Both the position numbers and the translations under genes were made by a program. From contig JAWMAR010000016.1 of NCBI GenBank assembly GCA_036785375.1, positions 8,990,001 to 9,054,000 on the forward strand: a stretch of 64,000 bases of DNA. Direction: 5' to 3'. The stretch's first letter is position 1, and the number at the start of each line of letters is the position of its first letter. The notes beneath the pieces were generated by a model. The model saw only the letters and a list, made by a program, of their open reading frames with translations. It did no database searches and had not been told where the DNA came from. Source of the DNA: Leucoraja ocellata. Taxonomy: Eukaryota. Positions 1 to 64,000 of the stretch are shown in pieces.

Positions 1-1169
1 GATTTTAACCCATTTGCACTGATACTCTGTGAACTTTCCATACCCTTCAAACTCCCACCTCTACACTGCCCCTTTCAGCATGCTACTGAGATGAGTGGGC
101 ATATGCACCATAGATGCAATGGGTGAAATGTCCCGCCATCTCTATAGTTAATCTCAGATTCTACATTGTTGTGCCTAGCATTCAAATTTACACCAGGATT
201 GTTTTTATCCCACTAGGACCCAAGGAGATTCTTCTAAAAGGTTCATCTCCAATACCATTCACCAAGTAAGGGCAGCACTAATGTCAGGGTAACCTCTTCT
301 CAGGGCTAGCACTGCCTGTTGCAGCTGCCAGCATTGAGGACCCTTCAGCAAACAGTTTCTTCCTGTGGAGTTGTGCTCTTGAAACAAACATGCAGTTCTT
401 TGTCTACAAGAGTAGTTGGATAGCACAGTGGCACAGCGGTAGAGTTATTACTTCACTGTTCAAAGAACCCAGTCTCAATCTCAAGAGAGCAAATTATCCA
501 AATTTGGCAGCTTGCTTTGTCTTCCTGCTGACTGGTTAACACTGTACCTCGGTATACTTGACAGTAAACTAAACTAAACTAAAGTAATTGAAGACATTGG
601 AACCGCACCCAGAGAGCTATGAGGAGTTTGAATTATGTTCTGGTGAAACTAACTGCCAGTAAATACATCCCAAACAAACAATGTCCAGTGACTTGGAGAC
701 AAGAGCGATCAACTGTCTCTGTATGGATTCAACTGATATTCTTACAGATCAGGTAAGGATCTACAGCCTGCCAGTGAACCAGATGGGCTTTTACAAAATC
801 CTGTAGTTTTGCAGTCACCGTTATTGATGAAAAGCTTTCTTTTAATTCCAGATTAGCAGCTGCTGTACTGCAATTTGAACTGGAACTGTTGTATCGGTAG
901 GTCAGACCTGTGGATTACTGCCTCAGTAATTTAAGTGATGCACAATCACCAAATCCCAATGGCTTTATAGCTGATTTTAAGAACAGCACTTTTGGCAAAA
1001 GACAGGTATGAATTGTAAATTCTTCCATATTATTGTGATCCTAGCTTGGTGAACAGGAGATACCATTGGTCATTTGTAGCTTCTTTCATGTTCCAGAGAG
1101 ATAAAGATCAGTAAACTTTGGTGATCAATGCAATCCCTTATCAACTGAAATTATTTATCCTAGATAAAA

Positions 1170-1473
1170 TAGTTTAGTTTAGTATGAGATAATGTGAAAG
1201 CAGGCACATTGGCCCACCGAGTCCCTGCTATCCCCACACATTAACACTGTCCTACACCTACTAGGCACAATTTACAATTATACCAAGCTAATTAACCTAC
1301 AAACCTGTACATCTTTGGAGAGTGGGAGAAAACTGGAGCACCCGGAGAAAACCCACACAGGTCACAGAGAGAACGTACAAACTACGTACAGACAGCACTG
1401 GTAGTCAAGATCGAACCCGGGTCTCTGGCACTGTAAGATCAGCAACTCTAGTGTTGAACCACCATGCTGCCCG
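1170..1473 (-). mobile_element. tRNA-derived V-SINE (HE1-like)
   Basis: Reverse complement of tRNA head, V-domain and CR1-like tail with (TAAAC)n. Confidence 0.8.
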
Positions 1474-1479
1474 CCTAAA

Positions 1480-1857
1480 GTTGTGGAATGTATGCATCAC
1501 TCGGAGGCAAAGTTGGTCAGCAGTGGAGGCACCCTGGGACGTGGAGGCACAGCGGTGGCAGTCCGATGTGGAAGACTGTGCGTTCGTGGCTCGATGTCAA
1601 GGTGTCAGAGTGGTCGAGCCAGCGGGGGTCAGCTGCCACTGGAGGCACTGACGCAGCCTGGGGGACAAGTACATCGGGAGCAACCCCTAGTGGCTGAACT
1701 CACTGAACAGCCGCGGCTGATACAGAGCGACGGAGCAGTGGTGGAGGACATCAACACATTACCTGACCAGGCCATCTCTGCAACTCTAACCCAATGCTGC
1801 TGCCAGGACAACAGGCATTAATGGTCAAGCTAAGATTCCAACATTAAAAAAAAAAAA
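1480..1857 (+). mobile_element. RTE-like LINE 3' fragment with poly(A)
   Basis: Frameshifted W..A...C.WR C-terminal motif (SEWSS/AGVSCHWRH) and an A12 tail at 1846-1857. Confidence 0.5.
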
Positions 1858-2444
1858 TTTGGTAAAGGGTTCAAGACGGCACCTGGAAAGTTGTGATCTG
1901 ACTCAGTGTGGTCAACTCATTTACACTCTTAGTATGTTAGAAATGCTGGAGAAACTCAGCGGGTGAGGCAGCATCTATGGAGCGAAGGAGTAGGTGACCT
2001 TTTGAATCGAGACCCTTCTTCAGTCTCGACCTGAAACGTCACCTATTCCTTCGCTCCATAGATGCTGCCTCACCCGCTGAGTTTCTCCAGCATTTTTATG
2101 TACCTTCGATTTTTCCAGCATCTGCAGCTCCTTCTTAAACATACACTGAAGTATGATGTGCCTAATGTATAGTAAGATTGTCACTGAAATGTATGCAAAA
2201 AAAAGAATGTCACAGTACTTGTACATGTGGCAATAAAGCACCACTAAACCACTGAGCCATCATTAAAGTGATGAGATGATTACAATTGTGTTGATTGACT
2301 GAATCAGGAAAATAAATTCAATCTATATGCCAATAATGACCAATCTATTCTGAAAGCAATGATTATATTCCTTCATAAATTTCACACATTATTTTCATAG
2401 CATCATTAGTTCCATTTTATGTACAGTAAGCTAATCAATAACTA

Positions 2445-2750
2445 GTGAGGCTTGGTGGCGTAGAGTTACTGCCTTACAACACTTGCAGCGCTAGAGGCCC
2501 GGGTTTCATCCCGACTATGGGTGCCGTCTGTACGGAGTTTGTACGTTCTCCCCGTGACCGCAAAGGTTTTCTCTGGGATTTTTGGCTTCCTCCCACACTC
2601 CGAAGATGTACAGGTTCGTAAGCTAATTGGCTTGGTATAAGTGTAAATTGTCTCTGGCACGTTTAGGGTAGTGTTAATGTGCAGGGATCACTGGTCAGTA
2701 CGGACTCGGTGGGCCGAAGCGCTTGTTTCCGTGGTGTATCTCTAAACTAA
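2445..2750 (+). mobile_element. tRNA-derived V-SINE (HE1-like)
   Basis: GGAGTTTGTACGTTCTCCCCGTG...CTCCCACACTCC V-domain and GGGCCGAAG...TATCTCTAAACTAA tail. Confidence 0.85.
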
Positions 2751-2999
2751 CGGGCCTGTCCCCACTTTCATGACCTAATTCACGATCTCTGCTGAGTTTG
2801 CCCTTGTCTCATACTCGCAGCATCGTCGTCACGAGATCGTAGGTAGGTTGTAGACGGTCATAGGTAGGTCGTAGCAGTCCGTGATGCTAGTCGTAGGTAC
2901 TCGTGGCATCAAGAAGGTCGGGGCATTTTTTCAACATGATGAAAAATGTCCACGAGTAAAAAAGGTCGTGAATTAGGTCTTGAACGTAGGACAGGCCCT
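2751..2999. mobile_element. PIF/Harbinger-like MITE
   Basis: TIRs GGGCCTGTCCC...CATGACCTAATTCACGA with an imperfect inverse; TAA on both sides. Confidence 0.75.
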
Positions 3000-3897
3000 T
3001 AAATAACCTTCAGCGTTGATGGCATCTGACAGAAGTCTTAGGAATGCTTTCCAAACATAAAGCTGTAGTTTAAGATATTAGATTAGAACTGCATCGAGGT
3101 TGGTTCATCTTCAAGTTGACTCTTAATAATAAATGACTGAAATTGAAATAGCAGCATTTTACTGCAATTCAGCAACCTGCAAATTTGAACTTTTACATGC
3201 TGAACATTTTCCCACAAGCTGACGGTAAGTTGCAGATTATAGTCAAAAGCATTTAAAAGTTGATGTTGATGCTGACATGCAAATAATGGCTGAATGGTTG
3301 CTATTTCATCATGTTCCCATTATGGGAAGAGGATTGGATGGAGGATTATGCAGATATTGGTAATCAATGCTTGACTTTTTGTTCTGGGGATGATGGGGTG
3401 ATGATGGGGCGATATGATGTTATAAGAAATTATGTGAAAGAGTTTAAAAAAAAAAAAAATTGATGTACAGTTAGTTGGAGGAAATCTGCTGATGTTCTAA
3501 TCCTTTGGCAATCACTCCACATTACAATGTCAGAAACCCGGGTTCAACCCTGACATCAGGTGCTGTTTGTACAGAGTTTACAAGTTCTCCTTGTGACCAC
3601 CCACGTGGTTCTCTAGTTTCCTCCCACATCCCAAAGACGTGCAGGTTTGTAGGTTAATTGGCCCTCTGCAATTTGTCACTACTGTGTTGGATAGAACGGA
3701 TGATCGATGATGGGCCAAAGGGCCTGTTTCCATGCTGTATCTCTGAACTAAACTATAACGGTCTGCTTCTGAATACTTTCTGATCGGGGTGATTACAAGC
3801 GAAATATCACCTTGCAGGCTTTGACACTCCTTGATCTTGAAGTTATGCCGTTGAATTATTTTGTTCTGTATTATAACCATTAAGCTACCAAGGGAAT

Positions 3898-4548
3898 TGT
3901 AACGGGTATAGCTTGGACCCAATAGCAGCACAGAATCAGGCAGGTATAATTGGTAATGAACCTTATAACGATACTGTAACACAGAGTAGTAACACAGGAA
4001 TGGGTACACCGTACTCACACAGAGGCTCAGGATTGAGCGAGGGTTCCGAAGAGGGGCAGGCAGGAGGCGTAGTCGGGGTAGCGGAAGATCCAGTAACCAG
4101 GAGATCCAACACACGATGCAAACAAACCAGCGAGGGACAGACGAAAGCATAGTCAAAGTCAGGCAGGAAGTCGAGGAGCCGTTGCAGGGATACACCAAAC
4201 AGCCCAGGAGAGAGGCAGAGAGAAACCAGGAGGTCGGGGACAGAAGGCTGAGGTGATATCCGGGAAGATGACAGGACGGAATGGTCAGGGGCAGGCAGGT
4301 TCGAATCTGTGTAGGCAGTCGGGAAATCGCTGGAGAGTCTTGCATGAATGCTGAGAACAATCTGGCACTGTGTGAACGGTGAGGAGAGTCTATATACCGG
4401 GTTAATAGGTGATCAGAGGCAACTGAGTGCAACAGGTGAGGAGAGTTAGGCAGATGAGAGGGGAGTGGCAGGCAAGGAGAAGGAGGGACCGGTGGAAAAG
4501 TACTGGGAGGTGAAGTGGATGAGAATGAGGAGAGGGCAGACTGTGACA
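3898..4548 (-). mobile_element. Solo LTR (Gypsy or BEL type), 651 bp
   Basis: TG...CA termini (TGTAAC...GTGACA), 5-bp TSD GGAAT at 3893-3897 and 4549-4553, and a TATA-like GGTATATAGA on the minus strand near 4390. Confidence 0.85.
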
Positions 4549-4802
4549 GGAATATTGTTTTATCAAGGCTACTACTAATGAGCAGAGCAACCTAGAACGC
4601 AAGCAAGTAGTGGAACTAAATTATTTAAATCTGCTGCTGACCAAGAATGGTGTTTGATTGCCGTAGAAGTTCTGGTTTGTTAATTTGTCACAGAACAGCA
4701 TTAGCTTTCTTTCACGGACCCCAATCTCAAACCAGTTCCTTCACGGCAATTCAAAAACTCAACCACAGGAATGTCATCACTACCTTTACTTGCACTAAAC
4801 AT

Positions 4803-5110
4803 GGGCAGCACAGGGTGATACGGTGGCACAGCTGGTAGAGCTGCTGAGTCACAGTGCCAGAGACCCAGCAGGTTCAATCCTGACCTTGGTGCTGTCTATG
4901 TGGAGTTTGCACGTTCTACCTGTGACTGCGTGGGTTTCCTGTGTGTGCTCTGGCTTCTTCTCACATCCCAAAGATGTGTGGGTTCGTAGATTAATTGGCC
5001 TCCGGAAATTGCTCCTAATGTGGAGGGCGTGGTGAAAGTGGCATAACATGGAACTAGTGTGAATGGTCAGCATGGACTTGGTGGGCTGAACGGCCTGTTT
5101 CCATCTTGAA
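4803..5110 (+). mobile_element. tRNA-derived V-SINE (HE1-like)
   Basis: A/B-box head, V-domain and tail. Confidence 0.8.
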
Positions 5111-5409
5111 TCTTTCAATTCATTTCTTTAAAAATGTGCAGTTCACATCCAGAGCAAGACTCCAAAAGCAGCACCTCTGGCAAGGCTGTAGACTCTCAAC
5201 AAAGCACTGACAAGATGGAAATCAATGGGTATTGTTGATGACAAAGCAGAAGGAATTGAATAAGATGGGTTATATTCATGGGTTTTTAGTCTTCCAAAGT
5301 TTGTTCTCAAGTCGATAGGTTTTAATCAATTTCCAAGTGTTGAAGTCACAAGATGCCTGTGTTATGTCTCTAATTAATTCCTGGATACCAGGTGGCTCTC
5401 ATTGTCTGA

Positions 5410-5822
5410 TAGAAACATAGTCACATAGAAAATAGGTGCAGTAGTAGGCCATTCAGCCCTTCGAGGCTGCACTGCCATTCAATATGATCATGGCTGATCA
5501 TCCAACTCAGTATCCTGCATGTGCCTTCTCTCCATACCCCCTGATCCCTTTAGCCACAAGGGCCACATCTAACTCCCTCTTAAATTTAGCCAATGAACTG
5601 GCCTCAACTACCTTCTGTGGCAGAGAATTCCACAGATTCACCACTCTGTGTGAAAAATGTTTTTCTCATCTCGGCCCTAAAAGACTTCCCCCTTATCCTT
5701 AAACTGTGACCCCATGTTCTGGACTTCCCCAAAATTGGGAACAATCTTCCTGCATCTAGCCTGTCCAACCCCTTAAGAATTTTGTACGTTTCTATAAGAT
5801 CCCCCCTCAATCTTCTAAATTC
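5410..5822 (-). mobile_element. CR1 LINE 3' fragment
   Basis: RRLRGDLIETYKILKGLDRLDAGRLFP...GHSLRIRGKSFR plus 3' UTR. Confidence 0.85.
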
Positions 5823-6276
5823 TATCTTCTGATCACTGTGAAATACTGGGTTCCAGCATAGGCACAGCCACAAGGTTATTCTGAAGACGGGTCTCAACCC
5901 GAAACGTCAACTATTCCTTTTCTCCAGAGATGTTGTCCGACCCGCTGAGTTACTCCAGCTTTTTGTGTCTATCTTCGGTTATTGAGACTGTTGGGCTCCA
6001 GCTTCCACAAAGGACGTCTGCTAACTCAGCAGACAATCACAAAATCCAAAATGCTCATATCTGCGAGACCCTTCTTCAGACCCAAGGTCTAGACCCGAAA
6101 CGTCACTTATTCCTTTTCTCCAGAGATGCTGTCTGACCCGCTGAGTTACTCCAGCTTTTTGTGTCTGTCTCTGGTTTAAACCAGCATCTGCAGTTCTTTC
6201 CTACACATGGTCATTTTTGCCCTAGAATACAGAAATGTCTTTCCCCAAGAGGAATGCCAAACAATGCTTGCACATG

Positions 6277-6507
6277 TGTTTAAGAGGGAACTGCAGATGC
6301 TGGAGAATCGAAGGTTACACAAAAAAGCTGGAGAAACTCAGCGGGTGCAGCAGCATCTATGGAGCGAAGGAAATAGGCAACGTTTCGGGCCGAAACCCTT
6401 TTTCAATCCGTCTGAAGAAGGGTTTCGGCCCGAAACGTTGCCTATTTCCTTCGCTCCATAGATGCTGCTGCACCCGCTGAGTTTCTCCAGCTTTTTTGTG
6501 TAACCTT
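6277..6507. mobile_element. Palindromic (fold-back) Penelope-derived element with hammerhead-like cores
   Basis: Inverted arms of about 100 bp, near-perfect; direct repeat CAATGCTTGCACATG at 6262-6276 and 6508-6522; contains CTGAAGAAGGGTTTCGGCCCGAAACGTT. Confidence 0.85.
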
Positions 6508-8539
6508 CAATGCTTGCACATGAGTGGATATAAACTCTCTTGCAGGGTTGCTGTGGTCTTGCAACAGCACGATCCCAATCACTGCATGGTGTGACTATTA
6601 GCACATGCCACCCTTAATCGTTCATGTTGCAGAAGATTCAGTGCATGGTCTGCTCAGACCGCACAATCAGAACTCCTCATGGAGCATCGGTCGTGGGAGG
6701 CATTTGATTTAACTATAATGTTATTATGTTTCGATTGTAATTGACCTTAGGTCACATGGTCATATGTGATTGGAGCAGAATTTGGCCATTCGGCCCATTA
6801 AGTCTACTCTGCCATTCAATCAATGCTGATCTATCTCTCCCTCCTAACCCCATTCTCCTGTCTTCTCCCCATAACCTCTGACACCCATACTAATCAAGAA
6901 TCTATCTATCTCTGCCTTAAAAAATATCCATTGACGGCCTCCACAACCTTCTGTGGCTAAGAACACAAGCAAAACATTGTTAGCAACTCGATCTATATCC
7001 CTTGTATGTTGTGGTAGATTTCTCACCGATGTAACATGCTCAGTATAATCCGAATGACTCAAGGTGCTCTCTGTAGTGGCAGTCATCCAAGTTCCGCTGG
7101 AGCCTGATGGCCAATGAGCGAAACAAGATCGACCTGTCATGGACTCAAGTTCTTCATAACCTTTCCTGAACGCTGAACCTTTTTCATTCCAGGCTTAGTA
7201 AACCAGCATGTCTGGAAGCAGCAAGGTATTTAATTTTTAAGCAAATGTCAGTTTAATGACCAGAGCATTTTTATGTGCATGGCTGGCCAGTATTATCTGT
7301 TATGGTACTGTTTTCAAATGTGTACTAGTTCCCAGCATATCAAAACCAATGAGGGATATACCAAACCATGCATATCATTTCCAGGACTCTGCATTTAAGA
7401 TACCAATTTCTATTTTCAAATATCTACAGGTTTGTAACCATTTTGCTCCCATTCCAAGTATATATTAATGTACACAACTTGTATTTATGCAGATGCAATT
7501 GGGAAGTTATTTTCTAATCATTTTAACTATTGGCCCATGTGTCTGTTGCATTGTGCCAAATGGACTATGAACAGCATGATAATGCAATCACTTCATGTCT
7601 ACAGTTACACCTTTGGTACATCTGCGCTGGTTTGTTTTGAACCTGAGCATCAAAAGCAGAGACAGATGTGTCGGGGAAAAAAAGACACAAAGTGCTGGAG
7701 TAAGTCAGCGGGTCAGGCAGCATCTCTGGAGAGCATGGATAGGTGATGTTTCAGGTGGGGACCCTGCTTCAACTGTGGGGAGATGCTGTGCTGGGTCAGC
7801 ACATGCTGGGGATGTCAACACCGGCAAGTGGAGAGAAGTTCTCCTCATCAGGCCCACAAGGGCAAGTTTGGAGCAAACTGCTCCTGCATTTGCATTCATT
7901 GTAATGGTTCTGGAGCCAGGTGCTCTGCAGGCTGTCTTGACAACATCATGTGCTACCTGTACTCGCTTGTGATTACTGAGGCGTGAGAACAACGGCAGCT
8001 GAAATCAGCCAGATTTACTCGCACCAGACACTTATAGCTCAAGCAATCAACAGCTTCTGTTTACATAGCCTATCAAAATTGTAAAATGTTTTGCAAGGTA
8101 TTTCAGGGAAGTGTGATCAAACATTAGCAATCTGTGACTTTTCCAAAACAGACTGTAAAGCAAAAATGTGCAGGTGTAAATCGGTTAACAGCAATGATAC
8201 CGTGACTGAAATGTAAAGTCTTTACATAAATAAATCTACAGTGTAACTCTGAACATTTCATTCAATAGGATTTCTGTCTGCCTAATGATATGAGTAAACT
8301 GTTATACATTACATTTCAAGGCTGTTACTGCCTTGATGTTGCACTGCACCCATTAGGCTGCAGTGAAATGGATAATGCATGGTCTGTGGTGTGCCAGAAC
8401 AGTGTTAGGGTCACCAGTCAATTCCACTGAGATTCTCTAGTCATGATTACAGCCCAGAAAGCAATCAACAACCAAATAGTAAGTTTAAATATTTTAACCT
8501 AGAGAATGGATAGATTAGTGCCCTTGGGGGGGGGGGGGA

Positions 8540-8840
8540 GCACAGTGGCGCAGAGGTGGAGTTGTTGCCTTACAACGACAGAGACCCGGGTTCAATTCTG
8601 ACTACGGGTGCTTGTCTGTACGGAGCTTGTACATTCTCCCCGTGACCGCGTGGTTTTTCTCAAAGATCTTTGGTTTCCTCCCACACTCCATCGATGTACA
8701 GGTTTGTCGGTTAATTGGCTTGGTATAAAAGTAAATTGGCTCTAGTGTGTGTAGGATAATGTTAGTGTGCGGGGATCGCTGGTTGGGGCGGACTCGGTGG
8801 ACCGAAGGGCCTGATTCCGCAATGTATCTCTAAACTAAAC
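8540..8840 (+). mobile_element. tRNA-derived V-SINE (HE1-like), full length
   Basis: GTGGCGCAG A box, GGTTCAATTC B box, V-domain and (TAAAC) tail. Confidence 0.85.
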
Positions 8841-9369
8841 TTTTCACATGCAAACTACTCTGGAATATAATTTTGCGCTGGTTAGATTGAACTAAAGAAC
8901 ATTTTGAGGTGAAAATTACGTCCATCGGGAAATTAGCCTGGACACTTCTGCTCACAGTTTACCTTCAGGTATTTGTCGTCTCTATGGCATCAGACACACA
9001 TGTCACACTGACACAAGCTTTCACTGGATGTAGGAAAGAACTGCAGATGCTGGTTTACCACAAAGATAGACACAGGCAGCATCTCTGGAGAAAAGGAATG
9101 GGTGACATTTTGGGTCGAGACCCTTCTTCAGACTTCAAAGTTAGGGGAGGGGGAGACAGAAATTTGGAAGGGTAAGATGTGAAAACACAGGTCAAAGGGG
9201 ACAAAGATCAAGGAAATGTGGAATGGCACATAGTTAGCTGAGGGGAAGGTGAGTGCTTCCTCCCCTAACTGTGCAAGCTGGAACTTCTGGGTCCAATCTA
9301 CAACTTATAACGGATAATCACTAAAAATAGGACCACTTCACATTGCTTGACACTTTGCTCCTGTTTTAG

Positions 9370-9481
9370 TGCTTTTATTGTTTTTAATTTTATTGTTTAA
9401 TTATTTTTTTTTTGTCCATGATTAGTCATGTACAGCACTTTGTGGCAACTGTGGTTGTTTTTAAAGTGCTCTATAAATAAA

Positions 9482-9529
<48 letters not shown>
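9370..9529 (+). repeat. L2-type 3' tail with (TTA)n microsatellite
   Basis: GTACAGCACTTTG...AAAGTGCTCTATAAATAAAG stem-loop followed by TTA repeats. A similar tail lies at about 14715-14792. Confidence 0.7.
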
Positions 9530-12500
9530 GCACTCATGAACGAGTAATCAATTAAAAGATCTCCATGAAGGTCTTGCTTGCAACATCAGCCAGCCTGTTT
9601 TCATTGCTCACAATATTTAAAACCTTATCACAGGTTTCGGTCTCCATTGTTGAGCACATTAGTCAATGCTGCGATCTTTCTCTTGCTGATCATCCTGTAC
9701 CTTTGGAGACATGCCCCCCCCCCCCCCCCCCCCCTATGATATGAGGGTAACTTTCATAAGTTCATCAGTGATAGGAGCAGAATTAGGCCATTCGGCCCAC
9801 CAAAGCTACTCCACCATTCAACCATATCTGATCTATCTCTCCCTCCTAACCCCATTCTCCTGCCTTCTCCCCATAACCCCTGACACCCATACTGATCAAG
9901 AATCTATCTATCTCTGCCTGAAACATATTCATTGATGTGGCCTCCACAGCCTTCAGTGGCAATGAAATTCACGGATTCACCACCCTCTGACTAAAGAACT
10001 GTGGAGCACGCCATCACATAGTGAATGGCCACAAGCAAAATAGACTGATATCTGACCCCTCCCCTGTGTTTCACCTCATCTGCAAGGTAGCCTTTCATGC
10101 ACCTCTCCTGTAGAGATGTAGAGAGGGGGAAGAGATGTTTCACGGCCTGATGCCATTACTGGTGATGAGCGCGACAAAGATGCAGTTGCTGTGAGCTTTC
10201 CTAATGATGATGGTATCGGGTCCCATTTTAATACACAATGTTGAGTGTCATCTACCAGACCATTGTTTCTAAGGTATTTCTGCAGGGGATCTGTTTAGGT
10301 GTTAGTTCAATGTGCAGCATGTTTAGTGCACCAAAAAAAGGATGGCATTTTAAGGCATTTCCTTTTAAAATACAGCAGAATAATAAAATATAAGCCTGCA
10401 AGCCGTCTTTTGCTGTTAGTCCTCACACCCGTAACTAACCAGAGGGCACTGCCAACCATGGGTTCAGCCCTGAATTTAACTCTCCTGGGGACAGCTGGAT
10501 GGAACCACAACAATACCAACACTTCACTGCGATCATCCAGATTAGGCTTCAAGACCAAACAGGTGCTCATAAATCCATAAGTGATAGGAGCAGAATTAGG
10601 CCATTCAGTCCATCAAGTCTACTCCGCCATTCAATCATGGTTGGTCTATCGCTCCTACCTAACCCCATTCTCCTGCCCTCACTGCCTTTTCATTTTGACA
10701 GAGAGGAAACTTTCCCTGTGCCCATTTGATGCTTCAAAAACACTCTAAAGTAATTTCTCAGCTACTGAAGCTGACTTGTTCCCAAACTGCCGAAGTAACT
10801 CATTCCTCAAGAGGTGTTGAAGTAATAAGAGACAAGGGCATTGATAGGAGGATCAATCTCCTCACTAGTTCTGTGTGTTTACAAATATAAGGTGTTTGCA
10901 AAACATAACCAAATATTAATTGAAATGTTTGCTAATTGACAAAGTCAGTAGGAACGGACTTAAGTGAGCTTATGACTTTGGAGCCTGGAAACTAATAGCA
11001 TGGTCAACATTTAATATTGGATGTCCTGTTCACAATTAGATCTTCCCAAGTTGTTTCAAATCAGAAATAAAGTAGCAGCTGAGATGAGAAGGAGTTGAAT
11101 TAAAACGTTGAAGCGAGGTGCTCAGCTAAATCCCATGTCCCATATAAATGCCCAATAAGGCATTGATATCTGCCTTGGTATCAATTATCACCTTCTACTT
11201 GGGTTCTCAATGCAATTCCATTGATAAAGACAGCAAAGAAGAGAATAGCAACTTTTCAATCACAACTTCAAACTACAGATTTTATTTTTTTCAATGTTTC
11301 AGGGCTTCATTTTAGGTAAGAACACCTATTGTCAGAGCAGAGTGATATTTTCCTGGGAATTGGATGTACCAGGTTGGATTGCAGCACCATTTTCCAATGT
11401 AATAAAATACCATTGACACTCTGCCTGATACCTGCAAGTTTCTACCTGGATCCTCTGGGCAAAAATACACGGAGTGCTCGGATAGAGTCTACAGCATGTC
11501 CCGGACCTCCACTGCCACTTGACCCATGCTGGCTGCTGTCGGGCACTCTTCATGCATGTGGGTGCTTCAATGTGAAGTCCCAGGTGTGTCCCAGGCCCCA
11601 CACTGGGGACCTGCTTCAGATGCATGTCCTGTTATCTCTGTACTTATCATACAGTCTCTTCGGCACACTCACTCACTCTCAATCACCCTTCTCCTTCTGT
11701 CACCACCTCTAGCAAAAGCAGTACCCCCACACTAGTCCACACGGAAACCCCACCTTGAATATTTTCCCCCTAACCCAAATAAACCAACACCTTCCAGCTC
11801 AACTACTGCCCCTCCCCAATCCAATGCAAAAAAAAAGCAGCTCCTCTATGCACCAGTAAGCTCGACATTGCTCTGCCTACTTTGGTCTTCACACTATCAT
11901 GGTTTTCTTACCGATAATAACTGATCATTCGTTGTATATTTCTTGATGTTATTGGTTTACATGTGCCTGTAGAGCTGAGGCAAGAGTGAATTTCATTTCA
12001 GGTGCATATGGCAAATAAATATTCTAGACTCTCCTGACTTCTGATCCCCTTCCTCCCAGCGCTGACCCTTGCCCACTGACCCACTAGGTCCACAGCCCCA
12101 ACTCCAGGAGTTGAAAGGTCCTTCACCACACAACATTGACTCAGTTGTGCTCTTTACCTTGAACCTCCCAGTGACAGCCCAAAATATATTGTCTCCGCAC
12201 AATGCCTTTAGAGATACCATTTACTTTTCCGGCTTGGGTTTGAATCTAATCAAAAACATTGGTGTGCTTGCAAAGGCAAATGAAACCAGGCAGGGTGTTA
12301 ACTGGGCAGTCAGTTTGTAATGACCTGTGTTGTGTCATTTCTATCTTCATCTTTCATCTCAAGCACTGCATACAAGTGGCTCAGATCCTGGACCACAGTT
12401 TATACTGTACCTCCCCCAAGCTGGAGGCAAGGTATAATCAGCTTACACCTCGCCAAACCAGAGGCAAGGTTAACCATGTTTTGAGACGTTACCTCTGCAT

Positions 12501-12531
12501 GAAGCATAGAAAGCGAGGCTCTGATACTCAC

Positions 12532-13090
12532 GGTTGTGGCGTACTGAATGTCCTTCCAGATGGAGGTTTCCCTGGAGAGATCTGACGCTTCAAACAGGTT
12601 CTCTAAAATCACTTCCCCAATCATGTCATGTCTAGAAAACCTATCAAAGTCATACACAGTCAAGTGTAGTTTCCTGTTGTTGAGTTCGTCATACGACACA
12701 GGAAATTGGAAACTTTCATCGAAGGTAGGATTGAGTGTTTTCCTGTGCACGCGCGTCTGGAACTTCCTTTTCCGATCAGGTAGAAGATAGATTTTTACAT
12801 AGGGGTCCGAGCTTCCGCAAAAGTCCTTTGCAGGCAAATCAAAACCCTTGAGGATTGTGACAATCAGCATTTCATTCTCATAGTCGTATTTTAGTGTGAA
12901 GTTGATTTTCCCGCAGCTTTTCCCAGCTTCCTTCTTTGTGTCTTCAGAGTCCATGGACTTCTGCTTGTAGAGCTCAGGTTTGATCCGTCCAATGCTTGTG
13001 ACTTGTTCCTTGTAGGGCAAGCAGTCGGTGCTGAAATCAACACTCGACACATGCATCTGCCGCGGTAAGTGTCGTTTAAAAGAGCTGTGC
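12532..13090 (-). CDS. SYT6: Synaptotagmin-6 coding exon (linker end plus C2A domain), 559 bp
   Basis: Translates to (R)[18 protein letters not shown]...[14 protein letters not shown]...[13 protein letters not shown]...[41 protein letters not shown]...[41 protein letters not shown], which matches recalled SYT6. Acceptor is tttgctctag|G and donor is ACC|gtgagt. All five C2A Ca2+-binding Asp positions are present. Confidence 0.95.
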
Positions 13091-13344
13091 CTAGAGCAAA
13101 TAATCAAAAATAAAAATAACTTATCGGTGAAAGAACGAATAAAGGAATTGCACTTATCACAGCTTTCACAATCAAAAGGATTCCACAGGCAATGAAGATA
13201 GATAGTCATCTCTCTGCCAGGGCAATGGACCTTTAAGGCCTTAGATAAGTCTCTGCATTTTTAAGAACTTTAAATCTTGCAGGATGCAAGCTGGTGCCAG
13301 AAACATGGTAACTCTTGCATACTACCTGAGTGGAATCTACTATT

Positions 13345-13605
13345 GTGTAGGAAGGAACTGCAGATGCCTGTTTACACTGAAGATAGGCACAACGTGCTGG
13401 AGTAACTCAGCGGGACAGGCAGTATCACTAGAGAGAAGGAATGGGTGATGTTTCGGGTCGAGACATGTCGGGTGGGTTCTGAAGAAGGGTCTTGATCCGA
13501 AACATCACCCATCCCTTCTCTCCAGAGTTGCTGCCTGTCCCGCTGAGTTACTCCAGCACGTTGTGCCTATCTTCGGTGTAAACAGGCATCTGCAGTTCCT
13601 TCCTA
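13345..13605. mobile_element. Palindromic Penelope-derived element
   Basis: Arms GGAAGGAACTGCAGATGC...CTCAGCGGGACAGGCAG and their reverse complement. Confidence 0.8.
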
Positions 13606-14097
13606 GCATTACCCCAGCATTTTGTACATTTTACTATTCATACCCTCCTGTACAGTTGTACTTATGCACAGTAGGATTTGAGTGAATTGTATGACAAACA
13701 GAATCATTTCACTACATCTAGGTCTATGTACAATAAAGTACTATTGCACCATTGAGCAAACTTTGAAAAAAAGTTCCCATCATCTTCTTGAGAACCCAGC
13801 AAGAAACACCAGCACACAATATCTCACAAACTGTGGAGTGCAGATCATCAGAAAATTGATTTTCTTGGTGCTGGTTCAGAGAAATAATTTGGCTTGGAAA
13901 CTGGGGAGATTTTGTGGACGTCTTTGAGTTAATGCCCATTGATCTTTGAGAGGTTAACATCTCATTTGAGAAACAGTATGGCATGGATTTCCCCACCTCT
14001 GCCTGCATCAAACACAGGAGAAAGTGAAGGTAACTCATGTTTGAATTTACTTTTGCAATTGACTTCAATGGAAACAAATTTTGGTGAGGGCTATCAC

Positions 14098-14392
14098 AAA
14101 TCATCATCATCATCATCTTCATCATTATCCTTGAATATATCAATGGGCACGGTGCCTTACAATGCTGTGTACAACAGTGATCGCAACTTCTACTGAAATG
14201 TAGATAACCGTTGGCTCGCTAGGAGCTCATCCGCCTTTTGACAGGTCTTGTTTTTGGTCTTGCTGGTGGTCCACAGCCCCCCCCTCACCTGGCAAACCAG
14301 GTGTGGGAGACGGTTTAGTTGCCGACTGTCCGACCATGAAGCATGGGATTACATGGTACCCGTGGTGGAGGGAACTCACCCCCGACCTGACC
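14098..14392 (-). mobile_element. Short retroposon with RTE-like 5' UTR and (GAT)n tail
   Basis: The minus strand ends in GATGATGATGATGA; the body resembles recalled RTE-type 5' UTRs. Confidence 0.4.
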
Positions 14393-16277
14393 TAAACATA
14401 ATCTCGGAACAATAATGCATATTTAATGGATGCACATGAAAAAATCTAACCCAGCAACTCTAACTAACAGCAACTCTAAAAGTTCCCTCTGGCCTGAATT
14501 GGGATGACAATCTTGTCTATTTCCTCAACTTCAGACTTTAGACTTTAGATATACCGCATGAAAACAAGCCCTTTGGCCCACCCAGTCCATGCTGGCCAGC
14601 GACAACCCCGTACACTTCCACTTTTCCTGATGTCATCTGAGGGAGGGCTATAGGTATGTATTTCTGTATGTACTCAATCTATGAACCACTGTTGTATAAT
14701 GTTAGTACCTCCACCAATGTAAAGCACTTTGTTTTAAAAAACGAGAGTTGTTTTTTAAATGTGCTATAGAAATAAAAGTGACTTGACTTGACACTAGTGG
14801 AAATTTACAATTTACAGATGCCAATTAACCTGCAAACCTGTACATTTTTGAAATGTGGGAGGAAACTGGAAGACCCAGAGAAAACTTGCATGGTCACAGG
14901 GAGGGCGCACAAACTCCGAACAGACAGCGCCGGTAGACAGGATTGAACCCGAGTCTTTGGCACTGTAAGGCATCACCTCTACCACTGCACCACTGTGCCA
15001 CTCTCTAGAACTAGACTTAAAATCACAAACTACTGACACAGAGCCAAACGCTCCACTGCTCGGTTACTGCTGATGCCTACTGTGACTGGTGGCATCCAGG
15101 TTGTAGCATGTTTTTAGACAATTTTATTTGCAATGCTCACTGCATCAGAGAAGCAGATATGGGCAATGCATGAGTCTGACCTAATGAAACATCCATGCAA
15201 CCACTCAGTGTTAGCCATCACACAATATTCAGCAACTGTGGCATTTCCGCCTCTCTGAATTCATACCTGTCTAGAAATAGTTCAACTTTAAAATTCATAT
15301 CCTTATTTTTAATTTTCTCCTTGACTATTCCTTTTTCCCTGTTCTATCTATCAATGATACGTACCTTACAAAATCCCTGTGCCCTTAGAATTCAGGTCAT
15401 GCTATCATAGAGAGAGACAGCTTGGAAACAGGCCCATCAGCACATCGACTCTGCGCTGAAAATCAACCACCGATATATACAAATCCTACATTAATCCCAC
15501 TATCTGCCCAGATTCAGGGTTTGTAGGTTAATTGGCCTTTATAAACTGACCCTAGTGTGCACGGAGAGGAAGAGAGTGGGCTAACATAAAACTAATGTGT
15601 ATGGGTGATCGATGGTCGGCATGGACTTGGTGGGCTGAAGGGCCTGTTTCCATGCTGTATCTATGAACTAAAGTTAAACTAAACTCTGTCACTCTTGTAC
15701 TCCAGTTTCTCACACATCTCCGATTTTCACCAAACCACTATTGTCAGCTGGGTCTCAACCATTCAACCTCTTTAGATCACTATTTGCTTCAAGGATATCT
15801 TAGCTTTAAACTTAGCTTGTTGATCAAACGTTTGGCCAAACATCTTGTTTGATGGTTTAAAATTACATTTCCTTTGAGCATGTTCCTCGGGAATACTGAG
15901 TGCACTATTTCTGTTGCATTATTACAAGTTGTCGTTGCCGAATTAACTTACTGAAATGTTTCTGGCGGCTTTGAGTCTATCGGTAAGCAAGCAGCCATAC
16001 ATTCAGTAATATTTCACACAATGTAATCTGAGGGATGTCATTAAGTGGCTAAACTGTGCAGCCTTTGTAAAGAAAGATGACATGTGCAGCAGTGCATACC
16101 GATTTCTCTCCTTCTACATTCATGAATCATTCATTCGAAAAACACTGCAGGGGAAATTAGCCTGGTCAATAGTAAACACTTCAAGATGTTAGTTGCACCT
16201 TATCATATCGAAGCATCTTAAATCTCTGTGCATAATTAATTACCTCTTATGTCCATGAAATTTTACTTAGACATCGT

Positions 16278-16860
16278 GGGCGGCACGGTGCCGCAGCTGT
16301 AGAGTTGCTGCCTTGCTGCGCCAGAGACCTGAGTTTGATCCTGAAAAAGGGTTCTGTCTGTATGGAGTTTGTACGTTCTCCCCGTGACTGCGTGGGTTTT
16401 CCCCAGGAGCTCCGGTTTCTTCCCACACATCAAAGCTGTGCAGGTTAGTAGGATAATTGGCCTGGTTAAATTGTAAATTGTCCCTGGTGTGTAGGATAGC
16501 ATTAGTGTACCTGATCCCGTGTGCCTCAATCTTGGGAGGCACGGTGGTGCAGCGGTAGAGTTGCTGTCTTAAAGCACTTGCAGCGTCGGAGACCCGGAGT
16601 CGATCCCGACTACGAGTGCTGTCTGTACGGAGTTTGTATGTTCTCCCTGTGACCGCAAGGTTTTTCCCGAGATCTTTGGTTTCCTCCCACCCACCAAAGA
16701 CGTACAGGTTTATTGGTTAATTGGCTTGGCATAAGTATAAATTGTCCCTAGTGTGTGTAGGATAGTGTGAGTGTGTGGGGATCGATGGTCGGCGCGGACT
16801 CGGTGGGCCGTAGGGACTGTTTTCGCGCTGTATCCCTAAACTAAACAAAACTAAACTAAA
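16278..16860 (+). mobile_element. Two tandem V-SINE copies (HE1-like)
   Basis: Heads at about 16278 and 16535; the second ends in AAACTAAACAAAACTAAACTAAA. Confidence 0.85.
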
Positions 16861-17786
16861 CAGCTGGTTGGTGCCCTAGCAAATCTAACCACTGGATCTT
16901 CGATGAGTTGATTGTGTAGATGTATTTTCATTAAAACAAAACACCACCCTTAGAAAAGTCCTCTTTCACTTCTCCTCTGAAATGACCTATTCCAGTAATG
17001 ACATCTCCCACCCTCCTCTTCCATGAAGATATATTGAAAATACTTCAAAGTATGGCAGCCTCAATGATATTGGAAGTGTTTATGGAATTTTGCAGAAGGA
17101 AGCCCATAAAGGAATCCCGTCTGTGCCGCGGAGGCGTCCGGAGAGGACCTGGCGGTGATTGTGGAAAGGTCGGTACGGCGGTCGATGATGGCGTTGACGG
17201 ACGGACGAGAGGACGCACTATATGAGAACGTCGCTGCTGGGGGCAAGGGCAAGGGCAAAGGTGGACCCAGTGTGGGGGGAATGCCTACAGCGAGGGAGGG
17301 GGAAGAACAATGGGGGGCCCGACCTGGGGGGGGAGAACAAAAGGGGACCTGGCGTGAATACTTTGTAACTTTGCAAGTGCCCTTTTCGTGGCAACTATTT
17401 GCATACCTTGGATATGTAAGCAAAGAATTTCACTGCGACTTGTCAATAACGTTTTCAATTCAATTCTATTTGGTTCATAAACAAAAGGAGAAATATAATC
17501 ACATAATCACCCAAGGGAGGCAGCTTTATGACCTGCAGGATTTTGCTGGCCCTTTGAAAATGTAAACCAATTAGTCCAACTGCTCTGCACTCAGTCTGAA
17601 GAAGGGTCCCAACCCAAAATGTCACCTATTGCGTTTTTCCAGAGATGCTGCCTGCTGAGTTAATCCAGCTTTTTGCCTCTATTCTCTGTACGGTTCCTTG
17701 TCCTATAATTTTTTTCAAGCATTTATCAATTTTTTTTCCGAAAGATAATATTTAAAGGGCTTCGCCGCAGATTATAATAGTGCATG

Positions 17787-17980
17787 TTTACGAAGGAACT
17801 GCAGATGCTGGAAATCGAAGGTAGACAAAAATGCTGAAGAAACTCAGCGGGTGAGGCAGCATCTATGGAGCGAAGGAAAAAGGCAACGTTTCGGGTCTTG
17901 ATCCGAAACGTTGCCTATTTCCTTCGCTCCATAGATGCTGCCTCTGCCGTTGAGTATCTCCAGCATTTTTGTCTACCTTG
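17787..17980. mobile_element. Palindromic Penelope-derived element
   Basis: Inverted arms; direct repeat TAATAGTGCATG at 17775-17786 and 17981-17992. Confidence 0.8.
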
Positions 17981-19734
17981 TAATAGTGCATGACTGATCT
18001 ACATAGATTTAGCCAAACCTTGCATACTCTGATAACTGCAGAAATATTTTCCTACAATGTATCATACCCAAAAGTCACAAGTTCACAAATTCAGTTATAG
18101 AAGTAGAATTGGGCCATTCGGCCCATCGGGTCGACTCCGCCATTCAATCATGGCTGATCTCTGCCTTCAAATCACATTTTCCTGCCTTCTCCCCATAACC
18201 CTTGACACCCGTTCTAATGAACAATTGTCTATCTCTGCCTTAAAAATAGCCACTGACTTGGCCCTTTTATATTACATTGCGGGACTGAGAATATACTGCA
18301 GCAGGCAGAGAGGCTGACTCACATGTAGAAAATGGAACAGGCAAGTCCAGTGGGAAGAGAGGGCAGAGAGAGGCAGGAAGAGAAGGTGGAGAGGGCCCCC
18401 GGGCATGAATACATTTATGTTAATACAGGAGAGCCTCACAGTTAAGATGGCTGAGCTAAGAGCATGGATCAGCATATGGGATTGTGATATTGTTGAAATC
18501 ATCGAAAAATGGTTGGGATAAGGCTAGTGTTGGCCGCTCAATGTTTCATTGCAAAGACGTTTCAGGTGTGACAGAGGGGCATGCAAGATAGCGGGGAATA
18601 TTGCACTGTCTATTAGGTAGTACTCGGGGAAGATATCCCAGGGGGTCAGTCATGAGGCAAAATGCATAGAATTGTGGAATAAGGCAGAGGCAGTCCCTTT
18701 GATGGGGTTATGCAGTAGGACTCCTAATAATCCCATTGAAATTAGAAAAGCATATATGTTGGCAGATCACAGAAGGTGTAAAAGGGACTTCCTTCAAGTG
18801 CTTTGACAGTCCCACATGGTAGAGGACAGAGGCACATGGGATCCAAAACTGTCTGAGTGATAGAAGTGATCTCTGGTTTCCTCCCACAGTCTAAAGATGT
18901 AAATGTTTATAGGTCAATTGGCTTGGTAAAATTATAAATTGTCCCTAGCTTGTGTAGGATAGTATTAGTTCGCGTGGATTGCTGTTCGGCATGGACTTGG
19001 TGGGCCGAAGGGCCTGTTTCTGCACTGTACCTCTAAACTAAACTAAACTACAGTTGATCGTTGAAGTATGCTCAGAAAATGAAATTAAAAGGAAATGAAT
19101 AGACAATAGACAATAGGTGCAGGAGTAGGCCATTTGGCCCTTCGAGCCAGCACCGCCATTCAATGTGATCATGGCTGATCATCCCCAATCAGTATCCCGT
19201 TCCTGCTTTCTCCCCATATCCCCTGACTCCTAGTTTCAAATGTTTACAAAAGTTTAATGTGAGCCATTGGGCAAATATTTCACATGCCTCCTGGTCATGG
19301 AGAGGTTTTTTCATAATCAATTCTTCTCCTTTATTGTTAATCGCTGTTAATCTGTGGGAATTCATTCTGTCAATGTTACGGGTTAAATCCCAGACACCCA
19401 CACTCTCTTTGTTGGTCGTTGTGAATGACCTTCTATTCTTTATTTGCAAGCTCTAGGAATGATTCTTGAAGCTATAACTATAGGGTGCGTTGTGCAGTTA
19501 GTGACCATTGCTAACATGGAAAGCCTACCTTTCAACAAATTCATGATGTATTCACTGCACATGCCTCGGATTATTGTAGACATAAAATTAAGGCCACAGT
19601 CTAACCTTGCACTTAACGACATGTGCTAAAAATAGTCTTTGGTTGCTTGGGTGATAACAAATAGAATGGGCCTGTCGACTTCATCTCCACTCTATTGAAA
19701 TCAAGGTATGGCTGAAATTTACTGATTGGGACTC

Positions 19735-20205
19735 ATAACGTCATAAGGTCATAAATGATAGGAGCAGAATTAGGCCATTTGTCCCATCAAGTCTACTCTG
19801 CCGTTCAATCACGCCTGATCTATCTCTCCCTCCTAACACCATTCTCCTGCCTTCTCCCCATAACCCCTGACACCCGTAGTAATCAAGAACCTACCTATCT
19901 CTGCCTTAAAAATATCCATTGCCTTGGCCTTCACAGCCTTCTGCGGCAAATAATTCCACAGCTTCACCACCCTCTGACTAAAGAAATTCCTCCGCCAAAA
20001 GGAACGTCCTTTAATTCTGAGGCTGTAACCTCTAGTCCTAGACTCTCTCACTAGTGGAAACATCCTCTCCACATCCACTCTATCCAGGACTTTCACTATT
20101 CAGTACATTTCAATGAGGTCTCCCCTTATCCTTCTAAACTCCAGCGACTGCAGGCCCTGTGCCGTCAAACGCTCATCATATGTTAACCCACTCATTCCTG
20201 GAATC
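19735..20205 (-). mobile_element. CR1 LINE 3' fragment
   Basis: DRVDVERMFPLVRESRTRGYSLRIKG...FFSQRVVKLWNYLP. Confidence 0.85.
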
Positions 20206-20532
20206 AGCCCAGCTCACAGCTCACCAGTCCCATTGATCCAAATCTACCTGCTCCAGTCGTGAATGACCTGTCTTGCTGGAGTTGAAGACTGCTTAGGCCT
20301 CTGTCAACGTAAGTGTGTCATCTGGTAACTGAGAAAATCCCTGCCCATTGTACTCCTCCGGAAAATGTTAGGAGTTGGACAGATGTGTGAAGGCTTGCAA
20401 ATACTTCTGAACATCAGAAATATTGAGAACCATATTAAAATTAAAATAATTAAAATTTTTAAATGTTAAAAATAGTAAAGATGAAGGCCAGCTAAAGAAT
20501 TCAAATAATTTAAAAGGCCAGGGCAATGGCAA

Positions 20533-21085
20533 GGGCGGCACAGTGGCGCAGCTGGTATAGCTGCTGCCTCACAGCGCCAGAGACCCAAGTTCATTCCTGA
20601 CATTGGGTGCTGTCTGTGTGGAGCCTGCACTCTTTCCCTGTGACCACGTGGGTTTCCTCTGGGTTCCCCGTTTTCTTCCCACATCACAATGATTTGCAGA
20701 TTTGTACGTTAATGGTCTTCTGTAAATTGCCCCGGTGTGTAGGGAGTGGAGGAGAAAGTGGGATAACCTCAGCCCATTGAAGTGGTGGCACGATGGCGCA
20801 GCTGTAGAGTTGCTGCAGACAGCGCCGTATCCTGACTACGGGTGATGTCTGTATGGAGTTTGTACGTTCTCCCCATGACCTACGTGGGTTTCCTCCCAGT
20901 GCTCCGATTTCCATTCCACACTCCAAAGACGTACAGGCTTTTGGGCCAATTGGTTTGGTAAAATTGAAAATTGTCCCTAGTGTGTGCAGGATATTGCTAG
21001 TGTACGGGGATCGCTGGTTGGCGCGGACCTGATGGGCGAAGGGCCTGTTTCCGCACTGTATCTTTAAACTAAAAACTAAACTTAA
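20533..21085 (+). mobile_element. Two tandem V-SINE copies
   Basis: Heads at about 20533 and 20785; V-domains; tail near 21065. Confidence 0.8.
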
Positions 21086-22612
21086 AACTGGATCATGGAA
21101 TAAATCTCTCTTCCCAGCTCGTCATCTGCTGTTACTTTGTGGACACTAATGTTTCTAACAACATACACAATATTGTTCCCGAATTATAACACAGTAGATT
21201 TATTTAAGCACTGAATTCTACATATCTTCAGAATTTATGTGTCACGCCCTGTACGATGACTGTGGAAGTGATACTTAAAGGAGGAAATCCAGAGGGGATA
21301 TATTTTGTTAAAAGTGTTATTTAATTTGAAAAAAGCCCTGTAATAATAAAGAAGAAAACCACCATCACTTGCCCCAGAAGTTTTGGCCATCACCCCCTCA
21401 TAAGTAACTTGGTAGTCACTACCATCAACGAGCAGACAAATTCTCACTTCATTGGGTGTAATGGATGTGACCGTGGAAAATAGGTACAGGCCATTCGGCC
21501 CCAAGTGGCTGCTTCACCATTCAGTTGGGCAATGGCTGATCATGGTAATGGCAATGATATTCCAACAAATGCCACAGTTTGTTGCCCACCAACACAAATA
21601 TATTCACAGCACCCAAGGCCGAGAGGTGGGATTTTTAGTTTTTAGCGTTACATGATAGAAACAGGCCCTTCAGCCCACCGAGTCCATGCCGACCATTGAT
21701 CACACTATTGCTCTAGTTTCATGTTATACCACTTTCACGTCCACTCCCTACACATGGGGGGGGGGGGGCAACCCCACATTTATTTGGGATGTGGGAGGAA
21801 AACGGGAGTACCCAGAGGAAACCCACGCGGTCACAGGGAGATCGTGCAATCTTCGTACAGACAGTACCGATCAAACCCAGGTCCCTGGTGCTGTGCTGCG
21901 ACATCGTGCCACATGTGTGGGGGAGGAGATCACTCCCACAAGAATGGCATCTGGAGATCAGAGCCTAGAGAAGTGAGGTGCTGGAGGTGAGGCGAGTTGA
22001 AGAGGTAGTGGGGGGAAAGGGTTCATCATCATTGGCAGGGAAGAATCAGGATGGGAATCAGGTGTCAGGAGGGAGATGGGTGGGTTGGACAGGAGGATGC
22101 TGGGCGATCAGTACGATGTGGAGTTAGAGATGGTGAAGAGATGGGGCAGTGCGGGGCTCAAGGGACATCCTGTGGAGACACAAACCTGTACTGTGAAGGC
22201 CTGTGAGAACCCAATAATGGGTGCTCAGGGAACAACCTTTCAATGTCCCTTGATTATGTTTCAAAACGGCCAAAGAGCAGGGAATGGCCACATCCTGTGG
22301 ACTACTAACACGGAAATGAATCGAGAACATGAAGGTTAACTGCAACTGGAGTTGCCCAGTGACAAGGTTCACAAACAAGGATTAGTGTTGAATTTATAGA
22401 CAGCCAAATCACTTGATTTACATCATGCAAGTTGAAAGCACCTCACACACAAAGGCTTGACATCCCTTTCAAACTGGAATCAAGTCAAGTCAGGTCAGGC
22501 ATGTCAAGTCCAGTGTCATATGCTCAAGCACAAAGAGGCACAGACACAGTGGACATCTTGCTTTAAGTAACGGTGCTGATTAAACTGTCATTAACCAGGT
22601 ACCTTCAAGACC

Positions 22613-22806
22613 AAATATAGACACAAAAAGCTGGACTAACTCAGCGGGACAGCCAGCATCTCTCGAGAGACGAAATGGGTAACGTTTCAGGTCGAGACCA
22701 TTCTTCAGCTCTTCTCTCCAGAGATGCTGCCTGTCCCGCTGAGTTACTCCACTGTTTTGTGTCTATCTTCGGTTTAAACCAGCATCTGCAGTTCCTTACT
22801 ACACAT
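22613..22806. mobile_element. Palindromic Penelope-derived element next to the SYT6 exon donor
   Basis: Same family arms. Similar copies lie at about 1940-2140, 5880-6205, 37860-38065, 49245-49445 and 56425-56570. Confidence 0.75.
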
Positions 22807-22838
22807 ATCCCCAAGAGGTGAGTGGGTGAGAGACTGAC

Positions 22839-23184
22839 CTGGAAGATGAGGCTGGCTCAGTTGTCTGTCTCTGTATTCTCGTGTGACGCAGAATGTGATC
22901 CTTCATTGACATCTGGACATCGGCGGGAATGTCGGGAGACGTGTGGCTGATCTTCATGGCTGCTTCCAGGAAGCTCATGGACGGGGACTCCTTGGGTTTG
23001 TCCGTCATCTCCTTGTAATGGTCAGTGGCGGTGGCGTTGACCGTATCCCGGGGAACGGACGTGTTAGAGAGAACCTTGTTCTTCCAGGGCACCCAGCAGA
23101 GTTTCCAGAACACAAAGAGAAAGACTGCCACCAGGGCCAGGCCACAAAATATAAGTATCACAGCGAGCAAGCTGACCGAGATAT
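22839..23184 (-). CDS. SYT6: Synaptotagmin-6 coding exon (transmembrane helix plus linker), 346 bp
   Basis: Translates to (D)[36 protein letters not shown]...[58 protein letters not shown](R). Acceptor is tgtttgcag|AT and donor is AG|gtcagt. The split Arg codon AG|G joins in frame to the exon starting at 13090. Confidence 0.93.
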
Positions 23185-23649
23185 CTGCAAACAGAATGGG
23201 GGAGGTTGGAAGACAAGGATGTGGCACAGACAAAGGACAAATGGGGGGGAAAAAGAGAGAAAACCTGTGAACAATATGATCTACTTTTCAATAATCCATT
23301 ACAAATAGTTTTAAGGCCATACGGCATTGAGACAGGTCGTTTGGCCAAATGTGTTTGTGCTGTCCATGCCGACCATTGATCCATCAATTACTTACCTGCA
23401 CTAACGCTTTTCCCAGCACTCTGCACATAACTTCCAAATCTTGGCACTTCAAGTTTTCATCTAAGTACTTAAATATTTTGAGATTATGTGGCTCAATTAG
23501 GCAGTGCATTACAGATTTCAGCCACCCTCTTGAAAATAGTTCTTCCCTAAGTCCCCTCTGCATCTCCTGCCTCTCACTTTAAACCTGTGCCCTCTGGTCA
23601 CAGACACTTGGGGTAGATTTCTTATTATTTATGCCCCTCACAATACTTC

Positions 23650-24285
23650 TTCCCCCCAGGATGAGGGTTTCCATAGTAGATCATCAGAGATGTTCTCATT
23701 CCATAGGAAACGGGGGTTCTCCCATTATAGATGAGGCTCTCAATGGCGTCCCCTTGAAATCCCGCAGCTCCGCTCTTGCTCTCCCTGCTCCCATTTGCAA
23801 CAAGGACAGAGTCCCCCTTGTCCTCGCCTTCCATATAGCATATTCCTACTCCAACACTTTTGCCACCTCCAACGGGATCCCACTACTGGCCACATCTTCC
23901 CATCTCCACCCCTTTCTGCTTTCCGCAGAGACCATTCCCTCCACAACTCCCTGGTCAACTCGCCCCTTCCCACCCAAACCACCCCCTCCCCAGGTATTTT
24001 CCCCTGTAACAGGAGATGCAACACCTGTCTCTTTACCTCCCTCCTCGACTCCATCCAAGGACCCCGACAGTCTTTTCAGGTGAGGCAGAGGTTCACTTGC
24101 GCCTCCTCCAACCTCATCTTTTGTATCCGCTGTTCCAGGTGTCAACATCTGTACATCGGCGAGACCAAGCGCAGGCTTGGCGATCGTTTAGCTGAACACC
24201 TCCGCTTAGTCCGCCTTAACCTACCTGATTTCCCGGTTGTTCAGCACTTTAACTACCCGTCCCATTCCCAATCTGACCTTTACGT
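23650..24285 (+). mobile_element. Penelope-like element fragment (GIY-YIG region)
   Basis: QRFTCASSNLIFCIRCSRCQHLYIGETKRRLGDRLAEHLR...PVVQHFN, homologous to 47660-48228. Confidence 0.85.
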
Positions 24286-24849
24286 TGCAAGTACCCCTTA
24301 GTATTTGCCCCAATGGCTCCCCACCACCCCCCTCAGTTCTTGGTGCCCCCCCACCCCACCAAAGTCTGGCCCCCCTCAACCACCAGTGATTAATGAGTGA
24401 CTTAGTTCTATCTCTCTTTTGGTGCTTTTTGGGTTAATTTCAGAGCAACAGTAAAACGTAATGGAAAGAAAACTACCAGGAGAGATGAAAAACGAGTGCC
24501 ATTCTTATCGATTGTTTTACACTGTGACAAGAAGTGATCAAGGAGCGTGCCTGTTATATTCAGCTTCAGGGTATCACTCAATGCACATCGATTGAACACC
24601 AAATAAAATCTCTGTGGCACCCAAACGTATATAACGTGTACAGTGGGTCAGAACAGAAGGGATTAGAAATTCAATCACATAATGCTTTTTTGTGCATTGC
24701 GTGACTGATGAGAATTTGAGTGAAATGCAATAATGACCACTACTCAGTTCTGGAGTAACTCAGCAGGTCAGGTAGCATCCCTGGAAGAAATAGATAGGTG
24801 ACTTTTCAGATCAGGGCCCTTCTGGAGTCTGAAGAAGAGTATGAAGTAA

Positions 24850-25460
24850 GGAAGACAAATGCAAGAGGACTAGAATACAAAAACAGGGATGTAATGCTGA
24901 GGCTCTATTAGTTGCTGGTTAGGCTGCATTTGGAGTATTGTGAGCAATTTTCCCCATATCTGAGGAAGGATGCGCTAGCTCTGGTGAGGGTCCAGACAAG
25001 GTTTATGATAGTGATCCCTGGAATGAGTGGGTTAGCATATGTACTCGCTAAAGTTTAGAAGGATGAGTGGGTACCTCTTTGAAACTTACTGAATAGTGTA
25101 AGGCTTGGATAGAGTGGATGTGGATGTGGAGAGGATGTTTCCACTAGTGGGAGAGTCTAGAACCAGAGGTCATAGCCTCGGAATAAATTGACATTCCTTT
25201 AGGAAGGAGATGAGGAGGAATTTCTTTAGACAGAGGGTGGTGAATCTGTGAAATTCATTGCCACAGAAGATTGTGGAGGCAGATTCAATGGATATTTTTA
25301 AGGCAGAGGTAGATAAATTCTTGGTTAATACAGGTGTCAGGGGTTATGAGGAGAAGGAAGGAGAATGTGGTTAGGAGGGAGAGATAGATCAGTCACGATT
25401 GAATGGTGGAGTAGACTTAAAGGGCCAAATGTCCTAATTCTGGTCCTATCACTTATGAAC
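24850..25460 (+). mobile_element. CR1 LINE 3' fragment
   Basis: Degenerate ORF2 end plus UTR ending CCTATCACTTATGAAC. Confidence 0.8.
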
Positions 25461-26074
25461 TACAGTGTGAGGAAGGGTCCTGATCTGACACATCTCCTAT
25501 CCATGTCTTCCAGAGGTGCTGGCTGAGTTACTCTAGATCAACTCTGATTGTGAGTCCCGACCCAAAACATTGCCTATCCATATCTTCCAGATTTGCTGCC
25601 TGTCCTGGTAAACCACTCCAGATCTACTCTAAAGGTGGGTCCTAACCCAAAACATCGCCTATCCAGATGTTGCCTGATCTGCAGATTTAATTCAACACTA
25701 TTTGTTTATTAACCAGTATCTGCAGTTCCATGTCGAAATTTGATTGACTACTTCCCCAAGGCATGTCACATTTATTAGAGAGACACAGGATGATGTCATC
25801 TCCAGTTACGAGAATTAACTTGAACATTATTCTGAGTTATGCCAGGAATAACAGTCTTTGGGCACTCTGACAGCCATATCTAATCACTGGAGCACTGGTT
25901 TGAGCGAAGGCCCTTACCTGCCATCTTCTTGGTCAACAAATTTGGCCCAGAACCTTAGTTTGCTGGCCCCCTATTGTTCTGATGTCCCCAAGACCTCTGA
26001 AGGAGCTTTCTGTTGCCACTTTCCCCATCATCCACACAAACCCTTGCCAATCGCAGCCTCCCCCAACCCCAAAT

Positions 26075-26390
26075 GGGAGGCCAGCGGTAGAGTTGTTGCC
26101 TGACAACGCTTACAATGCCAGAGACCCGGGTTCGATCCCATCTACGGGTGCTATGGGTGCGGAGTTTGTACGTTCTCCCCGTGGCCACAGGGGTTTTCAT
26201 CGAGATCTTCATTTTCCGCCCACACTGCAAAGACGTGCTGGTTTGTAAGTTAATTGGCTTGGTGTATGTGTCAAATTGTCCCTGGTGCTGGTAGGATAGT
26301 ATTAATGTGCAGGGATCGCTGGTCGGTGCGGACTTGGTGGGCCAAAGGGCCTCCTTCTGCGCTGTATCTCTAAACTAAACTAAACCAAAC
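26075..26390 (+). mobile_element. V-SINE (HE1-like)
   Basis: Head, V-domain and (TAAAC)n tail. Confidence 0.85.
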
Positions 26391-27218
26391 CTTGACTTTG
26401 ATGACTTCTGCCAGTGATCACGAACAACACCAGCACACAGGCCCTGATTGTCCTTTTCCACCACAATCCTAACACATTCGCTGATGTCTATAACACCCCA
26501 ACCCCACACTGACCACAACTGTCCTCCTTTCTCAACCACAACACAGACTCCATAGGTCTGGCACACCTCAGCTGCAGGTCCTGATGATACTAGACCACCA
26601 CTATCACAACAGGATCTCTGTTCATCCTCCTACCACCAACCTGAGCACAGATCCTAAATATTCTCTACAATACCAACCAAACCAGAGTCCCTCAAAATCG
26701 CCCTTTAAGAATACGATATATTTTGATAAAATCTTTTATTTCTTTAAGTTCAAAAGAATACAACACGTGTCTCTTCCTAGACACCAAACCCATCATCTCT
26801 GGAACTAGTCCAGTGAATCTTTGCTACCTTTTTTCCAATGGCACGTACATCCTTTCTTAGATATGGCGATGAAAACAGAATACTCCCGATGCAGTTTAAC
26901 CGAGGCCCTGTACAATTGCAATAAGACTACCTTGTTCCCATACTCAAATCCGCTCATAATATTGCTCCCGGATCCCGGCTCATTGGACCCAGCAGACCGC
27001 CGACACGGAAGAGGAGGCCTCCGTAGACCAGAGACGGGTGGGAAGGAGCCAATGAGGATGATGACGGGCGAAGAGCGATGCCGGTAGGAGAGGAGAGGAA
27101 AGCAGGTTGAACCTATCGTGCCCTCGTGGTCGGCTGCGGGAGGGACCCGCGGGGAACAAAGGTGGACGGACAAGGAGAAGGGCGTGGTGTCCAAAGAAGG
27201 AGATGGCTGGAGGCCAGT

Positions 27219-27391
27219 CTTCTTCTTATCGAGTCCACACACAAGATTAGAAGTTGTTCAGCCAGAGCTGAACACACTTCTCGGCATCTGCACAATGGTG
27301 TTCGGCTTGTCGCTTCTTGTACTTCTTGTGCATGGTGGTGGAAAGATTGGTGGAAACAGGGCTGCAACGTGAATGCTCTTTCCTTGACCCC
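27219..27391 (-). mobile_element. Short non-autonomous retroposon (Ingi/Vingi-like, bipartite) with (GAA)n tail and 11-12 bp TSD
   Basis: TSD TGGAGGCCAGT at 27208-27218 and 27392-27402. The minus-strand 3' end is ...TCGATAAGAAGAAG. The 5' end folds as an HDV-like ribozyme. The family assignment is inference. Confidence 0.75.
27340..27391 (-). ncRNA. Putative minimal HDV/CPEB3-like self-cleaving ribozyme
   Basis: GGGGTC-AA-GGAAAGA-GCA-TTCACGT-TGC-AGCCCT-G-TTTCCA-CCAA-TCTTTCC maps onto P1, J1/2, P2, P3, L3, P3', P1', P1.1 G, reduced P4, J4/2 (C-N-A-A) and P2'. Confidence 0.7.
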
Positions 27392-27898
27392 TGGAGGCCA
27401 GTAACAGCCTGGATGTAGACTTTGAAAATGGTGCCTCTTGCATGCCGGCTCAGTACACCATGTGTATTCGCTAATCAAGGATTGAGAATAAGGCAATACT
27501 CTGCTAGACTGTTTGTAAGATCAATAAATTCACTGTGTTACCACTTTGCACGTGACAATAATAGCACCATTACCATTACCATCTTACTATACCTTCAGTG
27601 ATTTGTGTACAAGCACCTTTGGGTCCTACTGAGCATTAACATTGCCCATTCTTACACCATTTAATAGATACATCATGCACCATAATGGATAACTTCACAT
27701 TTTTTCACACTATATTCCAACCGTCAGGTTTCGGAAACACATTCAGTTCTGATCCAGATTCAGATTAGATTAGTTTACTGCCAATATACAGCAGGGTGCT
27801 AAGAAATTTCTTGCTCATATGAAGCTCATAGAATAAATACCAAAATCAAAAATACAAAAGAGTATTTTTTCCTAGTTGGTTCCTAATTAACTGAGTAA

Positions 27899-28385
27899 AG
27901 GACCTGTCCCACTTGGCCGTCATTTGTGCCTCATTTACGCGTCATATGTAAAATAGGTTGGCACGTTGTGATGCGCGGCATCGCACGCAAACCACGTGTC
28001 ATCACGCGTCAGCACAGCCGTCCGGTGAGCGTGACGTCATTAGAATACCCTGCGGCATGCGGCAGGACGTTGATGCAAGGACATAAGGACGTTGACTCAC
28101 GGTGACATAACTATGCATCACCACGCGATACACGTGAGATGTCGGGACGCCAGTGTACGACGCCAATGCGTCAGCGTGCGTACACGATACGTCACGCAGG
28201 TGGTGCGCGAGGATTTTGTTCCTGTACGAAATCCTGGAGCGCCGCGCGATACCGCGCACCACCACATATTGTTCCACGCCTCACCATGCGCAACGCATGC
28301 GCACCCCACGCGTCACGACGTGTCGACCTAATTTACATATAACGCGTAAATGAAGCACAAATGACGGTCAAGTGGGACAGGCCCT
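27899..28385. mobile_element. PIF/Harbinger-like MITE, CpG-rich, long TIRs
   Basis: Imperfect TIRs of about 75 bp starting AGGACCTGTCCCACTTG and ending CAAGTGGGACAGGCCCT; TAA TSD. Confidence 0.8.
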
Positions 28386-28769
28386 TAAGGCATCTCATGA
28401 AGTTATTTCTTACATTTTTGATTCATCCAGTCTAAATGAAGGTTGTCTCCCATAATTTTTATATTGCCCCTGTTGTGTATACGTCCATTTCCTCATTGCC
28501 AACTACTATAAAGTAAATCCTATCTTTTCTCTCTACACTTTGCTGTTTCTTAGCTCAATCTATATTACGGTTCGTGCCAACCATGATGCCAATAGGACAA
28601 GGATGAGGAGACATTTCTTTATACATGACATTGTCCTGGAGGGCAGTGAGGGCTCAATCACTCGGCACATTCAAAACAAAAATAGGTTATACACCGGCAA
28701 CTGATGGTCCGACCACCCCTGTAACCCAGACACTATCACCACAGCTCAGTCGTCGACTGTCGGAGAAGG

Positions 28770-29065
28770 GGGAGGCGGCGGCAGTGTGGGGAGGAGGGGG
28801 CAATGGTGGGTGAGTAGAGGGTGTGTGGGGGGGGGGGGGGGGGGTGGACTGGAGGGAGGGGAGGGGAGGGGAGGAGGTGGGGAGGGGGAGGGGAGGGTTA
28901 GAAGGGTGGAGAAGTAGAGGGGGAGGGGGGAGGTGGAGGGGGGTGCAGGAGTGGGGAGGAAGGGGGAAGTGGAGGGGGGGTGGAGGAGGAGGGGAGGTGG
29001 GGGGAAGTGGAGGGGGGGAAGAGGAAGGGGATAGTGGGGGAAGGGGGAAGAGGAGGTGGAGGGGG
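28770..29065 (+). repeat. G/purine-rich low-complexity tract
   Basis: Continuous GGGA/GGGG runs. Confidence 0.9.
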
Positions 29066-30929
29066 CAGTACCTATAAACTAAACTAAACTAAACAAAACT
29101 AAGCATGTTTGATGTGCTAAATAGCCTACACTTGCTACTACCAGAATAAAGAGAAAAATAAAACTTGAGAAAGAGAGAAGAGGAGAAATAAGAAATAAGA
29201 CAAATAAATACATATTTTATTAGAATAATTCTTCCTTGCTCAATTGACATTTTAACCCGTGCACTTTAATGTAAAAGATGAGATAGGATTAACTCCAAAA
29301 TTAAAACTGACACAGAGAAGAATGCTGAAAGATGCCAATAGATTGAATCACGTGTTGCTGCCAAGTTGACTCCATTACATTAAGATTGTACTTTAGATGT
29401 AAAGGAAAACAAACCTTCATTCATTATTTGCCAATTCCATTATTTCTTTTGAAGCAACACTCCAAACAAAGTAATGTAACTCCCATTGCCAAATTGAGGA
29501 ATTGTAAGTTAATGGCAGCTTTCATCACTGTTATTGTACTGCTCCCTCCCCAGTGACAGCACTTTGTTACAGTGCTCCATGCACTTGGCCTTGGTCGAAA
29601 GCCAAAACCACATGATGCCAGTGTTAAAGTTGGCACGTGCATCAGGAATACAACATGAACTGATCCGAAGGCGATACACAATGGAGACTGTCAGGTGATT
29701 GTGTGTCTGGTGCAGGATTCTAAACGATGGAGATGATTCTGGGCTCATTTTCAGGTCCAGTGTTGGCATTTCAGAGACAGGGTACATGTAAAGCAAGGGA
29801 AGAATCAAGACACCGTTCCCTCTGCAACCCACAGCAGATGGGAAATTATCCCGGAGCTCCAGCAGTTACAGCTGATTTGCCTCATAGATAACAAATGTGG
29901 CTGGCCTGCCTTGCTGAAGTGGTCCTCAGAAAGGTTGGGGTTGAGGCTAGAGAAAGCTAGGGGAGGACAATATGTTGATTTTTATATCTCTAATATGGTA
30001 GACTACTCGACTAGATCAAGTGGACACTTCTAGTCTTGGAGGCTGAACGTGCTGCCTGCTCCCCTCTTTAGTTCTGCCCATTTGTCAACAAGATCCTCTG
30101 AATTGCCTCGACCACCCTAACGGACTTGCCCCAACCCCGCAACCCGACACCTGATTTACACGCCCCACACAATGCCGAAGAAATGGATCTTATGAATCAA
30201 GCACGGGTCCTTTACAAAAACAAAAGGTGGAATGCATATGAGTTTCTGCCTGAGGGTAAACACTATCATCACAACCTCGTTGGGAAGTGGAACCACTCTA
30301 TGCCAGTACTACAGCAGCAGCATTCATACACTCTTAACTATTTGTTTGTGGCCATCCAACATCAGTTCTTCTGTTCACACAACTTGTAAATTTTATTTTA
30401 TAAGCACAGCAGAAACATTTAATAAAACATGTTCAGAAAAGGCAGAAATGGGCCATTCATTCGGGTGATTTGAAAGACAACGGTTAGACGTGTTGTGAAT
30501 GTAAAGAGCAGAACACATTGTACACTAACCCACAGAACATATTCACAATAGATCATCATCCACGTTTACCCTGCTTTTGCACAGGGCTTTGATGTGCTTT
30601 GTACATCACTGCCTCATAACCCTATCATGCCAAGTTATTTAATTTGACAATCTGCGTTGCCAACCAGGGACTGACAGCTGAAACAAAGGCTGCAAGATCT
30701 TTAATTTATTCTACAATCACAATGAAGCAAACAGAAGTTGCCATCATTCACTGCAAAGTTCATTGAAGAGCTGCATGTGGATTCATTTGGAAATTGGAAG
30801 ATAACTCCCATGATTGAAGAAAGGGACTGGTTCTGTGACAATGGAATGCTCACTCTCACCAGACTCCTTCCTGATTCAACGAAAACAATGACATTCACCT
30901 TAACTCCTTGTTCGCTAACTTTAGTGTTT

Positions 30930-31078
30930 CAGAGGGAACTGCAGATGCTGGAGAATCGAAGGTTACACAAAAAAGCTGGAGAAACTCAGCGGGTGCAGCA
31001 GCATCTATGGAGCGAAGGAAATAGGCAACGTTTCGGGCCGAAACCCTTCTTCAGACTGATCGGGGGCGGGGTAAACCC
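30930..31078 (-). mobile_element. Penelope-derived terminal fragment with 17-bp TSD
   Basis: CGCTAACTTTAGTGTTT at 30913-30929 and 31079-31095; the body matches the PLE terminal sequence at about 47165-47300. Confidence 0.85.
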
Positions 31079-32921
31079 CGCTAACTTTAGTGTTTGCCTC
31101 TGTTTCTACTCTTTGATCTCTTGAGAATGGTGGTGTTACACTGAAAGGCTGCACATTTATATTCTTCAATTGTTAAGTGTGGAAATGCACCCAAAGTAGC
31201 AAACAAAATAGTTCCCTCTCCCCTGATTCTCAGTCTGAAGAAAGGACTCGACCCAAAACGTCACCATTCCTTCTCTCCGAAGATACTGTCTGTCCTGCTG
31301 AGTTACTCCAGCATTTTGTGTCTATCTTCGGTGTAAACCAGCATCTGCAGTTCCTTCCTACACAATAATTGATTGATTGTCCGAGGGAGACAGAAGGAGG
31401 TTTGCAATACTCCAGCTTTCATTCAATGCTCCGTTAAGTGGAATGAGAGATATCACAAGCATAACCAAGCATAACCCACTCCTGAAATAGTCAATGCCCA
31501 CCAAACATTGATCCAACTTAAAGCAATCGTTCAATTCTCAAAGCACAAGAGTTATCATTAGCTTGAGGGAATGACACACTTATTCTGTAAATGATGTTCT
31601 AAGAAATCAGAGAGCTGAAAGAGAGTACGTCCAAAACTTACTCAGAACTGCCTGCCTATAACTTTACTGAAAGTGCAACAGAATAATCTTTCAACACAAG
31701 TAAGGCAGTTGCTCAGGTGAAAGTGAAGTTGTGCAACCCCGGCAGTTTCAGGGAAATTCCTGGTCGTGGGCTGATAATGTCTCTTAAGAGCAGAGCAAAA
31801 AGATATTGCGTCCAAATCCAGAAATCTGCAAAGTAAATTGTAGTGTTTTGTCCTGATTGCCACTTGGAATCCTGCTCTGGCTTGGTGCAACAATAGATAA
31901 ACTCAAGCTGTGGAGAGGGTCCATTCTTAATGAGGAATCCTTTGCAGATATAGTGAACTGACGATTCTGTGTATCTGTTCTGCATATTGCTGGGTTAAAT
32001 AGTCTGTTCTTTCTCCTGACGGGAATATGAATAAAAGCAAAACAATCAATTCCCATTCCACTACAATAGCCGTGTTGCTGTTTCATTTCGAAAGCAGGGT
32101 TGTTTTTCCTTCCATAGATACTGCCTGTCCTCATAGGGTTATCTAGCATTTTCTGTTTTTAATTCATTTCTAAAGTAGCTTGCCAGAACGTGGCAAATGA
32201 GAAAAGAATTGGCTAATACCAGACTGGATTGCAAGTTAGTGTTCGGTACAATTCACTTCCTTCCTTTTCAGTATTTCACTGCGTGTTTATTGTATGAGGA
32301 ATCTATCAACTTCTTCTTAATATAAGAAGCTTGCACATTCCATTAAGGTTCAGTGTCACTACCGATCCTGACATCTCTTCCCTAATGAACTGGACTGGGC
32401 GTTGATCTTCTTAGTATCTGGTGGTGGAAGTATTAGGGATGACTGATACAGATATTCAAATTCAGGAATGTGTAGGAAGGAACTGCAGATGCCGACTTAC
32501 ACCTGAGATAGACACAAAGTGCTGGAGTCACTCAGCGGGTCAGGCAGCATCTCTGGAGAGAAGGAATGGATGACAATTCATGTCGAGACGCTTCTTCAGA
32601 TTAGGATTAGGAAGGTGTTAATTCGGTGGAAATGGCGATTCTTTCACTTGGAAGCACACAGTGAAACAAAAAACACACACATACATGGCAGAGTAAATCA
32701 AATGAAGGGTCTGGAAACGTCACCTATCCGTGTTCTCAGAGATGTCGCCTGACCAGCTGAATTACTCCAGCACTTTGTGCCTTTCTCTGTTAACACATTT
32801 GCTAGTATTTTGCCACAGAAGCCCAGATTGTCCATCAGTGATAAGTCAGTGATATAACTGACAGGTCGGTGATAAAGATGGGTCTGGCTACCATATCCGA
32901 CAGCCTTCTGAACTACAAACT

Positions 32922-33240
32922 GGGCAGCACGGTGACGCAGCAGAAGAGTTGCTGCCTTACAGCGCCAAAGACCTGAGTTTGATCCTGACGAAAGGTGCTG
33001 CTTGTTTGGAGTTTGTACCTTCTCCCCGTGACCTGTGTGGGTTTTATCCGGGATCTCCGGTTTCCCCTAACACTCCAATGATGTACAGGTTTGTAGGCTA
33101 ATTGGCTTGGTATAATTGTAAACTGTTCCTAGTGTGTGTCAGATAGTGTTAATGTGCGGAGGTCGCTGGTCGGCACGGACTCGGTGGGCCGAAGGGTCTG
33201 TTTCCCTGCTGTATCTCTAAAATTAAAAACTTAAACTAAA
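32922..33240 (+). mobile_element. V-SINE (HE1-like)
   Basis: Head, V-domain and tail. Confidence 0.85.
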
Positions 33241-34304
33241 ATTACAGTCCATTAAAGGCCACAGTCAATTATCATAGTCATCGAATCATACAGTGTGGAA
33301 CCAGGCCCTTCTGCTCAACATGCCCATGATGAACACATGTCCCATCTACACTAATTTCACTTGCCTGCATTTGGCCCTTATTCCTCTAAACCTATCCAAC
33401 CCACGTACCTGTCTAAATGTTTCTTAAACATTGCCTCAACTACTTTCTCTGGCAGCTCGTTCCATACACCCACCACCCTTTGTGGAAAAACGTTACACCT
33501 CAGGTTCCTGTTAAATCTTTCTCCCATCCTTACTTGAAAATTTTAGACACAATCAAAGCCACCAGGAGCTTGATGCTTTGAGATCCATCGCATCATTTTG
33601 TCCCCTGGCTGAGAAATCTTGTGAAGATTTACAAAGACAAAAACTGCCCTTTGCAATAAGGCACTCTGTTATTTCATACTACTCAAACCTTTCCAACTTG
33701 AACCGATGCGTTTTGGTAATAATTAATTGAAGGCGTTTGGGACTTATTAAACTTCATTATATTAAGTTTACCAGTTATCCAGCATGAATCAGAACTCACA
33801 GTGTGGATTCAATGACCTGACCTGCCCAATTGATTTTATACCTATCATAACAGGCAAGAAAATCCAAGTTTAAATGCAATGAAATCTACTGTAATGACAA
33901 GACTTCATTTAATTTACCCTCAGATGTTCAAGGACATCGATTGTTATGAAAATAAATGCATTTATCATGGTTTAAAACAACAGCTTGTGAACTAATTGTT
34001 AGGTGGTTGCTTTCAATTTTGTCCTCATTCGGTGCTACTTAACTCAAGTAGCCAAGTGCCACAGTGAATTCAGAGTGCACCAGGTTTTGTATAATACCCT
34101 TTGTACAGCATTGATATTACCACAATAGTTCAATAGTGCTTTGCAACTGTGCAACTTCACAGTGAGATTATTTTTGCCTATATTACACGTGTTGGCACCG
34201 CTATGTTTTGGTGCCATTGTTCAAAGTACAAAATCTGGTCGGCCCGCACGCTCGATGTACTGGTGCAGTTCCTGCAAACCAACCTCCCTCCCTCCCCTCG
34301 CCAC

Positions 34305-34745
34305 CAAAATATAGATGCAGGAGTGGGCCATTCAATATGATCATGGCTGATCATCCAAAATCAGTACTCCGTTCCTGCTTTCTCCCCATATCCCTTGATT
34401 TCGTTAGCCCTGAGAACTAAATCTAACTCTCTCTTGAAAACATCCAGTGAATTGGCCTCCACTGCCATCCGTGACAGAGAATTCCACAGATTTCCTCATC
34501 TTAGACCTAAATGGCCTCCCCCTTGTTCTTAAACTGTGATCCATGGTTCTGGACCCCCAACGGGGAACATTTTTCCTGCATCTAGCCTGTCCAATCCCTT
34601 AAGAATTTTATATGTTTGTATAAGATTCCCTCTCATCCTTCTAAATTCCTGTGAATATAAGCCCAGCCGATCCATTCTTTCATCATATGTCAGTCCCGCC
34701 ATCCCGGGAATTAACCTGGCAAACCTACGCTGTGCTCCCTCAATG
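34305..34745 (-). mobile_element. CR1 LINE 3' fragment
   Basis: AQRRFARLIPGMAGLTYDERMDRLGLYSQEFRRMRGNLIQTYKILKG. Confidence 0.85.
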
Positions 34746-37700
34746 TACCGAGGCATCTTATGTATCTAGTTACATAAATTGTTATGTTTCTTTCACCATC
34801 GGATAAATTATACAGACACACTGGAATAGATAAAAGGTGTTGCATAGATTTCTATCCACAAGACTAGTAAAAAAAAATGACCCCCCCCGCTGAAGAAGTA
34901 CAGGAAATTCCAACGTAAACTATTTAGACATGCAAGTGTGTCTCTACACTCGGAAGAATTAGTATTATTGGGATTGTATAAAATCCATAAAATATTTCAA
35001 AGTCCACTCTTGTGATATGGAATAGACCCCATGTGCAACGGAACCCGTTATTCCCCAGCTGTTATTCTGATATGATAGAAAAAGCAGATATGGATGTGCT
35101 TTCCAATTACTCTCCTGGTTTGGACCATACTGATAAATATGGAGTTTTCAACAAATTGGATTAATTGGCCTCATGCAGAAGGTAAACATGATTTTATCTA
35201 TTTTCGTTTTTTGAGGATAAGTAGTTTAAACATGTTTCCACATCATTATAAGCAGGAGGTTAATTACTGCAGTGGAAATTACATGGCTGAAGTAATTTCA
35301 AATTCCATTATTGCCCTGTTATTTATTTTTTAATGTTAATAGACATAACTATAATCTATTTCTCAAAGTAGAACTGCAACATAAATGTTTTAAAGACTCC
35401 CTCTCATTCACCATATTGAGGGACATAAAGCATCGTTCATTCATCATTGCTAGGAATACATTTTCTCCATGAAACACACTGTGGGAGTTTCCTCGCCACT
35501 AATGGCCGTGCCATTTCAAAGCATTGACTTCTTTCTGCTTTATGAGGTTTGCACGAAGAAGAAATGTTTGTATTTAATGAGCTCAGCTTGTCGGGTTCTT
35601 TCCATCGCTTACTGATGGCCTCGGGCATCGTCAGCCGATCCACAAATCTGAATGTCACTTTCTATGCCCATTACTCTCTTGCATCGACTGTAAGTCTCAT
35701 CTTCTTTCTGCTGCAACATGTCCTGGTTTACTCTAAGGCAACCATAGACCATGGAGCTTGCATTATACATGTTGAATGTTGAATGTTATCAACAGGAGAA
35801 GTTGCTCAACAAGCTTCACTTTCCCGTGATCATGTTGACATCAAGTTTGCTGCAAACTTTGGACTGGGCCAATACTGGTGTGATTTCTTCCAGAGTTATA
35901 GTTGGATGAGGCTTCTGTTTGTCTGAGTGATTCTAGTTCATTGAGTTCATGGATATCTTCAACCACCTTTTGGGCTTCTAAGTTACCACCTATTTAGTGA
36001 CTTTGGCTAGAACCCCCTTTCAGCTCATCCCTTGCTGTTTCTTTTCAAACATTCCCTTCAATACATTTAGTTTTTTACATGGATGATTGATTTCTCTTTG
36101 GAGTCAATAGTGTTATGAAATATGGTAGATGGAGTTTAAGAAGACTTATGGTAGGCTCGCCTTCATCACGGGGCATTGACTATGAGAGTCGGGTTGTCAT
36201 GTTGCAGCTTATTGGACTTTGGTTAGGCCACATTTGGAGTATCGTGCGCTGTTCTGGTCATTCCCATCACCGCAAGGATGTGAAGGCATTGGAGAAGGTG
36301 CAGAAGAGGTTTACCACAACGCTGCCTGAATTCAAAAGTATTCAAAAGAGGCATAGATAGGATAGACAATGAAAACCTATCTTCCTACTTGGAAACATCA
36401 AAGAACATCAAAGAGAAGGATAACTGAACTTTGAGCCTTCCCTCACAGTAGGAAACTTTGATTCCGCTGTGCAGGGGATGTTTATGTTGAAATACTATCG
36501 TGTTTTGTTCTTTTTTTATTCGTATGGCTGTACGATGACCACAAATTTCACTGTACCGATTGGTGCATGTGACAATAAACGTCTCTTGAATCTTGAAATA
36601 TCAAAGACTAGAGGGCGTAGCTTTTGGATGAGAGGGGCATTGTTTTAAGGAGATGTGCAGGGCAAATATCTTACGTAGAGTGGTGGTGAGCACCTGGAAC
36701 ATGTCGCCAGAGATGATGGTAGCCGACCAATAGTGGCCTTCAAGAGGCAGGCAGGTAGGTAGGTGGTGATGGAGGGTATGGAGGGAGATGGGTCATGTAC
36801 AGGTAGATGAGGTTTGTTTAATTTGTTCATGTTCGGCATGGTTATTGTGGGCCGAAGGGCCTGTTCCTATGCTGTATTGTTCTACTTTATGTAGTTCTCA
36901 TTGCAGTGGTGCTGTGGAAGCGTTAGTTAGACAGATCTTTTTTATTCGCTTGTTGCTCTTTAATTTGTAAAGTTTTATTCATCTTATTATCAAAGGGAAA
37001 TATTGTAATCTATTCACTGCTCAGACACTGAACTGCTATATTTGTTTATGTTATGGCTCAAACAATATTCATGAACTGAGACTAAAATTAATGAGCCATA
37101 CACAGAACTAAGGTAAGCTAAAGCAAAAATCATACAACTGAAGATAACTCGAGAGGCCGAGCAGCATCTGTGGAGGCAAAGCGATCGTTAATGGAAAATG
37201 TTAAATTCAGTGCAAACGGTGGGCAACTGTCATTTGATTAATAAAGTTGAAATTGAACGCCTTGTGATCAAATGTCACATGAATAAATCATCAGATAAAT
37301 GCTAAACCAGAGTTAGCAATCATTAGTACTTTATCGAAGGGTCTCGACCCGAAACGTCACCCATTCCTTCTCTCCAGAGATGCTGCCTGTCCCATTGAGT
37401 TACTCCAGCATTTTGAGTCTGCATTCCATTACTTCTTCAACAACAGATTGAGAAGTGTTCATTGTAGATAGTAATGTGAATATCACAGAGAGAGAGAGAG
37501 TGGAAGATACAACCTTCCCAGGAGAAAAGGGCAGGAGATACATCAGCAAAGGAAAGAAAATGTTAATAGATTCATTTTAGAAGAATTACATTATTAACAC
37601 TGAACTGTTGCCTTAATTCAAGATTAGCGGCCATATATATAAGATAGTAATTGCTAAATCTTGTAAATAACTCGGACTAAATTTCTTTATCTGAACATCT

Positions 37701-39294
37701 TGAGAACAGGACCTTCTGACAAGAATTGGGCAATTGTCTTTAAGGAAAGGCTGGTAAATGTGGGATGTAGAGAGGAATAGTTGCATTGACCTCATCAGAC
37801 AGAGTGAGGTAAGAAGAGTCTTACTTGGTTCATGAACACTGATAAAGGTCTAGGGCCAAAGATAGACACAAAATGCTGGAGTAACTCAGCAGGACAGGCA
37901 GCATCTCTAGAGAGAAGGAATGGGTGAAGTTTCAGGTCGAAACCCTTCTTCAGATCCGAAACGTCGCCCATTCCTTCTCTCCAGAGATGCTGCCTGTCCC
38001 GCTGAGTTACTCCAGTATTTTATGTCTTTCTTTGGTTTAAACTAGCATCTGCAGTTTCTTCTAACACAAAGGTCTCGGGCCAACTGGGTTGTATCTACTT
38101 CTTTTCCATTCTGTCTAATTGCATTATGCAACAAGATTTCATTGCATCCACTGGTGGCATTAAAGCATGGCAATGAAACCGAGGTTAGGTTAAGTCCAAT
38201 CTTCCAAAGCCCATAATTTCAAGATAGTTTTAACGGAGAGAGGGAAAGACTGCAGTAAACTGTACGCTGATTGGAGGGAAAGTGGCAGGGCCCATGGTGA
38301 GGGATGAACTATCTGGAGGGAATTATTTATGCAGTTAGAATGCCCTATCGAAGGTTGGTTTTGTTTTACTAACCTGTTTTAAACTTTGGTAGTTGTTGAC
38401 TATGCATTAAAAGAGTTGAATTGAATGCCTTGGCAGTTGATGCATTTTCAGAGGAAATGTCATTATATTGAGCTTCAATTGAAGAATAGTAGTAAGTAAA
38501 TAGTAGTAAGAGAATGCCACAACTGAGATATCCATTGATGCGTGTAGTGACATGGGCTCCTGCAATCAATGCTGGGATACCATTTTCTCACTGTATCGAG
38601 CTGGGATTGGCGCAGATTACAGGTTTCTGCATTATCGGCACTACAGGGATAAACATTCTGGAGAAAAGGGAGGAGTCTGGTGACCCAAATTATTGTCATC
38701 CATATATAAAGCAGTCTGCAATGACATATTAACGTCACACACTTGAATCTCATATGAGCTCTATTGTACAAAATTGTGAATAGAATGACTGATGGACAGT
38801 GTTCCAAAAACACATCTGACCAGAATAATCCAGGCCCCTGTGAATCATGTTGGGAATCAAGATGTGCAAAACATACCTAGATTCGTGAATGAGTTGATGG
38901 TACATTGGCAGAAGCTGTTTAACGCAGCAAAGCGTGAAATAGTTCACTATGGAGCTAAAAACAGCAAATCAAGTGATAATCTAATTGGAAACGCATTAAA
39001 TGGATTGGCGAACAAAAATGTTAATGATTGAATTATATAATGCCGCAGAAGATGGTCACAAATACAAAATATTGCCAGAAAGATTAATTGGATAGTAAAG
39101 AGCACCAGATGATTATTAAAATGTAAAAACAAAAATTGCTTTTTGATGACTCACGTTAAGAAGGATATACCGGTTTTGATTTTCCATAGTGACTAAGGGG
39201 ATGAGGGGACGGATTGAATGGGAGAAAGAAATCACTTTCCCTGTAGATAGGATTTAGAAAATTAGCTCATGAAGTTTCGCAAAAGTGGTTAAAT

Positions 39295-39562
39295 TTAGTT
39301 TAGTTTAGTTTAGGGATGCATCGCGGAGAGAGGCTCTTCGGCCATCTGAGTCCGCGCCGACCAGCGATCCCCGCACACTTACACTATCCTACACACACTA
39401 GACACAATTTATAATTTTACCAAGCCAATTAACCTACAAACTTGTACGTCTTCAGAGTGTCGGAGGAAACCGGAGCTCCCGGAGAAAACGCACGCAAGTC
39501 ACGGGGAGAACGCACAAACTTCGTGCAGACAGCAGCCATAGTCAGGATTGAACCCAGGTCTC
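39295..39562 (-). mobile_element. V-SINE (HE1-like), 5'-truncated
   Basis: (TTTAG)n followed by the reverse-complement body. Confidence 0.8.
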
Positions 39563-40876
39563 TTGGGAATTCACCAAAATGAGTTTAGAGTGTATTCAGA
39601 ATAAATGAACACAACTCAAAGTAAAGCTGCAATATGTAGCTCTAGATTAGATTAGATCTGTAGTAAATGGTGGAAGACATGAGTTCAGGAGCAGGACCTT
39701 CTCAGGCACTGGTCCACAACTGACTGCTGTTGCACAGATTTTCTTCCAGTGATTTCCCACCTGATGCTCCTTTCCAAGGCCAGGCTGGAGGTTGGTCTGG
39801 AGCCTTCTGCATGTCAGTGGCCTCATGCAGAATCAATGGGCAGAGTTAATGATGGTGGCAGATTAGAGTCTTGGACAGAGGTGATTATGGGCTTGCAGCA
39901 AGAGGTGCTGCAAGATCACCGTGCCGCCACTGTTAACATATTTGAATGAATTGCCCTCAAAGTTCTGGTAAAAGAGGGGCACCACTGGTCAATGCCGCAC
40001 TTTATCTGTCCACTGCCTTCCTTTTACTGCTTATGGAACAGGGGTAAGACATTGGTTTGGGGATTGATCAACAAACAATGGGTTTCAGTTTAGCAATGCT
40101 GATCTCGCACGTTGCCACAAAGATGTGCTTTGGCTCCGTACAATCAGCATTGGGTGAGAAATAGAGTGTCGTAGTTCTGGGTACGCTGGGGATTTAAAAA
40201 AAGTGGGAAATAAATGTGCAGAGTTTACAGAAATTGTATCAAGAAATTTTTAATTTTTTAGATACGAACTGTGCAAACTTTAATTTTACCCAAGTAGATC
40301 ACGCCACTGAACATTTTAAAGGGAAATTTTGATAATTACAGAATTCGATGTGGCCAGCCAGTATGTTATCTCCTCTGTATGTTATCCAGGTTAGAGTACC
40401 TGCAGAGGTTCATAAAGCTCTATAGCACGGAAACAGGCCCTTCAGCCCAGCTCATCTATGCTGACAAAATGCCTACATAATCAAATCCCATTTGCCTACT
40501 TTTGCCAATATTCTTTTAAACATTTCCTATCCATGTTCCTATCCAAATGACTTTTAAATGTTGTAATTGTACCTGCCCCTCCCATCTCTTCTGGTAGCTT
40601 GTTCCATCTACCCGCCATCCTCTGGGTGTAAACCTGTTCCTCAGATCCCCTTTAAATCTTTCCCCTCTCACCTTAAAACTATGCCCTCTGGTTTTACACT
40701 CTCCTACCCAGAGTGAAAAAGATTATGAATATCCACCTTATCCATGCCCCTCGTCACTCCTCAACCACTTTCGTTCCTTGGATAAAAAATCTCAGATTAT
40801 CCAATATTCCTTATAACTCAATCGTGTGTTTTAGGTAACCACCCTTGTGAATCTTTTCTGCACCCTCTCTAGCTAA

Positions 40877-41102
40877 TGCCCCTGTCCAACTTAGGAAACC
40901 TGAACGGAAACCTCTGGAGACTTTGTGCCCCACCCAAGGTTTCCGTGCGGTTCCCGGAGGTTGCAGGTGGTTGCCGGAGGTTGCAGGTAGTGGAAACAGG
41001 TAGGGAGACTGACAAAAACCTCCAGGAACAGCACAGAAACCTTGGGTGGGGCGCAAAGTTTCCAGAGGTTTCTGTTCAGGTTTCCTAAGTGGGACAGGGG
41101 CA
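40877..41102. mobile_element. PIF/Harbinger-like MITE inserted in a CR1 fragment
   Basis: TIRs TGCCCCTGTCC...AGGAAACCTGAACGGAAACC of about 85 bp; flanks TAA and TCA; same family as 50106-50332. Confidence 0.8.
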
Positions 41103-42719
41103 TCAATCACGCCCTTCCTATAGTATGGCGAACAGAACTGCACAGAATATTTCAAATGCAGTCCAATCAACATTTTTCATGCAACTGTGACGTGACCCCC
41201 ACCAACTCTTGTACACCCTGTCTGCCATCAGTGCAGAGCAGAGCAGAGCAGATGAAGTCAAACATGCCATTTGCTTTCTTCACCACCCTGTCTCCCTATG
41301 TTGCTACTTTCAGGGAACTCTATACCTGTACTCCAATTTCCCTCTATTCATGACTTCTCCCCATGTATCTACTTACATTTTACATTTTCTGTCCATTTCA
41401 CCATTTCACCGTCATTATCTCATCTAGTTAAGCATCTTGTAAAGTTTTATTTAATGGAGAAATTTTACTAAAAACTTGACAGGATTATCACCCAATGACG
41501 TAAGTGAGTAGGTGGCAAGGAGCCTGGATTTTAAAAGTCTACATACAAGGGGAAGGGAAGATTGAAGGGAAAGGAATTTGAAAGCCCTCCTGCGAGAGTT
41601 GGTGTGGGAGATGTTACAATTACCTTTGATTTCAAAATGTTAAAGGAAGAAAACATCTGTTCTAAAACATCGTTGAAAAACAGAGTAGGCTGGAACAGAA
41701 ATAGCACAGTAGTGCTGATACATAATTAAGGGAGAGTGGGGACTAGAGGAGTGGGAGGCGACTGCATTTTAAAATCCGAGTATTGTCTTGTTTAGTCAGT
41801 TCAGTTCAGTTTAGTTTATTGTCACGTGTACTGAGGTACAGTGAAAATATTTTGTTGCATGCTAACCAGTCAGTGGAAAGACTATAAATGATTACAATCG
41901 AGCTATTTACAGTGTATAGATACATGATAAGGGAATAACGTTTAGTGCAAGGTAAAGCCAGCGTAGTCCGATGGTCACCAAAGAGGTAGGTAATACTTTA
42001 GCACTGCCCTCTGGTTGTGGTAGGGTGATTCAGTTGCCTGATAAAAGCTGGGATGGAACAGCCCAACAATATTTGCAAGCCTCTTTGCATTGGTCTACCT
42101 CTTCACGGAGAGGATATTTGAATTGTTCATTTTCCCCTGTGTGGTTAGAGAAGCTACAGACTAGACGGTGATAATGAATAATCAAAGTATATCATGTATA
42201 TTTAATACTGCAGACAAAACCTTCAGCACTATTCCTTTCATTTCTGATTACATAGAACACTCTGACTAGAAACACTTAGTATAATCCATGTGAGTGGATG
42301 ATAGATATGGAAAAAGAGCCAGGAACTATCATCTGGTTTAGATTCAGATTAGTTTACTGCCATAAACACCAAGGTGCAACAAAATTCCTTGTTCGCATGA
42401 AGCTCATAGAATGCACAATATATTCAATTAGATAAGTGAGCTCCTGTTAAAACAATTCCTTTTATCTCCCTCCATTTTCAGGAACTAACTTTGAAGTATG
42501 AACAAGTTTTGTTTAGTTTAATGTTGAGATACAGCGCGGAAATAGGCCTTTCAGCCCACCGAGTCCGCGACGACCTGCGATCCCCGCACATTAACACTAT
42601 CCTACACACACCAAGGCCAATTTTACATTTGCAGCAAGCTAATTAACCTCCAAACCTATACGTCTTTGGAGAGGGGGAGGAATGCGAAGATCTCGGAAAA
42701 AACCCCACACAGGTCACAG

Positions 42720-43228
42720 TAGGGTTGCCAACTTTCTCACTCCCCAATAAGGAACAGAAGGTCCAAATAAGGGACAAATTCCCAACGGCAATTCGTTGAC
42801 CGGCTCAGCTGTGGCTGGGTGAATGATGAGTTAGCCCGGGTGCTGGACTGCACACAAAGCCCAGCCTGAGGAGTTTTGGGCTGGGCGATGTCGCGCGCAA
42901 AGTCCGGCACCCCATCCAACTCATGAACCAATGATCGGCCATGAGAAGGAGGGGTGGTAGTGTCGGCGGTAAGCGAAGGTTCGAAGGTCGGACAGTTGGC
43001 CGGGCTGCCAACTGATGGGGCCATGGGCGAGGCGATGCTGCTGCACTCCATGGGCTGCACTACGTCGGGACAGGTGAGGCAGGGCCGGACGCGGCGCTCC
43101 GACTCGACAGTCCCCTTGACCCGAGTAGTAGCAATCGAATACGGGACAAGGGCGGTCCCGTATGGGACAAACCAATTTAGCCCAATATACTGAATGTCCC
43201 GGCTAATACGGGACAATTGGCAACCTGA
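42720..43228. mobile_element. hAT (Blackjack-like) MITE inserted in a V-SINE
   Basis: TIR TAGGGTTGCCAA with an imperfect inverse; TSD GGTCACAG/GGTCACGG (7 of 8); subterminal GGGACA repeats. Confidence 0.75.
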
Positions 43229-45671
43229 GGTCACGGGAAGAATGTACAATTTCCATAGAAACCCGTAGTCAGGATTGAACCCGGGTTAAACTAGGATTAA
43301 GCAACGTATGCTTGCTCCATGCAGACTTCCTGAAACCACAGGAACATTATATTTGCTCCAGAAGTCTGACTCTAGCTTGTGGTCTATTTTTTATATTGCT
43401 GGGCAAAAACGTTCACAATTATATTACAGTTGCAGCACAGCCCAATCCAGTAGGATTTGTGCCAATCAACAGGGTACATAAGAGAGCAAGAGTCAAGCAG
43501 CAACAGTGTTTACTTGTCATAGGTATTGGGAATAGAACAATAGACATCTTACTTATTGCAGCTCTGCAGGCACATTAATGCAACAACACAACAAATAAAC
43601 ACACCTTAAAAAATAATACAACAAATTAGCAGTCATACTAGGTAACCAAGCTATAGCAGTGCAAGCCAAATTACGTTGTGAAACCTACACTTTAGTGGAT
43701 CGATGCTGAGATAGGATTATGATTAGGGTCGTGCAGGGATGTTCAAATGTCAATGGGAAGAAGCTGTTCTTGAACCTAGCAATAATGGTTCTCAGACATC
43801 ATGCTGCCTGTCCCGCTGAGTTACACCAGCTTTTTGTGTCGATCTTTGGTTTAAACCATCATCTGCAGTTCCGTCCTACATGTACCTTCTTCCTGTTGGC
43901 AGCAGTGAGATGAAGATGTAGCCAGGATGGTGTGGGCGGTCGATGATGTTAACTGCTTTCTTGAGGCAAATAAAGGGGAGTTGGAGGGTTGCTGGGTGGT
44001 TTGTGAATCCATACTGTGTATTCCGAGGCAGCGGCATTGAACCCATAGCCGTCTCACGTCCGGGCCACCTGCCGCTTGTTCTCTTTCGACCGTGACATCA
44101 ATGGTTCACCCTTCCATCAGTAGGTTTTGTATCTAATAATCTCGCATTATTTGATGGTAGTTTCAGGTGTTATATTTTTCTTAAATTAATTTTCGGTGGA
44201 TTCTGAATTTATTGCTTATTCTTGTGACTGAGTGAAGAATCTCTCTCGTGAAATGCAGCAATGATTCGGGGCATCCTCTGCCAACGATTGATGTAACCAA
44301 GTGAATAATTCATAAGCCCATTGAGCTGTTGTGGACGAGGATCATATATAGATCGGACTAGGTAGCCGGTATAAGTGGCCAATCGATATTATCTTATTGT
44401 CACAATCCTTTCAGACCAACACACCCTTGTCAGCATCAATTCCAGGAGAAATCAACATATGAGCAAGAACCTCAAAACTAGACATAGAAAAAACCAATGG
44501 TTACTTTCTGTTACCTCAGTATATTCCCAATCCACCAATCACACCTGGAACTTGCTGGCCGCTCAGTCCAGGGGCTCCAGTAACCACAACAAAACTATAT
44601 TGATATATCCCCTTCAAATTTCAAGATAAAACATCGTGACTGTTCAGTGTATGTGTAAAGCCTTATTAACAAGATATGAAAGACAAAGGAATGCATGTTT
44701 TCCTTTTATGCTTGAAACTGTAGATTCGCCCGTTCCAAATTGGTGATCTTTGTATTCATTTATGTTTAATCCTATTCTGCAATGGAAACTCTTCAGCCAA
44801 TGGAGGAGGAATTTGCCAATTCTTGCCATTAGTCCCTATGTGGAAAAACAAAACATGGGCATGGATTTAAAGTTAAAGGTTGGCTGATCGTAGGGGGACT
44901 GAAGAATTTGTTTATGATCCAGAGGGTGGAGGAATTCATCGTGTGAAAGAGTGATGGAGACAGCAGTCCTTACATTTAAATGATAGCTACTTGAAGACCT
45001 GTGATGTGCAATGGACCAGGTACTGGAAGATGGGAGTAGCTTGAGTGACTTTATTGTTGGATCTAGTGGAGTGAATGGTCTCCTGCACTGACATAAATAT
45101 TCTATGATTTTGTTATCAGTTGTCCCCACATCCACATTTCCAGATCCAATGCATTTCTACTTAAGAGTATTTTAAATATTCCTGAAGTACATGACTGAAC
45201 TGTGTAACTATACACCTTTCTGTAAAAAAACAACTGTGGCTAAGATGGTATATGCATGCTCTGTTAAGCAAAACAGTTGAAGATAACACCTAAGAAAATG
45301 AATTGCAAGTTTTTACTGGCGTATCACCCAAGATAGACACAAAATGCTGGAGTAACTCAGCGGGACAGGCAACATCTCTGGAGAGAAGGAATGGGTGATG
45401 TTTCAGGCCGAGTGTATCACCCAGTTTTTTAGGAGTCTTATAAACTAGGAGATCTACAATTGCAAGGTTTCCAAAGCTAGTTTTCCTAAGTAAGCTTCAG
45501 CTACATTGAGTTCTCTGTGATTTTTGCTCGACTGAAGAATGGATTTGAGATTCTCAATGCCAGCCTAAATATGCCTTCTTCAGTTTGAGTGGTCAGGAGC
45601 CAGTGATTTCCATTGTATCAGTGGGGGTGTTACTGATTATCAGGAGATCTGTAAGAACATTCACAAATCAC

Positions 45672-46525
45672 TTAGTTTAGTTTAGTTTAGAGATACAGTG
45701 AGGAAACAGGCCCTTCGGCCCACTGAGTCCGCACTGACCAGCGATCCCCGTCCATTGACACTATCCTACACACACTAGGGACAATTTTACAATTATACCA
45801 AGCCAATTAACTGTCTTTGGAGTGTGGGAGAAAATCGAAGATCTTGGAGAAAACGCATGCAGGTCACGGGGAGAACGTACAAACTCCGTACAGACAGCCA
45901 CCTGCCTTCAGGATTAAACCCTAAGCAAATTTGGGCCACATATCTGAGTGAGGATGAGCTGGTTCTGGAGAGGGTTCAGAGGAGGTTTACAAGAATGATC
46001 CCAGGAATGAGTGATTAGCATATGATGAGCATTTGACAGTACTGGGCCTCTACTCACTGGAGTTTAGAAGGTTGAGGGGGAACCTCATTGAAACTTACAG
46101 AATAATGTAAGACATAGATAGAGTGGATGTGGAAAGGAAGTTTCCACTGGTGGGAGAGTCTAGGACCAGAGGTCATAGCCCCAGAATTAAAGGGCACTCG
46201 TTTAGAAAGGAGGTGAGGAGGAACTTCTTTGGTCAGAGGGTAATTAATCTGTGGAACTCATTGCCACAGAGGGCTGTGGAGGCCAAGTCAGTGGATATCT
46301 TTAAGGCAGAGATAGACAAATTCTTGATTAGAACGGGTGTCAGGGGTTATGGGAAGAAGGCAGGAAAATGGGATTAGGAGGCAGAGATCAGCCATGATTA
46401 AATGGTGGAGTGGACTCAATGGACCGAATGGCATAATTCTACTCCTATAACTTGTGAACTTGTGAACCCAGGTCTCACTGTCGCTGCAAGGAGTAGCTCT
46501 ACTGCTAGGCAACCGTGTCGCCCTC
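45672..46525 (-). mobile_element. V-SINE interrupted by a plus-strand CR1 3' fragment (about 45922-46463)
   Basis: The SINE breaks at AACCC and resumes at AACCCAGGTCTC. The insert encodes ...RTRGHSPRIKGHSFRKEVRRNFFGQRVINLWNSLP and ends in (GAACTTGT) repeats. Confidence 0.8.
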
Positions 46526-47422
46526 CCTCTGTCCACAGATATTCATTGGCAGTATAAGCCATCTAGTATTCCGTTATCAATTTCTTGATCCCACTTTGCT
46601 GATTCCAAAATGTTGCCAATCATCAACCCTGCTCTATGCAGTGGTACTGGTGCTTATGACAATGAAGCACTCTTGACTCGAGTAACCAGCACAGCTTGGG
46701 ATGTGGGAGGAAACAGGAGCACCCGGAGCAAAATCACGCAGGTACAAGGAGAATGCACAAATTACACACAGACATCATTGGAGGGCAGAGTTGAAGCTTG
46801 GCTGCTGGAGCTGTGAGACAGCTGCAATAGCTAAACTCATTGTTTAGATTGTTTAATCAAACAATTAAAAAAAAAAAATCTCCCCATAAAAACCCATTGA
46901 GTTTAGACCAGTGGTTCCCAACCTTTTTTTGGCCATGCCCCACCTAATCACCTCTAAAATCCTGATGCCCCCCCCCCCCATGTGGTGATATATAATTCTT
47001 ATCATTTAAAAAGTGAACTCCCATGACCTTGCGCGCTTCGTGCGACGTGCATGAAGAGCGATGGCGCGGTGATTATGTAATAACTACACAATTAAGACCT
47101 TTGTTACCCCCAAAAAATTATTTACTCAAAATAACATCTGAAACATAAACTACATATGTTTTTAAGAGGGAACTGCAGATGCTGGAGAATCGAAGGTTAC
47201 ACAGAAAAGCTGGAGAAACTCAGCGGGTGCAGCAGCATCTATGGAGCGAAGGAAATAGGCAACGTTTCGGGCCGAAACCCTTCTTCAGACTGATCGGGGG
47301 TGGGGGTGGGTGGGGACAAGAAAGGGAAAAGGAGGAGTAGCCAGAAGGCTGGAGGGTGGGAGGAGACAGCAGGGGAGCTGAGGAAGGGGAGGAGACAGCA
47401 AGGACTAACAGAATTGGGATTT

Positions 47423-47658
47423 CGAAGGAAATAGGCAACGTTTCGGGCCGATTTCGAAGGAAATAGGCAACGTTTCGGGCCGATTTCGAAGGAAATAGGC
47501 AACGTTTCGGGCCGATTTCGAAGGAAATAGGCAACGTTTCGAGCCGATTCGAAGGAAATAGGCAACGTTTCGGGCCGATCGAAGGAAATAGGCAACGTTT
47601 CGGGCCGATTCGAAGGAAATAGGCAACGTTTCGGGCCGATTCAAAGGAAATAGGCAAC
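47423..47658. repeat. Tandem array of 30-32 bp units (7 full plus 1 partial)
   Basis: Unit is CGAAGGAAATAGGCAACGTTTCGGGCCGA followed by 1-3 T, copied from the PLE terminal region. Confidence 0.9.
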
Positions 47659-47659
47659 A

Positions 47660-48228
47660 AAATAATCCTCCGTCAGTTTCGCCACCTCCAACGTGACCCC
47701 ACTACTCGCCACATCTTCCCATCTCCCCCCATATCTGCCTTCCGCAAAGACCGCTCCCTCCATAACTCCCTTGTCAATTCTTCCCTTCCCTCTCGGTCCA
47801 CCCCCTCCCCGGGCACTTTCCCTTGCAACCGCAAGAGATGCAACACTTGTCCCTTTACCTCCCCCCTCGACTCCGTTCAAGGACCCAAGCAGTCGTTCCA
47901 GGTGCGACAGAGGTTTACCTGCATCTCTTCCAACCTCATCTATTGCGTCCGCTGCTCTAGATGTCAGCAGATCTATATCGGTGAGACCAAGCGGAGGTTG
48001 GGCGATCGTTTCGCCGAACACCTCCGCTCGGTCCGCAATAACCAAGCTGACCTCCCGGTGGCTCAGCACTTCAACTCCCCCTCCCACTCCGCCTCCGACC
48101 TCTCTGTCCTGGGTCTCCTCCATGGCCACAGCGAGCAGCACCGGAAATTGGAGGAACAGCACCTCATATTCCGTTTGGGGAGTCTGCACCCCGGGGGCAT
48201 GAACATTGAATTCTCCCAATTCTGTTAG
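47660..48228 (+). pseudogene. Penelope-like GIY-YIG endonuclease C-terminal fragment
   Basis: FTCISSNLIYCVRCSRCQQIYIGETKRRLGDRFAEHLRSV...PVAQHFNSPSH...EEQHLIFRLGSLHPGGMN, the PLE GIY-YIG/CCHH signature. Confidence 0.9.
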
Positions 48229-49846
48229 TCCTTGCTGTCTCCTCCCCTTCCTCAGCTCCCCTGCTGTCTCCTCCCACCCTCCAGCCTTCTGGCTACTCCT
48301 CCTTTTCCCTTTCTTGTCCCCACCCACCCCCACCCCCGATCAGTCTGAAGAAGGGTTTTGGCCCGAAACGTTGCCTATTTCCTTCGCTCCATAGATGCTG
48401 CTGCACCCGCTGAGTTTCTCCAGCTTTTCTGTGTAAACTACATATGTTTACCTGATGGAAAATCCTAAAAAAATAAAAATTGAAAATTTGGACCCAGACC
48501 TCCTCAGTCGCGCTCAATTGTCCCCCTTAAAAATCAAATTGCCCCCCTGTGGGGCGTACGCCCCACGTTGGGAACCACTGGTTTAGACCAATTGCAAATA
48601 TGAAGCTTGAGTCTGATAGAGCTTTATCAAACAAACAGTTAACGATAAACAGAAACAAAGGAAAGACTCCAAAGGATGGAAATCTGGAATAAAAAACATA
48701 AATGCAGTCCCTTGCTCAGTTTACTGCGCTAGATTTGTTGCTAACAAGGTTGTCTCGCCACATTATTGAACCTTGGAGACAATGGTGGGCAGAATCACTT
48801 TACAGAACACTGTTCAGTCCACCAGGATAACTCTGTGTTTGCAGTACCCTTGCCACTTTAATTCTCCACCTTATATAATTTAATGCTGGAAATGGCTTCA
48901 GAGAATGACTACTGTTCCTATGTCCTGCTCAACACCAGCAATCAACAGCGATGTGTGGTTTGTACTGATAGTATCCATTCTGTGTAATCAACATGTCTGT
49001 GTGTCATCACACAAGGTACAGAATCCATTTAAAACCCAACAATTAACCACGGTTATTAGTGTCAGAATTGAAAACGCCTCCTGCAAAAATCTCATAAAAT
49101 GTAATTATACACCAGTTCCATCATGGGCTACCCCATAATAATCCAGAATTTACAAAGGACCAGCTGTGTACAATACTCTGAGTTGAGGGCAGTCAGAGTT
49201 TGTCATTCAGTTAATTGCCCAACAACAACATGCTATGACCAAATGTGTAGGAAGGAACTGCAGATGCTGGATACAATATGCTGAAGTAACTCAGCAGGAC
49301 AGGCAGCCTCTCTGGAGAAAAGGAATCGGTGACGTTTCGGGTCGAAATCCTTGAAGAAGGGGCTCAACCCGAAACGTCACCTATTCCTTTTCTCCAGAGA
49401 TGCTGTCTGACCCGCTGAGTTACTCCAGCTTTTTGTGTCTATCTTCTTGTGCTTTGATCATATGGGCAAAGTGAAATATACTGATGACTGAAGTGGATTA
49501 AGATGAGTGACTCACTCAGATGTAGTACATTGGGATTTAGATTTTGTTTTAATTGCACAAGTTGCACCCTTGACATCCACAATTGGAGGCGCTTTGGTAA
49601 ATCACGAACTGAATAATTGGGGGGGAATAAAGGAAAGTTAAAAATAATTCACGACTGGTTTGTTTTGTATCATTGATGAACATCTAAAGGCATCCAGCCT
49701 AACACAGACATTTTTGATCTGCAGGGAAATAAACAATAACAGGCACCAGGCACTGATTATATTTGCTAATGCAAGGCATTCATCTGGGGAATGCAAAATC
49801 CCATGAATTGCTATATTCAATGCCTATTGCGTGTGCTAGTGCTTAA

Positions 49847-50405
49847 TAGCCCTGTCCCACGGTACGAGTTCATTCCAAGAGCTCTCCCGAGTTTAAAAAA
49901 AATCAAACTCGTGGTAAGCACGGAGAATGAACGTGGCGGGTACGTCAGAGCTCGGGGACGTGTCTTAGCGGCTGGTAACGCTAACGGCAGGTACTCGGGA
50001 AGACTCGCTAATGGCAGGTAAGCACGGGAAGACGTGTGAAGATTTTTCAAACGTTGGAAAATGTCCACTAGAGCCCCGAGTACCGACGAGTGGCCATTAC
50101 CGTTATGCCCCTGTCCCACTTAGGAAACCTGAACGGAAACCTCTGGAGACTTTGTGCCGCACCCAAGGTTTCCGTGAGGTTCCCTGGAGGTTGCAGGTGG
50201 TTGCCGGAGGTTGCAGGTAGTGGAAGCAGGTAGGGAGACTGACAAAAACATCCGGGAACCGCACAGAAACCTTGGGTGGGGCGCAAAGTCTCCAGAGGTT
50301 TCCGTTCAGGTTTCCTAAGTGGGACAGGGGCATAAATCTCCGAGTTCGAATCAGGGCAAACTCGGGGGAACTCTTGGAATGAACTCGTACCGTGGGATAG
50401 GGCTT
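49847..50405. mobile_element. PIF/Harbinger-like MITE containing a second MITE (50106-50332)
   Basis: Outer TIRs AGCCCTGTCCCACGGTACGAGTTCATTCCAAGAG and inverse, flanked by TAA/TTA. Inner TIRs TGCCCCTGTCCCACTTAGG, flanked by TTA/TAA. Confidence 0.8.
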
Positions 50406-50879
50406 TTAGTTTTAAAGTTTTGTACAAAAGGCCTCATAACAGTGAAAATATGGATGCACATAAGTAGCATTAAATTGCATGGAAATAATCATACCGATTT
50501 TCCACATTGATGCTTCCATTACTTGAGCAGTTTTAATCCCAGTTGACAATACTTCACTAATATATTTTTTAAAGCTCTTATACTTAAATGGTTAAATGGA
50601 CAATTGTTTAGTTGGACATTTTGGTAATGAGGACCGCCTGAGATGTAAGGTGCTCCATTAGAACTTTATACACATGAACAGTAATAGGCCACTTGGCTAC
50701 TTCAGACAGCTTTCCCATTCAGTAAGATCATGATTGATCAGATCTTGGGTTCTTCACTTTCCTGTGTGTAAATAATGCTCTGCCTTGAATATATTCAGGG
50801 ATGTGACCGTCACAATTTCCTGGAAAATTCTAAAGGTCCACAACCAACTGAAAGAAGGGCCGTTTCATCTCCACCTTAA

Positions 50880-52215
50880 AGGTAAAGACAGGAATATCTC
50901 TAATAGGATGAGAAGGTGGGGTTGAGCCTATATCTGTGGTCAGAAAGTTACCAGAGAGTATTCTGAGGGATGAGATATACGTGCATTTAGATGGACAAGG
51001 GCTGATTAGGGATATTCAGCATGGTATTGTACGTGTGAGGTCATGTCTCACAAATCTGATCGAGGTTTTTGAAGATGTGACGATAAAGGTTGATGAGGGC
51101 AGCATTGTAGATGTGGTACATATAGATGTCAGCAAAGCATTTCAACAAGGTTCCACATGATAGGCTGCTCTGGAAGGGTTCAATGCATGGGATCCAAGGA
51201 GAGATAGTTGAATAGATAGAAAATTGGCTTCATGGAAGGAAGCAGAGGGTGATGGTGGAAGGTTGCTTTTCAGACTGGAGGCCTGTGACTAGTAGTGTGC
51301 CTCAGAGTTCGGTGCTGGGTACATTGCTGTTTGGCATCTATAACAATGATTTGGATGGGAACGTACATTACGTGATTAGCAAGATGACACAAATGTAGGC
51401 GGTGATGTAGATAGTGAAGATAGTTGTCAAAAAAGTGCAGCAGGATCTTGATCGGTTGGGCAGGTGGGCTGAGCATTTGTTGATGGAATTTAATACAGAG
51501 AAATGTGAGGTGTTCCATTTAGGGAAGTTTAACATGGGCATCACCTGATGGGTAGGGCTCCGGGGAAACATGTAGATACGGTGGTCAGAAGGGGTTTCGG
51601 CACATTGGTGTTCATCAGTCAGAGAACTGAGTATAGAAGTTGGGAGATCATGTTGCAGTTATATAAGATGTTAGTGAGGCCACATTTAGAGTATAATGTT
51701 CAGTTTGGGCACCATGTTGTAAGAAAGATATTATCATGCTGTAAAGGGTGCAAAGAAGATTTATGAGGATGTTGCCAGGATTCGAGGGCCTGAGCATTAG
51801 GGAGAGGTTGAGCAGGCTAGGACTCTATTCCTTGGAATGCAGGAGGATGAGGGGTGATCTTGTAGAGGTGTACAAAATCATGAGAGTCTCTAGCCTATAG
51901 TAGGGGAAAGGAGAACCAGAGGACTGATGTTTTAGATGATGGGGGAAATATTTAATAGGAGCTTGAAGGGTAACCTTTTACACAAACAGCTGTGGGTTTA
52001 TTGGACGAACTGCCAGGGGAGATATTTGAGGCAGATGCTATCACAATGGTTTAGAAACATTTGGACATGTACATGGATAGGATTGGTTTAGCGGGATATG
52101 GGCTAAATGCAGGCTGGAGGTACTAGTATATTTAGGGCAGGTTGGTGGGTGTGGGTCGGTTGGGCCGAAGGGCCTGTTTCCATGCTGTACAACTCTAGGG
52201 CTCTATGTCATACTC
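50880..52215 (+). mobile_element. CR1 (HER1-like) LINE, RT region through 3' UTR, degenerate
   Basis: QHGIVRVRSCLTNLIEVFEDVT...VDVVHIDVSKAF and LQLYKMLVRPHLEYNVQF. The tail TGGGCCGAAGGGCCTGTTTCC is shared with the V-SINEs. Confidence 0.88.
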
Positions 52216-52319
52216 TATGAGAGGGAAAGATCAGCCATGATTGAATGACTGTGTAGACTGGATGGGCCAAATGGCTTACATCTGCTCCTATGACTAATGA
52301 GCTTATGAACAGACTCCTT

Positions 52320-52900
52320 GGTAAAACACAAAAGTGCTGAAGTAACAGCAAGCCTGACAGCATCTGTAGAGGGAATAGATGGTGATGTTTTGTGATGGGG
52401 AAACCTCGTCATACTGATTGTAGTAGCAGGGAGAATGCCGGAGAATTATTGGGGGCAGGACAAAGCAAGGAGAGTGATAGATGGTAAAGGTGAGGGCGGT
52501 TGATTTTGATAGGTGGACAAAGGTTAGGCGTAAAAGAGATAAAAGGATGTCAGATAAAGCGAGAGGAGGAGTGAAATGTAACATCAGAAGGAGGGAAATA
52601 GCTGTAAGAGTCGGGGGAGGAAGGGCAGGTGGGGTGGGGGGTGGGATAGTGGGCGAGATGGGTGTGTACTGGAGTGGGGGGAGGCACATGAAAGGGAGGG
52701 GGGTAAAAGGGAGGTTTTACCTGATTAAAGAATTCAATGTTCATATTGTCGGGTTGTTACATGCTATCCAACCGAAAAATAAAGTGCTGTCCCTCCAGTT
52801 TCTGTGTGGCTTCATTCTCGCAATGGAGGAGACCCAGGACAGAAAGGTCAGGCTCAAATGAGAAGGCGAGTTAAAATGATTAGCAATTGGGATTTACTCC
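52320..52900 (-). mobile_element. Older Penelope-like 3' fragment
   Basis: The minus strand gives the MNIEF end of the GIY-YIG ORF, followed by a pyrimidine-rich UTR and the terminal motif. Confidence 0.6.
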
Positions 52901-54628
52901 TGATTACAGCATTTGCCGTTCCTTGTGTCCAACCGATTCCTTTGTTTTTTGGCCCTTCTCCCAAACGGGAGATTGTTTGGAAGGTAACAAGGATGTCTCT
53001 GATCCAGTATATCCACTGTAGCTATTTAATTGCCCGCTCTTTGACCTGCTTCTCTTAAAGCCAGAGACCGTGTTTTCTATTTGTTTGCTATTTGCCCATT
53101 TTAAACCCAACATGGCAGCAAGCCACCAATATATTGGGATTTACAATTCAGTATGTAGAATCTTCGAGCAGGGAATTGGGCAGTTCGCACTATTGTGCTG
53201 GTGCCTGCTCTTTGAAAGGGCTACTTAATTAGTACCACCCACCCACTCCAATATAACATGGTGGTTTTCTTCAACAATATGTCTAATTCTTCTATACATG
53301 TTATTGTGGAATCTATGTCCACCATTCTCTCAGTCAGTCCATTACTAAATCACAATTGCCAGATTGAACAACTGCAATCCTATTGTCACTGTTTCATGAA
53401 ATTTACAGCAGTATGTGGAATGGTGGTTGTGCCAGGTTCATTCATGCTGAGCTCCCCGACAGTCTAATGCATTGTAATTAAGACACGTCACTGATCTGAC
53501 CAGAGCAACATATTCTTGCTGCAATATATCCTGGAATTATTATGTTTTCTTGAATGAACTTTGTGTTTCAATGCAGTAATTACTACTTAACGTGCTCTGT
53601 GATCCCCAAAAAATAAATGTTTGCATTCAATATATAAATAGTTAAAAACAAATATTTTTTTGTTTATGTTAGTTCAGCTTTTAACTCTAACTTATTGTGC
53701 ACTTTGTGGGCAATTTTCCTTGAGGTTACTGTCCCTGCAAAATCCAGGCTGATAACATAGAAACATAGACACATAGAATATAGGTGCAGGAGTAGGCCAT
53801 TCAGCCCTTCGAGCCTGCACCGCCATTCAATATGATCATGGCTGATCATCCAACTCAGTATCCCGTACCTGCCTTCTCTCCATACCCCCTGATCCCCTCA
53901 GCCACAAGGGCCACATCTAACTTCCTCTTAAATATAGCCAATGAACTGGCCTCAACTACCTTCTGTGGCAGAGAATTCCACAGATTCGCCACTCTCTGTG
54001 TGAAAAGATAACTTCTGCATTTAGGAAGGATTCCCTTATTTCATCTATGGTTGTTCAGGAATGGACCTTTGAACCCAATGTATCTATCCCAAGACCTTCT
54101 GGTATATTTAAGATGCTTGTCAAATAAAAACACAAAATACTGGAAATACTTAGAAAGCCTTGCAGCAGCTGGGCAGGAAGGAACAAAGTTGATGTTTCGG
54201 TTTGACCATCAGAACTAGGACCAGTTGGAACTCAAACAGGTTTGAAGGTGCAGAAGAGGAGGGGGGGGGGGGGGGGGGGGTGTCTGGGACACAATACATC
54301 CAATGCATCATGACTGTGGCCAAATTTTGCCCAAACTCCATTTACAAGTTTGGGGATGTTACCACCATCTTGGGCCGAATTTTGAACACAAATGAAATGG
54401 AATACAGAAAGGATAGAGCTTGGTGTCAAGACAATGACTTTCCCCCCAATTACAGCAAAAATAAGGAGTTGCTAATCGACTAAGCGGCATGCATGTCTGT
54501 GGAGGTAAAGGGATAGAGGATGTTTTGTGTTGAGACCCTGCATCAGGGCCCTTGAGGAACTCAGTGGTCAAAGATGCTGCTTGATCCACATAGTTCCTCC
54601 TGCAGTTTGTTTCTTTCTGTGCATTACA

Positions 54629-54890
54629 GGGCGGCACGGTGGCGCAGCAGGAGAGTTGCTGCCTTACAGCGCCAGCAAACCAGATTTGATCCTGACTACG
54701 GGTGCTGTCTGTAGGGTGTGCGTGCGTTCTCCCCCACACCTGCGTGGGTTTTCTCTGAGATCTCTGGTTCCTTCAAACACTCCAAAGAAGCGGCTTGTGT
54801 AAGTTGTAAATTGTCCCTAGTGTGCGTAGGTCAGCATTAATCTGCGACGAGCCTGTTTCCATGCTGTATCTCTAAACTAAACTAAACTAA
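54629..54890 (+). mobile_element. V-SINE (HE1-like), internally deleted
   Basis: GGGCGGCACGGTGGCGCAG head and (TAAAC)n tail. Confidence 0.8.
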
Positions 54891-55920
54891 TTACAGCATC
54901 TGCAGTCTCTTGTGTCTCCACCTTCCTCCAGTGTGACTGGTGGATGTACAGGCTCTCACAAATTTTAAGGCGAATCGAGAAATGGAGTTAGAGCAGCAGA
55001 TCTTTTCTGATGCTGTCATTTCAAGAGATTGAAAATGTATGAAGGCCACTATAGTGCCTTTACAGTGCAGTTTAGTTTATTGTCACGTGTACCGAGGTAC
55101 AGTGATAAGCTTTTGTTGCGTGCTAACCAGTCGGCAGAAAGACAACACATGATTACAATCGAGCCATTTACAGTGTATAGGTACATGATAAAGGAATGAC
55201 GTTTACTGCAAGGTAAAGCCAGCAAAGTCCGATCAAGGATAGTCCGAGGGTCACCAAAAAGGTAGATAGTAGTTCAGCACTGCTCTCTGGTTGTGGTAGG
55301 ATGATTCAGTTGCCTGATAACAGCTGGGAAGAAACTGTCCCTGAATCTGGTGTTGTGTGTTTACACACTTCACCAGCGTTATTATTCCAGCAGTCACTAT
55401 TCTTTGTTCTGATGTTTAAAATCCAACCCATGACGATGGAAGATAACAAGCAGAACCCAAGCATCAGCACAAGGGAACGGCATCTGCCCACGCCATGTCT
55501 GCATTCCAGAGATATATATGTGACCAAAAATGCAGATTGTCTTCTGTATGAATATATTGCATTTTCAGGAATTGTATTAAATTCAGCAACTTCAGGTATT
55601 TTGCTTTCTATCAGAATTAGCCAGTAGGGTGGTAGGTGCATGGAACAAGCTGCCATAGGAGGTAGTTGAGGCAGGGACTCTACCAACGTTTAAGAAACAG
55701 TTAGACAGGCACATGGATTGGACAGGTTTGAAGGGACATGGACGAAACGTGTGCAGATGGGACTAGTGTAGCTGAGACATGTTGGCCGGGGTGGGCAAGT
55801 TGGGCCAAAGGGCCTGTTTCCACTCTTCATCACTCTAAGACTATGAAAAAGGGGGACTATTTTTCTCTCTCCACTGACACTGTCTGATCTGCCGGGCATT
55901 TCTTATGGTTCCAACCTGCA

Positions 55921-56180
55921 AGGCGACAGATAGCACAATGGGCTAAGAGTTCGGCTGGCGACCGGAAGGTAGCCGGTTCAAATCCCGCTTGGAGTGCATA
56001 CTGTCGTTGTGTCCTTGGGCAAGACACTTCACCCACCTTTGCCTGTAATGGAATGGCGGCAGGCGCGGGCACACCGCGACGCCCTGTGTCTCCCTTTCAA
56101 GGGAGATGCTAAAAATGCATTTCGTTGTCTCTGTACTGTACACTGACAATGACAATAAATTGAATCATTTCATTTCATTT
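55921..56180 (+). mobile_element. Distinct tRNA-derived SINE with CORE-like body and Rex1/Babar-type tail
   Basis: B box GGTTCAAATCC; TGTGTCCTTGGGCAAGACACTTCACCC (CORE-like); tail ATTTCGTTGT...ACAATGACAATAAA followed by (CATTT)n. Confidence 0.65.
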
Positions 56181-57255
56181 TTTTTTCATTTCCCAGCTTT
56201 TACATGGTCCTTTGTCATGTTTTCACTTTTTTAACCTCTCCTTTTAACATATTAACCAGATAGCTTCACCAACAGCCTTATTACCTCGGTAACTCTGCCT
56301 CACCATATTGGACATATTCCTTTTTTCCTATCCATGCTTCTCCCATCCTTTCTGTTACTCAAAACTAACCTTTTTCTCTATTTCCCAGTTCTGAAGAGTG
56401 GGTTTTTAACATGAAACATTAATGGGTGACGTTTCAGCTCGAGACCCTTCTTCAGACAAATGTCACCTATTCCTTCTCTCCAGAGATGTTGCCTGTCCCG
56501 CTGAGTTACTCCAGCTTTTTGTGTCTATCTTCAGTTTAAACCAGCATCTGCAGTTCCTTCCTACACATGAAACATTAATACTTTATTTCTATCTGTAGAT
56601 GCTGCTTGACATGCTGAGAATTTTCAGCATTTTCTTTAGTTTAGTTTAGAGATACAGTGCGGAAACACCGAGTCCGCGCCGACCAGCAATCCCCGCACAT
56701 TAACACTATCCTACACACACAACACACTAGGGAAAATTGTTACATTTACCAAGCCAATTTTATTTCGGAGTCACGTAAGTAATTCCGTGAAGATCCCAGC
56801 CCAGTGCGCATGTGCGGCATAATCGCACAGCTGTGCAGAACGCGGCCAGCGGATACTCCTACCCCAGTGCTATTGCACTAGCCATCTCCCTTGTCGAGGG
56901 ATTGATGCAACAGCGGAGTTTGAGCTATGCCTCCTCCAATTTATAGCACACCCTTTTGCTCCCTCTTTTGAGGCTAGCTAAGGAGGCCAGGGCTGGGCTG
57001 GCTTAAACGCTGGGCAGGCGGACGAGAACAGCAGTATGCCAGGGGAGCAGGATCAGGAAGAGCTACTGGGTGTCGTGGGCCACTACATGGCTCCTCCACG
57101 CGACCATCTTCCCAACAAAGCCCTGCAGGAGCAGGCCTTTCTAGAGGCAAATCCGCAGGCAGCTGGGTCAGCAGACTCGCAGACAAGCAGCGAATTCTGA
57201 AGCTCCTAACAGAAGGGTCAAGATGTTACCGCCTTTGCTCGTTTTTCCACGGATC

Positions 57256-57386
57256 ATACTCACCTGGCAGGCGAGACGCCATGATCACCAAGGTGGTTCT
57301 CCCAGAATGAGACTTTCCCGTTGCACTACCAGGGTGCTGACGCCTAAGATATTCCCAAATTTGGGATACTCGACTGAACAATGGTG
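57256..57386 (+). ncRNA. U1 snRNA-derived sequence (about nt 1-130, 3'-truncated, Sm site degenerate) inside the DIRS element; expression unknown
   Basis: ATACTCACCTGGCAGGCGAGACGCCATGATCACCAAGGTGGTTCTCCCAG...TTGCACT...GTGCTGAC...CCCAAATTTGGGATACTCGACTG aligns without gaps to vertebrate U1. I count about 95/120 identities against recalled human U1. Confidence 0.9.
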
Positions 57387-57759
57387 CATATAGACCTGCC
57401 CGCAACCCCAAATATACGGGGCTATGCAAACCGCTGCTGCGGGAAGAGAGGCAGCTAAACCTGTGCGCCTCATGAGGGCAGGCCATGGAACGAGCAGGAC
57501 ATCGCATCCAACACCCAGCTGGCAGCACCCCTCGGCATCCACCAGCAATATCAAACAAGGACTGGTGAAAGCCCGGCGACCGCTTCACATTACCCCCAAA
57601 GTTCTTTTTAGACAGGGGCCCAGAGCGGAGCCGTGGGAAAATGCGCCACCCCACCGACAGCACCAGCATACCAGCAAACTAGGCCTTCATGAAAAAACAA
57701 TAAACATGGAGGTAGGTAGTCTGGTTCCTCCCAGTTTACACTAAATAAGGGTGTTCTAC

Positions 57760-58217
57760 TAACTGCGGGGGGGGGGCATTTACACTTGTTGATAAAGCAT
57801 GGGATGCTGTCACAAATAACTAAAATATACTCAACAGTATTAGAGGATAAAAACGAATTCAAATTGGGCATATTACCGCCAGTTCAGCAATGCGCCCAAA
57901 GGGCATTTTCTCCCTCTAAGAAAAGAGAAGTGAGAAGGTCAAGCTGAACTAGAAAGGCTCATTACTAAACGGATCATGGGAGTAAAACATGAACCATTGG
58001 AATTTGTATCGAATATATTCACCAAAACTACAAAAGATGGTGAATGTAGCATCATCATTGATCTAATATCACTAAATAAATCTGTTGAGTATATACACTT
58101 TAAGATGGAGACGGGTTTTTGTCACTGCCAGACATCTGATCTCCCAAGGATACCTATGGGGAGCATTGATATGGAAGATGCTAACTATCATTATAGGATC
58201 ATTATAGATACCTAAAA

Positions 58218-58251
<34 letters not shown>

Positions 58252-59400
58252 TTTACCTGGATAATGGATATCCCGGTTAGGGCAACCATGGGAGCATAGA
58301 GCATTCCCTATGGTCTAACCTCAGCCCTAAACTATTATAAATATTTAAAAAATGGCCATGAAAATATTAAGAAAACAAGCACAATCATGGCATATATTGG
58401 ATGATATCCTCATATTAGGGGAAACAAAGGAATTAGCTGTGGCAGCAGTTCTAGCTACGAAACAGCTCCCTAAAGCTCTGAGGTTTATCCCACGCCCAGA
58501 TAAACCAGAATTGAAGCGTTAACTACCAAGGATTATCTGGGCTTCAATAATAATTCCGTCCATATGACTGTTACTTTGCCAAGATACTTGGGTCACTATA
58601 ATCAAATCATGAATGTACCCACTGAAGCTATATCACAATTAAGGTGATGGGCAGACATATATTTGGCATAGTTTTCAGCCCTATTATCATCACCAATCCC
58701 AACTTGGTTATTAAAAACCGATGCCAGTACTTTAGGCTGGGGAGCAACTAAACTCCATATCCAGCACAGGTAACAGATGGACCAATTCACAAACATCGTT
58801 ACTACACATACCGGGCATCAACTACTTGGAATTGGTGATCGCCTATTGGGCTAAAAAGCATATGCATTTCAAATGCAGCACGTACGTATGTGGTTACGGA
58901 TTGATAATACTATGGTGGTGGCTTATATCAACCATATGGGGAGCATAATAATCATTATTGTGCAACAAATTGGTCAAACAAATCTGGCAATGGTGTGTCA
59001 AAAGACATTTTAACTATCAGCTGCCTATGTCCTAGGAAGCTAGAACACAGTGGGAGACACCATGTCACGGGGTAAAATTTATGATTACATTGAATAGATG
59101 TCAAACCCAAAATATCTGCTAAAGGTATTAAGCAGTTTGAAAGCCAGATATCAATTGGTTGCACAAGACGGAATCACCAGTAACCTATGTATGTGACTTA
59201 GGAACCAGATTAGAGGCAGCAGCGATAGATGCCTACACGCTGGAAGGGGGAATTTCTGCTTTGCCTTCCTCCCTTCTGCCTCATCAGACGGGCACTTCGC
59301 AATACAGATGGGATCTGTCTCCGAGATATTGAACGTGCCCGACCGGCCTACACAGCCATGGTTCCCAGTTCATCACGACACGGTGGGCGAGTCACCTATG
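57760..59400 (+). pseudogene. DIRS pol remnant (RT, RNase H, methyltransferase-like), frameshifted
   Basis: Peptides KDGECSIIIDLISLNKSVEYIHFKMET, MGSIDMEDANY (cf. MASIDLKDAYY), TDASTLGWG, IDNTMVVAYINHMG and PPFCLIRRAL, broken by stops, frameshifts and an A-run near 58214-58251. Confidence 0.85.
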
Positions 59401-59499
59401 GATTTCCCTAGTGGACCATGGTTGCTGACTCAACCCAGTATCAGGCACAAGCCACCCATGCCAGGGAAACATCAAACTCCTGGGTGCAGGTTTTGAATA

Positions 59500-60390
59500 G
59501 ACCTTACCAGGGACTGGGATTATCCAAAGGAACCATTACCACCATGTCGGCATCCCTGCGAACAGTCACTAAAAGCTAACATGGGTAAAATACTGCCACG
59601 ACGCAGGGACAACGAACTATTCAACCACTGACGTATTGGAGTTCCTGGAACATCTACACCATGACTAAAAGGTGAGTTACAGTGCCGTAAATACAGCATG
59701 GAGCGCCTTATCTGCTTATCTAAAACAGCATGTCAGCAGAGCATGGGATCCCATATCTCAGAGAAAGGCACCAGCCAGATCCCTCAGCTTGCTCAATCTA
59801 TGTTAAAAACGCTCATGCTTATGGCTCTAGTACACGTTCACAGAGTCCAGTCACTCCATAAGACTAGACTGGATAACATGGTGATTACCCCAGACGCATC
59901 ACGTTCATATTCTAGGTCTGGTAAAATCTAACTCGCAGGTATATGGGACTAGGCAAGGTTATGAGTTCGGCACGGACTAGTAGGGTCGAGATCGCCTGTG
60001 TTTTCCGTGCTGTAATCGTTATATGGCTATATGGACCAGGAACGCCCAATTCACTGGTGGGATTCCGGGCCTACCCACGAGAGTCCAGGTTGAGTGTGGT
60101 GACCCATCTACTACAATATATAGACACAACCCACAATCTTAGAGGGAGAGGAAAGCCTATGGGTCAACCACAGAAACCCCAAGACGGGGTACGAGCCAAA
60201 CCACTCCAAGGTGGCTCAAACAGGTACTGAAAGCTGCCGGAATAGATAATAATACATTTTAATCCCATTCCACTAGGGCAGCATTGGTATCAGCGGCTGA
60301 ACGAATGGACATCCCGGTTGACCACATTCTCAATACGGCAGAATGGTCAAGGGAACGACGTTCAGAACATTTTTTATTATAAACCGTTGA
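59500..60390 (+). pseudogene. DIRS tyrosine recombinase remnant
   Basis: LKTLMLMALVHVHRVQSLHKTRLDNM, then a SHSTRAA-like segment and SAAERMDIPVDHILNTAEWSRE, typical of the DIRS YR C-terminus; disrupted. Confidence 0.8.
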
Positions 60391-60603
60391 TAAACCTGAT
60401 TTAATTGCAGGAAGAATATTACAAACTGCAATATTAATTTAAGCTCAGGGAAGCTCTTTATGTTGTTATTGTTAACAAATACCTTTCTGTTTCTTGTGAA
60501 AGCAGATCCACTGGTTGATTACGATAACACTTCCTCCCTCAAAAACTTCGGCAGTGAGTGAAATAAAAACTGTTACACGGTTTGAAATCACAGACCTTTG
60601 AAG

Positions 60604-60716
60604 TCTTCACGGAATCACTCACGTGACTCCGAAGTAAAATAGTAAGATTAAACGAGTACTTACCAGTATGAAGTTTGATCTGTATTTTATGAGGAGTTAC
60701 GGTGAGGTATTACGTG
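60604..60716. repeat. DIRS internal complementary region (ICR)
   Basis: 60638-60716 is the exact reverse complement of 60865-60943 (79 nt). 60604-60640 is complementary to the left end 56757-56793 with 3 mismatches. Confidence 0.92.
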
Positions 60717-62450
60717 CCCGCCGCTCCCACCCTCAATATATAGATCAAACTAATAAACTGATGTCTCATGACCTTTACTATCTTACTTCAAATATTGTGT
60801 CTATCCTATGATTTCACACCGCTGCTTCGAAGTATGCCGCACATGCGCACTGCGCTGGGATCTTCACGTAATACCTCACCGTAACTCCTCATAAAATACA
60901 GATCAAACTTCATACTGGTAAGTACTCGTTTAATCTTACTATTAATCTACAAACCTGTATGGCTTTGGAGTGTGGGAGGAAACCGAAGATCTCGGAGAAA
61001 ATCTACGCAGGTCACGGGAAGAACGTACAAACTCCGTACAGACAGCACTGTGATCTGGGATCCGGCATTCGCTGTAATTCTGCATTCTGCGCCACAATTT
61101 CTGTTTTTATTATAAATCCACTTCACCATTGTAAATTAATTGTAAATCAACATAACATTTGCAATGTCAAAAAAACCTAAATCTGTCTTTTGACTACTAA
61201 ATATTAATGTAAATAAGATTTTAATTTAAATAAAGACATTCTCTAAAGAGTTAAACTGATAAGACATGTCATTTCGTTCTGATGTGGTGATTGAAGGGGA
61301 AGTCTGATCATGGTAATTTCAGGCCAAGAAAGTGAATGCAGAGAAGCTATTTGCTTTGCTGGGTTAAGGACAAATATTGGAACACGATTTTGAAAATTAT
61401 AGGTATGCCATTCAGGAGGAAAATCAGGGAGGACTTACCGATGAAAAGTAATGGGAGCCCAGGACGTGGTAATAAATGAAAGTCTTCCAGCAGCAGTGGA
61501 AAGGCAGCTATTAGCAGCAGCAGCAGCTATGGACTTTGTCAAGAGCCTCTGCCCCTCTCAATGATGCTCCCATCAGATAAAATCAGTGGAGCCTCGTGCA
61601 ATTAGAAATTAAATAGCCTGGGATATGGAAATAGTGAGCAAATAGATCAGCCTCATCGAGCTGAGAAGCAGGGCTATTTCACTGGAAAACAGGAACAATC
61701 AAAAGTAGGTTTTGCCTTATTTTCTCGCTGTTTACTTCCAATTTCTGCATTGAGTCCCACGAGTGCTCCAGAGTATGATCCACGCTGCACCAAAGCATCA
61801 CCTCAGGCTTTTCTTTGCTGCTGTTTCTAATCAGCAAACATCTGCTTTTCATCATTCGTATGTAATACCGCTTTGCTTCATGCAGCCAACCTGTGATCCC
61901 AAACTGCTTTTCGTGATTGCGCGCAGAGATGTTTTCACTTTCATTTTTAGAGCCTTTGAGTGTACTCTGTGCAGATTAAATTTCAAAGACCTCTCATGAA
62001 ACATCTACACTACCAATACCTAGCATTCATCAAGTGCCTTTTGCATTATCAAACATCCCCATGCACTCTGCGGAGTCAATATCAGCACGGCTTCTCAAAG
62101 CCGGTTATATAACAAGGTGGAATTGATCTTTTTTTAAGGTGCATTGAACACTTTGAAGGTACACCAAATCTTTGCACTGAAGTTTGGGATTGTTCTCTTA
62201 CCCTTCTAGTTTTCTCTCTCTTTTTTTTCTGCTGGGGTGCAGTGCCATAAACCAAAGTATTCACTAACAAAGGAACATACTGTAAGACTGTAATAAACTG
62301 GAGCAGGTCATTCTGCTCTGCCATTTAGTAAGATCCTGGCAATTCCAAACTTGGCCACAAAATACTTGCCCACTCTTTCCCCAAGCCCCTTGATTTCCTT
62401 AAACTTCAAGTATCTGAAATCTCTGCCTTGAATATGTTTGACTCTGCCTC

Positions 62451-62990
62451 TGTATTGTATTGTGTTGTATTGTATTGTATATCTTTATTGTCATTTTCCT
62501 GAGTACTCACATACCCAGAGGAAACAAAAAAATGTTGCTCAACCAGTGTCCATTCAGTGTGCAGTAAAAAATAAATAGAAATAAAAATACATATATCATG
62601 AACAAATGAACACTCTACTCTCTACTAAACATCAACAGGCGTTCCGATCGGCAGCAGCACGACTGTGGCTCTGCTGCAGTGTGTCCAGGTTGGTGGTTGG
62701 TGCGCGATACTTTGGCAGGGGGCAAAATCCGTTTATCAGTCTTATAGCCTGCGGGAAGAAGCTGAGGAGCATCCTGCTGGTTTTGCAGCTAATGCTCCTG
62801 TACCTCTTCCCAAATGGCAGGATGGAGAATATGTGATGCGATGGGTGGTAGGGATCTTTGATGATGGAGATGGCTCTGCTGATACATCTCTTCCTGTATA
62901 TGTCCAGCAGGAAAGGGAGTGGAGCACCAATAATCCTGCTGGCGGTCTTCACAATCCTGTCTAGTTGGTGCCGTTCGTACGCCTTGCAGC
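62451..62990 (-). mobile_element. Rex1/Babar LINE 3' fragment
   Basis: KTASRIIGAPLP...IIKDPYHPSHHIFSILPFGKRYRSISCKTSRMLLSFFPQAIRLIN is the Rex1/Babar C-terminus; (ATACA)n tail. Related 3' ends lie at about 41800-42050 and 55070-55370. Confidence 0.85.
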
Positions 62991-64000
62991 TCTAGCTGTA
63001 GCTCTCAGAAGTAAAGAATACTATAGATTCATGACCTTCGGACAGAAGAAATTCCTCCTGAAGGAGGAGGATTATACTTGAACTGGAGGGGAACCAATAT
63101 CCTGGCAGGTAGGTCTGCTGGTGCCACTTGGGTAGGTTTAAACTAGATCGGTAGGGGACAGGATCTAATGCAGGACTGGGGCAGGTGAGAGGCTGGATGT
63201 CAGTATGGAAGATAGAGTCATAGAGTAATAACAGTGTGCAAACAGGCCCTTGGGCCCAATTTTCCCACACCGGCCAACAAGTCCCAACTCCACTAGTCCC
63301 ACCTGCCTGCATTTGGTCCATATCCCTCCAAACCTGTCCCGCAAATACGGCAGGTGATGAAAGACAGGATTGTCATGCGCAGGGCAGAAGGGAGAAGGGG
63401 TTTTTTAAAGCTTTAAATGTTTGAAGGCTCATTTAACATGGGGTGAGGGAAACCACATCCAAATCAGATCCCATTATCATCATCATCTTCAATGCATGTG
63501 CAGATTCCAAAGGGTTACAGGATGGTAATACAGAGCAGGACATTGGGATTTAACCCATGCAAGCACCAAATAATTTGGGAATGTCCAGAGTGATTAGAGA
63601 ACAGAGCATAAATCCCGCACATCTTATTTTTGAATTTTATTTGCTCTATTTTTCTGGCTGGGGTTTGCCAAGGCATGCATGCCATTTTCTTCCCCAGAGT
63701 CCCACCTAGTGCCCTTATTCAGATGGAGCTCTGGAGAGCAAATGTAAAGAGTATGTCAACTCTAGACGGGGTATAAACAGAGTAATTAAAACTGGTCATG
63801 AAATAACACGTGCACTCACAGAACCAGCGCATAAGTGGATGTTCGGAGCAGGAGGAATAGTCTTGCCAAGGACTCTGACCCTCTCAATATCACTCCCATA
63901 GGAAATGATCGATGAAGGCTGCACTGATGAGGAATTAAATGTGGGTTTATGGATTAAGAGAGATGACTTCTTCTGCATGTTGTGTTATTTATAAATCAAT

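Follow-up and report, generated by a model that had tools for sequence, protein, structure and literature searches.

Results

A U1 snRNA segment inside a DIRS element

The window, a 64,000-nucleotide stretch of contig JAWMAR010000016.1 of Leucoraja ocellata, contains a fragment of U1 snRNA embedded in a DIRS retrotransposon (Table 1). The Rfam covariance model RF00003 matches positions 57256-57387 of the plus strand with 59.3 bits (E 2.3e-13), and the segment lies on the sense strand of its host element, as the original prediction, made by eye, had proposed. It covers stem-loops 1-3, whereas stem-loop 4 is absent and the Sm site is decayed. Because of the missing stem-loop and of broken pairs, the score stays below the gathering threshold of 69.5 bits, and the segment was therefore missed when the whole window was scanned with Rfam at that threshold, which gave no matches. 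On these grounds, and because its flanks are gag, we reject a functional U1 snRNA gene at this position. The segment is 81-84% identical over 127-128 nt to 20 genomic U1 loci that were fetched for comparison. Two gene variants, distinguished by four differences in stem-loop 1, are found among U1 loci L031-L050, and the variant nearest to the window segment is that in L047-L050.

Table 1. Parts of the U1-bearing DIRS element, in window positions.
Feature	Position	Strand	Remark
Non-autonomous DIRS element, 4,187 bp, ATT at both ends, within a common repeat	56757..60943	+	Other host-repeat copies show the two flanks joined, overlapping by 3 nt
Left inverted terminal repeat	56757..56821	+	
Private 523-bp deletion of the window copy; 5' splice-site-like motif and 5' part of gag gone	56851..56852	.	
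Broken gag, portion upstream of U1	56852..57255	+	
U1 snRNA fragment, stem-loops 1-3 and decayed Sm site	57256..57387	+	Extends over nt 1-139 in early-branching copies; about 83 nt of gag lost in exchange
5' joint: U1 nt 1-11 where the gag stretch agreed at 9/11, first 5 exact	57256..57266	+	
Broken gag, portion downstream of U1, overlapping the start of the RT frame	57388..57744	+	
Broken RT / RNase H / methyltransferase frame, approximate limits	57600..59496	+	By likeness to intact relatives
Broken tyrosine recombinase frame, approximate limits	59490..60445	+	By likeness to the L234 recombinase frame
ICR	60604..60716	+	60604-60640 complementary to left end, 60638-60716 to right end
Right inverted terminal repeat and right end	60833..60943	+	

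DIRS elements insert at a shared trinucleotide, without a longer TSD. In keeping with this, ATT stands at the left end of 35 of 36 copies and at the right end of 35 of 36. The ICR of the window element is complementary to the right end at 79 of 79 nt (100%) and to the left end over 37 nt at 92%, and the two ends pair with each other as inverted repeats over 47 nt (89%). The element thus combines inverted terminal repeats with an ICR complementary to both ends, the combination given as the DIRS hallmark in PMC6681497. Frames for gag, RT/RNase H and tyrosine recombinase are all represented, broken in the U1-bearing family and open in relatives L234-L236. Pfam searches with seven fragments of the window element found no RT, RNase H or tyrosine recombinase family, and the only trace of the methyltransferase in Pfam was a faint Dam match in L099 (E 0.03). 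The repeat that hosts the DIRS element has many copies spread across the window. Separately, a tRNA-like SINE head was recognized by eye at 55921-56110.

A large non-autonomous family and its candidate helpers

A genome search with the U1 segment and its flanks returned 1,818 candidates, and all 40 of those scored span both junctions at 99-100% identity. Exact-pattern counts, all of them lower bounds, gave at least 856 matches to the full 5' junction, at least 503 to a version without stem-loop 1 (U1 nt 6-43 deleted), at least 12 to the true U1 5' end (partly contained in the 856) and at least 124 to U1-less close relatives. The comparison of 1,359 U1-bearing with 124 U1-less sister copies undercounts the latter, because they are older. 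The 856 and 503 junction matches confirm the supposition that the insert is a family feature and not a one-off.

The window copy and 18 complete siblings have a mean identity of 98.9%, and none of the 19 contains a sense frame of more than 140 codons, which agrees with the predicted non-autonomous status. The family norm is about 4,690 bp, compared with 4,187 bp in the window copy. U1 had been placed about 500 bp from the left end; this is correct for the window copy, which carries the private 523-bp deletion, but in 20 of 20 siblings the distance is 944-1031 bp (about 1,025 bp). The U1-bearing elements are thus a non-autonomous DIRS family of about 4.7 kb. Three copies of the family (L087, L094, L019) lie within or beside other DIRS copies or are internally rearranged.

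The relatives L234, L235 and L236 have open frames for gag (410-421 aa), RT (693 aa) and recombinase (325-338 aa), and Pfam recognizes RVT_1 and Phage_integrase in L234. Over 1,155 nt, a U1-family copy and the L234 locus agree at 75% (L151), and the ends of L234 are near-identical to those of the U1 family. We consider L234-L236 candidate helpers; with them, the family shows the traits of a non-autonomous one, namely many near-identical copies, no coding capacity and an intact partner with matching ends. The L099-type family was rejected as parent, being too distant (65-83% identical). A first search of the genome with an RT fragment found nothing beyond the U1 family and its subfamilies, and a genome-wide search for helpers with PF00078 was discarded, as its best matches had LINE-sized frames. 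The U1-less gag pattern occurs at 921 sites in related families.

The stem-loop-1-deleted junction is also present in contigs X15 and X18 of two runs labelled as different organisms. In two RNA runs, from libraries unsuited to small non-polyadenylated RNA, 2,471 of 12.9 million and 2,147 of 17.6 million reads fell on a sibling copy; depth over the U1 bins was 1-8, there were no piles of read starts or ends, and most reads were just 90-95% alike.

The empty site and a single origin of the gag insert

In U1-less relatives the two flanks of the insert are separated by 89-90 nt (54 in a deleted sub-branch), and in an intact relative gag runs through the site continuously in one frame, QRILKLHTAAITAFAR...RPALNPKYAGLC. 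The early copies L212, L214 and L217 have U1 nt 1-139, with the Sm site intact, and 7 nt between the same flanks. Since 89-90 nt of the empty site compare with 7 nt beside U1, about 83 nt of gag were replaced, in line with the earlier suggestion that U1 stands in for part of gag. Against the empty site the capture has neither a TSD nor a poly(A) or A-tail, and a deletion instead; the absence of both had been noted from the window alone. The observation that U1 stops at about the Sm site is valid for the window copy, but not for early-branching copies, where it extends up to nt 139 past an intact Sm site.

At the 5' joint, the gag stretch that was lost matches U1 nt 1-11 at 9 of 11 positions, the first five exactly (chance 1.3e-4 per site). 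This match is the best or tied-best in nine of nine U1-less elements, a level reached at only 1-4 of about 4,400-4,850 positions. The 3' joint falls within a U1 G-run, next to a loosely similar G-run of gag.

Early U1 copies share with the U1-less sisters L202, L205 and L210 many indels of 1-2 nt and two large deletions in RT, indicating that the recipient element was already dead before U1 was captured. With the U1 columns removed, a tree of 24 of the 61 sequences unites the gag-site U1 copies in a single clade (UFBoot 100) that sits within the dead, U1-less sisters. A second tree of 59 sequences, without L203 and with the branches and rates of L208, L225, L228 and L232 disregarded on account of an unrelated flank, recovered the same clade at support 0.94. 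The trees point to a single origin of the gag-site insert inside a dead lineage.

A second capture in the same lineage

Near-intact U1 3' parts gave 72 genomic matches at 71 places; 30 and a further 15 were read, and the rest were taken as U1 genes, most by their place in the Rfam search. Four of the matches are the gag capture. Another (L268/L269; G000:C310, U1 near 2744914, minus strand) has U1 nt 2-141, 99.3% identical, in sense orientation in the RT gene of a DIRS element. About 15 nt of the target are lost, there is neither a TSD nor an A-tail, and the gag site is empty. L269 keeps G17, which is C or T in the gag capture, and two more U1 nucleotides at the 3' side, and it clusters with L202, one of the dead sisters (UFBoot 96). 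Its element was read without the left end, and it is a single copy among the near-intact U1 matches. From these features we conclude that L269 is a second, independent capture in the same DIRS lineage. Both captures descend from the L047-type U1 variant, and both 3' ends (nt 139 and 141) lie inside the 5' arm of stem-loop 4 (nt 138-143).

Because the gag capture was the starting point, L269 alone counts as a test of recurrence. A random insertion is unlikely to have struck the same small lineage (less than 1% by rough estimate; 10-20% for any DIRS element), and DIRS elements of this lineage likely capture U1 repeatedly.

The other U1 retrocopies among the first 30 loci read are marked by A-tails, a TSD or a 3' partner of LINE/SINE type, and their U1 sequence continues further 3', to about nt 146-157. 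Among them, L241 and L246 have A-rich tails, L246 with a TSD as well, and L262 joins U1 nt 1-150 to a sequence that we take to be CR1-like. In L239, L240, L248, L250, L266 and L270 the U1-derived stretch is followed by what is presumably a SINE-like head; L250 and L270 are alike and may represent a small U1-SINE chimeric group. In a further set (L255-L257, L263-L265, L271-L276, L278-L283), U1 3' parts with normal 3' flanks are preceded by similar AT-rich sequence in place of the 5' end, possibly a Dada-like transposon targeting U1 genes.

A 5' splice-site-like motif near the left end

A motif resembling a 5' splice site, complementary to the U1 5' end at 9-11 of 11 positions, is located at element nt 125-139 in 20 of 22 scanned elements and also in L099 (5478-5490); shuffled sequences gave 0.43 such matches per whole element. 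Its position just upstream of gag is conserved across DIRS families, and its carriers include L233-L236, L195-L199, L204 and L059. The motif is deleted from the window copy, and L202 falls below the cut. In the non-autonomous lineage, the motif and the complement that follows it make up a palindrome, and the right end contains another motif of this kind. In the one intact family tested, a search for spliced genomic copies at the motif found none, and the two matches lacking GT were both point changes.

Discussion

How U1 entered the element

The reading that we prefer, at a probability of roughly 65%, is that U1 was captured in a dead gag gene by template switching of a DIRS RT onto U1 RNA and back, and then likely persisted as a passenger. 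In this scheme, the RT of a helper, copying the RNA of the defective element from 3' to 5', would leave it for U1 RNA present in the same complex, entering at the base of stem-loop 4 (nt 139). From there it would copy U1 to its 5' end, where the new cDNA end could pair with the gag stretch resembling U1 nt 1-11, returning the RT to the element RNA with about 83 nt skipped. As the product retained its ends and ICR, it could be copied in trans by helper-made RT and recombinase, and would have been amplified in this way. The switch, like the inclusion of U1 in a DIRS complex, is deduced from junction footprints and recurrence, and junctions by themselves do not identify the enzyme. At the second capture the 5' homology is small, about 2 nt, and needs two flanking changes to be allowed.

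LINE insertions, too, can show 5' microhomology and target deletion. A LINE enzyme might accordingly have placed a 3'-truncated "tailless" U1 retrocopy, with a target-site deletion, into a genomic DIRS master that was then amplified as a DIRS element. LINE-type U1 retrocopies do occur in this genome (the A-tailed L241 and L246, the CR1-like L262 and five loci with a SINE-like head, L239, L240, L248, L250 and L266), and 3'-truncated snRNA pseudogenes are common in mammals (PMC4476161). By the same source, however, 70-100% of truncated copies bear TSDs, and neither DIRS insert has one. The other U1 retrocopies read here end further 3' than the two captures, and both events, in sense orientation, fell in a single lineage of a few hundred copies, by estimate well under 0.1% of the genome. 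With neither a TSD nor poly(A), and with deletions of about 83 and about 15 nt at the empty sites, we did not class the inserts as LINE-made tailless or processed snRNA pseudogenes, and regard this origin as unlikely.

A possible reason why U1 was captured lies in the splice-site-like motif, which may tether U1 to DIRS RNA. We tentatively entertain the further possibility that this motif, located some 135 nt inside the left end, lets DIRS elements bring U1 selectively into their replication complexes, where the RT would time and again switch to U1 at the base of stem-loop 4 and then return.

Decay of the insert

DIRS replication is known mostly from sequence models. In the accepted DIRS model, the ICR templates the element ends at each round. 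The perfect match between ICR and right terminus, taken in the original prediction as a yardstick for U1 divergence, therefore does not serve as one.

Over the first 122 nt, early copies have 1-2 differences from the U1 gene, and late copies 14-19. Measured from the early copy L227, U1 in late copies differs at 12-16% (20% in L081) and the dead body at 6.5-9%. Four late copies have 8-9 of 36 U1 pairs broken, with at most one double change, in a pair register that for stem-loops 2 and 3 is partly our assumption, and covariation in the U1 of element copies nowhere rose above shuffles. One pair of stem 1 is lost in all 11 aligned copies; every late copy examined shows a changed U1A loop, broken closing pairs of that loop, or both; and late copies are altered in the Sm site and in the end that pairs with 5' splice sites.

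This decay bears on the proposal that U1 is functional cargo, with stem-loop 1 binding U1-70K (or stem-loop 2 U1A) and so aiding survival, export or packaging of the element RNA. Among full-length copies, 48 distinct ones show no change in the 70K loop, and in the full-length branch nt 1-52 are changed at 1-2 of 52 sites, compared with 11-15 of 71-72 in nt 53-124 (p 0.002-0.013, for a split chosen post hoc); U1-bearing branches also far outnumber their U1-less sisters. However, change in nt 1-52 is not significantly lower than in the flanks (p 0.08-0.31, same post hoc split), the near-intact early copies are the rarest, with 12 matches, and the 503 exact matches of the branch lacking nt 6-43, nested in the youngest part of the tree, have lost the entire 70K loop. 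Given these copies, the altered U1A loop and pairs and the lost Sm site, the U1 piece is neither required nor conserved as a whole. With U1 diverging at least as fast as the dead body, the earlier idea of cargo recruiting U1-70K or U1A is not supported, and we rate any such function as very improbable.

The opposite effect, in which intact U1 burdens the element RNA through Sm or U1A binding or through pairing with the element's own splice-site motifs, so that lineages breaking it are favoured, receives little credence from us. In six late copies U1 does belong to the most divergent 0.3-5% of 139-nt windows, and outside CpG its excess is significant in three of six comparisons (p 0.015-0.039; 0.06-0.16 in the others), although the six share branches and the p values are uncorrected. 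Change in nt 53-124 is about 20%, versus 8.5% in the flanks (p 0.002-0.096), by pairwise tests; a column-wise value of 29% for the downstream flank seems inflated by unrelated sequence in some copies and was set aside, as were the p values derived from it. Copies of intact type number 12, against 1,359 decayed. Yet neighbouring windows of dead gag also reach 13-15%, and most U1 changes lie on one long branch. A burden would in any case concern the fate of U1 and not its origin, and is compatible with the capture step of template switching. The piece may have a small effect on the element in either direction, and is likely a decaying passenger.

Finally, deletion and insertion with microhomology and no TSD would also fit repair of a DNA break. 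In this reading a master copy would have been mended with U1 DNA or cDNA by a microhomology-mediated route involving no retrotransposition step, and the genome does contain a DIRS copy close to a true U1 gene, at a distance of about 590 bp (L099). Yet there were two events in one lineage, and both inserts start at the RNA 5' end (nt 1-2), with none of the sequence that flanks the gene upstream, and end at the base of stem-loop 4, limits that an RNA template predicts. We attach the least probability to this reading. In L099 that DIRS copy, a distant one (5345 onward), starts upstream of the U1 gene (4590-4753) on the opposite strand.

Relation to known systems

No DIRS element carrying U1 was found in the literature searched, and the family is apparently unreported there; Repbase, Dfam, subscription journals and supplements may already contain an annotated consensus. 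A close likeness is SINEU of crocodilians (Kojima 2015, PMC4494074), a U1-derived repeat family in a non-autonomous retroelement without an internal promoter, for which template switching was proposed as the source of U1. There, U1 or U2 forms the 5' head of a LINE-mobilised SINE and was added repeatedly; in the DIRS family U1 is internal, replaces coding sequence of a tyrosine-recombinase element and is dispensable. Membership in SINEU was rejected, as U1 lies between DIRS termini, about 1,025 bp from the left end.

Cassandra, Helenus and Ajax (TRIMp3; Kojima 2024, PMC10886601) are likewise non-autonomous, contain a small-RNA-derived segment and are moved by autonomous partners. Their LTRs contain 5S rRNA or tRNA sequences serving as Pol III promoters, whereas the U1 of the DIRS family has no internal promoter, sits in gag and is unconserved. 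The terms "snRNA" and "DIRS" are both absent from the main text of that paper. TRIMp3 membership, defined by a Pol III promoter in LTRs, a PBS and a PPT, was rejected, since the DIRS family has no LTRs and its U1, in gag, is partly deleted in a large branch.

The snRNA/LINE chimeras and 3'-truncated snRNA pseudogenes of PMC4476161 resemble our case in being RNA-templated, in their 3' truncation and in template switching by a retroelement RT. They are mostly single inserts with TSDs, made by one switch and chiefly involving U6, and that study saw no U1/L1 switch chimeras; the DIRS family differs in its two switches (out and, as we infer, back), in a product that replicates and in the lack of a TSD. 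U1 is also found, at substoichiometric levels, among the RNAs that retroviruses package (PMC4752605), and a few snRNA copies may have arisen together with LTR insertions (Giles et al. 2004, as cited in PMC4476161 and PMC4752605). In the literature searched nothing of the kind appears for DIRS elements, and these retroviral and LTR cases gave rise to no family like that of the DIRS-borne U1, with its more than 1,300 copies. Dada DNA transposons (PMC8869645) and Keno/Tx1 (PMC4494074) also bring transposon and snRNA sequence side by side, but by inserting into snRNA genes, while the DIRS family contains U1 and carries it along when it moves.

Significance

With at least 1,359 DIRS-borne U1 fragments and at least 42 Rfam-scored U1 loci, the fragments are in about thirty-fold excess and can confuse snRNA annotation and read mapping. 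A small-RNA-bearing retroelement family that likely arose by hitch-hiking, without benefit, offers a null for SINEU and TRIMp3. The value of the finding is in the recurrence and the clean junction record, and a new functional system is not implied. Within a single DIRS lineage, U1 was captured twice, independently and on the same strand; the two events, with their empty sites and the graded decay, constitute a footprint of host RNA capture that we attribute to a DIRS enzyme. Should selective recruitment of U1 prove true, DIRS elements would be retrovirus-like transducers of host RNA, and the junctions would document, for the first time from genomic sequence, the contents of a DIRS complex.
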